From an uncultured Sphingomonas sp. (GTDB taxonomy: Bacteria; Pseudomonadota; Alphaproteobacteria; Sphingomonadales; Sphingomonadaceae): a stretch of 64,000 nt of DNA. The stretch lies in contig CAJYLV010000052.1 in NCBI GenBank assembly GCA_913776255.1, positions 2,883-66,882 on the forward strand. The letters run 5' to 3'. Shown here piece after piece: positions 1 through 64,000 of the stretch. Made by a program: the position numbers and the translations under genes. The notes below the pieces were generated by a model that searched no databases, was not told the origin of the DNA, and saw nothing but the letters and a program-made list of their open reading frames with translations. Within the stretch, counting starts at the first letter, position 1; the number at the start of each line of letters is the position of its first letter.

Positions 1-244
1 CGAAATGCACGGCAGCAGGATGACCGCGAACGGAATGGTGACGATGGAGTCGCTGGCGACCGTGCCGGTGCCGGCCAGGACCGATGTCGCCTTCACGCCG
101 GGCGGGCGGCACGTCATGCTGTTCGACGTGTCGCCGACGGTGACGCCGGGCTCGCGCCTGCCGCTCACGTTGCGCTTCGCCGACGGGGCGGCGACGCAGG
201 TGGAGGCGACGGTGATCGCGGCGGGCGATGTCGCACCGGAGTGA
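1..244 (+). CDS. Copper chaperone PCu(A)C family protein, C-terminal part (5' end outside the window)
   Basis: EMH..M...M and FTPGGRHVMLFD...LPLTLRFADG match the PCu(A)C His/Met copper motif region. Confidence 0.8.
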   Translation, partial: EMHGSRMTANGMVTMESLATVPVPARTDVAFTPGGRHVMLFDVSPTVTPGSRLPLTLRFADGAATQVEATVIAAGDVAPE

Positions 245-524
245 GCCGGGGTTCCGGCCGCCGAGCGACGAACGGGACGGCTTCGCCGGCTGTCTGGCCT
301 TTTGCGTCTTTCTGGTCTGCGAGACGGCGGTGGCCGGATTGGCGGGGTTCGCCAGCTATTATCTCGCGCGCAGCGAGCCGGTGGACGTGGGGCATGAGAT
401 CGGCATCGCGCTTTCGCTGATCGGCGGCGTCGCTGCCCTGTTGTGGATCGACCATCACTGCCGGCGCGTGACCGGGCACAGTGCGGGAGAGATCGCCTGC
501 GAGCTTCTGCTCGCATGGTGCTGA
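228..524 (+). CDS. Small hypothetical membrane protein
   Basis: 98 aa ORF with two hydrophobic segments, overlapping both neighbours as in an operon. Confidence 0.55.
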   Translation: MSHRSEPGFRPPSDERDGFAGCLAFCVFLVCETAVAGLAGFASYYLARSEPVDVGHEIGIALSLIGGVAALLWIDHHCRRVTGHSAGEIACELLLAWC

Positions 525-979
525 CGCGCCCGCTCACCGACGGCGAGGTGGCGTTGGCGCGGTCGGTGTACGGCGCGGCGATCGATTATGGCGCGGTGCG
601 GCTGGCGAATCGCAAATGGGCCTTCTTCCAGCCGCGCGACGTGGTGATGGCGCCGCGCGGCTGCATCCACTTTCACCCGAAGGGCGATCTGTGGTGCGAG
701 GATTTCGCCGTCGCCGCGCTCGACCGGCAGGGGCTGTTCATTCATGAGCTGTGCCACATCTGGCAGCATCAGCGCGGCGTCTTCCTGCCGCTGAAGCGCC
801 TTCCGTTCTGCCGCTACGATTATGCGATCCGCCCCGGCTGGCGGCTGGAGCGCTACGGCATCGAGCAGCAGGCCGAGATCGTGCGGCACGCGTTTCTGTT
901 GCGGCACGGTTCGATCGTCCCGGGCGCGCCGGAGCTGGCACGCTATGAGTCCATCCTGCCGTTCGGAGAGCATTCGTGA
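515..979 (+). CDS. 'vgr-related' putative zinc metallopeptidase-like protein
   Basis: RPLTDGEVALARSVYGAAIDY N-terminus, HELCH (HExxH) and downstream EQQAEIV; ATG at 515. Confidence 0.7.
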   Translation: MVLTRPLTDGEVALARSVYGAAIDYGAVRLANRKWAFFQPRDVVMAPRGCIHFHPKGDLWCEDFAVAALDRQGLFIHELCHIWQHQRGVFLPLKRLPFCRYDYAIRPGWRLERYGIEQQAEIVRHAFLLRHGSIVPGAPELARYESILPFGEHS

Positions 980-1416
980 GCATCTGGCACTTCCCCCTCG
1001 ATCTCGACGCGCTGACCGCCGGTTGTGCAGGCTCGATGCCCGGGCTTCTCGGGATCGAGTTCGTCGCGGCAGGCGACGACTGGCTGCGCGCGCGGATGCC
1101 GGTCGACCAGCGCACGCGACAGCCGTATGGACGGCTGCACGGCGGTGCCTCGGTCGCGCTGGCCGAGACGGTCGCGTCGGTCGCGGCGATGGCGACGCTC
1201 GATCCGGCGACCTCCGCCGCGGTCGGCATGGAGATCAACGCCAACCATCTGCGCCCGGTCGGCGAAGGGTTCGTCTATGCCACCGCGATCAGCGAGGCGC
1301 GCGGGCGGTCCTCGCAGGTGTGGACGATCCGCGTCACGGACGAGGCGGAGCGGCTGGTGTGCCTCGCGCGGATGACCGCGGCGGTGATCCCGGCGGGACG
1401 CGGGGTGGTGGGCTAG
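976..1416 (+). CDS. Hotdog-fold thioesterase (PaaI/MenI-like)
   Basis: QPYGRLHGGASVALAET and VGMEINANHLRP motifs. Confidence 0.9.
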   Translation: MSIWHFPLDLDALTAGCAGSMPGLLGIEFVAAGDDWLRARMPVDQRTRQPYGRLHGGASVALAETVASVAAMATLDPATSAAVGMEINANHLRPVGEGFVYATAISEARGRSSQVWTIRVTDEAERLVCLARMTAAVIPAGRGVVG

Positions 1417-1426
1417 AATACAGCTT

Positions 1427-1542
1427 CCGCTCGCCCCGAGGAGAGGCTGAACCTGTCGAAGCCTCGTCTCGAAGGGCTCGCGCAACAAGCGTACTTCGAG
1501 ACGGCATTTCGACTTCGCCCAATGCCTCCTCAGCACGAACGG
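1427..1542. repeat. Degenerate palindromic REP-like element (CCG(T/C)TCG...CGAACGG class)
   Basis: Terminal inverted repeats ccgctcg/cgaacgg with internal gtcgaag/cttcga; similar element at 30269. Confidence 0.6.
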
Positions 1543-1560
1543 AAGCAGGCTTTGCCTGTG

Positions 1561-2910
1561 TTACTTCAGCAGCACCAGCTCCTCGGCCATCGTCGGGTGG
1601 AGCGCGACCGTCGCGTCGAATTGCGCCTTGGTCAGCCCGGCCTTCACCGCCACCGCGGCGGCCTGGATGATCTCGGGCACGTCGGGGCCGATCATGTGGA
1701 TGCCGACGACGCGGTCGGTCTCGCCGTCGCAGACCATCTTGTAGAGCGCGCGCTCGTCGCGGTCGGCGAGGACGTTCTTCATCGGGCGGAAGTCCGACGA
1801 ATAGACCTTCACCGAGCCGAGCTTCTGCCGCGCCTCCGCCTCGGTCATCCCGACGCCGGCGAGCGGCGGGTGGCTGAACACCGCGGACGGCACGCAATCG
1901 TAATCGACCCGGGTCGACTTGCCGCCGTACATGTTGTCGGCGAACGCCTGCCCCTCGCGGATCGCGATCGGGGTGAGCTGGATCCGGTTGGTGACGTCGC
2001 CGACCGCATAGATCGACGCGCAGGTCGAGCGGTTGTCGTCATCGACCTTGATCGCGCCGTGATCGTCGAGCGCGACCCCGGCGGTCTCCAGCCCCAGCCC
2101 GTAGGTGTTGGGCTTGCGTCCGGTCGCGAACATGACGAGGTCGACGGTGACCGGCTCGTGGTTCGACATATGGACGGTCAGGCAGCCGTCGTCCTGCTTC
2201 TCGATCCCCTGGAAGGCGGCGTCGAAGCGGAACTCCAGCCCCTTCATCATGCTGATCTGCAGGAGCCGGTCGCGGATCTGCAGGTCGTAGCCGCGCAGGA
2301 TCTCCTTGGTGCGGTTCATCAGGATGACGTGGGCGCCGAGCTGATGGAAGACGCCCGCGAACTCGTTGGCGATATAGCCCGCGCCCGCGATCAGGATCCG
2401 CTTGGGGATGCTGTCGAGATGGAAGGCCTCGTTCGAGGTGATGCCATGTTCGTGGCCGGGGCATTCCGGGATCGCGGGGTGCGCGCCGACCGCGATCAGG
2501 ATCGTCTTCGCGGTCTTCTTCGTGCCATCGGCAAGCGTGACCTCGTTGGGGCCGGAGACGGTGGCACGCTGGTGAATGATCTCCGCGCCCGAGCTTTCGA
2601 TCGTGGTGGTGTAGGCCTTGTTGATGCGGTCCACCTCCTTCATCACATTGTCGCGCAGCCGCGGCCAGCTGAAGGCGCAGTCATCGGGCACGTCCCAGCC
2701 GAAATGACGCGCGTCGCGCAGGTCCTCGGCAAAATGCGCGCCGTAGACGAGCAGCTTCTTGGGCACGCAGCCACGGATCACGCAGGTGCCGCCGACGCGA
2801 TACTCCTCCGCCACCGCCACTTTCGCGCCATGCGCCGCCGAGACGCGCGCCGCGCGCGTGCCGCCGGAGCCGGCACCGATGACGAAAAGGTCGTAGTCGA
2901 AGTCGGACAT
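1561..2910 (-). CDS. gor: Glutathione-disulfide reductase
   Basis: GAGSGG FAD motif, GGTCVIRGCVPKK redox disulfide, HPTMAEE C-terminus. Confidence 0.95.
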   Translation of the reverse strand: MSDFDYDLFVIGAGSGGTRAARVSAAHGAKVAVAEEYRVGGTCVIRGCVPKKLLVYGAHFAEDLRDARHFGWDVPDDCAFSWPRLRDNVMKEVDRINKAYTTTIESSGAEIIHQRATVSGPNEVTLADGTKKTAKTILIAVGAHPAIPECPGHEHGITSNEAFHLDSIPKRILIAGAGYIANEFAGVFHQLGAHVILMNRTKEILRGYDLQIRDRLLQISMMKGLEFRFDAAFQGIEKQDDGCLTVHMSNHEPVTVDLVMFATGRKPNTYGLGLETAGVALDDHGAIKVDDDNRSTCASIYAVGDVTNRIQLTPIAIREGQAFADNMYGGKSTRVDYDCVPSAVFSHPPLAGVGMTEAEARQKLGSVKVYSSDFRPMKNVLADRDERALYKMVCDGETDRVVGIHMIGPDVPEIIQAAAVAVKAGLTKAQFDATVALHPTMAEELVLLK

Positions 2911-3040
2911 GAACAGGCTCCGTGGGACGCGAAAGTTGCGAATGTTGAGACGATCGCGCGTTGGATTTGATTGGTGAACCACCGGCACATTGGATGGTGC
3001 CGCTGTTAGCAGGACCGGGCGGGGTAGGACAGGTGAGGTG

Positions 3041-3442
3041 TCAGCTCATCGCCGAGCGAAGGCCGAGATGGTCGACGAACGGGTCGAAATCGCGGTCGCT
3101 GTAGAGAAGCGGCATGTCGTCGATGATGCAGCGGGTGGCGATCAGCGTGTCGATCGTCTTGCGGATCGTGATGCCAAGCGCGCGCAGCGTGCGATAGTTT
3201 CGTGCCGCCTCGATCGCGATATGACGATCAACGATCGTGACGTGCGTAAATCCATCCAGCATACCCAGTTTGCGGTCATGGTCGCGCTGATCGCGCGTCC
3301 CCTGCAATATCTCGGCGAGCACAAGGTCACCGATCAAAAGTTCGTGCTTGGCTACGATCAGCGCTCGGCCACGTTCGGTCTGGAGCGTGTGACGGTCGGC
3401 GAGCAGATCGATCCAGACGCTGGTGTCGACAACGACGCTCAT
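3041..3442 (-). CDS. vapC: VapC PIN-domain toxin
   Basis: VVDTSVWID, EILQG, RKTIDTLIA and SDRDF PIN motifs; 4-nt overlap with the antitoxin gene. Confidence 0.9.
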   Translation of the reverse strand: MSVVVDTSVWIDLLADRHTLQTERGRALIVAKHELLIGDLVLAEILQGTRDQRDHDRKLGMLDGFTHVTIVDRHIAIEAARNYRTLRALGITIRKTIDTLIATRCIIDDMPLLYSDRDFDPFVDHLGLRSAMS

Positions 3443-3648
3443 TCAGCCGGAATATATTTGCTGGTGCGCATGTCATTGAGGTCGCCCTCCCAACCGAGGC
3501 CGCGCAAGCCGTCCCAGGCGCGGAGCTGCCGCTCTGCGCGAACGACACCCTCCAACGCTCGCGTCACGGCTTCACGTTTCGTCGTGACACCCATTATCTC
3601 CATCGCCTCGGCCATGAGCGCGTCGTCGATTTCGATATTGGTCCGCAT
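3439..3648 (-). CDS. vapB: VapB antitoxin (ribbon-helix-helix type)
   Basis: MRTNIEIDDALM...TKREAV...GWEGDL; lies upstream of vapC. Confidence 0.9.
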   Translation of the reverse strand: MRTNIEIDDALMAEAMEIMGVTTKREAVTRALEGVVRAERQLRAWDGLRGLGWEGDLNDMRTSKYIPAE

Positions 3649-3676
3649 GTGTATGGCTCCTTCGAGCCATACACAT
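3647..3676. promoter_or_regulatory. Perfect 13-bp inverted repeat over the vapB RBS and start (operator or translational hairpin)
   Basis: ATGTGTATGGCTC-cttc-GAGCCATACACAT. Confidence 0.7.
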
Positions 3677-3692
3677 AATCGGCCGCGCATGC

Positions 3693-5183
3693 TTATGCCA
3701 GACCGGCGCGCGCGATCAGGTCGGTGGTGGAGGGGTCGAAGTCGCCGCCGCCCTTCGCCGCCGCCTTGGCCATTTCCTTGCCCAGTTCGACGCCGAACTG
3801 GTCGAAGGAATTGATGCCGAGCAGCACGCCGTTCACGAACACGCGATGCTCGTAGAAGGCGATCAGCGCGCCGAGCGTGCGCGCGTCGAGGCGGTCGAGC
3901 AGCAGCGTCGAGGATGGGCGGTCGCCGGGATAGCTGCGCGCCGGATCGTCGACCTGCTTGCCCTTCATCAGCGCCGCGCCCTGCGCGAAGGCGTTGAGCA
4001 GCAACTGGCGGTGATGCTCTGCCGGAAGCGTGTCGCCGGCCTCGATCACCGCGAGGAATTCGACGGGGACGAGGTGCGTGCCCTGATGGAGCAACTGGAA
4101 CACCGCATGCTGCGCGTCGGTGCCGACCCCGCCCCAGGTGATCGCGGCGGTCGGTCGGCCGACCGGCCGGCCGTCGACCGTCACGCCCTTGCCGTTCGAC
4201 TCCATCTCGAGCTGCTGGAGATAGCTCGGGAGCAGCCGCAGCCGCTCGTCATAGGCGAAGGGCGCGCGCGTCTCGGCGTGGCGGACCTGCGTGTAATAGA
4301 GGTCGGCAAAGGCGGCGAGCGCGGGGGCGTTCTCGTGCAGCGCGGTCAGGCGGAAGTGGCGGTCCATCTCCGCGGCACCGTCGAGCAATTCCTCAAACTG
4401 TTCCCAGCCGAGCTTGATCGCGGCCGGGAAGCCGATTGACGACCACAAGGAGTAGCGGCCGCCGACGCCTTCGGAGAAGGGCAGGATGCGCGTCTCGTCG
4501 ACGCCCCATTCGATCGCCTTTTCGGGCGAGGCGGTCAGTGCGATGACGCGGCCATAGGGATCCTCGACGCCCGCCCCGGTCATCCACGCGATGACGCTCT
4601 CGGCGTTCATCATCGTCTCGGTGGTGGTGAAGGTCTTCGAGGCGACGACCAGCAGCGTCGTCGCCGGATCGAAGCGGTCGAAGACGTCGTCGAGCGCCAT
4701 GCCGTCGACGTTCGAGACGATCGCGATGTCATAACGATCGCTGTCGCGGCCGAGCGCGTCGACGAGCAGGTGCGGCCCGAGCGCTGAACCGCCGATGCCA
4801 ACATGCAGGACGCTGCGGATCGGGCCGAAGGCGTCGGCCTCGATCGCGTCGATCACCGCACGCATCCGCGCGTGATAGGAAGCCGCCCGCGCGACGCTCT
4901 CGTCCTTGCCTTCGCCGCGTTCGGCGGTGTGCTCGACCGGGCGATCCTCGGTGACGTTGACGTTCTGGCCGCCGAACATCGCCTCGCGCTTGCCGGCGAG
5001 ATCGGTTTCCTTCGCCAGCGCCTCGAACGCGGCGACCGCCTCGGGGGTCAGATGCGTCTTCGACCAGTCGAAATGGATGCCGGCGACGTCGAGCGACAGC
5101 TTCGCCAGCCGGTCCGGGTCGTTCGCGAACAGCGTCTCCAGCCGCTCCGTCGGGAGCGCTTCGATCTTCGACCAATCCGCCAT
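3693..5183 (-). CDS. pgi: Glucose-6-phosphate isomerase
   Basis: GIGGSALG, SKTFTTTET, VGGRYSLWS, QQLEMESNGK, FDQFGVELGK. Confidence 0.97.
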   Translation of the reverse strand: MADWSKIEALPTERLETLFANDPDRLAKLSLDVAGIHFDWSKTHLTPEAVAAFEALAKETDLAGKREAMFGGQNVNVTEDRPVEHTAERGEGKDESVARAASYHARMRAVIDAIEADAFGPIRSVLHVGIGGSALGPHLLVDALGRDSDRYDIAIVSNVDGMALDDVFDRFDPATTLLVVASKTFTTTETMMNAESVIAWMTGAGVEDPYGRVIALTASPEKAIEWGVDETRILPFSEGVGGRYSLWSSIGFPAAIKLGWEQFEELLDGAAEMDRHFRLTALHENAPALAAFADLYYTQVRHAETRAPFAYDERLRLLPSYLQQLEMESNGKGVTVDGRPVGRPTAAITWGGVGTDAQHAVFQLLHQGTHLVPVEFLAVIEAGDTLPAEHHRQLLLNAFAQGAALMKGKQVDDPARSYPGDRPSSTLLLDRLDARTLGALIAFYEHRVFVNGVLLGINSFDQFGVELGKEMAKAAAKGGGDFDPSTTDLIARAGLA

Positions 5184-5278
5184 CTGCATCTTCCTTCCGA
5201 CCAATTGCGGGCCATAACCGTTCGCGCGAGCCAAGGCTCCGCTTGACGAAGGCGAGCGGTTGCGCGACGCGGTGCTTC

Positions 5279-6094
5279 ATGGCCACCCCTGCTGCCCCCG
5301 GCAAGCCCGCGCGTTCCGAAACCGGCGAGACGATCCGCTTCCTGCTGAAGCTGGCGCTGTTCGTGTTCATCCTGCGCAGCTTCATCTTCTCGCCATTCTC
5401 GATCCCGTCCGAATCGATGCTGCCGCGGCTGCTGATCGGTGACTATCTGTTCGTGTCGAAGTGGAATTACGGCTATTCGCGCTGGTCGCTGCCATGGGGC
5501 ATTCCGCTGATCCCCGGACGGATCTTCGCCAGCACGCCGACGCGCGGCGACACGGTGGTGTTCCGCTCGCTGGGGCCGGACGATCATGACGTCATCAAGC
5601 GCGTGATCGGGCTGCCCGGCGACACGATCCAGATGCGCAACGGCCAGCTGTTCCTGAACGGCAAGGCGATCCCCAAGCAGCGCGTCGCCGACTTCATCGT
5701 ACCGCTGACCCCGAACTTCCCGGCCGAGAAGTGCGGCGCGGAATTCCAGGACGTCGACAAGGCCGGGCAACCGATCTGCCGCTATCCGCGCTTCCGCGAG
5801 ACGCTGCCCGGCGGGCGCAGCTATGAGGTGCTCGATCAGGGCAATTTGCCGATCGCCGACGATACCGACGTGTACACCGTTCCGGCCGGCGACGTGTTCC
5901 TGATGGGCGACAATCGCGACGACAGCGCCGACAGCCGCTTCGCGCCGCCGGAGGGGATGGGCTACATCCCGATGGAGCGCATCCAGGGCAAGGCGCTGGT
6001 CACCTTCTGGTCGACCGACGGCTCGGCGGAATGGATCAAGCCGTGGACCTGGGTATCGGCGGCGCGGTTCAGCCGGGTCGGGCACGGCTTCTGA
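5279..6094 (+). CDS. lepB: Signal peptidase I
   Basis: IPSESMLP, IKRVIGLPGD, MGDNRDDSADSR. Confidence 0.95.
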   Translation: MATPAAPGKPARSETGETIRFLLKLALFVFILRSFIFSPFSIPSESMLPRLLIGDYLFVSKWNYGYSRWSLPWGIPLIPGRIFASTPTRGDTVVFRSLGPDDHDVIKRVIGLPGDTIQMRNGQLFLNGKAIPKQRVADFIVPLTPNFPAEKCGAEFQDVDKAGQPICRYPRFRETLPGGRSYEVLDQGNLPIADDTDVYTVPAGDVFLMGDNRDDSADSRFAPPEGMGYIPMERIQGKALVTFWSTDGSAEWIKPWTWVSAARFSRVGHGF

Positions 6095-6096
6095 GC

Positions 6097-6792
6097 GTGA
6101 GCGACGACGTCGCTGCCTGGGTGGACGAGGTGCTGGGGGTCAGGCCCGGCGACCCGGCGCTGTTCAAGCGTGCGCTGACGCATTCGAGTCACGCCGGCGA
6201 AAGCTACGAGCGGCTCGAATTTCTCGGCGACCGCGTGCTCGGGCTCATCATGGCCGAGTGGCTGAGCGAGGTGTTCCCCGACGAGCCCGAGGGGCAATTG
6301 TCGAAGCGCTTCAACGCGCTGGTTACGGGTGCGGTCTGCGCGGAGGTGGCGCGCGGGATCGGCGCGGTGGCGCATGTCCGGCTCGGCAAACAGGCGCGCG
6401 ACGATGGCGCGCAGCACGGCGACAACCTGCTCGGCGACGTGATGGAGGCGCTGCTCGGCGCCTTGTATCTGACCGCCGGGCTGGAGGCGGCGCGCGCGGC
6501 GGTGCGGCGGCTGTGGGCGGATCGCATCCACAGCGACGACAAGGCGCCGCAGCATCCGAAGTCGGCGTTGCAGGAATGGGCGGCGGCGAACCGGCGCGCG
6601 GTGCCCGCCTATGAACTGGTCGACCGCGCCGGGCCGGGCCACGCGCCGCGCTTCACGGTGCGGGTGACGGTCGGCAAGGACGAGGTGAGCGCCGAGGGCA
6701 CCAGCAAGCAGGAGGCCGAAACCGCGGCCGCGCGCGCGTTGCTGCACGTGCTGAGCGCGCAGGCGGCGCCGCGGCGCAAACGCCGCCGCTAG
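6097..6792 (+). CDS. rnc: Ribonuclease III
   Basis: ERLEFLGDRVLG, DVMEALLGA and a C-terminal dsRBD; GTG start inferred. Confidence 0.95.
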   Translation: MSDDVAAWVDEVLGVRPGDPALFKRALTHSSHAGESYERLEFLGDRVLGLIMAEWLSEVFPDEPEGQLSKRFNALVTGAVCAEVARGIGAVAHVRLGKQARDDGAQHGDNLLGDVMEALLGALYLTAGLEAARAAVRRLWADRIHSDDKAPQHPKSALQEWAAANRRAVPAYELVDRAGPGHAPRFTVRVTVGKDEVSAEGTSKQEAETAAARALLHVLSAQAAPRRKRRR

Positions 6793-6979
6793 CGCTTCCG
6801 CCGCTGCCGCCCCGGCGGCGATCGGCCGGGCGAGGGCGCCGCCGAAAAGGCGTTCGCTGAAATTCTGCGATCGATTGCAGTGGCTTGTCCGCCATTCGGC
6901 CTCATCTATGATAGGAACGGAGAGGCAGGGAGTGGACGGTCATGACGCGGACGTCGATCGTTCGTGCGGGCACGCGCGC

Positions 6980-7873
6980 ATGATCCCGAGCTGGCAGCCC
7001 GACACCGCCAGCGGGATGACGGTGCGCGAGGTCGTGGCGCGCGGCCTGTCCTTCGAAGTGGTCGAGGCCGGGCAGGGCGATCACCTTGCGATCTGCTTGC
7101 ACGGCTATCCGGAGCTTGCCTATAGCTGGCGGCACCAGCTGCCGGCGCTGGCGGCGATGGGGTATCGCGTCTGGGCGCCGTGCCAGCGCGGCTATGGCGC
7201 GACCTCGAAGCCCGAGGGCATCGACGCCTATCGCCTCGAATGTCTGGTCGCCGATGTCGCGGCGCTGTTCGACGTCAGCGGCGCGAAGACGCTGACGCTG
7301 ATCGGGCACGACTGGGGCGGGGCGGTCGCCTGGTCGTTCGCGATCCACCGCGTGCGGCCGCTCGACCGGTTGGTCATCATGAACATGCCGCATCCGCGCT
7401 GCTTCGCGCGCGCGCTGCGATACTGGCCGCAGCAGCGGCGGAGCTGGTATCTGGCCGCCTATCAGGCGCCCGAGCTGCCCGAGCGGATGCTGCTCCGCAA
7501 CGACGCCGCGGCGCTGCGGCGGATCTTCGCGCGACATGCGGTCAACCCCGCGCTGTTTCCGGACGCGGTGGTCGACGTCTATGCCACGGCGGCGCAGCAG
7601 CCCGGCGCGCTGACCGCGATGCTCAACTGGTATCGCGCGGTGCCGCTCAACCCGCGTCCGCGCTGGCTGCCCGACAACGGCCGGGTCGACGTGCCGACGC
7701 TGATCGTGTGGGGCGACGCTGACAAGACGCTGGGGCCGGAGACGCTCGACCGCACCGACGAGTTCGTGGCCGACCTGACGATCCGGCGCCTCGCGGGAGT
7801 GGGGCATTGGGTGCAGCAGGAAGCGGCCGCGCGGGTCAACGAGCTGCTGGCGGACTGGCTGCCGGGCGGGTGA
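6980..7873 (+). CDS. Alpha/beta hydrolase, epoxide hydrolase-like
   Basis: HGYPE, GHDWGG (Asp nucleophile), GHWVQQE; start uncertain (6980 or 7016). Confidence 0.85.
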   Translation: MIPSWQPDTASGMTVREVVARGLSFEVVEAGQGDHLAICLHGYPELAYSWRHQLPALAAMGYRVWAPCQRGYGATSKPEGIDAYRLECLVADVAALFDVSGAKTLTLIGHDWGGAVAWSFAIHRVRPLDRLVIMNMPHPRCFARALRYWPQQRRSWYLAAYQAPELPERMLLRNDAAALRRIFARHAVNPALFPDAVVDVYATAAQQPGALTAMLNWYRAVPLNPRPRWLPDNGRVDVPTLIVWGDADKTLGPETLDRTDEFVADLTIRRLAGVGHWVQQEAAARVNELLADWLPGG

Positions 7874-7889
7874 TGAGCCGCGGACAAGG

Positions 7890-7921
7890 AAAAGGGCGAG
7901 GCCATCCGGCCCCGCCCTTTT
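7890..7921. terminator. Bidirectional intrinsic terminator
   Basis: aaaagggcgaggcc-atcc-ggccccgccctttt between convergent genes. Confidence 0.75.
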
Positions 7922-7998
7922 CTCCCCGCACGAAACGCAACTGGTGCGGCCCGGTCGCCTGGTGCTCCCTTGGCGACCGGAAACCTGTCGCCAGCGCC

Positions 7999-8595
7999 TC
8001 AGAAATGCGCGACGATGCCCAGCGTCGGACGGAAGCTGTTGGTCCAGCCGAAGCTCGACACTTCGCCACGCAGGCGGATGCCCGAGTTGCTGGTGATCCC
8101 GCCGAGACCGATGTCCTTCGGGCCGACCTCGAAGCCGATGCCGTAGGTCACGTCGTGGAAGTCACGATCGGTGTTCACGCGCTTGTCGAAGTTCACCCAC
8201 TGATAGCCGACCTTGCCGTAGATCAGCCCGCTGTCGCCGGCGCGGAAGCCGAAGCGGCCGGCGGCGCCATACTGCCAGTCGATGTCGCCCGAGATGCCCT
8301 TGGCGACGTTACCCTCGGCGCCGACGAACACCGGCCCGAGCGGCACGTTCACGCCGGCCAGACCCTCGACGAGCGAGCCGTTCAGCTTGTTCTGACGCGG
8401 GGCGCCCGGAACGCTGTCGCTCTGGAATTCTTCCCAGCCGCCGCGCACGGCGACATAGGGCTCGATACCGAACGCACGGGTGCCGTCCGGCGCCGTCGCG
8501 GTCGTCGTGTCGGTGGTCGTGGCGTCCTGCGCCAGCGACGGAGTGGCGACGAACGCGGCGGATGCGGCAACGGCCGCAAGAACGAGCTTACGCAT
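7999..8595 (-). CDS. Outer membrane beta-barrel protein (Omp25/opacity-like)
   Basis: Signal peptide, amphipathic strands (LIYGKVGY), terminal Phe. Confidence 0.8.
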   Translation of the reverse strand: MRKLVLAAVAASAAFVATPSLAQDATTTDTTTATAPDGTRAFGIEPYVAVRGGWEEFQSDSVPGAPRQNKLNGSLVEGLAGVNVPLGPVFVGAEGNVAKGISGDIDWQYGAAGRFGFRAGDSGLIYGKVGYQWVNFDKRVNTDRDFHDVTYGIGFEVGPKDIGLGGITSNSGIRLRGEVSSFGWTNSFRPTLGIVAHF

Positions 8596-8816
8596 AATAT
8601 ACCTCAATACAGTTTCGTTGCCCGGTTTATCGCAGCACCAGGTGCGGCCGGGCCGGGGACTGCTCTAACCACGCCTTCCGTGCTTGGTTGCTTGGAAAAA
8701 CGCCATTTTGGCATGGAACCCGGGGAGTGTTGCGCGAAAGACACGCAATCTGTCGAGAAGATGAACGTGCGTGCCGCATCCCGGCCACAGTGTCGATGCT
8801 GCGCCGCAATATGGCC

Positions 8817-9164
8817 TTATTGCGGGGCGTCGCGGCCGCGACGGGTCGGGGCGTGGAAGTCCGCGGGCTTGTCGGCGATCCAGCGCAGGAAGCGACTCAG
8901 CGGCGGGAGATCGCGGATCGCGTCAAGCGTGCCGGCCCGCGCCAGCGTCAGATTGTCGGCGGCGGCGTGGATCGCGCGGTGGCAGATGGGATGAAGCGGC
9001 ACGGTGTCGGTGCCGCCTTCGCTGCGCGGGACGACATGGTGCCATTCGACACGGACGCCGAGCGGGCGGCCGCAAAGCGCGCAGACCGGCGGCGCGTGGT
9101 CCGTCGCGCGGGCGCGCGCCTCGGCTTCGGCGAGCCCGGCCTTGCGCCTTATGCGTCCGACCAT
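8817..9164 (-). CDS. Small HNH endonuclease family protein
   Basis: CALCGR...HHVVPRSEGG...LHPICHRAIH; ATG at 9164 inside a longer ORF. Confidence 0.8.
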   Translation of the reverse strand: MVGRIRRKAGLAEAEARARATDHAPPVCALCGRPLGVRVEWHHVVPRSEGGTDTVPLHPICHRAIHAAADNLTLARAGTLDAIRDLPPLSRFLRWIADKPADFHAPTRRGRDAPQ

Positions 9165-9589
9165 GGCGCGGTCGGCGAGCGCCCGGCGGTCGGGCGCGTG
9201 AGGATGAACAGCGCGCAGGCGGCCATCACCGCTGCGACGACCAGCGCCAGCGGCAGGTGCGGGCGGGCGGTGGCGAGAAAGAGCGCATAGCCCAAGGCGA
9301 TGCCGGTGCAGGCCAGCAGCTTGGCGCGGCGCGGGATCGCACGATCGCGCCGCCACGCGCGCAGCGTGGGGCCGAAGCGCGGATGGTCGAGCAGCCATGC
9401 CTCGAGCCGCGGCGAGGAGCGCGCGAAGCAACCGGCGGCGAGGATCAGGAAGATCGTGGTCGGCATCAGCGGCAGCAACGCGCCGATCACCCCGAGCGCG
9501 ACGAAGAGGAAGCCCAGCGCGAGCCAGCCGTAGCGCGCCGCGGCGTATAGGCGGCCGGGCTTGATCGGGTCGGCGGGGTGGTCGGTCAC
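9149..9589 (-). CDS. YbaN/DUF454 inner membrane protein
   Basis: GALLPLMPTTIFLILAAGCFARSSPRLEAWLLDHPRFGP motif. Confidence 0.9.
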   Translation of the reverse strand: MTDHPADPIKPGRLYAAARYGWLALGFLFVALGVIGALLPLMPTTIFLILAAGCFARSSPRLEAWLLDHPRFGPTLRAWRRDRAIPRRAKLLACTGIALGYALFLATARPHLPLALVVAAVMAACALFILTRPTAGRSPTAPWSDA

Positions 9590-9689
9590 GATCGTTGCGG
9601 TTCCTCTGCGGCCGAGGAGAACGTTTCGCGTGGCGGATCGGTGCCGTGGCGGAGCGACCCGTCACTGTGGATCGCGCGCCTTACTCTAT

Positions 9690-9776
9690 CGTCACCCCGG
9701 CCTTGAGCCGGGGTCCCGCTTCTTCAACGCCGGTCGGCAAGAAGAAGCGGGACCCCGGATCAAGTCCGGGGCGACG
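9690..9776. repeat. CGTC-tagged palindromic repeat, class B
   Basis: cgtcaccccgg..ttgagccgggg.cccgcttctt ... aagaagcgggaccccggatcaagtccggggcgacg. Confidence 0.85.
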
Positions 9777-9785
9777 CGGCGTCTC

Positions 9786-13046
<3,261 letters not shown>

Positions 13047-13056
13047 TTAAGTCATT

Positions 13057-13067
13057 TTGTAAGACAA
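13057..13067. promoter_or_regulatory. FadR/DgoR-like operator palindrome
   Basis: TTGT-AAG-ACAA in the divergent intergenic region. Confidence 0.5.
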
Positions 13068-13184
13068 GTATCGGCTGTGCCCGGTTTTGCCAAGAGCACG
13101 TGCGGGTTGACGCACGCCGCGCTTTGCGGTCCCTGTGCGCGAGCGGGCCGCGCGGGGCGGACGATGCGGGCGGAGCACGATCTT

Positions 13185-14495
13185 TTGAACACGACCTTGC
13201 TGCGCGGCGTGCTGGTGGGTGGACTGGCCGGGCTATTGTTCGGCTTCGACACCGCGGTGATCGCGGGAACCACCGAGGGCATCCGCACCGCCTTCGCGCT
13301 CGACGCCAGTGGAGTCGGTATCACGGTGTCGGCGGCCTTGTGGGGGACGCTGGCGGGCGCGTTGCTCGCCGGATTGCCGGGCGATCGCTATGGCGCGCGC
13401 AATGCGCTGAAGGGGATCGCGCTGCTCTATTGCCTGTCCGGGCTGGGCTGCCTGATCGCGTGGAGCTGGCCGGCGCTGATCGTGTTCCGCGTCATGGCCG
13501 GGCTGGCGGTCGGCGCGTCATCGGTGCTGGCACCGGTATACCTCGCCGAGATCGCTCCCGCCGAGCGGCGCGGGTTGATGGTGGGCACGTTCCAGCTCAA
13601 CATCGTGCTCGGCATCCTCGCCGCCTATCTGAGCAACGCCGTCGTCGGCAGCTTCGATCTGGGTGCTGGCGACTGGCAGGTGAAGCTGGGCGTCAGCGCG
13701 GTGCCGGCGCTGCTGCTGCTGTCGCTGATGTTCACGATCCCCGACAGCCCGCGCTGGCTGGCGGCGAAGGGGCGCGAGGACGAGGCCGAGACGGTGCTGG
13801 TCGGGCTTGGAGTCGTCGATCCGCGGCACGAGCTGGACAGCTATGCGCGCGCCGCGGCGGCGGTGGCGGTGGGCAGCGCGCCGCGGCTGTCGTGGGCGCG
13901 GCATCGCAGGCCGATCCTGCTCGCCTTCGCGGTGGCGTCGTTCAACCAGCTCTCGGGGATCAACGCGATCCTTTACTACCTCAACGATATCTTCGCGGCG
14001 GCCGGCTATGACGCGGTGTCCGCCGACCGGCAGGCGGTGACGATCGGGCTGTGCAATTTCGTGTTCACCGCGCTGGCGTTGCTGGTGATCGACCGACTGG
14101 GGCGGCGGACGTTGCTGCTGATCGGGTCGGTCGGGCTGACACTGGCGCTGGGCGGGACCGCGGCGGTGTTCCTGAGCGGGCAGGGGCAGCAGTATCTGCT
14201 CGCGCTGCTGATCGCGTTCATCGCCTTCTTCGCGTTCAGCCAGGGCGCGGTGATCTGGGTCTATGTTAGCGAGATCTTCCCGACCGACGTCCGCGCGCGC
14301 GGGCAGGCACTTGGCTCCTCGACGCACTGGGCGATGGATGCGGTGATCGCGATGGCCTTTCCGGTGATTGCCGCGCACACGCGCGGGCTACCGTTCGTCG
14401 TGTTCGCGGCTATGATGGCGGTGCAGTTCGTCGTGGTGCTGATGTTCTTCCCCGAGACCAAGCAGCGCTCGCTGGAGGCGATCGGCGCGGATTGA
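13185..14495 (+). CDS. Sugar porter family MFS transporter
   Basis: GLLFGFDTAVIAG, PDSPRWL, NQLSGINAILYY, IDRLGRR, SEIFP, PETK; start TTG 13185 (GGAG upstream) or ATG 13164. Confidence 0.92.
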   Translation: MNTTLLRGVLVGGLAGLLFGFDTAVIAGTTEGIRTAFALDASGVGITVSAALWGTLAGALLAGLPGDRYGARNALKGIALLYCLSGLGCLIAWSWPALIVFRVMAGLAVGASSVLAPVYLAEIAPAERRGLMVGTFQLNIVLGILAAYLSNAVVGSFDLGAGDWQVKLGVSAVPALLLLSLMFTIPDSPRWLAAKGREDEAETVLVGLGVVDPRHELDSYARAAAAVAVGSAPRLSWARHRRPILLAFAVASFNQLSGINAILYYLNDIFAAAGYDAVSADRQAVTIGLCNFVFTALALLVIDRLGRRTLLLIGSVGLTLALGGTAAVFLSGQGQQYLLALLIAFIAFFAFSQGAVIWVYVSEIFPTDVRARGQALGSSTHWAMDAVIAMAFPVIAAHTRGLPFVVFAAMMAVQFVVVLMFFPETKQRSLEAIGAD

Positions 14496-14498
14496 TCT

Positions 14499-14516
14499 AT
14501 TGATAATCATTCGCAT
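14499..14516. promoter_or_regulatory. Putative Fur/iron-responsive box
   Basis: ATTGATAATCATTCGCAT, AT-rich imperfect palindrome resembling GATAATCATT Fur sites. Confidence 0.65.
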
Positions 14517-14554
14517 CTAGCCTATGCGCTGAATCCGGTCGTGGAGGATCAGGC

Positions 14555-14932
14555 ATGAGCATCGTCGCAGCGCCCTTGTCGTCGTCGTCGCGCGGCGTAT
14601 CCTGTTTGTTGCCGACGCTGGCGCGGGGATGGCGCGCCGCGCGCGACCGGCATGCCTGCACGCAGCAACGGCTGCACCGGCTGCTTGCGCCGCATCATGC
14701 CGGCATGCTGGCGCCCGTGTTCGACAGTCTAATGACGCTCTACGAGGCGGCGCTGGGGCGCGCGTTCCGGGTCGGTACGGTGGCGGCGCTGTCGGCGGAC
14801 GAGCGGATGCTGATCGACCTGCTCGACGGCGCGCGGCCGCAGCGCGTGTGCATCAACTGCCCGGAAGGCGCGGCGCGGGCGCTGCATTGCTCGCTGTGCT
14901 CGACGCGGATCATGCTGGCAATGGTGGGGTGA
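14555..14932 (+). CDS. Cys/His-rich hypothetical protein
   Basis: GGAGG RBS, 125 aa, C-terminal CINC...HCSLC. Confidence 0.7.
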   Translation: MSIVAAPLSSSSRGVSCLLPTLARGWRAARDRHACTQQRLHRLLAPHHAGMLAPVFDSLMTLYEAALGRAFRVGTVAALSADERMLIDLLDGARPQRVCINCPEGAARALHCSLCSTRIMLAMVG

Positions 14933-14945
14933 TGGTGTCCTCGAT

Positions 14946-15022
14946 CGTCATTGCGAGCGTAGCGAGGCCATCCAGAGCCGGATCAGGATGCCCTGGATTG
15001 TTTCGCTACGCTCGCAATGACG
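14946..15022. repeat. CGTC-tagged palindromic repeat, class A
   Basis: cgtcattgcgagcgtagcga...tcgctacgctcgcaatgacg. Confidence 0.9.
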
Positions 15023-15025
15023 GAG

Positions 15026-15787
15026 TTAATCGATCGTCGGCTGGAGCTGCGCGCTGATCGACCTGGTGGCGTCGCGGAGCAGCGTGCGGGTCTCGGCGAG
15101 CGACACCCGTGCCGCACGACCGGCGACGAATGGCACCGTCAGGGCGGCGCGCGCGGCGCCATGTTCGAGCACCGGTGCCGACAGGTCGGTGATCCCCTCC
15201 AGCATCGGGCTGGGCGTGACGGCATCGCCTTCCGTGACGAGCGCGTCGAGTTGTCGGTCGAGCGCCGGATCGATGTCGCCACCGGTTTCGCGCACCTCGG
15301 TCAGCATCGCGGCGCGGACCGCGGCCGGCTGGAAGGCGAGCAGCACGCGCCCCGAGTTCGAGCGGTGGAGCGGGCGGCGATAGCCGACGCGGACCGCGAA
15401 GCCCGACAGGCCGGGCGCCTCGACCCCGGCGATCACCACCATCTCCGCGCCCGATGCGACCGCGAGGTGGCAGCTCTGCCCGGTCGCGCGCGCCAGCCCC
15501 TGCATCACCGGCAGCGCGGTGACGGTGAGGTCGCGCACTGGGGGGCGCCCCATGCCGAGCGCGAACAGGCGGTTGGTGAGGCGGTAACCGTCGTCGTCGC
15601 GCGCGATGTAGCGATGCTCCTCGAGCACCTGGAGCATCCGGAAGATCTCGCCCACCGAGCGGCCGAGTGCGCCGGAGATGTCGGACATCGTCAGCGCCTG
15701 TTCGGAGGTGGCGAGCAGTTCGAGGATCTCCAGCCCCTTCTTGAGCGCAGGAGCCTGATAGCGGGGCGGATTCGTCATGGTCGCCAT
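15026..15787 (-). CDS. IclR family transcriptional regulator
   Basis: YQAPALKKGLEILELL HTH and effector domain (SNSGRVLLAF); divergent from the catabolic operon. Confidence 0.9.
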   Translation of the reverse strand: MATMTNPPRYQAPALKKGLEILELLATSEQALTMSDISGALGRSVGEIFRMLQVLEEHRYIARDDDGYRLTNRLFALGMGRPPVRDLTVTALPVMQGLARATGQSCHLAVASGAEMVVIAGVEAPGLSGFAVRVGYRRPLHRSNSGRVLLAFQPAAVRAAMLTEVRETGGDIDPALDRQLDALVTEGDAVTPSPMLEGITDLSAPVLEHGAARAALTVPFVAGRAARVSLAETRTLLRDATRSISAQLQPTID

Positions 15788-15932
15788 ACCCTAGCCAAGC
15801 ACGTCCGGCCGCGCCAGCACCTGCCAATTCCCGTCAATAAAAGTATTTTTCACATTTCAATCGTCATCGCGCTGGCCTAGGTTGTCGATGCGGTGCTCAC
15901 GCGACTAAGTGGGGCCGAGAGAGGAAGCGTGC

Positions 15933-17234
15933 ATGTTCCAGGAAGCGACCCCCAGTTCACCGCCGCTCGACCGGGCCGGCGATGCGCTGCCGCGGTTCGG
16001 CATGGGAACGGCGGCGATCGGCAACCTCTATCGCGCGATCGATGACGCCACCGCGGAGGCGACCGTCGCCGCGGCGCTGGCGGCGGGCGTGCGCTATTTC
16101 GACACCGCGCCGCATTACGGCTTCGGGCTGGCGGAGCGGCGGCTCGGCGCGGCGCTGGCGCGGTACGACGCGGCCCGGACGTCGAGGATCTCGACCAAGG
16201 TCGGGCGGCTGCTCGCACCCACTGACGCCGCGGGTATACGCCACGGTTTCGTCGATGCCGATCCGTTCGAGCCGGTGTTCGACTATACCGCCGACGGCAT
16301 ACGGCGGTCGTTCGAGGCGAGTTGCGCGCGATTGCAGCGCGACCGCGTCGACGTGCTGTTCGCGCACGATCTCGGGCGGCTGACGCATGGCGACGCGCAT
16401 GAGCGCCACCTGCGCGACTTTCTCGACGGCGGCTATGCCGCGATGGTGGCGCTGCGCGAGGCCGGCGTCGTCGGTGCGATCGGGGTCGGGGTCAACGAGT
16501 TCGCGGTCTGCGAGGAGTTGCTCGACCGCGTGCCGCTCGACGTGATCCTGCTGGCGGGGCGCTACACGTTGCTCGATCGCAGCGCGAAGCCGTTCCTCGA
16601 TCGCTGCCAGGCGGAGGGCGTGCGCGTCGTGATCGGCGGCGCCTACAACAGCGGCATCCTCGCGCGCGATCCGCAGGAGGCGGACCCGGCGCAGTCGCAT
16701 TACGATTATGCCGCCCCGCCCGCCGCACTCGTCAAGCGGACGCGCGCGCTCGCCCGGACCTGCGCCACCGCGGGCGTGTCGCTGCCGGCGGCCGCGATCC
16801 AGTTCCCGCTGCGCCATCCGGCGGTGGCGTGCGTGCTGGCCGGGCTCGGCAACCCGGACGAGGTCGCCGATCTGCGCGCGCGGATCGTGGCGCCGATCCC
16901 CGACGATCTGTGGCCGGCGCTCGAGGCGCGCGCGCCGCAGCAGCTGATCCTCCTCCACCCCGACGACAATGTGATGATCTGCGTCGCGCCGATCGCGGCG
17001 GGCGACCTGCTGCCGGTGTCGGGCGGGACGATCCCGGCGCGCGAGGGCGTGACCGTCGGGCACAAGATCGCGCGGCATCCGCTCAACGCGGGCGACAAGG
17101 TCATCAAATATGGCGCGCCGATCGGCTCGATGACCGATGCCGCGGCGGCCGGACAATGGGTCCATATGCACAATATGAAGAGCGACTATATCGCCAGCCA
17201 CACGCGCAGCACCGTGACGGAGCAGCGCGCATGA
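15933..17234 (+). CDS. Aldo/keto reductase (L-fucose/D-threo-aldose dehydrogenase-like) fused to a C-terminal SAF domain (UxaA small subunit)
   Basis: GNLYR, YFDTAPHYGFG, STKVGR, FDYTADGI, then LHPDDNV...GHKIA...VIKYGAPIG...WVHMHN in the same frame. Confidence 0.88.
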   Translation: MFQEATPSSPPLDRAGDALPRFGMGTAAIGNLYRAIDDATAEATVAAALAAGVRYFDTAPHYGFGLAERRLGAALARYDAARTSRISTKVGRLLAPTDAAGIRHGFVDADPFEPVFDYTADGIRRSFEASCARLQRDRVDVLFAHDLGRLTHGDAHERHLRDFLDGGYAAMVALREAGVVGAIGVGVNEFAVCEELLDRVPLDVILLAGRYTLLDRSAKPFLDRCQAEGVRVVIGGAYNSGILARDPQEADPAQSHYDYAAPPAALVKRTRALARTCATAGVSLPAAAIQFPLRHPAVACVLAGLGNPDEVADLRARIVAPIPDDLWPALEARAPQQLILLHPDDNVMICVAPIAAGDLLPVSGGTIPAREGVTVGHKIARHPLNAGDKVIKYGAPIGSMTDAAAAGQWVHMHNMKSDYIASHTRSTVTEQRA

Positions 17235-18433
17235 TCGACGCATGGCAGCGCGCCGACGGGCGCAAGGGCATCCGCAACACCGTCGCGGTCGCCTATCTGG
17301 TCGAGTGCGCGCATCATGTCGCGAGGCGGATCGTCGACAAGGCCGATGACGCCGACGTGCATCTGATCGGTTTCCCCGGCTGCTATCCCAATGCCTATGC
17401 CGCGCGGGTGATGGAGGCGGTGACGACGCACCCGAATGTCGGCGGGGTGGTGATCGTGTCGCTGGGCTGCGAGAGTTTCGATCGCGAGCGGTTGCAGCAG
17501 GTGATCCGCGACAGCGGCCGCCCGGTCGAGCTGTACGTCATCCAGCAGACCGGCGGCACCGCGGCGACGATCGCCGCCGGGCTGGAGGCGGTCGCGCGGG
17601 TCAAGGCGCAGATCGCCGACGTGCCGCGCGTGCCGATGCGCGTCGACGAGCTGATCGTCGGCACGATCTGCGGCGGGTCGGACGGGACCAGCGGGATCAC
17701 CGCCAACCCGGCGGTCGGGCGCGCGTTCGACCGGCTGGTGGCCGACGGCGCGACCTGCATCTTCGAGGAAACCGGCGAGCTGGTCGGGTGCGAGGGGATC
17801 ATGGCCGATCGTGCGCTGACCCCCGAGCTGGGCGAGGAGATCATGGCCTGTGTCCGCAAGGCCGAGGAATATTACACGATCATGGGCTTCGGCAGCTTCG
17901 CGCCCGGCAATGCCGAGGGCGGGCTGACGACGCAGGAAGAGAAGTCGATGGGGGCGTATTCCAAATCGGGCTCGTCGCTGATCAGCGGGATCATCAAGCC
18001 CGGCGACGTGCCCCCCGCGGGCGGGCTGTACCTGCTCGACGTCGTGCCCGACGGCGAGCCGCGCTTCGGCTTCCCCAACATCTCCGACAATGCCGAGATC
18101 GTCGAGATGATCGCCTGCGGATGCCATCTGACGCTGTTCACCACCGGGCGCGGCTCGGTGGTCGGCTCGGCGATCGCACCGGTCATCAAGATTTGCGCCA
18201 ACCCCGAGACGGCGCGGCGGCTTGCAGCGGATATGGACATCAACGCCGGGCGCATCCTCGAAGGCGACGCGACGCTCGACGAGGTCGGCGACGAGATCGT
18301 CGACGCGATCATGGCGGTGGCCGGCGGGCAGCCGAGCGTGTCCGAAGCGCTGGGGCATCGCGAATTCATCCTGACCTACAAGGCGTTCGATCCGGTAGGG
18401 CCGGCGTGCCTGCCGGTCGCTGCACGGAGTTAA
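17231..18433 (+). CDS. UxaA/GarD family sugar-acid dehydratase, large subunit
   Basis: RADGRKGIRN, HPNVGG, SLGCE, CGGSDGTSG, GNAEGGLTT.EEKS.GA, FTTGRG; ATGA overlap with the upstream gene. Confidence 0.9.
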   Translation: MIDAWQRADGRKGIRNTVAVAYLVECAHHVARRIVDKADDADVHLIGFPGCYPNAYAARVMEAVTTHPNVGGVVIVSLGCESFDRERLQQVIRDSGRPVELYVIQQTGGTAATIAAGLEAVARVKAQIADVPRVPMRVDELIVGTICGGSDGTSGITANPAVGRAFDRLVADGATCIFEETGELVGCEGIMADRALTPELGEEIMACVRKAEEYYTIMGFGSFAPGNAEGGLTTQEEKSMGAYSKSGSSLISGIIKPGDVPPAGGLYLLDVVPDGEPRFGFPNISDNAEIVEMIACGCHLTLFTTGRGSVVGSAIAPVIKICANPETARRLAADMDINAGRILEGDATLDEVGDEIVDAIMAVAGGQPSVSEALGHREFILTYKAFDPVGPACLPVAARS

Positions 18434-18436
18434 TCG

Positions 18437-19168
18437 ATGGAAGGCCGGTTGAAGGGCAAGGTCGCGCTGATCACCGCGGCGGGCAACGGGATCGGGCGCG
18501 CCGCCGCATTGCGCTACGCCGCCGAGGGGGCGCGGGTGATCGCGACCGATATCGATGCGGGCGCGCTGGCCGGGCTCGACGGATGCGAGCAGCGGGCGCT
18601 GGACGTCACCGATGCGGCGCAGATCGCCGCGCTGGTGGATGAGGTCGGGCGGATCGACGTGCTCGCGAACATCGCGGGCATCGTCCATGCCGGCACGATC
18701 CTCGACATGAGCGATGCGGAGTGGGAGCAGGCGGTCGCGATCAACATGACCGCGATGACCCGCACGATCCGCGCGGTGCTGCCGGGGATGCTGGCGGCGG
18801 GCGGCGGCGCGATCGTCAACATGTCGTCGATCGCCAGCTCGGTGAAGGGCATCCCCAACCGCTTTGCCTATACCGCCACCAAGGCGGGGGTGATCGGCAT
18901 CACCAAGGCGGTCGCGGCCGATTTCGTCGGGCAGGGCATCCGCTGCAACGCGATCTGCCCCGGCACGGTCGACACGCCGTCGCTCCAGCAGCGGCTGCGC
19001 GACACCGGCGATTACGCGGCCGCGCAACAGGCGTTCGTCGCGCGGCAGCCGATGGGGCGGCTGGGGCGCGCCGAAGAGATCGCGGCGCTGGTCGCCTATC
19101 TGGGCAGCGATGACGCCGCCTTCACGACCGGCGCGGTGCATGTCATCGACGGCGGCTGGGTCAATTGA
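18437..19168 (+). CDS. SDR, 2-keto-3-deoxy-L-fuconate dehydrogenase/BDH2-like
   Basis: ITAAGNGIG, NMSSIASSVKGIPNRFAYTATK, ICPGTVDTPSL. Confidence 0.85.
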   Translation: MEGRLKGKVALITAAGNGIGRAAALRYAAEGARVIATDIDAGALAGLDGCEQRALDVTDAAQIAALVDEVGRIDVLANIAGIVHAGTILDMSDAEWEQAVAINMTAMTRTIRAVLPGMLAAGGGAIVNMSSIASSVKGIPNRFAYTATKAGVIGITKAVAADFVGQGIRCNAICPGTVDTPSLQQRLRDTGDYAAAQQAFVARQPMGRLGRAEEIAALVAYLGSDDAAFTTGAVHVIDGGWVN

Positions 19169-19178
19169 GGAAAAGCGC

Positions 19179-20024
19179 ATGAAGCTGGTACGTTACGGGG
19201 CGCCGGGCGCCGAGAAGCCGGGGATGGTCGATGCGCAGGGGCAAGTCCGCGACCTGTCGGCGCACGTTACCGATATCGCGGGCGCGGCGCTGGGCGATGC
19301 CGGGCTGGCGCGGTTGGCGGCGATCGATCCGGCAACGCTGCCGGTGGTCGCGGTCGACCGCTATGGCCCGTGCGTCGGTGCGGTCGGCAAGTTCCTGTGC
19401 ATCGGGCTCAACTATTCGGATCACGCCGCGGAAACCGGCGCGACCGTGCCGACCGAGCCGGTGATCTTCACCAAGGCGACCAGCGCAATCATCGGCCCCG
19501 ACGACCATGTCGAGATTCCGAAGGGGTCGACCAAGACCGACTGGGAAGTCGAACTGGGGATCGTGATCGGCAAGACGGCGCGCTACGTCGACGAGGCCGA
19601 CGCGCTGGATCATATCGCGGGCTATTGTGTCATCAACGACGTGTCGGAGCGCGCGTTCCAGCTCGAGCGGCAGGGGACGTGGGACAAGGGCAAGGGCTGC
19701 GACACGTTCGGGCCGATCGGACCGTGGCTGGTGACGCGCGACGAGATCGCCGACCCGACCGTGCTGGGCATGTGGCTGGAGGTCAACGGCCATCGCTATC
19801 AGGACGGATCGACGTCGACGATGGTGTACAAGCCGGCGTTCCTGGTCAGCTATGTCAGCCAGTTCATGTCGCTCCAGCCCGGCGACGTGATCTCGACCGG
19901 CACCCCGCCGGGCGTCGGCATGGGGCAGAAGCCGCCGGTGTTCCTGAAGGCGGGCGATGTCATGGAACTGGGGATCGACGGGCTGGGGCGGCAGCGCCAG
20001 ACCGTCGTGGCCTATCAGGCATGA
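19179..20024 (+). CDS. Fumarylacetoacetate hydrolase family protein (2,4-diketo-3-deoxy-acid hydrolase-like)
   Basis: CIGLNYSDH, DWEVEL, NDVSER, KGKGCDTFGP, TGTPPGVG. Confidence 0.9.
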   Translation: MKLVRYGAPGAEKPGMVDAQGQVRDLSAHVTDIAGAALGDAGLARLAAIDPATLPVVAVDRYGPCVGAVGKFLCIGLNYSDHAAETGATVPTEPVIFTKATSAIIGPDDHVEIPKGSTKTDWEVELGIVIGKTARYVDEADALDHIAGYCVINDVSERAFQLERQGTWDKGKGCDTFGPIGPWLVTRDEIADPTVLGMWLEVNGHRYQDGSTSTMVYKPAFLVSYVSQFMSLQPGDVISTGTPPGVGMGQKPPVFLKAGDVMELGIDGLGRQRQTVVAYQA

Positions 20025-20368
20025 CCGACCGCCACGTCCTGCTGGTCGATATCGCCGACGAGCCGGAGGCGATCGCGGCCTATGAGGCGTGGCACGCCGC
20101 CGGCGCGGTGCCCGCCCCGGTGGTCGCGAGCATCCGGGCGGCGGGGATCGTGGCGATGGACATCTATCGCACCGGCGGCCGGCTGGTGATGGTGATGGAG
20201 ACCGACGCCTCCTTCGATGCCGCGGCCAAGGCGGCCGCGGATGCGGCCGATCCCGAGGTGCAGGCGTGGGAGACGAAGATGGATGCGTACCAGCGGCGGC
20301 TGCCGTGGGCGGAGCCGGGTGTGAAATGGGTGGCGGCGCGGCAAATTTTCTCGCTGGCGGAGCAATGA
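20021..20368 (+). CDS. L-rhamnose/L-fucose mutarotase family protein
   Basis: IAAYEAWH...SIRAAGI..M.IYR...WE..M...Q...W motifs; ATGA overlap. Confidence 0.85.
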   Translation: MTDRHVLLVDIADEPEAIAAYEAWHAAGAVPAPVVASIRAAGIVAMDIYRTGGRLVMVMETDASFDAAAKAAADAADPEVQAWETKMDAYQRRLPWAEPGVKWVAARQIFSLAEQ

Positions 20369-20374
20369 TCCACC

Positions 20375-20462
20375 CGTCGTCCCGGAGGTGATCCGGGACC
20401 CCGCTCTTTTCTCTCGCGAATGTGGGTAGGAAGCGGGGTCCCGGGTCAAGCCCGGGACGACG
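20375..20462. repeat. CGTC-tagged palindromic repeat, class B
   Basis: cgtcgtcccggaggtgatccgggaccccgct ... agcggggtcccgggtcaagcccgggacgacg. Confidence 0.85.
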
Positions 20463-20473
20463 ACGGCTCGGCC

Positions 20474-22111
20474 TTACCCCCGCAACCGGCCCTCCAGCAA
20501 ATCCAGCTCGCGGGTGAGCTTGCGGCCGGTCTCGCTGCCGATCGCGCGCGCGCGTTCCATCCGGAACACCTCCTCGCGCTCGGCGCGGATCGCCGCCAGC
20601 CGCAGCACGCGGTCGATGCGCTCGTTCTGCTGGATCACCGCCAGCTCGGGCTCGCCGTCGACGCGGACGCGGATGCGCTCGCGATACAGGTCCATGATCC
20701 GCGTCGCCGCCTCGGCATAGACGTCGGCGTCGTCGCGATCGCGCGACAGGTCGTGCTGCGCGCCATCGACCGCGCGGATCGCGGCGCGCGCGGCGGCGAC
20801 GCGGGCGCGGTTCTCCTCGCCCTGTTTCGACGGTTCGGGTGGTAGCGCGAGCCCGCGCAGCACCAGCGGCAGCCCGATGCTCGCCGCGACCAATGAGACG
20901 ATGATGACCCCGGCGGCGAGCGCGATCGCGAGGTCGCGCGCCGGAAAGGGCGATCCATCGCTCAGCGCCAGCGGCAGCGTCAGCACGCCCGCCAGCGTGA
21001 TGACCCCGCGCACCCCGGCGAGCGACATCGCCGCGAACACCCGCCAGTCCGGACTGCGCAGTGGGGAGTCGTCGACGCCGCGCCGGAGCACGGTCAGCCG
21101 GAACGACACCCATACCCAGACGAAGCGCAGACCGGCGAGCACCGCGACGATCGCGAGCACATAGAGCGCCAGCCACCACGGATTGTCGTGGTTGGTGAGC
21201 CGCACCGTCTCGCGCGCGCCGGCGAGGATCACCGGCAGTTGCTCGCCGAGCAGCACGAAGATGATGCCGTTGAGCGCGAACTGGATCGTGTCCCACACCG
21301 AATTGCGGCGCATCCGGGTCGCGGGGAGCGCCTGGCGCGACAGCTCGGCGAAGGTCATCGTCACGCCGGCCGCGACCACCGCGAGGATGCCGGAGGCGTG
21401 GACATGCTCGGCGGCGATATAGGCGATGAACGGGATCAGCAGGCTGACCAGCACCTGCGATCCGGTATCCTCGCCGAAGCGGCGCGACACCCACGCCTTG
21501 GCGCGCGTGATCGCGAGCGTGGTGACAACGCCGATCGCGATCCCCGCGGCGGCGAGCCACACGAAGCTGGCGGCGGCATCGGCGAGCGAGAAGGCGCCGG
21601 TCAGCGCGGCGGCAATCGCGAAGCGCAGGCAGACGAGGCCCGACGCGTCGTTGAGCAGCGCCTCGCCCTCGAGGATGTGCATCATCCGGCGCGGGATCGG
21701 GACGCGCGCGGCGATCGCCGACACCGCGATCGGATCGGTCGGCGAGACGACCGCGGCAAGCGCGAACGACACCGCCAGCGGCATCGCGGGGATCAGCCAG
21801 TCGATGAAGAAGCCGACGCCGACGACGGTGGTCAGGACCAGCCCCAGCGCCAGTTCGACGACCACCGGCACGTCCTTGAGCAATTCGTCCTTGGGGATGC
21901 GCCAGCCATCGATGAACAGCAGCGGCGGCAGGAAGACCAGCAGGAAGATCTCGGGATCGAGCGTCACCCGCAGGTCCGCGGCCATGCCGATCGCCGCGCC
22001 GAACGCGATCTGGACGAGCGGGGCAGGGAGGTTGATCGGCAGGATGCGCGCGATCGCGCCGCTGATGACGACGGCAAACAATAACAACAGGACGACCGAG
22101 ACGACTTCCAA
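20474..22111 (-). CDS. Na+/H+ antiporter, CPA1 family (YjcE-like)
   Basis: FLPPLLF, SPTDPIAV, LEGEALLNDASG, AGVRGVITLA; TTG start with AGGAGG RBS. Confidence 0.92.
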   Translation of the reverse strand: MEVVSVVLLLLFAVVISGAIARILPINLPAPLVQIAFGAAIGMAADLRVTLDPEIFLLVFLPPLLFIDGWRIPKDELLKDVPVVVELALGLVLTTVVGVGFFIDWLIPAMPLAVSFALAAVVSPTDPIAVSAIAARVPIPRRMMHILEGEALLNDASGLVCLRFAIAAALTGAFSLADAAASFVWLAAAGIAIGVVTTLAITRAKAWVSRRFGEDTGSQVLVSLLIPFIAYIAAEHVHASGILAVVAAGVTMTFAELSRQALPATRMRRNSVWDTIQFALNGIIFVLLGEQLPVILAGARETVRLTNHDNPWWLALYVLAIVAVLAGLRFVWVWVSFRLTVLRRGVDDSPLRSPDWRVFAAMSLAGVRGVITLAGVLTLPLALSDGSPFPARDLAIALAAGVIIVSLVAASIGLPLVLRGLALPPEPSKQGEENRARVAAARAAIRAVDGAQHDLSRDRDDADVYAEAATRIMDLYRERIRVRVDGEPELAVIQQNERIDRVLRLAAIRAEREEVFRMERARAIGSETGRKLTRELDLLEGRLRG

Positions 22112-22234
22112 GGCGGGCAACCTCCTTCGGGACGGGGATGAGGAGGGGGATCGCCGGAAGTGGCGCGCGGCGCAACCGTTCAACGCACCGATCCGGGTCG
22201 GTGCAACGTTTTGTCTTGCGGGGAGCAGTTCCCG

Positions 22235-22340
22235 CGTCATTGCGAGCGTAGCGAAGCAATCCAGAGCCGGACCAGGACGCCCTGGATTGCTTCGCTACGC
22301 TCGCAATGACGGTTTATTCCGGGGCAAGCCCGGGGCGACG
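22235..22340. repeat. Class A palindromic repeat (22235-22311) plus an adjacent class B half-arm
   Basis: cgtcattgcgagcgtagcgaagcaatccag...ctggattgcttcgctacgctcgcaatgacg followed by ccggggcaagcccggggcgacg. Confidence 0.85.
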
Positions 22341-22344
22341 CCGC

Positions 22345-23532
22345 TCAGTTCATCAGTTCGACCGCCATCGCGACGCCTTCGCCGCCGCCGATGCACAACG
22401 AGGCGACGCCGCGCTTCTGCCCGGTGGTCTGCAAACCGCCGAGCAGCGTCGCGAGGATGCGCGCGCCCGATGCGCCGATCGGATGGCCCAGCGCGCAGGC
22501 GCCGCCGTTGATGTTGAGCTTCTCGTGGTCGAGCGCGAGTTCCTGCATCGCGACCATCGCGACGCAGGCGAACGCCTCGTTGACTTCCCACAGGTCAACG
22601 TCGCCGACCGACCAGCCGGCCTTTTCCAGCGCCTTGCGCATCGCGGGCACCGGGGCGGTGGTGAAGCGCGCCGGGGCGTGCGCATGCGCGGCATGGCTGA
22701 CGATCCGCGCGACCGGCGCGATGCCGAGCTTCTCGGCGACCGACAGCCGGGTCAGCACCAGCGCCGCGGCACCGTCCGAGATCGACGAGGCATTGGCGGC
22801 GGTGACGGTGCCGTCCTTCGTGAAGGCGGGGCGCAGCGTCGGGATCTTGGCGGGATCGCTCTTGCTCGGCTGCTCGTCGGCCAACACGGTGGTGGTGCCC
22901 TTGCGGCCCTTCACCTCGACCGCGACGATCTCGCGCTCGAACGCGCCCGACGCCTGCGCCTTCTGCGCGCGGGTCAGCGAGGCGATCGCGAATTCATCCT
23001 GCGCCTCGCGCGTGAACTGATATTCGCGCGCGGTATCCTCGGCGAACACGCCCATCGCGGTGCCCGGCTGATAGGCGTCCTCGAGCCCGTCGAGCGCCAT
23101 GTGATCGAACAGCCGGTCGTGCCCGAAGCGCGCGCCGCCGCGATGCGCCTTGGACAGATAAGGCGCGTTGGTCATGCTCTCCATGCCGCCCGCGACCAGC
23201 AGGTCGATCGAGCCAGCGCCGAGCGCCTCGGCACCGAGGATCGCGGCCTGCATCCCCGAGCCGCAGACCTTGTTGAGCGTCGTCGCCTCGACATGCTCGC
23301 CGAGCCCGGCGCCAATCGCGGCCTGCCGCGCCGGGGCCTGGCCGACGCCCGCCGAGAGGACGTTGCCCATGTAGATGCGCTCGATGGCGGCGGCGTCGAC
23401 CCCGGCGCGCTCGACCGCGGCCTTCACCGCGGCGGCGCCCAGCTCGCTGGCCGACAGCGCGGCGAGGCTGCCCTGCATCGAGCCCATCGGGGTGCGCGCA
23501 TAGGACAGGATGACGATGGGATCGGTAGCCAT
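22345..23532 (-). CDS. Acetyl-CoA C-acyltransferase (thiolase)
   Basis: NKVCGSG, NEAFA, GHPIGASG, CIGGGEG. Confidence 0.95.
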   Translation of the reverse strand: MATDPIVILSYARTPMGSMQGSLAALSASELGAAAVKAAVERAGVDAAAIERIYMGNVLSAGVGQAPARQAAIGAGLGEHVEATTLNKVCGSGMQAAILGAEALGAGSIDLLVAGGMESMTNAPYLSKAHRGGARFGHDRLFDHMALDGLEDAYQPGTAMGVFAEDTAREYQFTREAQDEFAIASLTRAQKAQASGAFEREIVAVEVKGRKGTTTVLADEQPSKSDPAKIPTLRPAFTKDGTVTAANASSISDGAAALVLTRLSVAEKLGIAPVARIVSHAAHAHAPARFTTAPVPAMRKALEKAGWSVGDVDLWEVNEAFACVAMVAMQELALDHEKLNINGGACALGHPIGASGARILATLLGGLQTTGQKRGVASLCIGGGEGVAMAVELMN

Positions 23533-23610
23533 GATTTCGCGGTTCCTCGCTTGATCTCGATCGGCATGTAAGCGCTCGTCCGGCAGCGCGCAAACCACTA
23601 GGCCAGCTTT

Positions 23611-23859
23611 ATGCAAGGTCTTGCCGACGCGCTGAAATGGTATGCGGCGCTGAGCGGGATCGCGGCGGCGTTCATGGTCTCGCTCGACAACGGCCGGCGC
23701 GTGACCGGCTGGGGCATGGCGATCTTCGTCACGTCCTCGGTGGCGTGGATCACCGGCGCGTGGCTCACCGGCGATGAACCGCTCGGCGTGCAGAACGGCG
23801 TGCTGCTCGGCATCAACAGTTTCGGCGTGTATCGATACCTGATTCGCAAGCAGGGCTGA
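23611..23859 (+). CDS. Small membrane protein
   Basis: 82 aa, three hydrophobic segments, LLGINSFGVYRYL end. Confidence 0.7.
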   Translation: MQGLADALKWYAALSGIAAAFMVSLDNGRRVTGWGMAIFVTSSVAWITGAWLTGDEPLGVQNGVLLGINSFGVYRYLIRKQG

Positions 23860-23867
23860 GACGGTGG

Positions 23868-24605
23868 ATGTGGGTGCTGGGATTGGGCGTGCTGGGCGCC
23901 GTCGTCGGCAGCTTCCTCGCGACGATCGCGCTCCGCTGGCCGCAGGAGCGATCGGTCGTCCACGGACGGTCGGCGTGCGACGGGTGCGGGCGGACGCTGC
24001 GCGCGCATGAACTGATCCCGCTCCTGTCGTGGCTCGGCGCGCGCGGACGCTGCCGGACGTGCGGGGCACGCATCGACCCGCTCCATCCGCTGATCGAGGC
24101 CGGCTGTGCCGCGATCGGCGTGGCGGCGGCGCTGGTCGCGCCCGGGCCGACGGCGCTGGCCGGCGCGGGGTTCGGCTGGCTGTTGCTGGTGCTGGCGGTG
24201 ATGGACGCGCGTGACTTCTGGCTGCCCGACCCGCTGGTCGCGGCGCTGGCATTGGTCGCGGCGGCCGGGGTGTGGGTCGTGCCGCCGGCGCCCGACGAGC
24301 GCCTGATCGGCGGGGCAGGCGGGTTCGCGGTGCTGTGGCTGATCGGTGCCGGCTATCGCCGGTGGCGCGGCCGCGAGGGGCTGGGCGGGGGGGACCCGAA
24401 ACTGTTCGGCGCGATCGGGCTCGCGCTGGGCTGGCGGATGCTGCCGGCGGTGCTGCTGGTCGCGGGGCTGGTTGGACTCGGCTGGGTGGTGTTCCAGCGG
24501 CGGCGCGGGCGGGCGGTCGCGGCCGACGACCCGCTGCCGCTCGGCACGCTACTGGCGATCGCGGCTTACCCGGCGTGGCTGCTCATGATAGGCATGACGG
24601 CATGA
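23868..24605 (+). CDS. Prepilin peptidase (A24 family, PilD-like)
   Basis: GSFL, RSACDGC, LIPLLSW...GRCRTC, MDARDFWLPD, GLGGGDPKL. Confidence 0.9.
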   Translation: MWVLGLGVLGAVVGSFLATIALRWPQERSVVHGRSACDGCGRTLRAHELIPLLSWLGARGRCRTCGARIDPLHPLIEAGCAAIGVAAALVAPGPTALAGAGFGWLLLVLAVMDARDFWLPDPLVAALALVAAAGVWVVPPAPDERLIGGAGGFAVLWLIGAGYRRWRGREGLGGGDPKLFGAIGLALGWRMLPAVLLVAGLVGLGWVVFQRRRGRAVAADDPLPLGTLLAIAAYPAWLLMIGMTA

Positions 24606-25033
24606 AGTTCGCGTTTCTGCTGCTCGCGGCGCAGGCGGCCGCGCCGTCCTCCGGCATTGACGGGCTGCCGATCGGCCCGCTGCCGCAACAGGCGCTGCCG
24701 GCGCGTGGCTGTGCGGCCTATCTGTTCTCGACCGGCACGACCCGGACGCTGGCGACAATGGTGACCGCCGATCCGGGAACGTTGCGACTGTCGCTCGATG
24801 GCAAGGTCATCGACCTGCCGCGTACCGGGGCGACGGGCACCGCATCGCTCGGGCTTAACGCGGAGAGCGTCTATCGCACTGGCGACGTGGTGGCGACGGT
24901 GCAGATGACGGTGGAACTGCGGCAGAACCTGACCGCGGGCGCTGCGGTGCCGGTGGCGACGCTGCGGCTGGATCGCGAGGGGCGCGATACCCTGGTGGTG
25001 CCGCTCGCCGGGCTGGTCGGCTGCGCGGGGTAG
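24602..25033 (+). CDS. Exported hypothetical protein
   Basis: ATGA overlap with the peptidase gene, signal-like N-terminus, GCAAYLF and terminal GLVGC. Confidence 0.7.
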   Translation: MKFAFLLLAAQAAAPSSGIDGLPIGPLPQQALPARGCAAYLFSTGTTRTLATMVTADPGTLRLSLDGKVIDLPRTGATGTASLGLNAESVYRTGDVVATVQMTVELRQNLTAGAAVPVATLRLDREGRDTLVVPLAGLVGCAG

Positions 25034-25043
25034 CGTGAACAGG

Positions 25044-25075
25044 AAAGCGCCCGGCGGAACGTGTCCACCGGGCGC
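25044..25075 (-). terminator. Intrinsic terminator
   Basis: gcgcccgg...ccgggcgc stem with T-run on the minus strand, between convergent genes. Confidence 0.55.
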
Positions 25076-25088
25076 CACCTTGCTCAGC

Positions 25089-25247
25089 TCAATGCGAGGA
25101 GGTGATTTCCTCCTTCAACCGCAATTTCTGCTTCTTCAGGTCCGCAAGCACGATCGTATCGGGCACGGGACGTTGCGACTCGGCGGCAATCCGCTGGTCG
25201 ATCGTCGCATGCTTGGCCTCGAGGGCCGAGATGTGCGCGGTCTGCAT
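25089..25247 (-). CDS. YdcH/DUF465 family protein
   Basis: LEAKHATIDQRI...RPVPD...LKKQKLRLKEEI; AAGGAG RBS. Confidence 0.85.
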   Translation of the reverse strand: MQTAHISALEAKHATIDQRIAAESQRPVPDTIVLADLKKQKLRLKEEITSSH

Positions 25248-25399
25248 GGCAGTCTCCTTCGTGGTTGAGAGGGAAAGGAAAGAAATCACGAAATGGGACA
25301 GATGTCCCGCGACTTTTGCTTGCGCGCGATCATCTGCGACTTTCGTACGACAGGATGCGGCGGCTATGCAGGCGCGACTCGGGGTCGGGAGTGCGGGCG

Positions 25400-25609
25400 A
25401 TGAACGACGTTGGCGGTGAGGCGGACGTGACGGCGCGGCTGGAGATGCTGCGCGTCGAGCACCGCGACCTCGACGCCGCGATCGGCGCGCTGGCCGAGGG
25501 CGGCGCGTCCGACCAGTTGCAGCTGATGCGGCTGAAGAAGCGCAAGCTGCGGCTGCGCGACGAGATCGCGCTGCTGGAGGATCAGATGATCCCCGACATC
25601 ATCGCCTGA
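25400..25609 (+). CDS. YdcH/DUF465 family protein
   Basis: EHRDLDAAI...RLKKRKLRLRDEI...PDIIA. Confidence 0.88.
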   Translation: MNDVGGEADVTARLEMLRVEHRDLDAAIGALAEGGASDQLQLMRLKKRKLRLRDEIALLEDQMIPDIIA

Positions 25610-25717
25610 CCCGGTCGGCAAAAACGGCGCATTTCGGGACGGTTCGGCGCTGCGCCGGCCGGGAAACGTGATGAACGCGCTTGGCGGCCGCGGCGCGGTC
25701 GTGGCAAGGACGCGGAC

Positions 25718-26179
25718 ATGGCCGACCACGCCCATGATCCTCGCCTGCACCGCCGCCTGATCGACGCCTTCTACACCGAGGCGATGGTGCTGGCCGACGA
25801 GGCGCGGCATTATTTCGACGAGGGCGGGCGGATCGAACGCGAGGCGCTGCCGCCGATGGAGCGCGTCGCGTTCAGCTGCGAATCGCTCAAGGTGACGACG
25901 CGGCTGATGCACGTCATCGCCTGGCTGCTCACGCAGCGGGCGATCGCGGCGGGGGAGCTGCCGGCGACGCAGGCACTCGACCCCTCGCGGCGGCTGGGGA
26001 CGGCGCCGAGCAGCGATGCGGAGATGCTGGCGCGGTTCCCGTCGCAGGCGCGCGGGCTGATCGACAGCAGCGTCGACCTGCACCGGCGCGTCGCGCTGCT
26101 CGATGCCGCGCACGCCGGCGAGATGCCGGTGGTGAGCCCGGCGCGATCGATGCTCGATCGGCTGGCGACCGCTTTCTAG
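25718..26179 (+). CDS. DUF1465 family protein (RcdA-like)
   Basis: EAMVLADEARHYFD...SCESLKVTTRLMHVIAWLL. Confidence 0.85.
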   Translation: MADHAHDPRLHRRLIDAFYTEAMVLADEARHYFDEGGRIEREALPPMERVAFSCESLKVTTRLMHVIAWLLTQRAIAAGELPATQALDPSRRLGTAPSSDAEMLARFPSQARGLIDSSVDLHRRVALLDAAHAGEMPVVSPARSMLDRLATAF

Positions 26180-26201
26180 GCGGGGAGCGCCGACCCTTCG
26201 G

Positions 26202-27158
26202 CTATCGTCCCAGCAGCCGCTCACGGGCGGCACGATATTCGTCCGCCAGTTGCCGGACGCGCGCCGCGGCGGGGACGATCGTGTCGATCGCGCCGATCCC
26301 CTGACCCGAACCCCAGATGTCGCGCCACGCCTTGGCCGCGCCACCCGAGGCGAAGCTCATCGTCTTGAGATCGCCCTGCGGGAGATCGTCGGGGTCGAGC
26401 CCGGCGGCGACGATCGACGCGCGCAGGTAATTGCCGTGCACGCCGGTGAACAGGTCCGAATAGACGATGTCGGCGGCGCGCCCATCGACGATCGCCTGCT
26501 TGTAGCGCGCGTCGGCATTCGCCTCGTCGGTGGCGATGAAGGCCGAGCCGATATAGGCGAAGTCCGCCCCCATCGCTTGCGCCGCCAGCACCGCGTCGCC
26601 GCTGGCGATCGCCCCCGACAGCGCGAGCGGCCCGTCGAACCAGCTGCGAATCTCCTGCACGAGCGCGAAGGGAGAAAGGCGGCCGGCATGGCCACCCGCG
26701 CCCGCCGCGACCGCGATCAGCCCGTCGGCGCCTTTCTCGACCGCCTTGCGCGCGAAGCGATCGTCGATGACGTCGTGGAGCGTGATCCCGCCCCAGGCGT
26801 GCACCGCCTGGTTGAGTTCCTCGCGCGCGCCCAGCGAGGTGATCGTGATCGGCACCTTCCATTTGGCGCAGACCGCGAGATCGGCCTCCAGCCGGTCGTT
26901 GGACTTGTGGACGATCTGGTTGACCGCGAACGGCGCGGCCGGCGCTTCGGGATGGGCGCGATCGTGCGCGGCGAGTTCCTCGGTGATGCGGTGCAGCCAT
27001 TCGTCGAGCAGCGCCGCGGGCCGCGCGTTGAGCGCCGGGAACGACCCGACGATCCCGGCCTTGCACTGCGCGATCACCAGATCCGGGTTGGAGATGATGA
27101 ACAGCGGCGACCCGATCACGGGAAGACGCAGGCGCGACAGGAGCGGGGGGATCGACAT
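26202..27158 (-). CDS. Nitronate monooxygenase family flavoprotein
   Basis: SPLFIIS, SFPALNAR, AGAGGHAG, AWRDIWGSGQG. Confidence 0.9.
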   Translation of the reverse strand: MSIPPLLSRLRLPVIGSPLFIISNPDLVIAQCKAGIVGSFPALNARPAALLDEWLHRITEELAAHDRAHPEAPAAPFAVNQIVHKSNDRLEADLAVCAKWKVPITITSLGAREELNQAVHAWGGITLHDVIDDRFARKAVEKGADGLIAVAAGAGGHAGRLSPFALVQEIRSWFDGPLALSGAIASGDAVLAAQAMGADFAYIGSAFIATDEANADARYKQAIVDGRAADIVYSDLFTGVHGNYLRASIVAAGLDPDDLPQGDLKTMSFASGGAAKAWRDIWGSGQGIGAIDTIVPAAARVRQLADEYRAARERLLGR

Positions 27159-27233
27159 GAGCGGGGTTATGTGGGGCGGGCAAAGGCGTGGCAAGATTGA
27201 CGCAACGTCAGGCGGCACGGGTTTTTTCGACGC

Positions 27234-27478
27234 CGTCATTTCCGCTGAGGCGGGAGTCCGGAAACGCTGACGTTGTGGCCTGCGCGTCCTGATCCCCGCC
27301 TGCGGGAGACCTCTGCAAAAGCCCTGCTTGCACCCCGGCGAAGGCCGGGGCCCAGTTGGGGGAGGCTTGTAACCAGCTGAAGTACCTTCCCGACTGGACC
27401 CCGGCCTCCGCCGGGGTACGGCTTAGATCAGGGCATGGTCCCGCACCCTCGCGGAGGTCTCGCCTGCGCAGGGATGAC
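27234..27478. repeat. Nested palindromic repeat complex: outer CGTC repeat interrupted by an insert that carries an inner hairpin repeat
   Basis: Outer cgtcatttccgc...gcagggatgac; inner ccccggcgaaggccgggg...ccccggcctccgccgggg (27332-27417). Confidence 0.75.
27306..27461. mobile_element. Putative MITE with IS-like terminal inverted repeats
   Basis: Left end GAGACCTCTGCAAA, right end reverse complement GAGACCTCCGCGAG; flanked by gcctgcgg and gcctgcgc. Confidence 0.55.
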
Positions 27479-27485
27479 AGAACGC

Positions 27486-28010
27486 CTACTCAACCCGCTC
27501 CAGCCCCTCGGCCGCGGCGCGCGCATTCTCCACATAATGCGCCGCCGACAGGCGCAGCCCAGCTACCGTCGCGTCGTCCAGCTCGCGCACCACCCGCGCA
27601 GGGCTGCCGACGATCAGCGAGCGCGGCGGGAAGACCTTGCCCTCGGTAACCAGCGCGCCGGCCCCGACGATACAGTCCGCGCCGATCACCGCGCGGTTGA
27701 GGACGATCGCGCCCATGCCGATCAGCACGCGGTCGCCGAGCGTGCAGCCGTGGAGCACCGCATGATGGCCGATCGTGCAGTCGCTACCGATCGTCAGCGG
27801 GGTGCCGGGATCGGAATGGAGCATCGCGCCCTCCTGCACGTTGCTGCGCGCGCCGACCGTGATCGTGGTGTTGTCCCCGCGGATCACCGCGCCGAACCAT
27901 ACGCCGACCTCCTCGCCGAGCACGACGTCGCCGATCACGTCGGCGCTGGGCGCGACCCAGGCGGAAGGGGCGGGGGTCGGGCGCTGACCCTTGAAGGCAT
28001 AGAGCGGCAT
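27486..28010 (-). CDS. Gamma carbonic anhydrase family protein
   Basis: Hexapeptide repeats, RGDN, NVQEG..H, TIGH..LHGC. Confidence 0.92.
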   Translation of the reverse strand: MPLYAFKGQRPTPAPSAWVAPSADVIGDVVLGEEVGVWFGAVIRGDNTTITVGARSNVQEGAMLHSDPGTPLTIGSDCTIGHHAVLHGCTLGDRVLIGMGAIVLNRAVIGADCIVGAGALVTEGKVFPPRSLIVGSPARVVRELDDATVAGLRLSAAHYVENARAAAEGLERVE

Positions 28011-28074
28011 CGCTTCTCTCCCTGCTGTCCCGCCGCGACACAGGCGCGCGTGCGGTCGATGGTAGCCGAAATCG

Positions 28075-28089
28075 TAAACGGCGCGTTAA
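28075..28089. promoter_or_regulatory. CtrA-box-like site
   Basis: Minus strand TTAA-CGCGCCG-TTTA, one mismatch to TTAA-N7-TTAA. Confidence 0.45.
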
Positions 28090-28098
28090 GACCTGGCT

Positions 28099-28266
28099 AT
28101 GCAACGCCGACTGGTCCTGACGAACGAGGGTGCGGGACACCCTTTCCGCCGCACCCTGCCGCCGCCCCCCGCCATGCCGACGGCGCAGGCGGGGGACAAT
28201 GACGTGCGACTGTTCGTGCTCAGCTTCGCCGCCTTCTTCATCAGCTTCTCGACGATGATCTTCTGA
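28099..28266 (+). CDS. 55-aa small protein with a C-terminal hydrophobic tail (not in the ORF track)
   Basis: MQRRLVLTNEGAGHPFRRTLPPPPAMPTAQAGDNDVRLFVLSFAAFFISFSTMIF; fills the intergenic gap and has GC3-rich codons. Confidence 0.65.
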   Translation: MQRRLVLTNEGAGHPFRRTLPPPPAMPTAQAGDNDVRLFVLSFAAFFISFSTMIF

Positions 28267-28270
28267 TCGG

Positions 28271-29566
28271 TCAGTCGCAGGCGCGATGTAGCCGCTGCGC
28301 GATCATTGCCGAGATCACGCACATCCCGACGACGACCAGCAACAGCTGCGACGGGGTGACACCCAGCGCGGTGATCCCCGCCACCGCGATCGATCCGAAC
28401 GTCATCGCCCCGGCGTTGACGACATTATTCGCGGCGACCGTGCGCGCGGTATGGTCCTTGGTCACGGTGGTGGTCAGGAAGGCATAGAGCGGCACCACGA
28501 ACATCCCGCCGAAGATCGCGACGCCGAGCAGCGCGAGCAGCACCGGCACCGCATGCGGTTGCCGGATGAAGCTGGCCATATCGAACAGCTGTCCCTCGGG
28601 CGCCGGGGTCCACAGCCCGACGATCCACCAGAAGCCGAGCACCGCCAGCCCCATCGCGATCACCGAGGCGGGGGAGAAACGCGCCGAAATCTGCCCGCGC
28701 AGCATCAGGTTGATGACCACCGACCCGATCGCGACACCGATCGAAAAGACCGCGAGCACGAGGCTGGCGACGCTGGCGTCGGCGGTCAGCACGTTCTTCA
28801 CCAGCGGCGGAAAGACGATGATGAGCACCGAGCCGATCGTCCAGAAGAAGCTGATCGCGCAGATCGCGAGGAACAGGCGCGGGATGTGCATCGTCTCGGC
28901 GATCAGCCGCCACGAGGCGCGGACCGGATTATAGTCGAGCACCAGCTTCGGCCCGAGCCGCGGCGCGGGCGGCACCGCGCGCGCGGTCAGCCAGCCGAGC
29001 AGCGCGACCGCGAGCGTCAGCACCGTCACCAGCAACGGCGAGCGATAGACGAACCCGGCGAGGATCGTGCCGAGCAGGATCGACAGGTACGTGCCGGCCT
29101 CGACCAGTCCGGTGCCGCCGAGCACGTCCTCCTCGTCGAGATGCTGCGGCAGGATCGCATATTTGATCGGGCCGAAGAACGTCGAGTGGATGCCGAGCCC
29201 GGTGACCGCGGCGAGCATCAGCACCAGCGGCAGCGTCACCGCACCGGTCCGCGCCAGCATCAGCCCCCCGCCGCCGACCGCCATGATCGCGATCTCGACC
29301 GTCTTCACCAGCCGGATGATCCGCGCCTTGTCGCTCGAATCGGCGAGTTGTCCCGATAGTGCCGACAGCACGAAGAAGGGGAGGATGAACAGCGCCGCGG
29401 TCAGCGCGTTGAAGAAGCTCTCCTGCGTCTCGTCAGCGAAGATCTCATAGGTGGCGAACAGCACCATCGAGGTCTTGAAGAGATTGTCGTTGAAGGCACC
29501 GAGAAATTGCGTGGTGAACAGCGGCAGGAACCGCCGCCGTTTAAGAAGCCCGAGGGCATTGATCAT
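28271..29566 (-). CDS. MFS transporter, LplT/Aas-associated type
   Basis: RRFLPLFTTQFLGAFNDNLFK, FFGPIKYAILPQHL, VVPLYAFL, AANNVVNA. Confidence 0.88.
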   Translation of the reverse strand: MINALGLLKRRRFLPLFTTQFLGAFNDNLFKTSMVLFATYEIFADETQESFFNALTAALFILPFFVLSALSGQLADSSDKARIIRLVKTVEIAIMAVGGGGLMLARTGAVTLPLVLMLAAVTGLGIHSTFFGPIKYAILPQHLDEEDVLGGTGLVEAGTYLSILLGTILAGFVYRSPLLVTVLTLAVALLGWLTARAVPPAPRLGPKLVLDYNPVRASWRLIAETMHIPRLFLAICAISFFWTIGSVLIIVFPPLVKNVLTADASVASLVLAVFSIGVAIGSVVINLMLRGQISARFSPASVIAMGLAVLGFWWIVGLWTPAPEGQLFDMASFIRQPHAVPVLLALLGVAIFGGMFVVPLYAFLTTTVTKDHTARTVAANNVVNAGAMTFGSIAVAGITALGVTPSQLLLVVVGMCVISAMIAQRLHRACD

Positions 29567-29694
29567 GACGCGGGACCCGGCCCCCGGATTGTTGGCAATT
29601 GACCGAGCCATAGCCGCTGCCCCGCTGCGATCCAACGGCGATTTTCGGTCGACAGGCGCTTGCGCTGCCCGCCGCACGGGTCCACGTCGCACCC

Positions 29695-30261
29695 ATGCTG
29701 TCCCTGCCCAACATCCTGACGCTGTCGCGGATCGTCGCAGTGCCGCTGCTCGTGGCGTTCCTCTGGTGGCCGAGCTGGCGGTTCGGCTTCGGGGTCGCGT
29801 TCGCGCTCTACTGCCTGATGGGGATCACCGATTATTTCGACGGCTATCTGGCGCGCGCGCAGGGGACGGTGTCGAAGCTGGGCGTGTTCCTCGATCCGAT
29901 CGCCGACAAGATCATGGTCGCGGCGGTGATCCTGATGCTGGTCGGCACGCGGCACGACGATGTCGCGGCGATCACCGGCGTGCATATCATCGCCGCATTG
30001 GTGATCCTGTTGCGCGAGATCGCGGTCAGCGGCTTGCGCGAGTTTCTTGCCGGGTTGCAGGTGTCGCTGCCGGTGTCGCGGCTGGCGAAGTGGAAGACGA
30101 CGTTGCAGCTCGTCTCGCTGGGCGGGCTGATCCTGTCCGGCGCGCTGCCCGGCGAGGCGTGGATCAAGGTCGCGAGCCTCGCCAGCCTGTGGGGCGCGGC
30201 GGCGCTGACGATCGTGACCGGCTGGGATTATTTGCGGGTCGGCCTGAAGCATATGGATTGA
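29695..30261 (+). CDS. pgsA: CDP-diacylglycerol--glycerol-3-phosphate 3-phosphatidyltransferase
   Basis: PNILTLSR, TDYFDGYLAR...G.FLDPIADK, REIAVSGLRE. Confidence 0.95.
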   Translation: MLSLPNILTLSRIVAVPLLVAFLWWPSWRFGFGVAFALYCLMGITDYFDGYLARAQGTVSKLGVFLDPIADKIMVAAVILMLVGTRHDDVAAITGVHIIAALVILLREIAVSGLREFLAGLQVSLPVSRLAKWKTTLQLVSLGGLILSGALPGEAWIKVASLASLWGAAALTIVTGWDYLRVGLKHMD

Positions 30262-30268
30262 ACCTCGT

Positions 30269-30388
30269 CCGTTCGCTTCGAGCCGCCGTCGAGCGAAGTC
30301 GAGGCGGCATGTCGAGAAGGTGTCGCATGGGACAACTTCTCGACGGACGGGTTCTCGACTACGCTCGAACCCTGCTCGAGGCGAACGG
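30269..30388. repeat. Palindromic REP-like element (CCGTTCG...CGAACGG class)
   Basis: ccgttcgcttcgagc ... gctcgaggcgaacgg with inner gtcgagaag/cttctcgac. Confidence 0.75.
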
Positions 30389-30403
30389 GGTAATAGGAAG
30401 ACG

Positions 30404-30655
30404 ATGAGACTTTTGTATTTCGCCTGGGTGCGTGAACGGATCGGCCTCGCCGAGGAAGACGTGACGCCGCCCGCGGACGTCGCGACCGTCGAAGCCCTCG
30501 TCGCGTGGCTCGCCGCGCGCAGTCCGGGCCATGCCGCCGCCTTCGCCGATCCGGCGCGGTTGCGCGCGGCGGTCGATCAGGCGTTCGTGCCGCTCGACAC
30601 GCCGATCGCGGATGCGCGCGAGGTGGCGATCTTCCCGCCGGTGACGGGCGGATGA
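30404..30655 (+). CDS. moaD: Molybdopterin synthase sulfur carrier subunit
   Basis: LYFAWVRERIG...EVAIFPPVTGG. Confidence 0.95.
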   Translation: MRLLYFAWVRERIGLAEEDVTPPADVATVEALVAWLAARSPGHAAAFADPARLRAAVDQAFVPLDTPIADAREVAIFPPVTGG

Positions 30656-31083
30656 TCCGCGTCCTCGTGTCGCGCGACGCGATCGACATCGCTGCCGAAT
30701 TCGCGCGGCTGGAGCAGGGCGGGGCGGTCGCGACCTTCACCGGGCTGGTGCGCGCGGATGACGGCGTCGCGACGCTGGAGCTGGAGCATTATCCCGGCGC
30801 GACCGAGGCGGCGCTCGCCCGGCTCGCCGAGGACGCGACCGCCCGCTGGTCGCTGGCCGCGGCGACGATCGTCCACCGCGTCGGCCCGATGATGCCGAGC
30901 GAGCGGATCGTGTTCGTCGGCACCTGTTCGGCGCACCGCGCGGCGGCGCTCGACGCCTGCGCGTTCCTGATCGACCGGCTCAAGACCGACGCGCCGTTCT
31001 GGAAGTGCGAGACGGTGGACGGTGCCGCGCGCTGGGTGGAAGCGCGCGCCGCCGACGACGACGCGGCGGCGCGCTGGTCCTGA
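30652..31083 (+). CDS. moaE: Molybdopterin synthase catalytic subunit
   Basis: GAVATFTGLVR, LEHYPG, HRVG, LKTDAPFWK. Confidence 0.95.
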   Translation: MIRVLVSRDAIDIAAEFARLEQGGAVATFTGLVRADDGVATLELEHYPGATEAALARLAEDATARWSLAAATIVHRVGPMMPSERIVFVGTCSAHRAAALDACAFLIDRLKTDAPFWKCETVDGAARWVEARAADDDAAARWS

Positions 31084-31758
31084 TTACCGCGGCAACTGCC
31101 AGCGGACGCGGTCGTTGAAGGTCGCGGCGATCGGCGTCCCGGCATCGTCGCGCGCGGGCGTGAAGCGCGCGCGACGCTGATAGAGCCGGCACGTCGCCTG
31201 ATCGAGCGAGGCATGACCGCTCGGCGCGGTCACCGTACAGGATTCGACCCGGCCGTCGGCGCCGATCCGCATCGAGATGCCGACCACGCCTTCCTCCTCG
31301 GCGCGCAACGCCAAGGGCGGATAATCGTCGGTGCTGATCCAGTCGTTGCGGTTGCCGCGCGCAAGCACGCCGCTCGCCTTGCTGGCTGTCGCGGGCTGCG
31401 CGGGCGGATTGACCGTGACCGTGCCGGTGCCGAAATCGATCGGGGGCATCGGCGGCGTGACGACGACGACAGTGTCGCTGGTGGTCCGGCTGGACACGAC
31501 GGGCGTGACGGTGGTGATGGGCGGCGTCGTGGTGGTGGGTTGATGCGGCGTCACCTTTTCCAGCTTGGGCGGGGTGATGTCGGGCGGTGGGGGCGTTTCG
31601 ACGGGAATGTTGGTGGTGATGAACGGCTTCGACACCGACTGGACGAAGCTGGTCGCCATGCCGCTGATGAAGACGTAGCCGATCAGGCCGTGGATCGCGG
31701 CAACGCCCGCGATCGTGGTGAAGCGCCGTGAATTGTCGATCCGATTTGCATAAGCCAT
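31084..31758 (-). CDS. tonB: Energy transducer TonB
   Basis: N-terminal TM helix with His, Pro/Thr-rich linker, DDYPPLALRAEEEG...SG..SLD.A C-terminal domain. Confidence 0.85.
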   Translation of the reverse strand: MAYANRIDNSRRFTTIAGVAAIHGLIGYVFISGMATSFVQSVSKPFITTNIPVETPPPPDITPPKLEKVTPHQPTTTTPPITTVTPVVSSRTTSDTVVVVTPPMPPIDFGTGTVTVNPPAQPATASKASGVLARGNRNDWISTDDYPPLALRAEEEGVVGISMRIGADGRVESCTVTAPSGHASLDQATCRLYQRRARFTPARDDAGTPIAATFNDRVRWQLPR

Positions 31759-31840
31759 GCGACCAACCTCCCGACCGGAGGCGCCATGACGGGCACGATG
31801 CCCGACGAACGACGAGCTCCAGATCGCGATGCTGCGTCGT

Positions 31841-31858
31841 TTGCGACTGCGCGTCAAT
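31841..31858 (-). promoter_or_regulatory. Possible iron-responsive box upstream of tonB
   Basis: Minus strand ATTGACGCGCAGTCGCAA, 12/18 identical to the 14499 box. Confidence 0.4.
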
Positions 31859-31874
31859 CGCGGTGATGGCCCAT

Positions 31875-32777
31875 TCAGGCCGCCGCCTTCAGCACCTCGC
31901 CAAGCAGGTGGAAGTCGCGCTCGCGCGGGGAGGCGCGGCGCCAGACCAGCGCCAATGTGCGGACCGGCGCGGCGGCATCGAGCGGGCGCGCGACGACCTT
32001 GGTATGATCGAGAATCCCGGCGTCCAGCGCGATCTTGGGCAGCATCGTGACGCCCAGCCCGTTGTCGACCATCTGCACCATCGTGTGCAGCGACGTGCCG
32101 AGCATCGTCGCCTCCGCACGCAACTCGGCGCGGTTGCATGCCGCCAGCGCATGCTCCTTGAGGCAATGGCCGTCCTCGAGCAGCAGTAGCCGCGTCTCGT
32201 CGATCTCGTCAGGGCGCACCGCCGACAGATCGCCCGGCATCTCGCCCTCCGGGAAGGCGAGGAACAGGTGGTCGTCGAACAGCTTGAGCACCGTCACCTC
32301 GCCACAGGCATAGGGCAGTGCGAGCAGCACGCAATCGGTGCGACCATTGTGGAGCGCCTCGCACGCCGGGCCGCTTGGCTCCTCGCGCAGATAGAGTTTG
32401 AGGTCGGGATAGTCGCGCCGCAGGCGGGGCAGGATGCGCGGGAGCAGGAAGGGTGCGATCGTCGGGATCACGCTCAGCCGCATCTCGCCGGACAAAGGTC
32501 GGCCGGCGGCACGCGCGAGGTCGCCCAGTTCCTCGGCCTCGCGCAGCACGACGCGCGCCTTGGTCGCGATCTGCTCGCCGAGCGGGGTGAAGCGGACCAC
32601 GCGGCGGGTGCGCTCGACCAGCGTGACGCCGATCAGCGTCTCCAGCTCGCGCAAGCCCGCCGACAGCGTCGACTGGGTGACGAAACAAGCCTCGGCGGCG
32701 CGGCCGAAATGGCCATGATCCTTGAGCGCGACGAGATATTGCAGCTGCTTGAGCGTCGGGAGGTAGGTGGCGGCCAT
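31875..32777 (-). CDS. oxyR: Hydrogen peroxide-inducible LysR regulator
   Basis: LysR HTH, LEDGHCLKEHALAAC Cys pair; divergent from ahpC. Confidence 0.93.
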   Translation of the reverse strand: MAATYLPTLKQLQYLVALKDHGHFGRAAEACFVTQSTLSAGLRELETLIGVTLVERTRRVVRFTPLGEQIATKARVVLREAEELGDLARAAGRPLSGEMRLSVIPTIAPFLLPRILPRLRRDYPDLKLYLREEPSGPACEALHNGRTDCVLLALPYACGEVTVLKLFDDHLFLAFPEGEMPGDLSAVRPDEIDETRLLLLEDGHCLKEHALAACNRAELRAEATMLGTSLHTMVQMVDNGLGVTMLPKIALDAGILDHTKVVARPLDAAAPVRTLALVWRRASPRERDFHLLGEVLKAAA

Positions 32778-32928
32778 TCATCGTCTCCGTCGATCACAAG
32801 AGGCGGAATAGACGATTTGCTCGATCACGCGAAGCCCCCTATATCGATGCGGCAACGAGAGGCGGCGCAGCGACGCGGCCCCGGCAGAGAGGATGGCTGG
32901 AACTCCGCATTCACAACAGGAGCCAGAC

Positions 32929-33474
32929 ATGCTGACCATCGGCGACACCTTCCCCGCCATCACCGTCCCCGTCCAGCAGGGCACCAGCGCGCTGCCGAAC
33001 GGTGAGACGCTCGACCTGACCACTGCCTATCCGGGCAAGTGGAAGGTGCTGTTCTACTGGCCGAAGGATTTCACCTTCGTCTGCCCGACCGAGATCGTCG
33101 GCTACAGCCAGATCAAGGGCGACTTCGAGGATCGCGACGCGGTGCTGATCGGCGCCTCGACCGACACCGCGCACGTCCATCTCGCGTGGCGCAAGTCGGA
33201 CCCGGATCTGGCGGCGGCCGACTTCCCGTGGCTGGCCGACAACGGCCGCACGCTGGCCGACGCGCTCGGCATCGTCGACAAGAACGAGCATGTCGCGTTC
33301 CGCGCCACGTTCATCGTCGATCCGGATAACGTCATCCAGGCGGTGCAGGTCAACGGCCTGAACGTCGGCCGCAACCCCGCCGAGACGCTGCGCGTGCTCG
33401 ACGCGCTGCAGACCGACGAGCTGTGCCCGTGCAACTGGAACAAGGGCGACGACGTCCTGCAGGTCGCGGCCTGA
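32929..33474 (+). CDS. ahpC: Peroxiredoxin AhpC
   Basis: WPKDFTFVCPTE, DALQTDELCPCNW. Confidence 0.95.
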   Translation: MLTIGDTFPAITVPVQQGTSALPNGETLDLTTAYPGKWKVLFYWPKDFTFVCPTEIVGYSQIKGDFEDRDAVLIGASTDTAHVHLAWRKSDPDLAAADFPWLADNGRTLADALGIVDKNEHVAFRATFIVDPDNVIQAVQVNGLNVGRNPAETLRVLDALQTDELCPCNWNKGDDVLQVAA

Positions 33475-33483
33475 TTTCGGGGG

Positions 33484-33508
33484 GGCGGGGCCGGTTGGTC
33501 CCGCCTTC
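33484..33508 (+). terminator. Hairpin or terminator after ahpC
   Basis: ggcggggcc-ggtt-ggtcccgcc followed by a pyrimidine tract. Confidence 0.55.
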
Positions 33509-33533
33509 TACTTCCTAGAATCTATCGCCCCTT

Positions 33534-33611
33534 CGTCATTGCGAGCGCAGCGAAGCAATCCAGAGCGTCACGCGCTGGGCTCTGGATTGCTTCGCTGCGC
33601 TCGCAATGACG
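33534..33611. repeat. CGTC-tagged palindromic repeat, class A
   Basis: cgtcattgcgagcgcagcgaagcaatccagag...ctctggattgcttcgctgcgctcgcaatgacg. Confidence 0.9.
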
Positions 33612-33633
33612 GGTCGTGGCTGGAGACACAAAC

Positions 33634-34152
33634 ATGGCGCTCAAGGAATTCGCGGGCACGTTGCCCGATTTCGCCAAGGACATCCGCCTCAACGTCGGCT
33701 CGCTGCTGAACGAGACGGTGCTCAACGACCAGCGCAAGTACGGCACGCTGCTCGCCTGCGCGCATGGTTCGGGCTACAAGCCGCTGGTCGAGGCGACCGA
33801 AGCGGAAGTTGCGGACAAGCTGTCGCCCGAGGCGGCGACCGCTGCGCGCGCCGCGGCGGCGGTGATGGCGATGAACAACGTCTATTATCGCTTCACGCAC
33901 CTCGCCAGCAACGAGGAATATAGCCGGATGCCGGCCAAGCTGCGCATGAACGTGATCGGCGCGCCGGGGATCGACAAGGTCGATTTCGAGCTGTTCAGCC
34001 TCGCGGTCAGCGCGATGAACGGCTGCGGCATGTGCATCGACAGCCACGAGCAGGTGCTCAAGAAGGCGGGCGTCACCGCCGAGGTGATCCAGACCGCCGC
34101 GCGCATCGCCTCGGTGATGAAGGCGGTGGCGACGGTTCACGCGGTCGCTTGA
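33634..34152 (+). CDS. ahpD: Alkyl hydroperoxide reductase AhpD
   Basis: LPDFAKDIRLN, MAMNNVYYR, SAMNGCGMCIDSH. Confidence 0.95.
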   Translation: MALKEFAGTLPDFAKDIRLNVGSLLNETVLNDQRKYGTLLACAHGSGYKPLVEATEAEVADKLSPEAATAARAAAAVMAMNNVYYRFTHLASNEEYSRMPAKLRMNVIGAPGIDKVDFELFSLAVSAMNGCGMCIDSHEQVLKKAGVTAEVIQTAARIASVMKAVATVHAVA

Positions 34153-34161
34153 CGCTGTGAT

Positions 34162-34189
34162 CGTCATCCCCGCCTGCGCGGGGATGACG
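34162..34189. repeat. Short CGTC palindrome
   Basis: cgtcatccccgcctgcgcggggatgacg. Confidence 0.8.
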
Positions 34190-34199
34190 GATGTGGCCG

Positions 34200-34970
34200 C
34201 TACAGCAATACCGCGCGAACGAAGCCGTAGGTGCTGGTGATCGTCAGCACCGTGCCGACCATCACCAGCATCACCTTCATCGGAATGCGCTTGGCGAAGA
34301 ATGCGCCGAGCGGCGCGGCGAACACCCCGCCGATCAGCAGCCCGACCGTCGCGGTCGCGAAATCCTTGACCCCGAGATGGTAGATGAAGGTCGCCGAGAC
34401 GACCGCGGTCAGGAAGAACTCGACCGCGCTGACCGTGCCGACCACCTTGCGCGGCTCCACCCCTTGCACCAGCAGGTTGGAGGTGACGATCGGTCCCCAG
34501 CCGCCGCCGCCCGCCGCGTCCATGAATCCGCCGAGCAATCCGAGCGGCTCGACCACCTTGGGCTTGCTGACCTTGGGCGGGAACATCAGCCCGCGCACCA
34601 GGAGATAGATGCCGATGATGACCAGATAGGCGAGCACGAACGGCTTCACGACCGCGCCGTCGATATTCGTCAGAACATAAGCACCGGCCACCCCGCCGAT
34701 CACGCCCGGGATCAGCAGCCGCAGGAACAGCCCCTTGTCGATGTTGCCGGTGATCGCGTGGCTGATCCCGGAGATCGCGGTGGTGAAGGTTTCGACGATA
34801 TGGACGTTGGCGGAGGCGCGCGCCGGCGGCAGCCCGATCACCGCAACGAGCAACGTATTGCAGATCACCCCGAACGCCATGCCGAGCGCGCCATCGACCA
34901 GCTGCGCGCCGAAACCGACGGCGATGAACGGCCACAATGCGGAAAAATCGAGTTGCGTCAGCGCCTGCAT
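34200..34970 (-). CDS. Sulfite exporter TauE/SafE family protein
   Basis: AQLVDGALGMAFG, DAAGGGGWGP. Confidence 0.9.
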   Translation of the reverse strand: MQALTQLDFSALWPFIAVGFGAQLVDGALGMAFGVICNTLLVAVIGLPPARASANVHIVETFTTAISGISHAITGNIDKGLFLRLLIPGVIGGVAGAYVLTNIDGAVVKPFVLAYLVIIGIYLLVRGLMFPPKVSKPKVVEPLGLLGGFMDAAGGGGWGPIVTSNLLVQGVEPRKVVGTVSAVEFFLTAVVSATFIYHLGVKDFATATVGLLIGGVFAAPLGAFFAKRIPMKVMLVMVGTVLTITSTYGFVRAVLL

Positions 34971-35125
34971 CCGGTCTCCCCTGCGCGACCGGAGCGGTCG
35001 CGCGGCTTCCTCATCGGTCATATCCGAGAAGCGCGGTAGGAAAATACGGTTTCTCGCCGGATAGCGCTGCTTATGGAAACGCGCGCGGCGACGCTCTATC
35101 TTGCGGTCGAAGAAAGGGGACGCGA

Positions 35126-35818
35126 ATGTCGCGACTGACCAAATATCTGGATTCGATCCGCGCGCGCGACCCGGCGCCGCATTCGCGTCTGGAGGTACTG
35201 ACCTACCCGGGCGTTTGGGCGCTGGCGTGGCATCGTGTCGCCAACCGGTTGTACCGCAGCGGCTTCTATCTCCCGGCGCGGATCGTGAACCATGTCTCGC
35301 GCGCGCTGACCGCGATCGACATCCATCCCGGTGCGACGATCGGGCGCAATTTCTTTATTGACCACGGCTTCGTGGTGATCGGCGAAACCGCCGAGATCGG
35401 CGACGACGTCACCATCTATCAATGCGTCACGCTGGGTGGCACCAGCCCCGACAATGGCGTCGCCGGCAAGCGCCATCCAACGATCGCCGATGGCGCGATC
35501 ATCGGTTCGGGCGCGCAGGTGCTGGGACCGATCACGGTCGGGCCGCGGGCACGCGTCGGGGCGAATGCGGTGGTGACGCGCGACGTGCCGGCGGGCGCGG
35601 TGATGGTCGGCATCCCGGCGCGCCCGACCGTCGTGGAGGGAGGCGCCGCCCCCGAGCCCCGCTTCGTTCCATACGGCACGCCCTGCCGCGAGCTGTTCGA
35701 TCCCGCGACGCAGAAGGTCGAATCGCTGCGCTGCGAACTGGAGGCGATGAAGAAGCGTCTCGATGCGCTGATCGAGGAGCAGGAACACGGCGCCGGGCAG
35801 GAGCGTGACCGCGCCTGA
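35126..35818 (+). CDS. cysE: Serine O-acetyltransferase
   Basis: RDPA, YPG, IDIHPGATIG..FFIDHG, VTLGGT...KRHP. Confidence 0.92.
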   Translation: MSRLTKYLDSIRARDPAPHSRLEVLTYPGVWALAWHRVANRLYRSGFYLPARIVNHVSRALTAIDIHPGATIGRNFFIDHGFVVIGETAEIGDDVTIYQCVTLGGTSPDNGVAGKRHPTIADGAIIGSGAQVLGPITVGPRARVGANAVVTRDVPAGAVMVGIPARPTVVEGGAAPEPRFVPYGTPCRELFDPATQKVESLRCELEAMKKRLDALIEEQEHGAGQERDRA

Positions 35819-36162
35819 TGGGGATCGTCACACCCTTTCCGGCCGGTGCCGGGCAGCCGCGGCAGGTGGCGTTCGACCGCGGCGAGCTGATGCGGATCCT
35901 CGATCTCTACGGGCGGATGGTCGCGGCCGGGCATTGGCGCGATTACGCACTCGATCTCGGGCGCGACGCGGCGATCTTCTCGGCCTTCCGCCGCGCCACC
36001 GAACGCCCGGAATTCCGCGTCGAGAAGCGGCCCGGGCTGCGCAACCGGCAGGGAATGTGGGCGCTGGTCGGCGAGGCGGGGCAGGTGATCCGGCGCGGAC
36101 ACGAACTGGGCCCGGTGCTGGCGCCGGTCGAGCGCCGGCTGATGAAGCTGGTCGAGGAGTGA
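35818..36162 (+). CDS. DUF2794 family protein
   Basis: FDRGELMRILDLYGRMVAAGHWRDYA motif. Confidence 0.88.
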   Translation: MGIVTPFPAGAGQPRQVAFDRGELMRILDLYGRMVAAGHWRDYALDLGRDAAIFSAFRRATERPEFRVEKRPGLRNRQGMWALVGEAGQVIRRGHELGPVLAPVERRLMKLVEE

Positions 36163-36183
36163 CGGTCGGACGCGTGCGGATCG

Positions 36184-37209
36184 TTACCCCGCTGCCTGTA
36201 TCGACGGCAACCGCTCGCCCCATGGCCCCAGCCGCGCGACGACCCGCGCGCGGATCGGCTGCCAGAATGCCGACAGCGACAGTAGCGCCGATCCGATCAC
36301 GAGCGAGGTGAACGCGAGCGACAGCTCGGTCGAGCCGGCGGTGCGGATCAGTACCGACATCGCGTAGAGTACGTAGACGAGGCTGGAGACCAGCAACGCC
36401 CGCCGGTCGACCACCAGCGCGACCAACGCGAACGCGACATAGAGCAGCAGCACCAGCAACGCCTTGCCCAGCCCCATGTCACCCTGGAACACGCCCATCA
36501 TCTGGAAGGTCGAATGCGCGATCATCGGAGCGGCGACCAGATGCAGCCAGAAGGCGACGTCGGCGCGCCGTGTCTGGCGGGCGCGATCGGACAGGTCCCA
36601 GCGCATCGCATAGGCGAACACGGCGATCCCGCCGACGAACAGCAGCGGCCACGCGAGCCGTAGCGATTCCGGCAGGATCGTCAGCAACAGGCTGACCACC
36701 ACCGCCACCGCCGCCGCCGCACCCGCCGCCGGGGTGATCGGCACCATGAAGCGCTTCCAGTGAACCCAAGCCGCGAAGGCGGCGAAGCCCGCCGCGACCG
36801 CGCTGATACCCGCGACGCGTTGCTCGTCCGCATCCACGAAGATCGACAGTCCGATCGACACGATCATCGCGGCGATCCCGCCGACGAACGCCAGCAACAG
36901 CACGATGCTCGGGAGCGCCATCCGGCGTCTGGTGGTAAAATAGGTCGCGAGCAACCAGGCGACGGCCGCGACTGCCCCCGCGCCGGCGCCCCCGGCGGCC
37001 TTGCCGCCGATGTTGGCGACCGCCATCAGCAGCAAGGCGATCGCAATCGTGACGAAGATGTCGTTGAAGCCGGTGAGGAAGCGGAAATGCTCTTCGTCGA
37101 CCGCCGGCGTCGCGCGAAGGGCGGCGACATGGTTGCGGAAATCGCTCGCAACCTGTTCGGGCATCACCCCGGCCGCGACCGCCTGGTCGATATCACTCTC
37201 GCTGTACAT
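36184..37209 (-). CDS. Conserved multi-pass membrane protein
   Basis: DEEHFRFLTGFNDIFV, RRRMALPS, DVAFWLHL and many TM helices. Confidence 0.8.
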   Translation of the reverse strand: MYSESDIDQAVAAGVMPEQVASDFRNHVAALRATPAVDEEHFRFLTGFNDIFVTIAIALLLMAVANIGGKAAGGAGAGAVAAVAWLLATYFTTRRRMALPSIVLLLAFVGGIAAMIVSIGLSIFVDADEQRVAGISAVAAGFAAFAAWVHWKRFMVPITPAAGAAAAVAVVVSLLLTILPESLRLAWPLLFVGGIAVFAYAMRWDLSDRARQTRRADVAFWLHLVAAPMIAHSTFQMMGVFQGDMGLGKALLVLLLYVAFALVALVVDRRALLVSSLVYVLYAMSVLIRTAGSTELSLAFTSLVIGSALLSLSAFWQPIRARVVARLGPWGERLPSIQAAG

Positions 37210-37256
37210 CGTCGCTCCCCGTTCGCTGCCGAGGGTATCGCGCGAACGGCGGCGGC

Positions 37257-38156
37257 TCAACCGCCGTGCAGGGTCCGCGCGATCGACACCGCCTGCTCGG
37301 CACCCGAACCGGGAACGATCTCGCCGCTACGGTCGGTGATCGCCGCCCAGTGGCGTGCGACGCCCTCCGGCGAGAGATCGTCGCCGTCGAGCGCGACGCC
37401 GGGCGTCAGGGTGATGTAGCTGGCTTGCACCACACCCGCGCCTGCGCCGACGATCTGCCCCGAGGGCGCGTCCGCGCTGACCAGATACAAGGCCGCGGGC
37501 GCGACCTTCTCGGGGGCGAAGGCTGTGAAGGCCGCGTCCGGGAACAGCCCTTCGGTCATGCGGGTGCCGGCGGTGGGCGCGATCGTGTTGACGCGGATGT
37601 CGTGCTTGGCGCCCTCCAGATGGAGCGTCCGCGCGAGCCCGGCGATGCCGAGCTTGGCGGCGCCATAATTGGCCTGCCCGAAATTGCCGAACAGCCCGGA
37701 GGACGAGGAGGTCATCAGCACGCGACCGTAATTCTGCGCGCGGAACGAGTCCCAGCATGCCTTGGTCGCATAGGCGCTGCCGAGCAGATGCACCTGCACG
37801 ACGAACGCGAAATCGGCCGGGTCCATCTTGGCGAACGACTTGTCGCGCAGCACCCCGGCATTGTTGATGAGGATGTGGACGCCGCCCCATGCCTCGGTGG
37901 CGCGCGCGACCATCTCGACCATCTGGTCGTAATCGGCGACGCTGGCGCCGTTCGCCATCGCGGTGCCGCCCGCCGCCCTGATCTCTTCCACCACCGCCAG
38001 CGCGGCGTCGGAGGCGCCGGTGCCGCTGCGGTCACCGCCGAGATCGTTGACCACGACCCGCGCGCCGCGTCGGGCGAGTTCGAGCGCATAGTGCCGGCCG
38101 AGGCCGCCGCCCGCCCCGGTGACGACGGCGACGCGATCATCGAAACGGATCGACAT
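37257..38156 (-). CDS. SDR, (3R)-hydroxyacyl-CoA dehydrogenase-like
   Basis: TGAGGGLG, VVVNDLGG, NNAGVLRD, GNFGQANYGAAK. Confidence 0.9.
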   Translation of the reverse strand: MSIRFDDRVAVVTGAGGGLGRHYALELARRGARVVVNDLGGDRSGTGASDAALAVVEEIRAAGGTAMANGASVADYDQMVEMVARATEAWGGVHILINNAGVLRDKSFAKMDPADFAFVVQVHLLGSAYATKACWDSFRAQNYGRVLMTSSSSGLFGNFGQANYGAAKLGIAGLARTLHLEGAKHDIRVNTIAPTAGTRMTEGLFPDAAFTAFAPEKVAPAALYLVSADAPSGQIVGAGAGVVQASYITLTPGVALDGDDLSPEGVARHWAAITDRSGEIVPGSGAEQAVSIARTLHGG

Positions 38157-38242
38157 GGAAAAGGCGCTCCCTCCTGAACGGATGAAGCGCCTTCCATACC
38201 TGGTCTTCAAACGGGCGCAATGCCCGTCCGATGGTCACATGC

Positions 38243-38743
38243 TCAGCGGCGGCGGCGCGGCGTCTTGCGCGCGTCGCTGGCCTGCATGCAGCCGTCATAC
38301 TGACCCTTCTTGCAGATCGGGTAGCTTTCCTTGGCGGCGGGCGCCGGGAAGGCCTGCGACGGCGAGGGGGCCGGCTGGAAACGGACGGTCGCGCCCGGCT
38401 GCGGCGTGCCCGACACCGCCGGCTGCGACGGCTGATAGCCGCCCGCGCTTTCAGTGCCCATGCTGCCACCCGACTGCGGGGTCATCGCGCCACCGGCCGG
38501 CGGGGTCATCGGTGCATTGGCCTCCGGGGCGGGCGTGGCCGGGTCGGCCTGCGTGGTCGGTGCCGGCATCGTGCTGTCGGTCTGCGGCGCGGCAGCCGGA
38601 TCGGCGGCCATGCCCGGATCGGCCGTGGTGGCCGGCGCGGCGCCGGTGTCGGGCGCGGCCGTCGTGGTCTGCGGAGTGTCCTGCGCGATCGCGGTCGCGG
38701 GGATGGCGATCACGGCCGCTGCCGCGAGAAGAATGGCCTTCAT
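38243..38743 (-). CDS. Secreted low-complexity Pro/Ala/Thr-rich protein with a C-terminal two-Cys motif
   Basis: Signal peptide MKAILLAAAAVIAIPATAIA, disordered body, YPICKKGQYDGC. Confidence 0.8.
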   Translation of the reverse strand: MKAILLAAAAVIAIPATAIAQDTPQTTTAAPDTGAAPATTADPGMAADPAAAPQTDSTMPAPTTQADPATPAPEANAPMTPPAGGAMTPQSGGSMGTESAGGYQPSQPAVSGTPQPGATVRFQPAPSPSQAFPAPAAKESYPICKKGQYDGCMQASDARKTPRRRR

Positions 38744-38853
38744 CTTATCTTTCTCCTGCCGTGTGCGTTCGGTCAGAAACGCGTTGTTTATCACGCGGTC
38801 CGGCCAACGCCTCACGACAGGGAAAAGGTCCATCGTTGCGAGGGCGCAAAGAC

Positions 38854-39546
38854 TCAGTGGCCGGTGTCGAGCGCGTAACCCGCTGATCTTACGGTACGAA
38901 TGATGTCAGGGCGTCCGCCTTCGTTGATCGCCTTGCGCAAGCGGCGGATGTGGACGTCGACGGTGCGGCTTTCGATGTCGCTGTCATGCCCCCAAACACT
39001 ATCGAGCAGGCGTTCGCGCGAGAAGACGTGGCCGGGATGTTCGAGGAAGTGCTTGAGCAGCCGGAATTCGGTCGGCCCGAGCGCCACCACGTCGCCGCCG
39101 CGGCGGACCTTGTGGCCGACCGTGTCCATCTCAAGATCGGCATAGGTGAGCTGCTCGCCGGCCAGCGCCGGGCGCACGCGGCGCAGCACCGCACCGACGC
39201 GCGCGACAAGCTCGCGCGGCGAGAACGGCTTGGTGACATAATCGTCAGCGCCGGTTTCCAGCCCGCGGACGCGATCCTCCTCCTCGCCGCGCGCGGTGAG
39301 CATGATGATCGGGACGTTCTGCGTCTCGGCGGCGCGGCGCAGGCGCCGGCAAACCTCGATGCCGGAGATGCCCTCGACCATCCAGTCGAGCAGGACGATG
39401 TCGGGCGGCGTCTCCTTGGCGAGCAACAACGCTTCCTCGCCGTCGATCGTGTGCTGGACGTCGAAATGCTCGCGGGTGAAATGCCACACCAGCAGCTCGG
39501 CGAGGCTGGCGTCATCCTCCACCAGCAACATGCGGGCCTTGGCCAT
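38854..39546 (-). CDS. phoB: Phosphate regulon response regulator
   Basis: LLDWM receiver, GLETGADDY, LGPTEFRLL, RTVDVHIRRLRK. Confidence 0.95.
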   Translation of the reverse strand: MAKARMLLVEDDASLAELLVWHFTREHFDVQHTIDGEEALLLAKETPPDIVLLDWMVEGISGIEVCRRLRRAAETQNVPIIMLTARGEEEDRVRGLETGADDYVTKPFSPRELVARVGAVLRRVRPALAGEQLTYADLEMDTVGHKVRRGGDVVALGPTEFRLLKHFLEHPGHVFSRERLLDSVWGHDSDIESRTVDVHIRRLRKAINEGGRPDIIRTVRSAGYALDTGH

Positions 39547-40232
39547 CAATCGACTCCTCTTTCGCGTTCCACGAGCCGCACCCCGGTTGCGGCGAAATAG
39601 ACCATCTCGGCGACGTTGGTGGCGTGGTCGCCGATCCGTTCGAGATTCTTGGCGACGAACAGCAATTGCGCGCACTCGCTGATCGTCTTCGGGTTCTCGA
39701 CCATGAAGGTGACCAAGGTGCGGAAGATGCTGTCGTAGAAATCGTCGAGCGCATTGTCGCGCTCGCACACCGCCAGCGCCGCCTCCGGGTCGCGCGCCGC
39801 AAAGGCGTTGAGCACGTCATGCACCATCGCCGCCGCCATCCGCCCCATCGCGGGCAGGATCGACAGCGGCTCGATGCGATGCTCGCTCGCGATCCGGGGT
39901 ACGCGGCGCGCGATGTTCTTGGCATAGTCGGCGATCCGCTCGATCACGCTGGCGATCTTGAGCGCCGCGACCACCTCGCGCAGGTCGTCCGCCATCGGCG
40001 CGCGCAGCGCAATGATGCGCACCGCGGTGCGTTCGACCTCCGTTTCCATCGCGTCGATGCGCTTGTCGTCGGTGGCGATCCGCTCGGCGAGCGTGGCGTC
40101 GCCGCGCTGCAACGCGATCATCGCGTCGGCGATCGCGCTTTCGGCCAGCCCGCCCATCTGCGAGATCAGCCCGCGCAGCTGGCCAATGTCCTGATCGAAG
40201 GCCTTGACGGTATGTTCCTGTGTCTGCGGCAT
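39546..40232 (-). CDS. phoU: Phosphate signalling protein PhoU
   Basis: PMADDLR...ERIADYAKNIA, NLERIGDHATNVAE. Confidence 0.95.
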   Translation of the reverse strand: MPQTQEHTVKAFDQDIGQLRGLISQMGGLAESAIADAMIALQRGDATLAERIATDDKRIDAMETEVERTAVRIIALRAPMADDLREVVAALKIASVIERIADYAKNIARRVPRIASEHRIEPLSILPAMGRMAAAMVHDVLNAFAARDPEAALAVCERDNALDDFYDSIFRTLVTFMVENPKTISECAQLLFVAKNLERIGDHATNVAEMVYFAATGVRLVERERGVD

Positions 40233-40243
40233 GTCTGCGATCC

Positions 40244-41011
40244 TCAGCCGTACCGGCCCGTGATATAGTCCTTGGTGCGATCCTGCCGCGGGTTCGTGAA
40301 GATGTCCGACGTGTCGCCATATTCGACCAGTTGGCCGAGGTGGAAGAAGGCGGTGCGCTGGCTGACGCGCGCCGCCTGCTGCATGTTGTGGGTGACGATC
40401 ACGATCGCGTAGCGGCCGCGCAGTTCGTGGATCAGCTCCTCGATCTTGGCGGTGGCGATCGGGTCGAGCGCCGAGCACGGCTCGTCCATCAGGATCACCT
40501 CGGGATCGACCGCGATCGCGCGCGCGATGCACAGCCGCTGCTGCTGACCGCCCGACAACGCGGTGCCGCTGTCGGAGAGCCGGTCCTTGACCTCGGCCCA
40601 AAGCCCGGCGCGGGTCAGCGAACGTTCGACGATCTGCGCCAGATCGGCCTTGGAACGTGCGAGCCCGTGGATGCGCGGGCCATAGGCGACGTTCTCGAAG
40701 ATCGACTTGGGGAACGGGTTGGGCTTCTGGAAGACCATGCCGACGCGCGCGCGCAGCTGCACCACGTCCATCGCCCTAGCATAGATGTCCTCGCCGTCGA
40801 GCCTTATGTCGCCCTCGACCCGCGCGCCGGGGATCGTGTCGTTCATGCGGTTGAGCGTGCGCAGGAAGGTCGATTTGCCGCAGCCCGACGGGCCGATGAA
40901 CGCGGTGACGTCCTCGCGGCGCACGTCTATCGAGACGTCGCGGATCGCCTGCTTGCGCCCGTAGAAGACGTTGACGCCCGAGGCGGTCATTTTGGGCGCG
41001 GCGTTGCTCAT
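40244..41011 (-). CDS. pstB: Phosphate ABC transporter ATPase
   Basis: [41 protein letters not shown]. Confidence 0.96.
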
Positions 41012-42276
41012 TTCCAACGGGTCTCGAAACGGTTGCGGAGATAGATGGCGAGGCCGTTCATGGTGAGCAACACCACCAGCAGGACGATGATCGCCGCCGA
41101 GGTCTTCTCGACGAACCCGGTCTGGACATCGTCCGACCACAGGAAGATCTGCACCGGCAGCACGGTGGCCGGATCGGTCAGCCGGCCCGGCGGCGCGGCG
41201 ATGAAGGCGCGCATTCCGATCATCAGCAGCGGTGCGGTCTCGCCGAGCGCGCGCGCCATGCCGATGATCGTTCCGGTCAGGATGCCGGGCAGCGCGAGCG
41301 GCAGCACATGGTGGAAGACGACCTGGATCGGCGAGGCGCCGAGCGCGCGCGCGGCGTCGCGGATCGACGGCGGCACCGCGGTGATCGCGTTGCGCCCGGC
41401 GATCACGATCACCGGCATCGTCATCAGCGCGAGCGTCAGCCCGCCGACGATCGCGCCCGAGCGCGGCATGTGGAAAGTGCCGAGGAACACGGCGAGCCCA
41501 AGCAGGCCGAAGATGATCGACGGCACCGCGGCGAGGTTGTTGATCGACACCTCGATCAGGTCGGTCCAGCGGTTCCGCGGCGCATATTCCTCGAGGTAGA
41601 GCGCCGAGAGCACGCCGATCGGGAAGGCGAGCGCGAGCGTGACGATCATCGTCAGCAGCGACCCCTTGAGCGCGCCCCAGATTCCGGCGCGGGTCGGATC
41701 GGTGGCGTCGGCACCGGTGAAGAAGCTGACGTTCACGCCGCGCGACAGATGCGCACCGAGCGCAGCCACGGCGGCCTCGCTCTCGCGCGTGCCGCTGCTC
41801 TTGTACGCCATGTCGATATCGGTCGCGACCGGCACGTCGAGCGTGACCGGCGTCGCGAGCAGCTGCGGGTCGTGCTTGATCGCGTCGCGAACGCGGAGCC
41901 ACGCACCGTCCGACAGCAGCGCCGCGCCACCCTGTGCGCCATAGGCGGTGTCCGCCGCGGCATCGACCGCGCTCTCGAGCCCGGCGCCGGCCAGCGCGAG
42001 GTCGGCGGTCGGCCCGCGCAGTTGCGCTGGCGTGACCGCGACTCGACTGCGCAGGTCTAGCGGCAGCGCGAGCCGAGTCTCGGTGAACCCGCCCGCGCCC
42101 TGCACGAGCATCGTCGCGAGCAGGTAGACCAGGAACGCCGCCGAGGCGAAGACCGCCGCCACGCCCAGGCGGCGGAAGCGGCGCTCCGCGGCGTAGCGAC
42201 GGCGCACGCGCCGCTGCATCGCGGGGGTTTGCCAGTCGGTCGGCTGGCGCTCGGCGGGGGCGACGCGCTTATTCAT
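41008..42276 (-). CDS. pstA: Phosphate ABC transporter permease
   Basis: [28 protein letters not shown]. Confidence 0.95.
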
Positions 42277-43645
42277 AGGCTTCGCGGTAGCGGCGTACGA
42301 CGATCAGCGCGACGACGTTGAGCAGCAGGGTGATGACGAACAACGTCAGCCCGAGCGCGAAGGCCGCGAGCGTCTTGGCGGAATCGAACGCCGCCTCGCC
42401 GGTGAGCAGGTCGACGATCTGCTTGGTGACGGTGGTCGTGCTCGCGAACGGGTTGAGCGTCAGCGACGCGACGCCCGAGGCGGCCATCACGACGATCATC
42501 GTCTCGCCGATCGCGCGGCTGACCGCGAGCAGCACCCCGCCGACCACGCCGGGCAGCGCGGCGGGGACGAGCACGCGACGGATCGTCTCCGAGCTGGTCG
42601 CGCCCATCGCGAGGCTGCCGTCGCGCATCGACGCGGGGACGGCGGAGAGCGAATCGTCGGCCATCGACGACACGAACGGGATGATCATCACCCCCATCAC
42701 CACGCCCGCCGCCAGCGCGCTCTCCGACGATGCCCAGCGGACGCCGAGCGCGACGCCGAGGTCGCGCACCGCCGGCGCGACGGTCAGTGCGGCGAAATAG
42801 CCGTAGACGACGGTCGGCACGCCCGCGAGGATCTCGAGCATCGGTTTCATCCAGCGCCGGGTGCTCTGGTGCGCATATTGGGTAAGGTAGATCGCGCTCA
42901 TCAGCCCGAGCGGCACCGCGACCGCCATCGCGATGATCGCGCCGATGAAGAACGTGCCCCAGAACAACGGCACCGCGCCCAGCGCCGCACCGGGATCGCG
43001 CGCGTCGATCACCTGCGGGCTCCAGTGGGTGCCGAACAGGAACTGGGTGACCGGCACGATCCGGAAGAAGCGCGCGCTCTCGACCAGCAGCGAGGCGACG
43101 ATCCCGATCGTGGTAAGGATCGCGATCAGCGAGGCGACGAGCAGCAGCCCCATCACCACGCGCTCGACCTGCGAGCGCGCCGAAAAGCCGGGCCGGACGC
43201 GCAGGAAAGTGACCGCGCCGCCCGCGAAGGCGAGCAGCAGCGCGACAAGGGTCGCGATCCAGTCGTAGCGCGCCTGCGCGGCGGCATAGGCGGGGGCGAG
43301 CCGCTCGGACAGCGGATGGAACGCGCCCCATGCGTCGCCGTTCGCGAGGTTGCGCGCCTCCGACAGGATCGCGGCGCGGTCGAGCCCCGGCGGGGGGAGG
43401 GCGGCGGCCAGCGGGGTGGCGAGCACCGCGTCGGTGACGAGCGCGGGCGCAACCGAACGCCAGACCGCGAGGAACACCAGCGCGGGCAGCAGCGTCCACA
43501 TCGCGACGTACCAGCCGTGATGCTGGGGCAATGAGCTGAATCGTCGCGCGGAGCCGCTGCGGAAGCGTGCGGCGCGCGCGCGCGCGACGACCCAGCCGAT
43601 CAGCCCGAGCGCCGCGATCAGGAACAGGAGCGCGAGGGCCGACAT
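42269..43645 (-). CDS. pstC: Phosphate ABC transporter permease
   Basis: LAGVPTVVYG, SRAIGETMIV. Confidence 0.95.
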   Translation of the reverse strand: MSALALLFLIAALGLIGWVVARARAARFRSGSARRFSSLPQHHGWYVAMWTLLPALVFLAVWRSVAPALVTDAVLATPLAAALPPPGLDRAAILSEARNLANGDAWGAFHPLSERLAPAYAAAQARYDWIATLVALLLAFAGGAVTFLRVRPGFSARSQVERVVMGLLLVASLIAILTTIGIVASLLVESARFFRIVPVTQFLFGTHWSPQVIDARDPGAALGAVPLFWGTFFIGAIIAMAVAVPLGLMSAIYLTQYAHQSTRRWMKPMLEILAGVPTVVYGYFAALTVAPAVRDLGVALGVRWASSESALAAGVVMGVMIIPFVSSMADDSLSAVPASMRDGSLAMGATSSETIRRVLVPAALPGVVGGVLLAVSRAIGETMIVVMAASGVASLTLNPFASTTTVTKQIVDLLTGEAAFDSAKTLAAFALGLTLFVITLLLNVVALIVVRRYREAYE

Positions 43646-44709
43646 CAGTGCAGCTCGCGCGGGTCGAGCGGGGTTTCGCGGACGATCGTCGCGACGGCCC
43701 GTCGCTGGATCGCAGGCGGCGCGGCGATCAGCCCGCGCTTCACCAGCGGACCGCCGGTGCCCCATAGCGCGGCATATTGGCGAAGAAACGCGCGCAGGCC
43801 AGGGATCGCGCGCAGATGCGCTTTCTTGACGTAGACGAACAACGGCCGCGCGCCGGGATAGGCGCCGCTCGCGATCGTCGCATAGGTGGGGGCGATGCCG
43901 TTCAACGACACGCCACGCACCACGCCGGCATTCTGTTCGAGATAGCCATAGCCGAAGATGCCGAGCGCATTGGGGTTCGACCGCAGCTTCTGGACGATCA
44001 GATTGTCGTTCTCGCCGGCGTCGACATAGGCACCGTCCTCGCGCAGTCGCTGGCACCGGATGGCAAAGGCGTTGGGATCACGCTCGTGCATCCCGACCGT
44101 GTCGGGCTCGACCGCTTCGCAGCCTTTGGCGAGGATCAGCTCGGCGAGCGCGTCGCGGGTGCCGCTGGTCGCTGGTGGACCATAGACCTGGATCGGGATC
44201 GCCGGCAGTGCCGGGTTGACGTCGCGCCACAGCCGCGCGGTGTTGCGACGGCCGAGCGGGGCGGCAGCGAGCGCGCGATAGATGTCGGCCGGGGTCAGCG
44301 CCAAGCCGGGGCCTTGCAGCGCCTCGGCAAAGGCGATCCCGTCGATGCCGATCTGGATCTCGAGCAGCTGGTCGACACCGTGCCGTGCGCATTCGGCATA
44401 TTCGCTGCGGCGCAGGCGGCGCGAGGCGTCGACGAGATCGGGGTGCCCAGCGCCGACGCCGCCACAGAACAGGCGGATCCCCGCGCCAGTGCCGGTCGAC
44501 TCGATCACCGGCGGACGCGCGTGCGGCATGGTGGCGAGGAAATGCTCGGCGACGATGGTGGTGAAGGGGTAGACGGTCGACGAGCCGACCGCGCGGATCT
44601 GGTCGCGCGCGCCCGCGCCGCCGCCTGCCGCCTGATCGACGCACGCCGCCAGCCCGCACGCCAGAGCGAGCGGCAGCATGGCTGCAAGCGCCTGACCGAA
44701 GCGCGACAT
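43645..44709 (-). CDS. pstS: Phosphate-binding periplasmic (lipo)protein
   Basis: LAAC lipobox, GSSTVYP, STGTGAG, DASR, SGTRD, YPGARPLF. Confidence 0.93.
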   Translation of the reverse strand: MSRFGQALAAMLPLALACGLAACVDQAAGGGAGARDQIRAVGSSTVYPFTTIVAEHFLATMPHARPPVIESTGTGAGIRLFCGGVGAGHPDLVDASRRLRRSEYAECARHGVDQLLEIQIGIDGIAFAEALQGPGLALTPADIYRALAAAPLGRRNTARLWRDVNPALPAIPIQVYGPPATSGTRDALAELILAKGCEAVEPDTVGMHERDPNAFAIRCQRLREDGAYVDAGENDNLIVQKLRSNPNALGIFGYGYLEQNAGVVRGVSLNGIAPTYATIASGAYPGARPLFVYVKKAHLRAIPGLRAFLRQYAALWGTGGPLVKRGLIAAPPAIQRRAVATIVRETPLDPRELH

Positions 44710-44762
44710 GGATCCCCCGCATGGGCGTTCGCCGACACGGCAGCCCTCTTGCAGCGCGCCGT

Positions 44763-44791
44763 GTGACATAGAGGTTACGCCTTCATGACAA
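44763..44791 (-). promoter_or_regulatory. Pho box (three half-sites at 11-bp period)
   Basis: Minus strand TTGTCAT-gaag-GCGTAAC-ctct-ATGTCAC upstream of pstS. Confidence 0.8.
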
Positions 44792-45985
44792 CGGCTTCGG
44801 CGCCGGTGCCGGAAGGGTCACCGTGACCCGCGTGCCGACGCCGACGGTGCTCGCGATGTCCAGCCGCCCACGATGACGCTCGACGATATGCTTGACGATC
44901 GCGAGCCCGAGCCCGGTCCCGCCGATCGAGCGACTGCGGCCGGGATCGACGCGGTAGAAACGCTCGGTAAGCCGCGGCAGATGCTCGGGAGCGATGCCGT
45001 CGCCGTGGTCGGCGACGCGCAGGCAGACGTTCTGCGCCTGCGTCCACAACGATATCTCGACCGGGGTGCCGGCGCGCCCGTATTTCATCGCGTTGCCGAT
45101 CAGATTGTGGATCAGCTGCGACAATTGGACCGGATCGCCGGTGACCGGCGGCAATTCCTCGGCGATCTCCAGCTGGATATCCGCGCCACGATCGCCATGA
45201 GTGGTGATCAGCGCGTCGCATGCCTCCTGCGCGAGATCGGCGAGGTCGACCGCGGCGCGCAGCTCGCGGAACTTCTCGGCCTCGATCCGCGACAGGCTCA
45301 TCAGATCCTCGACCAGCCGCTCCATGCGCCGCGCCTCGTCGAAGACGATCGCGAGGAAGCGCTTGCGCAGGCCCGGATCGTCGCCGGCCTCGTCGGCGAG
45401 CGTCTCGACATAGCCGAGGATCGAGGCGAGCGGGGTGCGCAATTCGTGGCTGGCGTTGGCGACGAAATCGACGCGCATCTTCTCGGCGGCATGCTGCCCG
45501 GTGCGATCGACCAGTTGCACCAGCCGCGCATCCTCGCCGATCGGCGCGGCGCGCATCTCCCAGCGCTGGTCGAGCGTGCCGATCCCGACCAGATCGACCG
45601 GCTGCGTCACGCCCTCGGCAAGGTGCGCAGCGGCGCCGGGATGGCGGATCGCGACGCGCGCGTCCTCGCCGACGATATGCGCGCCGAGCAACGTCCGTGC
45701 GGCGACGTTGGCGAGCGCGACCCGGCCGCCGCGCAGCACCAGCACCGGCTCGGCGACCGCCTCGACGATCGCGGCGGCGGGCAGCTCGTGCGGGGGGGCG
45801 GGGGCCTCGTCCTGCGCGGTGCCCTGTTCCTCGGGAATAGTGGCGATGATGACGACCAGCGCCGCGCCGCCCGCCAGCGCCGCCAGCGCCGCCTGTCCGT
45901 CGTGCGACAGCAGCCAGACCACCGCCGCGGTGGCGAGCGCGATCGCCGCCGCGAGCCAGGTGCGCAAGGGAAGTTCGTCGATCAC
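44783..45985 (-). CDS. phoR: Phosphate regulon sensor histidine kinase
   Basis: DFVANASHELRTPL, NAMKY, RLTERFYRVD, GGTGLGLAIVKH. Confidence 0.92.
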   Translation of the reverse strand: MIDELPLRTWLAAAIALATAAVVWLLSHDGQAALAALAGGAALVVIIATIPEEQGTAQDEAPAPPHELPAAAIVEAVAEPVLVLRGGRVALANVAARTLLGAHIVGEDARVAIRHPGAAAHLAEGVTQPVDLVGIGTLDQRWEMRAAPIGEDARLVQLVDRTGQHAAEKMRVDFVANASHELRTPLASILGYVETLADEAGDDPGLRKRFLAIVFDEARRMERLVEDLMSLSRIEAEKFRELRAAVDLADLAQEACDALITTHGDRGADIQLEIAEELPPVTGDPVQLSQLIHNLIGNAMKYGRAGTPVEISLWTQAQNVCLRVADHGDGIAPEHLPRLTERFYRVDPGRSRSIGGTGLGLAIVKHIVERHRGRLDIASTVGVGTRVTVTLPAPAPKPLS

Positions 45986-46028
45986 GGGTCGTGCGATAGC
46001 GCAGCCGCGGATCGAAGGGCAGAGCGTT

Positions 46029-46376
46029 TCAGCGCCGCTGCGCCCCGCGCCCGATCCGCACCACGACCAGCACCGCGAGGATGATCGTGGTATCCGCCAC
46101 CCAGTCCATGATGTCGCAGTCGCGATGCAGCGCCGGGATCGACTGCAACACCTCGATCATCGCGCCGAGGAACGACAGCCGCTCGCCAATCCGGAGCAGC
46201 GAGCCACGCGGGAAGGCGAGCACCGACAACAGCGTGAGCGTGCCGAACGCCGCCATATGCTGCCATTTGTCGCCGACCGCGACGATCTGCACCGGATGCG
46301 GCATCAGCGCCATGCCGACCGCGAAGATGGTCGCGACGATCAGCGCGAAGAACCACGGAACGCGCACTTCGGTCAT
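46029..46376 (-). CDS. VanZ-like small membrane protein
   Basis: DKWQHMAAF...GAMIEVLQ...R..DIMDWVAD. Confidence 0.75.
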   Translation of the reverse strand: MTEVRVPWFFALIVATIFAVGMALMPHPVQIVAVGDKWQHMAAFGTLTLLSVLAFPRGSLLRIGERLSFLGAMIEVLQSIPALHRDCDIMDWVADTTIILAVLVVVRIGRGAQRR

Positions 46377-47044
46377 GCCAGTCGCTCCAGCGCGGGGATC
46401 AGTTCGGCGAAACTGTCGATGACCTGTTCGGAACCAAGCTCCTCAACCGGCTGCATCAGGAAGCCGAACGAGCAGGCGATCGCGGGCAGCCCGGCGGCGT
46501 GCGCGGCGGTGATGTCGTAGATCGAATCGCCGACGAACGCGGCGCGTCCGCCGCCGCAGCGTTCGACCATCGCGTCGATCGGCAACCGCGACGGCTTGCC
46601 GTTGCCCGGCCCCATCGTGTCGCCGCCGATGATCGTCGCAAAGCGGTCGGTCAGCCCGAGGTCGGCGAGGATCTGGCGGGCGAGCGCCTCGAGCTTGTTG
46701 GTGACGACCGCGAGCGTCACGCCCTTGGCGGCGAGCTGGTCGAGCGCGTCGAGCGCGTGCGGGAAGGGGCGGGTGAGTACGGCGATGTTCGCCTGATAAT
46801 GGTCGAGCAGCCGGCGTTGCAGCACATCCAGCTCCTCGTTGGTGCAGCCGCCGGTCGCCGCCATGCCCTGTGCGAGCATGTGGCGCGCGCCGCCGCCGAT
46901 CATCGGCTTGACCTGCTCGACCGTCAGCGTCGGGCGGCCGGCGCTGGCGAGCGCGTGGTTGAGCGCCGCGGCGAGATCGCCCGACGTGTCGAGCAGGGTG
47001 CCGTCGAGATCGAACCCGACGATGCGGAAGGGGAAGTCAGTCAT
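46373..47044 (-). CDS. gph: HAD hydrolase, phosphoglycolate phosphatase-like
   Basis: FDLDGTLLDT, VTNK, GKP, FVGDSIYD. Confidence 0.85.
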   Translation of the reverse strand: MTDFPFRIVGFDLDGTLLDTSGDLAAALNHALASAGRPTLTVEQVKPMIGGGARHMLAQGMAATGGCTNEELDVLQRRLLDHYQANIAVLTRPFPHALDALDQLAAKGVTLAVVTNKLEALARQILADLGLTDRFATIIGGDTMGPGNGKPSRLPIDAMVERCGGGRAAFVGDSIYDITAAHAAGLPAIACSFGFLMQPVEELGSEQVIDSFAELIPALERLA

Positions 47045-47106
47045 CGGCTGCGGGCGTTGCCGTGCGCTACTGGAATTGGCAAGCAAAGGGTGGCAGGGCG
47101 GTCGCC

Positions 47107-48453
47107 ATGTCGAGCCGCAAGATCGCCGTCGTCGTCCTCGCCGCGGGCAAGGGCACCCGCATGAAATCCGACCTGCACAAGGTGCTTCACCCGATCGCGG
47201 GGCGGCCGATGCTGCTGCACCTGCTGGCATCCGCCGCGACGCTGTCGCCGGAGCGGACGGTGGTGGTGACCGGCGCGGGGCGCGAGCAGGTCGAGGCGGC
47301 GGTGACGCCGCTCGGCGCGAAGATCGCGGTGCAGGCGGAACAGCTCGGCACCGGCCATGCGGTGATGCAGGCGCGCGCGGCGCTGGCGGGGTTCGCGGGC
47401 GACGTGCTGATCCTCTATGGCGACGTGCCGCTGGTGCGCGCGGAGACGATGCGTGCGATGCTCGACCGGCTCGACGCTGCCGATGCCCCCGCCGTCGTGG
47501 TGCTGGGCTTTCGTCCCGCCGACGCCGGCGCCTACGGCCGGCTGATCGTCGGCGAGGGGGGCGACCGGCTGGAGAAGATCGTCGAGTACAAGGACGCCGA
47601 TGACGCCGAGCGGGCGGTGACCCTGTGCAATTCCGGGCTGATGGCGGCGCGGGGCGAGCTGCTGTTCGACCTGCTCGCGAAGCTTGGCAACGACAATGCG
47701 GCGGGCGAATATTATCTGACCGATGTCGTCGAACTGTCGGGCGCGGCGGTGGTGGTCGAGGCGAGTGCCGACGAGGTGACGGGCGTCAACAGCCGCGGCG
47801 AACTCGCGGCGGTCGAGGCGATGTGGCAGCAGACGCGGCGCGCGCAGGCAATGGCCGATGGCGCGACGCTGATCGCGCCGGAAACGGTGTGGTTCGCGCA
47901 TGATACGCGGCTCGGGCGTGACGTGACGATCGAGCCGAACGTCGTGTTCGGCCCCGGCGTGTCGGTCGCCGATGGCGCGACGATCCGCGCGTTCAGCCAT
48001 CTGGAAGGCGCGACGGTGGGGGCGCGCGCGGACGTTGGCCCCTATGCGCGCCTGCGGCCGGGCGCGGTACTGGCGGAGAGCGCCAAGGTCGGCAATTTTG
48101 TCGAGATCAAGAAGGCGAACGTCGGCGTCGGCGCGAAGGTCAACCATCTGTCGTATATCGGCGATGCCGAGGTCGGCGCGCGCGCGAACATCGGCGCGGG
48201 AACGATCACCTGCAATTACGACGGCTTCTTCAAATATCGCACGGAGATCGGCGAGGGCGCGTTCGTCGGATCGAACAGTGCTCTGGTCGCGCCGGTGTCG
48301 GTGGGCGCGGGCGCGATCGTCGGGGCAGGTTCGGTTGTTGTCCGGGATGTTACCGCGGATTCACTTGCCCTGGCGCGCGGTCGGCAGGAAGAGCGCGGCG
48401 GTTGGGCGAAGCGCTTTCGCGACGCGATGACGGCGAAGAAGAAGGGCCAGTAA
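47107..48453 (+). CDS. glmU: Bifunctional UDP-GlcNAc pyrophosphorylase/glucosamine-1-P acetyltransferase
   Basis: LAAGKGTRMKS, LYGDVPL, EYYLTD, GPYARLRPG, HLSYIGDA, TCNYDG. Confidence 0.97.
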   Translation: MSSRKIAVVVLAAGKGTRMKSDLHKVLHPIAGRPMLLHLLASAATLSPERTVVVTGAGREQVEAAVTPLGAKIAVQAEQLGTGHAVMQARAALAGFAGDVLILYGDVPLVRAETMRAMLDRLDAADAPAVVVLGFRPADAGAYGRLIVGEGGDRLEKIVEYKDADDAERAVTLCNSGLMAARGELLFDLLAKLGNDNAAGEYYLTDVVELSGAAVVVEASADEVTGVNSRGELAAVEAMWQQTRRAQAMADGATLIAPETVWFAHDTRLGRDVTIEPNVVFGPGVSVADGATIRAFSHLEGATVGARADVGPYARLRPGAVLAESAKVGNFVEIKKANVGVGAKVNHLSYIGDAEVGARANIGAGTITCNYDGFFKYRTEIGEGAFVGSNSALVAPVSVGAGAIVGAGSVVVRDVTADSLALARGRQEERGGWAKRFRDAMTAKKKGQ

Positions 48454-48454
48454 G

Positions 48455-50278
48455 ATGTGCGGTATCGTCGGTATCCTCGGCCATGACGATGTGGCCGATC
48501 GCCTGCTAGACGGGCTGAAGCGGCTCGAATATCGCGGCTATGACTCGGCGGGGATCGCGACGATCGTCGATGGTGCGATCGAGCGGCGGCGTGCCTCGGG
48601 CAAGCTGGTCAATCTCGGCAAGGAACTCGCCGCGCACCCGCTGCCCGGCACGACCGGGATTGCGCACACACGCTGGGCGACGCATGGCGGGCCGACCACC
48701 AACAACGCGCACCCGCACGCGACCGACGAAGTTGCGGTCGTTCACAACGGGATCATCGAGAACTTTAAGTCTCTCCGTGAGGAGTTGCAGGCGCGCGGGC
48801 GCGTCTTCACCAGCGAGACCGACACCGAGGTCGTCGCGCATCTGATCAGCGAGCAGGTCGAGGGCGGCAAGTCGCCGGTCGAGGCGGTGCGCGAGGTGCT
48901 GCCGCGGCTACACGGGGCGTTCGCGCTGGCGATCCTGTTCCGCAGCCACCCGGAACTGCTGATCGGCGCGCGGCTCGGGTCGCCGCTGGTGGTCGGCTAT
49001 GGCGACGACGAGACGTATCTCGGCTCGGACGCGCTGGCGCTGGCGCCGTTGACGCAGCGGATCGCCTATCTGGAAGAGGGCGACTGGGTGGTCTGCGCGC
49101 GCGACGGCACGCAGGTCTATGACCGCGACAACGTGGCCGTAGAACGGCCGGTCACAATCTCGGGCGTCACCGGCGCGTTGATCGACAAGGGCAATCACCG
49201 CCACTTCATGCAGAAGGAGATCTACGAACAGCCGATCGTGGTCGCGCAGACGCTGCGCAGCTACCTGCAGCGGTTCGAGGGCAAGATCGTGCTGCCGATC
49301 CCCGACTTCGACCTGTCGGGCATTCGGCGCGTGACGATCGTGGCGTGCGGAACCAGCTTCTATGCCGGGATGGTCGCGAAATACTGGTTCGAGCAATTCG
49401 CACGCGTGCCGGTCGATCTGGATGTCGCCAGCGAGTTCCGTTACCGCGCGCCGGTGATGGAAGAGGGCGGATTGGCGTTGTTTATCAGCCAGTCCGGCGA
49501 GACTGCTGATACGCTGGCTGCATTGCGCCACGCGCGGTCGGAGGGGCAGACGATCGCGGTGGTGGTCAACGTGCCGACCAGCACGATGGCGCGCGAGGCC
49601 GACCTGCTGCTGCCGACCCACGCCGGGCCGGAGATCGGCGTCGCCTCGACCAAGGCCTTCTCTTGCCAGCTTTCCGTACTGGCGGCGCTGGCGGCAAATC
49701 TCGCCAAGGCGAAGGGGCGGCTGAGCGAAAGCGAGGAGCGCAGCATCGTCCGGCAGCTCGCCGAGGCACCCGCCGCGATCAACGGCGCGCTGGCGTACGA
49801 CGAATCGATCGAGGCGATCGCCGGGGTGATCGCGGGGGCGCGCGACGTGCTCTACCTGGGGCGCGGGACCGATTATCCGCTCGCGCTGGAAGGCGCGCTG
49901 AAGCTCAAGGAAATCAGCTACATCCATGCCGAAGGTTACGCGGCGGGCGAGATGAAGCATGGACCGATCGCGCTGATCGACGAGAACGTTCCCGTCGTCG
50001 TCATCGCGCCGTCCGGACCGCTGTTCGACAAGACCGTCAGCAACATGCAGGAAGTGCAGGCGCGGGGCGGAAAAGTTCTGCTGATCAGCGATTACGACGG
50101 GGTCGAGGCGGCGGGCGAGGGCTGTGTCGCGACGATCACCATGCCCAAGGTGCACCCGCTGATCGCGCCGATCGTCTATGCGGTGCCGGTGCAGTTGCTG
50201 GCCTATCATGTCGCGGTCGCCAAGGGGACCGACGTCGACCAGCCGCGCAACCTCGCGAAGAGCGTGACGGTTGAATAG
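48455..50278 (+). CDS. glmS: Glutamine--fructose-6-phosphate aminotransferase
   Basis: MCGIVG, LEYRGYDSAG, HTRWATHG, SQSGETADT, PRNLAKSVTVE. Confidence 0.98.
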   Translation: MCGIVGILGHDDVADRLLDGLKRLEYRGYDSAGIATIVDGAIERRRASGKLVNLGKELAAHPLPGTTGIAHTRWATHGGPTTNNAHPHATDEVAVVHNGIIENFKSLREELQARGRVFTSETDTEVVAHLISEQVEGGKSPVEAVREVLPRLHGAFALAILFRSHPELLIGARLGSPLVVGYGDDETYLGSDALALAPLTQRIAYLEEGDWVVCARDGTQVYDRDNVAVERPVTISGVTGALIDKGNHRHFMQKEIYEQPIVVAQTLRSYLQRFEGKIVLPIPDFDLSGIRRVTIVACGTSFYAGMVAKYWFEQFARVPVDLDVASEFRYRAPVMEEGGLALFISQSGETADTLAALRHARSEGQTIAVVVNVPTSTMAREADLLLPTHAGPEIGVASTKAFSCQLSVLAALAANLAKAKGRLSESEERSIVRQLAEAPAAINGALAYDESIEAIAGVIAGARDVLYLGRGTDYPLALEGALKLKEISYIHAEGYAAGEMKHGPIALIDENVPVVVIAPSGPLFDKTVSNMQEVQARGGKVLLISDYDGVEAAGEGCVATITMPKVHPLIAPIVYAVPVQLLAYHVAVAKGTDVDQPRNLAKSVTVE

Positions 50279-50279
50279 G

Positions 50280-51722
50280 TTAGCGGAAGTGCAGCACGCC
50301 GTCGTCGAGGCGGCCGCGCATCGTCAGCGTGTCGCGGACGTAATTCTGCTGCACCCGCCACGGCACGCGCTTGCCCTGGCGGGGGAGCCAGTCGGCAACG
50401 CGTTGAATATAGCCGGAATTGAGGTCGAGGAGCGGGGTGGTGGCTTCTTCGGCCGTGTGCGGAACGGGGGTGGCGGTGGTCGCGCCGGTGGCGTCCAGAT
50501 GGTCGAGCAGGCGCGCGACGAAGCGGGCGCTGAGGTCGCTGCGCAGCGTCCACGACGCGTTGGTGTAACCCGTTGAAAACGCCATGTTCGGCACGTCGCT
50601 GAACATCGCTCCCTTGTAGACGAGGTGGCGGTGCGGCTCGATCGTGCGGCCGTCGACCGTGAGCGTGGCGCCACCCATCAGCTTCAGGCGCAGACCGGTG
50701 GCGGTCACGATCAGGTCGGCGGGGAGAATGTCGCCCGATGTCAGCGCGATACCCTCGCCAGTGAAGCGCTCGATCGTGTCGGTGACGATCGCGGCGCGGC
50801 CATCGCGGAGCACGGTGAACAGGTCGCCATCGGGAACGAGGCAGAGCCGTTGGTCCCACGGATTATAGCGCGGCGTCAGATGCTTGGGGATGTCGTACTC
50901 ATCACCAAGCGCGGCGCGCTGCTGCTTGGCGATCTGGCGCTTGACCAGTCCCGGCCGGCGACGCGCGAGCGCATGGCTGCCGATCCCGTAAGCGATGCTT
51001 TTCCAGCGGTTTAGAACGTCGGCGATGCGCGTCGGAAGCAGGCGGGAGAGCGCCGCGCCGACCCGGTCATGCGCGGGCATCGCGACGATGAACGTCGGCG
51101 AACGCTGGAGCATGGTGACGCGCGCGGCGCCGTGCGCGACCAGCGCCGGGACGAGCGTGACCGCGGTGGCGCCCGATCCGATCACCACCACGCGCCGTCC
51201 GGTGACCGAAAGATCGTCCGGCCACGCCTGCGGGTGCACGATCCGGCCCGAAAATACCCCCATGCCGGGCCATTCGGGCGCATGACCGCGCGCATAATCG
51301 TAATAGCCGGAGCAGAAAAACACGAACCGGCACGTCAATCGCGCGGAAACGCCGTCGACCTCGTAGTGAACGGTCCAGCGCGCCGCCTCGCTCGACCATT
51401 CGGCGGCGGTGACGCGGTGGCGAAATCGAATGTGGCGGTCGATGCCGAAGGTGCGGGCAGTGTCGTGGAGGTAGGCGAGGATGTCGGCGCCGTCCGCGAT
51501 CGTCTTCTCGCCGCGCCACGGATGGAACGGGAAGCCGAGCGTCGTCATCGCCGAGTCCGACCGGATGCCGGGATAGCGGAACAGGTCCCATGTCCCGCCG
51601 ATCGCGTCGCGTGCCTCGAAGATCGCCCAGCGCCGGTCGGGACGGTCGTGGCCGATCCGGTAGGCGGCGCCGATCCCCGACAGGCCGGCGCCGACGATCA
51701 GCACGTCGAGATGCTCGTTCAT
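50280..51722 (-). CDS. Flavin-containing monooxygenase (EthA/AlmA-like Baeyer-Villiger type)
   Basis: GAGLSG, GGTWDLFRYPGIRSDS, F.GRIVHPQ.WP, GSGATA, PWDQRLC, YTNASWTL. Confidence 0.92.
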   Translation of the reverse strand: MNEHLDVLIVGAGLSGIGAAYRIGHDRPDRRWAIFEARDAIGGTWDLFRYPGIRSDSAMTTLGFPFHPWRGEKTIADGADILAYLHDTARTFGIDRHIRFRHRVTAAEWSSEAARWTVHYEVDGVSARLTCRFVFFCSGYYDYARGHAPEWPGMGVFSGRIVHPQAWPDDLSVTGRRVVVIGSGATAVTLVPALVAHGAARVTMLQRSPTFIVAMPAHDRVGAALSRLLPTRIADVLNRWKSIAYGIGSHALARRRPGLVKRQIAKQQRAALGDEYDIPKHLTPRYNPWDQRLCLVPDGDLFTVLRDGRAAIVTDTIERFTGEGIALTSGDILPADLIVTATGLRLKLMGGATLTVDGRTIEPHRHLVYKGAMFSDVPNMAFSTGYTNASWTLRSDLSARFVARLLDHLDATGATTATPVPHTAEEATTPLLDLNSGYIQRVADWLPRQGKRVPWRVQQNYVRDTLTMRGRLDDGVLHFR

Positions 51723-51757
51723 GCCGCCCCCTTACGGGCGCGGACTGGCCGTTGTCA

Positions 51758-53812
51758 TCACGAGCGGAGGCGGACGCCGATCCAGAGAGTGCGCGGGGTG
51801 GCGCGCTCGACCACGCCGGTGCCGCTGAGTCCCGCCTCGACGCGCGCGTCGAAGACGTTCTCGGCGCGCGCCTCGATCGCGATGCGGCGCGTGATCGGGA
51901 GCGCGGCATAGCCGTCGAGCGTCGTCGCCGCGCCAAGCGTGCGGCTGTTCTGATCGTCCTCGAACTGTGCGGCGCTGTGGCGGAGCGTCGCCGAGAGCGC
52001 CGCGTCCTGCTGCCGCCAGCCGAGCGCGGTGGAGACGAGATCGCGCGGGGTCTGCGCGGGGCGGAGGTCGTCGAGCGGGGCGGCGCTGCCCGACGCGCGG
52101 ACACGCGGGTTGACGTGGCTCCACGAGGCGCTGGCGAACCACGGCCCGTAATCCCAGCGCGCATCCAGCTCGACCCCCGTCGACTCGATCGCGTCGAGGT
52201 TCTGGCGGACGCGATAGGTGCCGCCGGCCGCGACGAAGCCGACGCCCGGGAAGGTGCCGGGGCCGCGTCCGGCGGTGACGTTGCTGATCGCGTCGGTCAG
52301 CCGGTTCCAGAACAGGGTGCCGGTCAGGCTGACCCCGCCGACCGGCACCACCGTCACCCCGCCGTCGACGCCGGTCAGCCGTTCGGCCGACAGCAAGGCG
52401 TTGGCGGCGATGGCGTCGGTGCCGACGCGGAACGGCCGGTAGAGTTCGTTGAGCGTCGGCAGCCGCCAGCCGCGATAGGCCGAGGTGCGCAGCGTCAGCG
52501 GCGGCGCGATCGTCCATGCCGCGCCGGCGCGCCCGGTCCATTCGGTGCCGCTGCGGTCGGCGAAGTCGCTGGTGGTCAGCGCGGCGCCATTGGTCAGCGC
52601 GACCTCGCGCAGGCGGCCGTCGGTGAGCTGCCAGCGATCGACGCGCCCGCCGAGCGTCAGCGTCAGCGCACCGGCGGTCAGCGTGCCGTCGCCGAACACG
52701 CCCCAGTTGAGCGCCGCGCCGCCTGCGACGCGGCGGCGGGTCGGGAGGCCGGCGACATAGGTGTAGAGTTCCTGCGTCCGCCCCTCGACGCGGCGGATGT
52801 CGGCGCCGAAGCGCAGGTCGCGCCCGCTGCCGAGCCGCGGCGCCAGCTCGATCCGGCCGCCGACCCCGGTCGCGGGGGTGTTATACTGGTCGAGCGTCTG
52901 CGTGGCGGTCTGGCGCGCGCTGTCGACGCTGGCGAATTGCGAGGCGAAGGCGCGGGTCTGGAGATAGGCGAGCGCCGACCAGCCGAGCGCGCCGCGCCCG
53001 ACGAGGCGCAGGCTGGCGTCGGCGCCTTCGCTGCGGTTGGCGGTGAAGGCGGTGCCACGCTCGCGCGTGTCGGTGAAGCCCGAGACGTTCGCCTGCAACT
53101 CGGTGGAGGGTGCGACGGCGACGACGGTGCGCGCCGCGGCGGAGAATTGCTCATAGGGCGCGGCACGGTCGGCGGGGCCGCGCTGCCCGGCGACGGTCGG
53201 GACAAAGCCGTCGCCGCGCGCATAAGCGGCAGAGAGCGTCGCAAAGCCCGCGTCGCGTTCGAGCAGCACCGAGGCGGTCGCGTCCAGCGAATTGCGGCTG
53301 CCATAGGCGAGGTCGGCGGTGAGCGGCGATTGGTCGCGCGGGCCGCTGCTGTCGATCTCGACCGTCCCCGCCAGCGCGCCGGGACCGAAATAGCCGCTGC
53401 CGCCGCCGCGCGTGACGCGGATCGCGCCGATCCGGTCGGTGGCATAGGCGGGGAAGGGCACCCAGCCGCCGAACGGATCGGTCTGCGGCACGCCGTCGAG
53501 GATCAGCAGCGCGCGGCTGGAGGCGTTGCCGCCGATCCCGCGCAGCGAGATGCCCTGGCTGGTGGGGTTGGCCGAGCGCGAGTCGGCGCGGCGGAATTGC
53601 AGGAGCCCGGCGACGTCGGCGAGCACGCTTTCCAGCCGGTTGCTGGCATTTTCGCGAACGCGCGCGGCGTCGAGCGTCACGACCGACGCGGCCTTGTCGC
53701 CGGGCCGCGGCGCGAGCCCGCGGCCGCGCACGACCACCTCCTCGCCGTCTTGCGCAGCGGCCGGGGTGGTGAGCGTGCCGGCGAGCAGCAGGGCGGTGGT
53801 CAGGCGTTTCAT
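51758..53812 (-). CDS. TonB-dependent receptor
   Basis: Signal peptide, EVVVRG TonB box, plug (SLRGIGGNASSRALLILDGVP), RLPTLNELYR, AENVFD; true start 53812. Confidence 0.9.
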   Translation of the reverse strand: MKRLTTALLLAGTLTTPAAAQDGEEVVVRGRGLAPRPGDKAASVVTLDAARVRENASNRLESVLADVAGLLQFRRADSRSANPTSQGISLRGIGGNASSRALLILDGVPQTDPFGGWVPFPAYATDRIGAIRVTRGGGSGYFGPGALAGTVEIDSSGPRDQSPLTADLAYGSRNSLDATASVLLERDAGFATLSAAYARGDGFVPTVAGQRGPADRAAPYEQFSAAARTVVAVAPSTELQANVSGFTDTRERGTAFTANRSEGADASLRLVGRGALGWSALAYLQTRAFASQFASVDSARQTATQTLDQYNTPATGVGGRIELAPRLGSGRDLRFGADIRRVEGRTQELYTYVAGLPTRRRVAGGAALNWGVFGDGTLTAGALTLTLGGRVDRWQLTDGRLREVALTNGAALTTSDFADRSGTEWTGRAGAAWTIAPPLTLRTSAYRGWRLPTLNELYRPFRVGTDAIAANALLSAERLTGVDGGVTVVPVGGVSLTGTLFWNRLTDAISNVTAGRGPGTFPGVGFVAAGGTYRVRQNLDAIESTGVELDARWDYGPWFASASWSHVNPRVRASGSAAPLDDLRPAQTPRDLVSTALGWRQQDAALSATLRHSAAQFEDDQNSRTLGAATTLDGYAALPITRRIAIEARAENVFDARVEAGLSGTGVVERATPRTLWIGVRLRS

Positions 53813-53841
53813 CAAGAGGTCTCCGGGCGGCGGGCCGCCGG

Positions 53842-54822
53842 TCAGGGGGTCGCGGGCAGGACGCCGAGCCGGGCGGCGAAGGCGGCGAAGAGCGTCGGCC
53901 AAGCCGCGGCGGGGGTGCCGGCGGGCAGGCGCACGCCGAAGCCATGCCCGCCCTTGTCGAACGCGTGCAGCTCGGCCGGACGCTGCGCGGCGAGCAGCGC
54001 CTGATATAGCGCGAGGCTGTTGGCGATCGGCACGGTGCCGTCGTCGCTGGCGTGGACGAGGAACACCGGCGCGGTCTGCGCATCGACATGGCGCTCGACC
54101 GAGGCGGCGCGGCGCGCGGCGTCGTCGGAGGGCGTGCCGAGCAGATTGTCGCGCGACCCGACGTGCGTGAACGGCTCGGCCAGCGAGACGACCGGGTAGA
54201 TCAGCCCGGCGAGATCGGGGCGTGCCGACAGCCGGTCGCTGGCGTCGACCGGCTGATAGGTCCGCTCGGCATGGCGGGTGGCGAGGCTGCCGGCGAGATG
54301 CCCGCCGGCCGAGAAGCCGAGCACCGCGACGCGCCTCGCATCGACGCCATAGCGCGCGGCATTGGCGCGGATCAGCCGCAGCCCGCGCTGCGCGTCCTGC
54401 AGCGGCACCAAGGCGCGGTCGCGCCAGCCTTCGCCGGGCAGGCGATAGGTGAGGATGAAGCAGGTGACGCCGCGCGCGGTGAGCCAGCGCGCCTGCTCCT
54501 CGCCCTCGTTGTCGAAGGCGAGAAAGCCATAGCCGCCGCCCGGGATCAGCATCACCGCCGCGCCGTTCGGCTGTGCCGGGCGGCGGACGGTGAGCGTCGG
54601 CATCGCGATCCCGGTCAGCCAGCGATCGTTGAAGCCGGGGGTCTTCGAGCGTTGCTCGACCTTGCGGGTCGGGAGGCTGGCGGGCGCGCCGGGCGGCGAT
54701 CCCGGCCAGAGCGGCAGCGTTTCGTCGCCGGCCTGTGCCGCGACCACGCCCGGCACGAGCGGCGCGGCGGCCAGCGCGGCGAGCAGCGCGCGGCGGGAGG
54801 GAGCGTCGAACGTCGCGGCCAT
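53842..54822 (-). CDS. Tat-exported alpha/beta hydrolase (acetylxylan/pectin esterase-like)
   Basis: SRRALL Tat motif, PGGGY, YRLP, QDAQR, GFSAGGHL, DD.V, GGHGFG. Confidence 0.88.
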   Translation of the reverse strand: MAATFDAPSRRALLAALAAAPLVPGVVAAQAGDETLPLWPGSPPGAPASLPTRKVEQRSKTPGFNDRWLTGIAMPTLTVRRPAQPNGAAVMLIPGGGYGFLAFDNEGEEQARWLTARGVTCFILTYRLPGEGWRDRALVPLQDAQRGLRLIRANAARYGVDARRVAVLGFSAGGHLAGSLATRHAERTYQPVDASDRLSARPDLAGLIYPVVSLAEPFTHVGSRDNLLGTPSDDAARRAASVERHVDAQTAPVFLVHASDDGTVPIANSLALYQALLAAQRPAELHAFDKGGHGFGVRLPAGTPAAAWPTLFAAFAARLGVLPATP

Positions 54823-54925
54823 ACAGTCTCTCCAATGCGTTATCGCGCCGGGCTTAGGGTTTGTGCGCGATCCCAACAAGGTTGCGATGGTCGGGGGATC
54901 GTCAGTGTCTCAACGTAGGTTCTTC

Positions 54926-55010
54926 CGTCATCCCGGACTTGATCCGGGATCCCGCTTCTTGCTTCGGCCGCCGAGAAAAAGCGGGGCCCCGGATCAGGTC
55001 AGGGGCGACG
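54926..55010. repeat. CGTC-tagged palindromic repeat, class B
   Basis: cgtcatcccggacttgatccgggatcccgcttctt ... aagcggggccccggatcaggtcaggggcgacg. Confidence 0.85.
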
Positions 55011-55077
55011 AAGGAGGGAGGCAAACAAACCGATAAGTATCCGGCGCGAACCCCTGTGTGTCGGTCGTGTCCATATC

Positions 55078-55091
55078 AGGTAACGCTATCA
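55078..55091. promoter_or_regulatory. LacI-type operator
   Basis: aGGTAACGCTATCa, CG-centred imperfect palindrome upstream of the LacI gene. Confidence 0.5.
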
Positions 55092-55145
55092 TCAAAATTC
55101 GCGGGGGAGACTTACCTGCGGCAAGGTTGATGCTAAGCAGGGCGA

Positions 55146-56216
55146 ATGACGGGGGAGAGACGCAAGCGACGCTCGGGCGTACCGACGATCGCCGACGTGG
55201 CACAGCTGGCCGGCGTGTCGCAGATGACGGTATCGCGCGTCATCAATGCCGAGGGCAACGTTCGCGCCGAGACGCGCGACACCGTGAATGCGGCGATCCG
55301 CCAGCTCGATTATTCACCCAATCCGGCGGCGCGGCGGCTGGCCGGGGCGGCGCAGCTGCGCATCGGGCTGTTGTTCAGCAACCCCAGCGAATCCTATCTG
55401 AGCGCGTTCCTGCTCGGCAGCCTCGATCAGGCGGGGCGGTCGGACATTCAGCTGATCGTGCAGAAATGCGAGCTGGACGATCACGAGGGCGACGTCGCCG
55501 CGCGCCTGATCGCGGGCGGGATCGACGGGGTGATCCTGCCGCCGCCGCTCTGCGATTCGCCGGTCGTGCTCGACGTGCTGCTGGCGGCGGGGATCCCGAC
55601 GGTCGCGGTTGCGACCAGCGCCCCGCCGCCGCAGGTGGGGGCGGTGGCGATCGACGATCGCGGCGCGGCGCAGGCGATGACCGCGCATCTGCTCGCGCTG
55701 GGGCACCGGCGGATCGGCTTCATCACCGGCAACGACAATATCCACGCCAGCGCCGAGCGGCTGGCCGGCTATCGCGCCGCGCTGTCCGTCGCCGGGCTGG
55801 TGCCCGACGATGCCTTGGTCGCGAACGGCCTGTTCGACTATCGCTCCGGGCTGGTCGCCGCCGAGCGCTTGCTCGACATGGCCGCCCCGCCGACCGCGAT
55901 CTTCGCGAGCAACGACGACATGGCGGCGGCGTCGGTGGCGGTGGCGCACCGCCGCGGGCTGGACGTGCCGCGCGATCTGACCGTGTGCGGCTTCGACGAC
56001 AGCGCGCTGGCGACGACGATCTGGCCCGAGCTGACGACGATCCGCCAGCCGATCGCCGACATGAGCCGCGCCGCGATCGAGCTGCTCGCGGGGATGCTGG
56101 CGGATCGCCGCGAGACCGGGCGGGGCGGGGCGAAACAGGTGACGCTGGATTACACGTTGGTACGGCGCGGCTCCGACGCGCCGCCGAACGGGGTCGCTGA
56201 ACCGCCCGGCGCGTGA
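55146..56216 (+). CDS. LacI family transcriptional regulator
   Basis: TIADVAQLAGVSQMTVSRVIN, LGHRRIGFI, ASNDDMAA, GFDD, LTTIRQP. Confidence 0.95.
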   Translation: MTGERRKRRSGVPTIADVAQLAGVSQMTVSRVINAEGNVRAETRDTVNAAIRQLDYSPNPAARRLAGAAQLRIGLLFSNPSESYLSAFLLGSLDQAGRSDIQLIVQKCELDDHEGDVAARLIAGGIDGVILPPPLCDSPVVLDVLLAAGIPTVAVATSAPPPQVGAVAIDDRGAAQAMTAHLLALGHRRIGFITGNDNIHASAERLAGYRAALSVAGLVPDDALVANGLFDYRSGLVAAERLLDMAAPPTAIFASNDDMAAASVAVAHRRGLDVPRDLTVCGFDDSALATTIWPELTTIRQPIADMSRAAIELLAGMLADRRETGRGGAKQVTLDYTLVRRGSDAPPNGVAEPPGA

Positions 56217-56288
56217 TAGCGCGCAACGCGGTGACAGCGCGTGGAGATATGACGGTGAGTGACGGCGTGGCGGCGGGGCGCGGCTGAG

Positions 56289-58001
56289 ATGGGCGCGATC
56301 GCCGGGCTGTTCCATCCCGCCACCCCCAAGCCGGTCGACCCCGCGCGCATCCGCGCGATGGCGGCGGCGATGGCGCACCGCGGCCCGGACGGCGCGGGCG
56401 AGTGGACCGCGCCGGGGGTCGGCTTCGCGCACCGCCGGCTGGCGGTGCCCGGCGGGGCGGCGAACGCGCAACCGGTCGCGACCCCGGACCTGCGCTATGC
56501 GGCGATGCTCGACGGGACGATCCTGAACCACGCGCCGCTGCGGGCGGAGCTGCGCGCGCTGGGGCACGAGTTCGTGGGCGAGGGCGATGCCGAGGTGGTG
56601 CTGCACGGTTTCGCGGCATGGGGGCCGGCGCTGCTCGACCGGCTGGAGGGTGCGTTCGCGATCGCGGTGCACGATGCGGCGACGCAGACGCTGTTCCTGG
56701 CGCGCGACCGGCTGGGGGCCAAGCCGTTGCATCTGGCGCTGCTGCCGGACGGTGCGCTGATCTTCGCGTCGGAGCTGAAGGGGCTGCTCGCGCATCCGCT
56801 GCTGCGGCGCGTGCCGGACGGGTTGGCGGTCGCCGACTATCTGGCGCTGGGCTATGTACCCGACGATGCCTGCGTGATCGCGGGGGTGGAGAAGCTGGCG
56901 GCGGGGCATTTCCTGCTGGTCGAGCGCGGGCGGACGCTGCGGGGGGCGCGGCGGTGGTGGACGCTGCCCGAGCAGGGCGCGGCGCCGGCGGAAGCCTTGC
57001 TGGCCGAACTGCGCGCGGCGGTGGCGCGCAGTTCGGGCGACGCGCGGCCGGCGGCGCTGCTGCTCGGCGGGCTGGGCGATGCGGCGGTGGTCGCGCTCGC
57101 GGCGGAGGCGAGCGGCAAGGCGGTGGCGACCGTGGGCGTCGGTGACGATCGCGGGGTGGCGGCGCGGTTCGCGACCGCGCACCGGCGTGCGGCGCTCGAC
57201 GACCTGCCGGCGCTGCTCGACGATCTCGTGGTGGCGTTCGACGAGCCGATCGGCGATCCGGCGGCGCTGGCGGCGATCGTCGCGGCGCGGGGAAGCGGAC
57301 CGGTGGTGATGTCCGGGGCCGGCGCGGCGCTGCTGCTGGACGGCGGGCGCTGGCGGCGGTTCGCGCGGCGTGAGCGGTGGCGACGGTGGCGGTGGACGCT
57401 GCCGGGCCTGGGTGCGGCGCGCGAGGATTACCTGCACGCGGTCGACGCTTCGGATCCGCGCGCGTTGTGGAGCGCGGACGGGCGGCGCGTGCCGGGCGCG
57501 CATGACGTGGCGGCGCGGTTCGCGGCGGCGTGGGGCGGTGGCGATCCGGCCGACGCCGCGCTGCGCTGCGATCTGGCGACGCGGCTGCCGGGGCACGCGC
57601 TGACGATCGCGGATCGCGCCGGAATGGCCGCGGGCGCGGAGTGGCGGACGCCGTTCGCGGATCCGCGGCTGGTGGCGTTCGCGCTGGCGCTGCCGGCCGG
57701 GGTGCGGCAGGCGCGGACCTCACCGCTGGGCGCGGCGATGGCGCGGCACTTGCCGGCGATGCCGGTGGCGGCGCCGCCGCTGCCGGTGTCCCACTGGCTG
57801 CGCGGGCCGCTGGCGGCGCCGGTGGCGGGGCTGGAGCGGTCGCGGCCGTTCGCCGAGTTTGGCTGGTTCGACAGGGCAGGGATCGCGCAGCTGGTCGGGC
57901 ACCATCGCGTTGGCGACGACGCGCCCGGCGCGCTGCTGTGGCGGTTGCTGGTGCTCGAGCGGAGCCTCAGCCGGTTGTTCGGCTGGCCAAGGTCCGCTTG
58001 A
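56289..58001 (+). CDS. Asparagine synthetase-like (XrtA-system amidotransferase-like) protein with degenerate catalytic motifs
   Basis: AHRGPDG, HRRL, ARDRLGAKPL, FASELKGL, FDEP present; N-terminus is MGAIAG (no Cys) and SGGLDS reads LGGLGD. Confidence 0.8.
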   Translation: MGAIAGLFHPATPKPVDPARIRAMAAAMAHRGPDGAGEWTAPGVGFAHRRLAVPGGAANAQPVATPDLRYAAMLDGTILNHAPLRAELRALGHEFVGEGDAEVVLHGFAAWGPALLDRLEGAFAIAVHDAATQTLFLARDRLGAKPLHLALLPDGALIFASELKGLLAHPLLRRVPDGLAVADYLALGYVPDDACVIAGVEKLAAGHFLLVERGRTLRGARRWWTLPEQGAAPAEALLAELRAAVARSSGDARPAALLLGGLGDAAVVALAAEASGKAVATVGVGDDRGVAARFATAHRRAALDDLPALLDDLVVAFDEPIGDPAALAAIVAARGSGPVVMSGAGAALLLDGGRWRRFARRERWRRWRWTLPGLGAAREDYLHAVDASDPRALWSADGRRVPGAHDVAARFAAAWGGGDPADAALRCDLATRLPGHALTIADRAGMAAGAEWRTPFADPRLVAFALALPAGVRQARTSPLGAAMARHLPAMPVAAPPLPVSHWLRGPLAAPVAGLERSRPFAEFGWFDRAGIAQLVGHHRVGDDAPGALLWRLLVLERSLSRLFGWPRSA

Positions 58002-58917
58002 CGAACAGGTCGAACGATTGCGGCCACAAAGCGCCGGAGAGGTCGGGCGGGAGATAGGCGGGGCCGAAGCCGTGGCCGCCCTCCTGAAAGAAATGCGCCT
58101 CTACGGCGACGCGCGCCGCCTGGCACGCCGCGAGCATCGCCATCGGCTGCGCGGCGGGGACGACCGGATCGTCGAGCGCATGGGCGATGAAGATCGGCGG
58201 GGTGTCACGGGTGACGCGCCGGTCGGTGTCGAAGCGTGCCGCGCCGAGCGTGCCGACGCGCATCCGGTCGCCGGTGATGACCGGATAGATCAGCCCGGCA
58301 TAAGCGGGGCGCGCGGATCGGTCGTCAGCGGTGTCGATTCGTTCGTAGACGGGATCGGCAAAGGCGGTGGCGAGGCTGGCGGCGAGCAGGCCGCCCGCCG
58401 AAAAGCCGATCACGCCGAGCGTTGCCGGGTCGATCGCGAAGTCGGCGGCGCGGGTCCGGATCAGCCGCATCGCGCGCTGCGCATCCTGGAGCGGCACGTC
58501 CTGCGGCTCCAGCCACCCCTCGCCGGGGAGGCGATAGGCGAGGACGAAGACGGTCACGCCGAGCGGGTTGAAGGTCCGCGCGACGTTGATGCCCTCGTTC
58601 TCGACCGAGAGATAGCGATAGCCGCCGCCGGGAAGCGACAGCAACGCGCGGCCATCGGGTCTTGCCGGGCGATAGACGCCGACGACCGGCGCGGCGACGC
58701 CGCGCAGGTGCAGTTCGCGGCGCGGCGGCTGGCCGCTCATCTCGTCGTTCGGGGTGGGGAGGCGGCGCGGACTGTTGGGCGGCTGTCTGGGCCAGAGGTT
58801 GAAATGCTCGCGTGGGGGCCATTGCGTAACGGCGTCCTGCGCGGCCGCCGACGCGGTCACGGCGAGGGTGGCAAGCGTGGCCGCTCCGCCAATCAAGGCG
58901 CGCCGGTCGATTGGCAT
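57967..58917 (-). CDS. Tat-exported alpha/beta hydrolase, paralogue of 53842-54822
   Basis: DRRALI Tat motif, PGGGY, YRLPGEGW, QDAQR, GFSAGG, DDPVV, GGHGFG. Confidence 0.88.
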   Translation of the reverse strand: MPIDRRALIGGAATLATLAVTASAAAQDAVTQWPPREHFNLWPRQPPNSPRRLPTPNDEMSGQPPRRELHLRGVAAPVVGVYRPARPDGRALLSLPGGGYRYLSVENEGINVARTFNPLGVTVFVLAYRLPGEGWLEPQDVPLQDAQRAMRLIRTRAADFAIDPATLGVIGFSAGGLLAASLATAFADPVYERIDTADDRSARPAYAGLIYPVITGDRMRVGTLGAARFDTDRRVTRDTPPIFIAHALDDPVVPAAQPMAMLAACQAARVAVEAHFFQEGGHGFGPAYLPPDLSGALWPQSFDLFVKRTLASRTTG

Positions 58918-58982
58918 CTACGTCCCTCCGTTGCTTTGAAGGGCGGTTATCGCAGGAATCGAAGAGCCGGGGCAACCTTGCC

Positions 58983-59047
58983 CGTCGTTCCTGAGGTGAT
59001 CCGGGATCCCGCTCCCTTTCGGGCCGGTCGTCAGGAAAAGGCAGCGG
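58983..59047. repeat. Truncated class B palindromic repeat (left arm only)
   Basis: cgtcgttcctgaggtgatccgggatcccgct matches the left arm of the 20375 copy; right arm absent. Confidence 0.65.
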
Positions 59048-59090
59048 TTTGCGTCTTTGCGGAGATGCCTCATCTTGGATGGAGCAGCGC

Positions 59091-59486
59091 CTAAAGGTCA
59101 CGGTTGCGACGCATCGGCATCGCATCGATCGTCCGTTCGAGGGCCGCTGCGGCAATCGGGCGCGTGGCGCGCAGCTTGGTGCCGCCGTCCTTGCCGATCA
59201 GAATGACCGAAAATCGTGAATCGGGGAGCCGGTAACGGGCGCGTAGCGTCGGTGCCGCGTCGCTGACCCCTGTCACGTCGCGACCGACGATCTCGACGAC
59301 CTTGAGGTCGCGTTCTTCTGCCCCGGCGGACCAGCGCGCCAGGATGCGCCGCTGCTCCCTGAGATCCGCGTTCCGCTGATCGGGCGCGGCGATCAACAGG
59401 ATTCGCTTCTCCCATCGGAGTGCCGCCATTCCCGGGGGCAGTGCGGCGGCGAGCGAGATCGAGGCGAACAGCAGCGAGATGTTCAT
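59091..59486 (-). CDS. DUF4174 family exported protein
   Basis: RWEKRILLI, ERDL.V, LIGKDGGTK, IDAMPMR. Confidence 0.88.
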   Translation of the reverse strand: MNISLLFASISLAAALPPGMAALRWEKRILLIAAPDQRNADLREQRRILARWSAGAEERDLKVVEIVGRDVTGVSDAAPTLRARYRLPDSRFSVILIGKDGGTKLRATRPIAAAALERTIDAMPMRRNRDL

Positions 59487-59638
59487 GGGCGCGCAACGCG
59501 CCGATCCCGTCGGTGTTTCGCGGCCATCCCGGAGAGAGGGGCAGGGAAGGCGGCTTCAGCACGACTACAAGCGAATCGAAGAGCAGACGCGGCGAATACC
59601 GCGCGGCTGAATCGATGTCGTGCCAGCGACGCGCTTCG

Positions 59639-60682
59639 TCAGTTGCGCACTGACAGCGAGAAGGTCGCCGACTGCCCGGATCGCGATGTCGCCTGAACAA
59701 GCGTGCCTGACGGCGGAGGCGGCGAGTTCACGCCCGAAAGGGTGCCGCGAAAATCCCACGCGCCGGTCGCATCCGGAAAGGCGTTTCCGAGCAGAGCGCC
59801 GTTGAGCTTGATCGTGACCATATTGGCTTGACCATTTACCGAGACGGGAAGCACCGTGCCGCCGATCCGAAACTCCTTTTTCGAGGTGCGAAAGGCCGCC
59901 GACGTTATGCTGAGTGCGGGCGGCGTGGGGACGCTCGGGTTCGGTACCGTGCCGAATCGACGCCCCTGAACAGTGAAGAGATCGGAGCGGACAAGGTCGG
60001 GGGTGACGGCGTTGGCACTTCCTTGTCCGATGCCCGGCCCCGCGATCTCGACATGGTTGCGAAACGGGCCGCCGGTGACCTGGCGTTCGGAGGCGCCATC
60101 GCCGATGTAGCCCGGCGGCATCCCGCTCGCCCAGGTAAGAAAGGGCGCGATCTCCCCGGTCACCAGCACCTGCTTCATGTTCCCTTCGGCGACACCAAGA
60201 TCGCAGGTTTCGAAAATGCGGCCGCGCGCATCGGCTTTGAACGCGTCGCTCTCGCCATACGGATGACGAACGACATAGGCCGCGTTCGGCCGCAGGTCGT
60301 CGATCCGGATTCGCAGCCGCGCGAACACGACGCCCAGATGCGGCGTCGGCGCCATCGCCATCGTTCCCGCATACCCGGGCAGTCCGTCGCCTTGGAACGC
60401 GGCTTCCAGCGCCATGATCACCCGCGCCCGGCCGACCACGCCGCTGCCACCGACCTCCAGTCGCGCCTCGGCCATGTAATAGAAGGCCTCCTCCGGATAA
60501 TTGCCGGGATAGACGACCGGGCTGCCGGGATCGGGCAGCTCGCCGATCGCCGGCGCCATCGGGTCCGGGGCCGTGACCAGGGCGAGGCGCACGCCATTGG
60601 CATCTTCGAACCACGTCGGGAAACCGTTGCCCGGATCGATCGGGCCGGCGGCCGACAAACGATGGGGATTTCTGACAGCCAT
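59639..60682 (-). CDS. Hypothetical protein of a family seen near Mn-oxidase multicopper oxidase loci, with a beta-rich C-terminal domain
   Basis: GGAGG RBS; GPIDPGNGFPTWFED, YPGNYPEEAFYY, LEAAF, VFARLRIRI, HPYG, GYIGDG, VTGGPF, FTVQG. Confidence 0.7.
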   Translation of the reverse strand: MAVRNPHRLSAAGPIDPGNGFPTWFEDANGVRLALVTAPDPMAPAIGELPDPGSPVVYPGNYPEEAFYYMAEARLEVGGSGVVGRARVIMALEAAFQGDGLPGYAGTMAMAPTPHLGVVFARLRIRIDDLRPNAAYVVRHPYGESDAFKADARGRIFETCDLGVAEGNMKQVLVTGEIAPFLTWASGMPPGYIGDGASERQVTGGPFRNHVEIAGPGIGQGSANAVTPDLVRSDLFTVQGRRFGTVPNPSVPTPPALSITSAAFRTSKKEFRIGGTVLPVSVNGQANMVTIKLNGALLGNAFPDATGAWDFRGTLSGVNSPPPPSGTLVQATSRSGQSATFSLSVRN

Positions 60683-61080
60683 AAGCACCTCCGCCGTTGC
60701 GCGACTCGTGCCGACTGGCTTTCGCCTCGTCCCGACGACTGCTTTGGTCGAGGGCTGCGATCCAGCTTCTTTAGCTGGGCATGATGATGCCGCAAATGCA
60801 TCGTCGCCGCAACAGAAGGATTCATCGCTCGAACCGATCCTGTGCAAAAGTTACAATTGGTCGATCCGCAGGTCTGGAGCGCTGAGCAGGGGGGCGGCGG
60901 AGTCAAATCACCTGCCGAGATCGGGCCGCGCATCTTTTATCAATTTCATCGAACAAGTAGAAACGGGACCTTTGACATCGTCCATGATCCGTGACAGGTT
61001 TCGAGGCGGAGTCGTCGACTCCTAAAAAATAACATCTGACACACGGGCCGCTGCGCATCCTTTAAAAGGGGGGTAGCGTC

Positions 61081-61713
61081 ATGCCACTAGTAGCCGGATC
61101 GAATTCGTTCGAAAGCGCTGCTTTGCCGAAGGGCTTCAAGTCGCGCGGGGTCGTCAAGACCCGCACGTCCATGAAGTCTCCGGACGGTCACATGGTGTCC
61201 CCCATTGCGGGGCGCCGCTTCGTCTGCATCGACGATCCGGAGGCGGTCGACGCGCGCCGCATGCGGATCAACCCGCAGACGGCGGAGAACCTCGTCGGCA
61301 CGGTCGTCCGGCCGCAGTCCGGCGTGCCCACGATCGCGGCGGACGGCGCCAGTCTCGTGTGCGAGGGCGTCGTCCTTTCGAGCGGCCAGCGGCTCGTCTT
61401 CGCGTTCAATTTCATGACGTGGGGCGACATGCCCTGGAACGATTTCGCGACGTTCGAGGCGTTGCCGACCAATCCCGGCTCCTATGGCCTGCGCCGCTAC
61501 GTGCTGTGCGATCTGGCGGAACTGGCCACCGCCGGCCGGCGCGCGTCCGATTGGCGGCTGGTGACGTGGAGCCTCACCGACGATTTCACCGGAACGCTCA
61601 CCTGGACCGTGGCGAACGGGCAGGAGGTTACCGACTGGACCTTGCTCGATCCGGCGGCGGAGGCCTTCTCGAACCCGCCGGCGCTGCTCATCGACGATAT
61701 TCGGGTGTTCTGA
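61081..61713 (+). CDS. Hypothetical protein, predicted beta-sandwich
   Basis: 210 aa with G-rich RBS; NSFE...FAFNF..D.PWNDFA...ALLIDDIRV; ends 19 bp before the oxidase gene. Confidence 0.75.
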   Translation: MPLVAGSNSFESAALPKGFKSRGVVKTRTSMKSPDGHMVSPIAGRRFVCIDDPEAVDARRMRINPQTAENLVGTVVRPQSGVPTIAADGASLVCEGVVLSSGQRLVFAFNFMTWGDMPWNDFATFEALPTNPGSYGLRRYVLCDLAELATAGRRASDWRLVTWSLTDDFTGTLTWTVANGQEVTDWTLLDPAAEAFSNPPALLIDDIRVF

Positions 61714-61732
61714 CAGGGGAAAGGGAGGGGGC

Positions 61733-64000
61733 ATGATGCACGTCGCCGATTTCCGCTTCGCATGGCTGCGCAAGGCAGCGCTCGCACTCTGCCTGTTCGG
61801 ATTGGGCGGCTGCGCGGCGACGACTGGCCATGTCACGGCGGCCGGCGGCGGCCCGATGGTCGACGATGCCCCGCCATCGGGGCGGACCGTGACCGCGGAC
61901 GTCGTCGCGATCAACCAGCCGATCGTCTACAACCGGTTCGGCTCCACGAACCCGTGGGGGATGATCTACGCGCTGCGACGCGACACCGAACGTGCGGAGG
62001 ATGGCCAGACGGTGTTGCGCCCGGCGCGTCGACCGCGACCGCTGGTGCTGCGCGTCGCGGCCGGGGACGTGCTCGAGATCACCTTCCAGAACCTGCTCAG
62101 ACCCGTGGCGGACGAAGGATCAACCGGCGGCGCGGCGGCCGCGCCGTCCGCGGCAGGCACGGGCGTGACCGTGCCCGATCCGCCGAACGATCCGCGCACG
62201 CGGCGCGCGGGCATCGCGATCGTCGGCCTCGAGGCGCTCGACGGCAACGATCCTCTGGCGACCGGGCTGGTCGGCGTCGATCCCGGTGCGCGGCAGACTT
62301 ACCGGTTCAGGACCTCGCGCCCGGGCGCCTATTTCTTCTCCAGCCTCGCCGCGATCGCGGGGGGCGAGGGCAACGGCGGATCGTTGACCCACGGTCTGTT
62401 CGGCATGGTGATCGTCGAGCCGCGGGGCGCGCGTTTCTATCGCAGCCAGGTGGACGAGCGCGCTCTCGCCTGTGCCAAGGGCGCGCGTGGCGATTGCGCC
62501 GCCAACGCCGGCGCCCCCGGTTATGTCAATTACGAGGCGATCGATCCCGTCGACGGCAGTCCGGTGCTCAACATGCTGGCCGAGCGCGGTGCGCATCGCG
62601 CCGAGCTCGTCCACGGCGACCTGACGGCGATCGTGGTCGATCCGGCGGCCGCGGCGCAGGTGGGCCAGCCGGCGACGGACGGCGCACGATCGGGGCGCGA
62701 GGCGTGGCGCGAGTTCGCGATCATGTTCCACGACGAACTGAAGACGGTCCACGCCCCCGATTTCGCAATCCTCAACGATCCGCCGGAGGGCGATGTCGCC
62801 GCCGCGGCGCGCAACAGGCAGCTCGCCGGTATCCGCGACGGCTTCGCGATCAACTATGGCGCGAGCGGCGCGGGCACGATCGTTCTGGCCAATCGCCTCG
62901 GCAGGGGCCCGGCCCGGAAATGCGTCGATTGTGCGTACGAGGAATTCTTTTTGCAAAGCTGGGCCAACGGTGATCCGGCGCTGCTGCCGGAATATCGCGA
63001 CGACCCCAGCAACGTCTATCACAGCTATCTCGGCGACCGGGTCAAATTCTACAATGTCCACGCCGGTCCGAAGGAAACCCATGTCTTCCACCTGCATGCG
63101 CATCAGTGGCTCTCGCAGAGCGCAGGCAGTCGCGGCAATTATCTCGACAGCCAGACGATCGGGCCGTTCCAGGCGTTTTCCTACGAAATCTATTACGGGG
63201 GCACCGGCAACCGCAATCTGACGCCCGGCGACTCGATCTTCCACTGCCACCTCTATCCGCATTTCGCGCAGGGCATGTGGGGACTCTGGCGGGTCCACGA
63301 GACGCTGGAGGACGGCACCCGTGCGCTGCCCGACGGCGGCGGCATGAACGGCGAGTGGGAAGGGCCGGGGACCGATCCCGCCACCGGGCTTGCCAAGGGG
63401 GGAACCCCGATCCCAGGTCTCGTCCCGCTGCCGGGTCAGGCGCTCCCGCCCGAGCCGACCTACCTCGACACGGCCGGCGACGACGCGATGCCCGGCTACC
63501 CGTTCTACATCGCGGGCAAGCGCGGCTATCGTGCACCGCAGGCGCCGAACGACATTTTCGAGGATGGTGGCTTGCCGCGCCATGTGACGGAGCTGCCCGA
63601 TGGCATCTCGATCACCCAGGCGCGCCATGTCCTGCCGATCGAACAGGCGCTCGACCAGGCCGACCTCACCTTCCCGATCGAGGCGGTCAAGCTGTCGATC
63701 CTGCCGCAGGAGGGAACCCGGCTGGAGCGCGCGGCGATGAAGTTCCACGCGCGCGCCGGCGGCCGGATCCCGCGCCCGCTTTCCGACAATCTGGGGCTGA
63801 GCGCGCCGGGGGGCTTCCTCGTCAACGGCCTGCCTGCCGCGCCCGGCGCGCCGTTCGCCAATCCCTGTCCCGAAGAGCCGGGTCAGGCCGATCACTGGGT
63901 CAACGGTCTGCCCTCGCTGGCGACGGGGATGCGACGCTACGACGTTTCGGCGATCGAACTCGACCTCGTCGTCAACCAATATGGCTGGCACGACCCGCAG
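61733..64000 (+). CDS. mnxG: Large MnxG-type multicopper oxidase, N-terminal ~756 aa (runs off the window end)
   Basis: Manual translation: GGAGG RBS, LGGC lipobox, YNRFG, RPRPLVLRVAAGD, CVDCAYEEFFL, HVFHLHAHQW (63080), HCHLYPHFAQGMW (63242), GWHDPQ at the window end, all in one frame. Confidence 0.85.
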   Translation, partial: MMHVADFRFAWLRKAALALCLFGLGGCAATTGHVTAAGGGPMVDDAPPSGRTVTADVVAINQPIVYNRFGSTNPWGMIYALRRDTERAEDGQTVLRPARRPRPLVLRVAAGDVLEITFQNLLRPVADEGSTGGAAAAPSAAGTGVTVPDPPNDPRTRRAGIAIVGLEALDGNDPLATGLVGVDPGARQTYRFRTSRPGAYFFSSLAAIAGGEGNGGSLTHGLFGMVIVEPRGARFYRSQVDERALACAKGARGDCAANAGAPGYVNYEAIDPVDGSPVLNMLAERGAHRAELVHGDLTAIVVDPAAAAQVGQPATDGARSGREAWREFAIMFHDELKTVHAPDFAILNDPPEGDVAAAARNRQLAGIRDGFAINYGASGAGTIVLANRLGRGPARKCVDCAYEEFFLQSWANGDPALLPEYRDDPSNVYHSYLGDRVKFYNVHAGPKETHVFHLHAHQWLSQSAGSRGNYLDSQTIGPFQAFSYEIYYGGTGNRNLTPGDSIFHCHLYPHFAQGMWGLWRVHETLEDGTRALPDGGGMNGEWEGPGTDPATGLAKGGTPIPGLVPLPGQALPPEPTYLDTAGDDAMPGYPFYIAGKRGYRAPQAPNDIFEDGGLPRHVTELPDGISITQARHVLPIEQALDQADLTFPIEAVKLSILPQEGTRLERAAMKFHARAGGRIPRPLSDNLGLSAPGGFLVNGLPAAPGAPFANPCPEEPGQADHWVNGLPSLATGMRRYDVSAIELDLVVNQYGWHDPQ

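Follow-up and report, generated by a model that had tools for sequence, protein, structure and literature searches.

A sphingomonad locus encoding an MnxG-family multicopper oxidase as candidate Mn(II) oxidase

Identification of the oxidase gene

The analyzed window, a stretch of 64,000 nucleotides which corresponds to positions 2883-66882 of contig C52 of the source genome G000, ends within a gene for a six-domain multicopper oxidase (MCO) of the MnxG family (codons 1-756 of 1732; 61733..64000, plus strand), as established from the open frame, family matches and copper ligands. Because the gene cluster resembles that of the Mn-oxidizing Pseudomonas putida, the enzyme most likely uses O2 to oxidize Mn(II) at the cell envelope, a function which we predict from the sequence with slightly better than even confidence.

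The frame starting at ATG 61733, which the first-pass annotation had described as absent from the ORF track, indeed runs without a stop through 756 codons to the window end and had escaped the track of closed ORFs because it is open at its 3' end. The gene ends at contig position 69813 and its full product of 1732 aa is intact, which rules out a truncated gene or pseudogene. Both copper motifs announced some 450-515 residues into the frame could be placed exactly: HVFHLHAH (residues 450-457; 63080..63103, plus strand) comprises the type-1 ligand His450 and the trinuclear ligands His453 and His455, roles taken from general MCO knowledge and PMC3600357, and HCHLYPHFAQGM (residues 504-515; 63242..63277, plus strand) provides the trinuclear ligands His504 and His506 and the type-1 ligands Cys505, His510 and Met515, as assigned from sequence and alignment. 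The MnxG-style blocks VVAINQPIVYNRFGSTNPWGMIYALRRD, RPRPLVLRVAAGD, RDGFAINYG, CVDCAYEEFFL, PSNVYHSYLGD, PGYPFYI and GWHDPQ were likewise recovered in frame. Extension past the window revealed the remaining HxH motifs, H818-I-H820 and H914-D-H916, which make up the half of the trinuclear cluster contributed by domain 3.

All 12 copper ligands are thus present in MnxG order, and none of them varies across the 100 family members aligned, among which are two MnxG proteins passing the equivalog cut-off and a Bacillus plasmid homologue. The type-1 site (H450, C505, H510, M515) is located in domain 2 and conserved in all 100 rows, and the trinuclear site is built from eight histidines (H453, H455, H504, H506, H818, H820, H914, H916) in permuted order; this layout, a type-1 site in domain 2 and a trinuclear site that lies between domains 2 and 3, is the one described for MnxG-like proteins of bacteria (PMC3600357). 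Moreover, H333, D334, E335, E403, E404, D414 and E448 are common to both reference types and invariant in 86 close homologues, and the conserved acidic residues among them suggest a metal as substrate.

Family placement and phylogeny

A single strong match was obtained in NCBIfam (copper_ox_MnxG, E=1e-218), and the best PDB match was Bacillus MnxG (9BXA, E=6.5e-98) with largely colinear matched stretches and some cross-matches between repeats. The chain is longer than 800 aa, shows six cupredoxin repeats by sequence and matches along the whole of 9BXA. The next PDB matches were small laccases with E-values of at least 2.5e-9, and the CopA model reached E=0.04. Like CopA, CueO, CotA, MoxA and the two-domain small laccases, the oxidase combines a type-1 copper with a trinuclear cluster for four-electron O2 reduction; unlike them, it has its HCH block ahead of both HxH motifs on a chain about three times longer, and its matches to three-domain MCOs and small laccases are short and weak.

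The MnxG-type identity proposed in the first-pass annotation therefore holds for the family, with an intact gene and complete ligands, but not for the Pseudomonas-type equivalog (NF041487), against which the oxidase scored 728.9 bits at a cut-off of 3100. P0395 and P0403, both of which pass this cut-off, stood in for P. putida MnxG; the alignment to P0395 is colinear over the full length with an identity of 31%. The oxidase forms a branch separate from the equivalog members in a FastTree phylogeny of 100 rows (support 1.0) and in a quick IQ-TREE analysis of 31 rows (SH-aLRT 99-100), the latter with a B. cereus plasmid homologue instead of PL-12 MnxG as outgroup and a long-branch warning on its root branch. 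Judged by these comparisons, the oxidase is not the ortholog of P. putida MnxG. The stand-ins for MnxG of P. putida and of Bacillus, the systems with tested activity, fall on different sides of the oxidase branch, which includes proteins of Nitrosomonas europaea, Nitrospira and methanotrophs. A literature search yielded no member of this branch tested for Mn oxidation.

The N-terminus is predicted to be a lipoprotein-type signal peptide ending in LGGC27 (61733..61813, plus strand). With a heuristic of our own instead of a dedicated predictor, a lipobox-like Cys was found in 10 of 11 scored oxidases linked to gene B (see below) versus 11 of 44 others. In our reading, the oxidase acts on Mn(II), is exported and probably carries a lipid anchor, which appears somewhat more plausible than not.

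Downstream genes and comparison with known systems

Three genes follow on the plus strand of the contig. Gene C (69810-71615, 601 aa) overlaps the oxidase gene by ATGA and is termed propeller-like after its homologues: it gave no Pfam match itself, but homologues match a YNCE-like propeller (locus L010) and YtkA (locus L115). Gene D (71612-72208, 198 aa; GTGA overlap) encodes a SCO1/SenC protein with a CSSVC motif (PF02630, E=2.9e-12) and is the single match of its kind in the source genome, which is 79% complete. Gene E (72195-73412, 405 aa; 14-nt overlap) encodes a c-type cytochrome with a CAACH motif (PF00034, E=6.6e-5) and a likely binding-protein-like part, a label again derived from homologues and not from a direct match. 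The SCO and propeller-like genes expected downstream by the first-pass annotation are thus both there, the latter by its homologues, whereas regulators, sought in the same place, were not found in the cassette. The genes next to E encode an hxlR-type regulator and an SDR. Among 78 related loci, which end at 10 kb or at contig ends, homologues of C, D and E were detected in 52, 42 and 24, respectively, with the propeller-like homologues adjoining the oxidase across many phyla.

The operon of P. putida GB-1 consists of mnxG and genes for a YVTN beta-propeller, two SCO proteins, a cytochrome c::substrate-binding protein and SurA (PMC11409713, Table 4). In common with it, our locus encodes a large, probably exported six-domain MCO whose ligands stand in the same order, and propeller-like, SCO and cytochrome c fusion genes come next in matching order, co-directional and tightly spaced. 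It differs in having one SCO gene, a lipobox-like signal, an extra upstream gene B and a divergent gene A; the cassette contains neither a second SCO nor a SurA-domain gene, no MnxS1/S2/R genes are present in the source locus (L001), and the sigma-54 consensus TGGCAC-N5-TTGC was not found there. [quoted passage not shown]

With Mnx of Bacillus sp. PL-12 (MnxG plus MnxE3F3; 9BXA) the oxidase shares the six-domain scaffold and the copper motifs. In Bacillus, mnxE and mnxF immediately precede mnxG in a contiguous mnxEFG set (PMC5622069), and here the small gene B holds this position directly upstream of the oxidase. In contrast to the Bacillus system, however, the oxidase has 1732 instead of 1227 aa, its predicted destination is the cell envelope and not the spore exosporium, and the accessory candidate is a single jelly-roll protein of 210 aa. 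A further counterpart is 'MnxG' of N. europaea (NE0315, named by homology), which belongs to the same branch (SH-aLRT 98-99), has a lipobox-like signal and reaches a similar NCBIfam score (648 bits). In the N. europaea locus L043, which we infer to be NE0315 from organism and family, a single-copy B homologue lies directly upstream as well; core identity is only about 50%, though, and homologues of C, D and E were not detected within that locus. No test of Mn oxidation by this protein was found in the literature search.

Upstream genes and control region

The first-pass annotation had pointed to two unusual neighbors of the oxidase gene, and both proved to be conserved partners. Gene B (61081..61713, plus strand, 210 aa) likely opens the operon, and B, oxidase, propeller-like, SCO and cytochrome c genes likely constitute a five-gene unit. 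Its product is predicted to adopt a CBM/MAM-type jelly-roll beta-sandwich (pLDDT 92.9; alignment of 29 sequences). Foldseek returned CBM4/CBM22 (E~2e-5) and VIA gave Z 12.8, rmsd 2.9 and 124 aligned, and no 9BXA chain appeared among the top listed matches, a comparison with MnxE/MnxF made by fold listing alone. In 11 of the 78 related loci a B homologue immediately precedes the oxidase gene; these pairs span Alpha-, Beta- and Gammaproteobacteria and Nitrospirota, including nitrifiers and methanotrophs, and in seven of them no propeller gene was detected nearby. Modeling B together with two stretches of the oxidase, residues 48-530 and 730-990, gave a score of 0.00, which is uninformative. We counted 23 scattered oxidase columns specific to B-linked proteins, versus 0-17 in 30 shuffles, a difference confounded by kinship; no patch was found among them.

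Between the divergent genes, TTTGACAT, resembling a -35 element (60971-60978), and a 13-bp palindrome, GAGTCG-T-CGACTC (61009-61021), form a candidate promoter and operator (60971..61021). The palindrome occurs once in the source genome and is kept together with TTTGACAT in a Novosphingobium locus (L006); it was not found in 11 other loci checked, and scans for sigma-70 promoters and terminators gave results at chance level.

Gene A (59639..60682, minus strand, 347 aa) is transcribed divergently. Its product yielded no Pfam, NCBIfam or PDB match and consists of an N-terminal domain of about 245 aa, with invariant D27, E65, E93, H140 and D161, followed by one C-terminal Ig-like domain. Judging from the domains of its homologues, A is the compact form of secreted proteins with Big_9/cadherin stalks that are encoded beside MCO genes. 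An MCO gene was located near A in all four independent matches of a search starting from A, and one homologue adjoins an Nramp transporter and a metal-dependent regulator. The structural model is poor (pLDDT 55, eight sequences) and confident solely for residues ~256-347, and a fold search with it gave nothing informative beyond Ig-like repeats. By our heuristic neither B nor A has an evident signal peptide, which makes an extracellular role for them hard to reconcile. As a separate lead, two of the three Atlas clusters listed for A bear the label 'Glycoprotein gp2' (0.81-0.82), and proteins with this label track Mn oxidation in proteomics of P. resinovorans (PMC13631088).

Proposed function and alternatives

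In the proposed mechanism the oxidase would be exported by Sec and lipid-anchored at Cys27, with a secretin system as possible route to the surface. The SCO protein D would load copper, probably assisted by the propeller/YtkA-type protein C. Mn(II) might bind to an acidic pocket near the type-1 copper of domain 2, for which H333-D334-E335, E403, E404, D414 and E448 are candidates. Its electrons would move singly, with Cys505 and His504/His506 as the path, to the trinuclear cluster that lies between domains 2 and 3; there O2 would be reduced to water while Mn(III) and then Mn(IV) oxide arise. Cytochrome c E could act as redox partner, B as a branch-specific helper and A as an accessory surface or mineral-binding protein. 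Both tested MnxG systems oxidize Mn, that of P. putida (PMC13689576) and that of Bacillus PL-12 (PMC5906577), and Sphingomonas isolates have been reported as Mn oxidizers (PMC6396730). A preprint cautions that mnxG homologues are widespread in taxa unlinked to Mn oxidation and that homology is a poor predictor of function (10.1101/2024.12.25.630300). An animal-haem peroxidase of the MopA type was not found in the 79% complete source genome in a search whose control also gave no match.

Six-domain MCOs with the same domain-2/3 cluster include ferroxidases such as algal Fox1 (PMC3600357), and the acidic pocket would suit any divalent metal. The enzyme could be a ceruloplasmin-like oxidase of Fe(II) or Cu(I) in metal homeostasis or oxidative-stress defense, with Mn oxidation absent or incidental, a reading that we regard as unlikely. 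N. europaea mnxG, of the same branch, is discussed solely in the setting of iron and oxidative stress, being down-regulated alongside iron-uptake genes (PMC11024918). However, the cassette contains no iron permease or copper-efflux gene, a separate MCO, of the CopA type by motif position and length, is encoded elsewhere in the source genome (contig C36), and the accessory genes are those that accompany a Mn oxidase of proven activity.

Many MCOs oxidize phenols. A surface laccase-like oxidase acting on plant phenolics or pigments, with B or A targeting polysaccharides or plant surfaces, would fit the predicted carbohydrate-binding-module fold of B and the several runs carrying locus DNA that are labeled plant metagenome, including two studies beyond the possible source (X9, X13). 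Yet nitrifiers and methanotrophs have B-oxidase pairs as well, a shared fold is no proof of sugar binding at 14-17% identity to CBM matches at best, and the conserved acidic residues speak for a metal; this function seems improbable to us. Very improbable in our view is an electron-harvesting module, in which electrons from Mn(II) or another donor would pass partly via cytochrome c E to respiration instead of to O2 alone. In Pseudomonas, mutations in ccm abolish Mn oxidation, and energy conservation has been suggested (PMC13689576); a c-type cytochrome gene is part of the cassette and of 24 of the related loci; on the other hand, the O2-reducing trinuclear site is complete, and an E homologue was not detected in the other 54 loci within their 10-kb or contig limits, nor near the N. 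europaea gene.

B is a concrete candidate for an accessory protein; a 2026 review lists among the open questions whether the Mn oxidases of pseudomonads depend on accessory proteins of the kind of MnxE/F in Bacillus (PMC13689576). A bolder idea, which we consider quite improbable, is that the branch of sphingomonads, Nitrosomonas, Nitrospira and methanotrophs represents a third Mn-oxidase architecture, a lipid-anchored MnxG with B as dedicated subunit and non-homologous stand-in for MnxE/F, and that unrelated Mn-oxidizing MCOs share the domain of A as a general module which nucleates or anchors Mn oxide. If so, the two-gene B-mnxG unit of cultured N. europaea would make the need of Gram-negative MnxG for accessory subunits directly testable, as well as Mn mineralization by nitrifiers and plant-associated sphingomonads. 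Metagenome studies take mnxG homologues as markers of Mn oxidation (10.1101/2024.12.25.630300); an assay of one branch member would support or undercut it where nitrifiers and methanotrophs of water filters are concerned, and would bear on whether plant-associated sphingomonads can make Mn oxides.

Distribution and integrity of the locus

The oxidase was found in none of 60 relatives and in three of 400 other genomes of the genus, each on a different branch. That the host is a sphingomonad is suggested by genome G151 of the same genus, in which the start of one encoded protein agrees with P0025, an entry that NCBI places in Sphingomonas. The nearest named relatives of the oxidase are from Novosphingobium (84%), Erythrobacter (72%) and Pistricoccus (65%), and one plasmid copy adjoins integrases. 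Cultured carriers include Sphingobium xenophagum PH3-15, with plasmid pSH1, and N. europaea. On account of this patchy occurrence, the nearest named relatives and the plasmid copy near integrases, the cassette was likely spread by horizontal transfer. A recent insertion is disfavored by the lack of convincing repeats and of a tRNA in the source locus, and no joint supporting an empty site without the cassette was found in contigs of the public runs. Contigs of four public runs, each from a different study, left none of the 30 bins of the 19-kb locus without depth; one run, X4, comes from the study that may be the source. The longest pieces agree with the locus almost letter for letter, though no single piece spans it. 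An assembly chimera is unlikely, since cassette and flanks are covered in the runs of the three further studies. No RNA run was among the runs listed as carrying locus DNA. The third-position GC content of B, oxidase, C and D (0.86-0.88) resembles that of host genes, and values of 0.77 and 0.75 were obtained for A and E, respectively.

Identification of the oxidase gene

The reading frame starting at ATG 61733 runs without a stop codon up to the end of the window (G000:C52:2883-66882, source genome and contig), and the gene is missing from the list of closed ORFs because its frame is open at that end. The first-pass annotation had described it as a hidden MnxG-type multicopper oxidase (MCO). 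The motifs on which this rested are all in place: HVFHLHAH occupies residues 450-457, HCHLYPHFAQGM residues 504-515, and every MnxG-style block quoted at the time lies in the frame. Extension along the contig, by which the remaining HxH motifs were sought, revealed H818-I-H820 and H914-D-H916 and a complete oxidase of 1732 aa. Contigs from four public runs, belonging to four studies, cover every one of the 30 bins into which the locus with its flanks was divided; X4, one of these runs, belongs to the possible source study, and the whole locus is not spanned by any single piece. Several of the public runs containing this DNA carry the label plant metagenome. The gene is real, and the first-pass annotation recognized it correctly.

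Copper sites

For the family alignment the best oxidase ORF of each of 78 loci, including the window's own, was combined with 21 database proteins and one Bacillus plasmid homolog (n = 100); 12 duplicate or truncated loci were excluded (L002-L005, L087-L090, L036, L042, L062, L064). Each of the 100 members keeps all 12 copper ligands. Individual residues were assigned to copper types by the general pattern of MCOs. The ligand arrangement is the same as that given for bacterial MnxG-like proteins, with the type-1 site in domain 2 and the trinuclear site between domains 2 and 3 (PMC3600357). Domain 4 carries a relic copper-site motif without Cys, EVQHVFTVHG (residues 1114-1123; cassette locus L001:8955-8984), whose His1117 is conserved in 99 of the 100 aligned rows and which may correspond to the fifth copper-binding region counted for Pseudomonas putida MnxG in a review (PMC13689576).

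The closest solved relative in the PDB is Bacillus MnxG (9BXA, E = 6.5e-98), and the remaining matches are short and concern small laccases or copper oxidases. Chain A of 9BXA shows Ala at the aligned position of type-1 His510; the deposited protein is presumably an engineered point mutant. The sole other HCH-type MCO motif of the genome closes a frame of ~628 codons on contig C36 (near 18206) and looks like that of an ordinary CopA-type oxidase.

Place within the MnxG family

Pfam recognizes one Cu-oxidase_2 stretch in the oxidase. Against the NCBIfam model copper_ox_MnxG it scores 729 bits (E = 1e-218), with a model cut-off of 3100 bits that was passed by two of 22 scanned database proteins, P0395 and P0403, which served as stand-ins for P. 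putida MnxG. Aligned over its length, the oxidase is 31% identical to P0395. FastTree (100 rows) and IQ-TREE in quick mode (31 of those rows) both placed it in one branch with proteins of Nitrosomonas europaea (648 bits against copper_ox_MnxG), N. mobilis, Nitrospira, Methylocaldum, Marivita and Methylobacterium, separated from the branch of the stand-ins with SH-aLRT values of 99-100; the root depends on two long branches and is flagged with a warning. The MnxG assignment holds at the level of the MnxG-like six-domain family, and the oxidase lies outside the Pseudomonas MnxG equivalog. This family is large and includes 1521 proteins at E<=1e-20 (of 7993 scored candidates) and at least 588 confirmed stretches in GTDB genomes.

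Genes surrounding the oxidase

Beyond the window the oxidase is followed by C (601 aa, without a Pfam match of its own), D (SCO, PF02630) and E (cytochrome c, PF00034), the successive junctions being ATGA, GTGA and 14-nt overlaps. The downstream SCO and propeller that had been sought are thus represented by D and, through matches of its homologs to YNCE-like propeller and YtkA models, by the propeller-like C; one homolog of E weakly matches Peripla_BP_6. By tblastn (E<=1e-4), 52 of 78 GTDB loci hold a homolog of C, 42 one of D and 24 one of E, and 23 hold the full set; these are minimum counts, as loci were cut at 10 kb or where the contig stopped. As listed for P. putida GB-1, the operon consists of mnxG, a YVTN propeller, two SCO genes, a cytochrome c::substrate-binding protein and SurA (PMC11409713, Table 4; PMC8218464). 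The cassette core is therefore already known and widespread, and the idea of a largely undescribed locus is not supported.

The two neighbors called unusual proved to be conserved partners. B (61081-61713) ends 19 nt 5' of the oxidase start, with a strong Shine-Dalgarno run between them. Eleven of 78 loci have a homolog directly 5' of the oxidase, as do the same-genus genome G151, the Sphingobium xenophagum plasmid pSH1 and both metagenome matches of searches started from B, which look like one organism. Since no C homolog was detected in seven of the 11 B-carrying loci, the association of B with the oxidase is tighter there than that of the other genes; next to 14 further members of the oxidase branch B was not detected. 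B was single-copy in four of five genomes searched and not found in the fifth, a thin converse test for B without oxidase because these genomes were picked via the oxidase. The confident structural model of B (pLDDT 92.9) resembles jelly-rolls of the CBM, MAM and cleaved-adhesin types. By profile search B has 147 representatives, of which 24 reach E<=1e-30; most are 205-245 aa long and stand alone, and the distant ones (18 scanned) occur as domains within PEP-CTERM proteins and cadherin-type adhesins. In 24 of the 25 top representatives a simple hydropathy test shows no hydrophobic N-terminus, which argues against a periplasmic subunit unless B exits by another route. Its position parallels that of mnxE/F, which Bacillus MnxG requires for activity (PMC5622069).

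A (59639-60682, minus strand) has neither family nor PDB matches; over its first ~245 residues it resembles the N-terminal domain that secreted Big_9/cadherin-stalk proteins carry, and at this locus no signal peptide is evident. Homologs occur in five of 78 oxidase loci, and all four matches of searches started from A lie near an MCO gene. Invariant Asp, Glu and His in eight sequences suggest that A binds metal. On a Skermanella plasmid the gene order is MCO-SCO-A, and on an Indioceanicola plasmid the A homolog lies ~18 kb from an MnxG-type gene. Of 400 genus genomes a single one, G257, carries a signal-less A homolog (56% identical) 1.5 kb from a six-domain MCO (L086:10114-17673; 1669 aa) with a long branch, all 12 ligands and apparently no signal peptide, possibly a cytoplasmic or otherwise exported variant. 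An Arthrobacter plasmid (NZ_CP084562.1, L113:3655-14517) may carry a Mn island: MCO genes flank its A homolog, an Nramp transporter and a metal-dependent regulator lie nearby, and the annotation gives the upstream MCO as two overlapping ORFs.

Proposed function

The oxidase is most likely exported and lipid-anchored via the predicted LGGC27. A lipobox-like Cys was found in 10 of 11 scored B-linked oxidases versus 11 of 44 others, by our own heuristic and confounded by kinship. The genome encodes two secretins. The SCO would load copper into the oxidase; Mn(II) would then be oxidized in one-electron steps at the type-1 site and O2 reduced at the trinuclear site. Candidate residues of the substrate pocket are H333, D334, E335, E403, E404, D414 and E448.

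Judged from sequence, Mn(II) is the substrate we favor, with little more than even confidence. Both tested MnxG systems oxidize Mn (PMC13689576; PMC5906577), and Sphingomonas is already counted among Mn oxidizers (PMC6396730). Against this reading counts a preprint that reports mnxG homologs as frequent in Nitrospira, Nitrosomonas and Methylomonadaceae and homology as a poor predictor of function (10.1101/2024.12.25.630300). So does the setting in N. europaea, whose mnxG the accessible text treats solely in connection with stress and iron (PMC11024918). Activity on another metal appears unlikely; a phenol oxidase is a still weaker candidate, and a role in respiratory electron harvesting would be the least expected of these. 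In the accessible literature on Sphingomonas mnxG and Mn oxidation we found no account of the branch, B or A; A and B are nameless, and supplements may list these genes. The new elements are an apparently uncharacterized branch, the probable lipid anchor of the oxidase, and A and B as conserved accessory genes.

Distribution and likely transfer

A 167-aa core piece of the oxidase found no match in 60 relatives and matched three of 400 other genus genomes (G151, G413, G257), whose oxidases fall into three separate tree branches. The host genus is probably Sphingomonas, to judge from a same-genus protein (G151) that matches the start of P0025, a database protein listed by NCBI under that name. 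Among named organisms, the closest relatives belong to Novosphingobium (84%), Erythrobacter (72%), Pistricoccus (65%) and Competibacteraceae (64%), and pSH1 carries a five-gene copy of the cassette near three integrase genes. This scattered occurrence, together with the named relatives and the plasmid copy, points to horizontal spread of the cassette; signs of recent insertion were not seen at this locus.

Just 5' of B on pSH1 lies an annotated DarT ssDNA ADP-ribosyltransferase family gene (L091:8354-8965). Two MnxG-type genes within ~10 kb apparently occur in several loci (L011, L012, L018, L020, L025, L035, L044, L045 and L067) of Sorangium, Longimicrobium and Thermoanaerobaculia, as read from match spans. 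Left of the cassette, an asparagine-synthase-like amidotransferase ORF (56259-58001, GC 77%) shows no sign of belonging to it.

Region between A and B

Between A and B lie a TTTGACAT box (60971-60978) and a perfect 13-bp palindrome (61009-61021) that occurs once in the genome. Both are kept in the Novosphingobium locus (L006:6486-6498) and are a possible promoter and operator. In a Nitrospiraceae genome a sigma-54 consensus (L061:8080-8094) lies ~100 nt 5' of the B-oxidase pair, echoing the sigma-54 control of P. putida.
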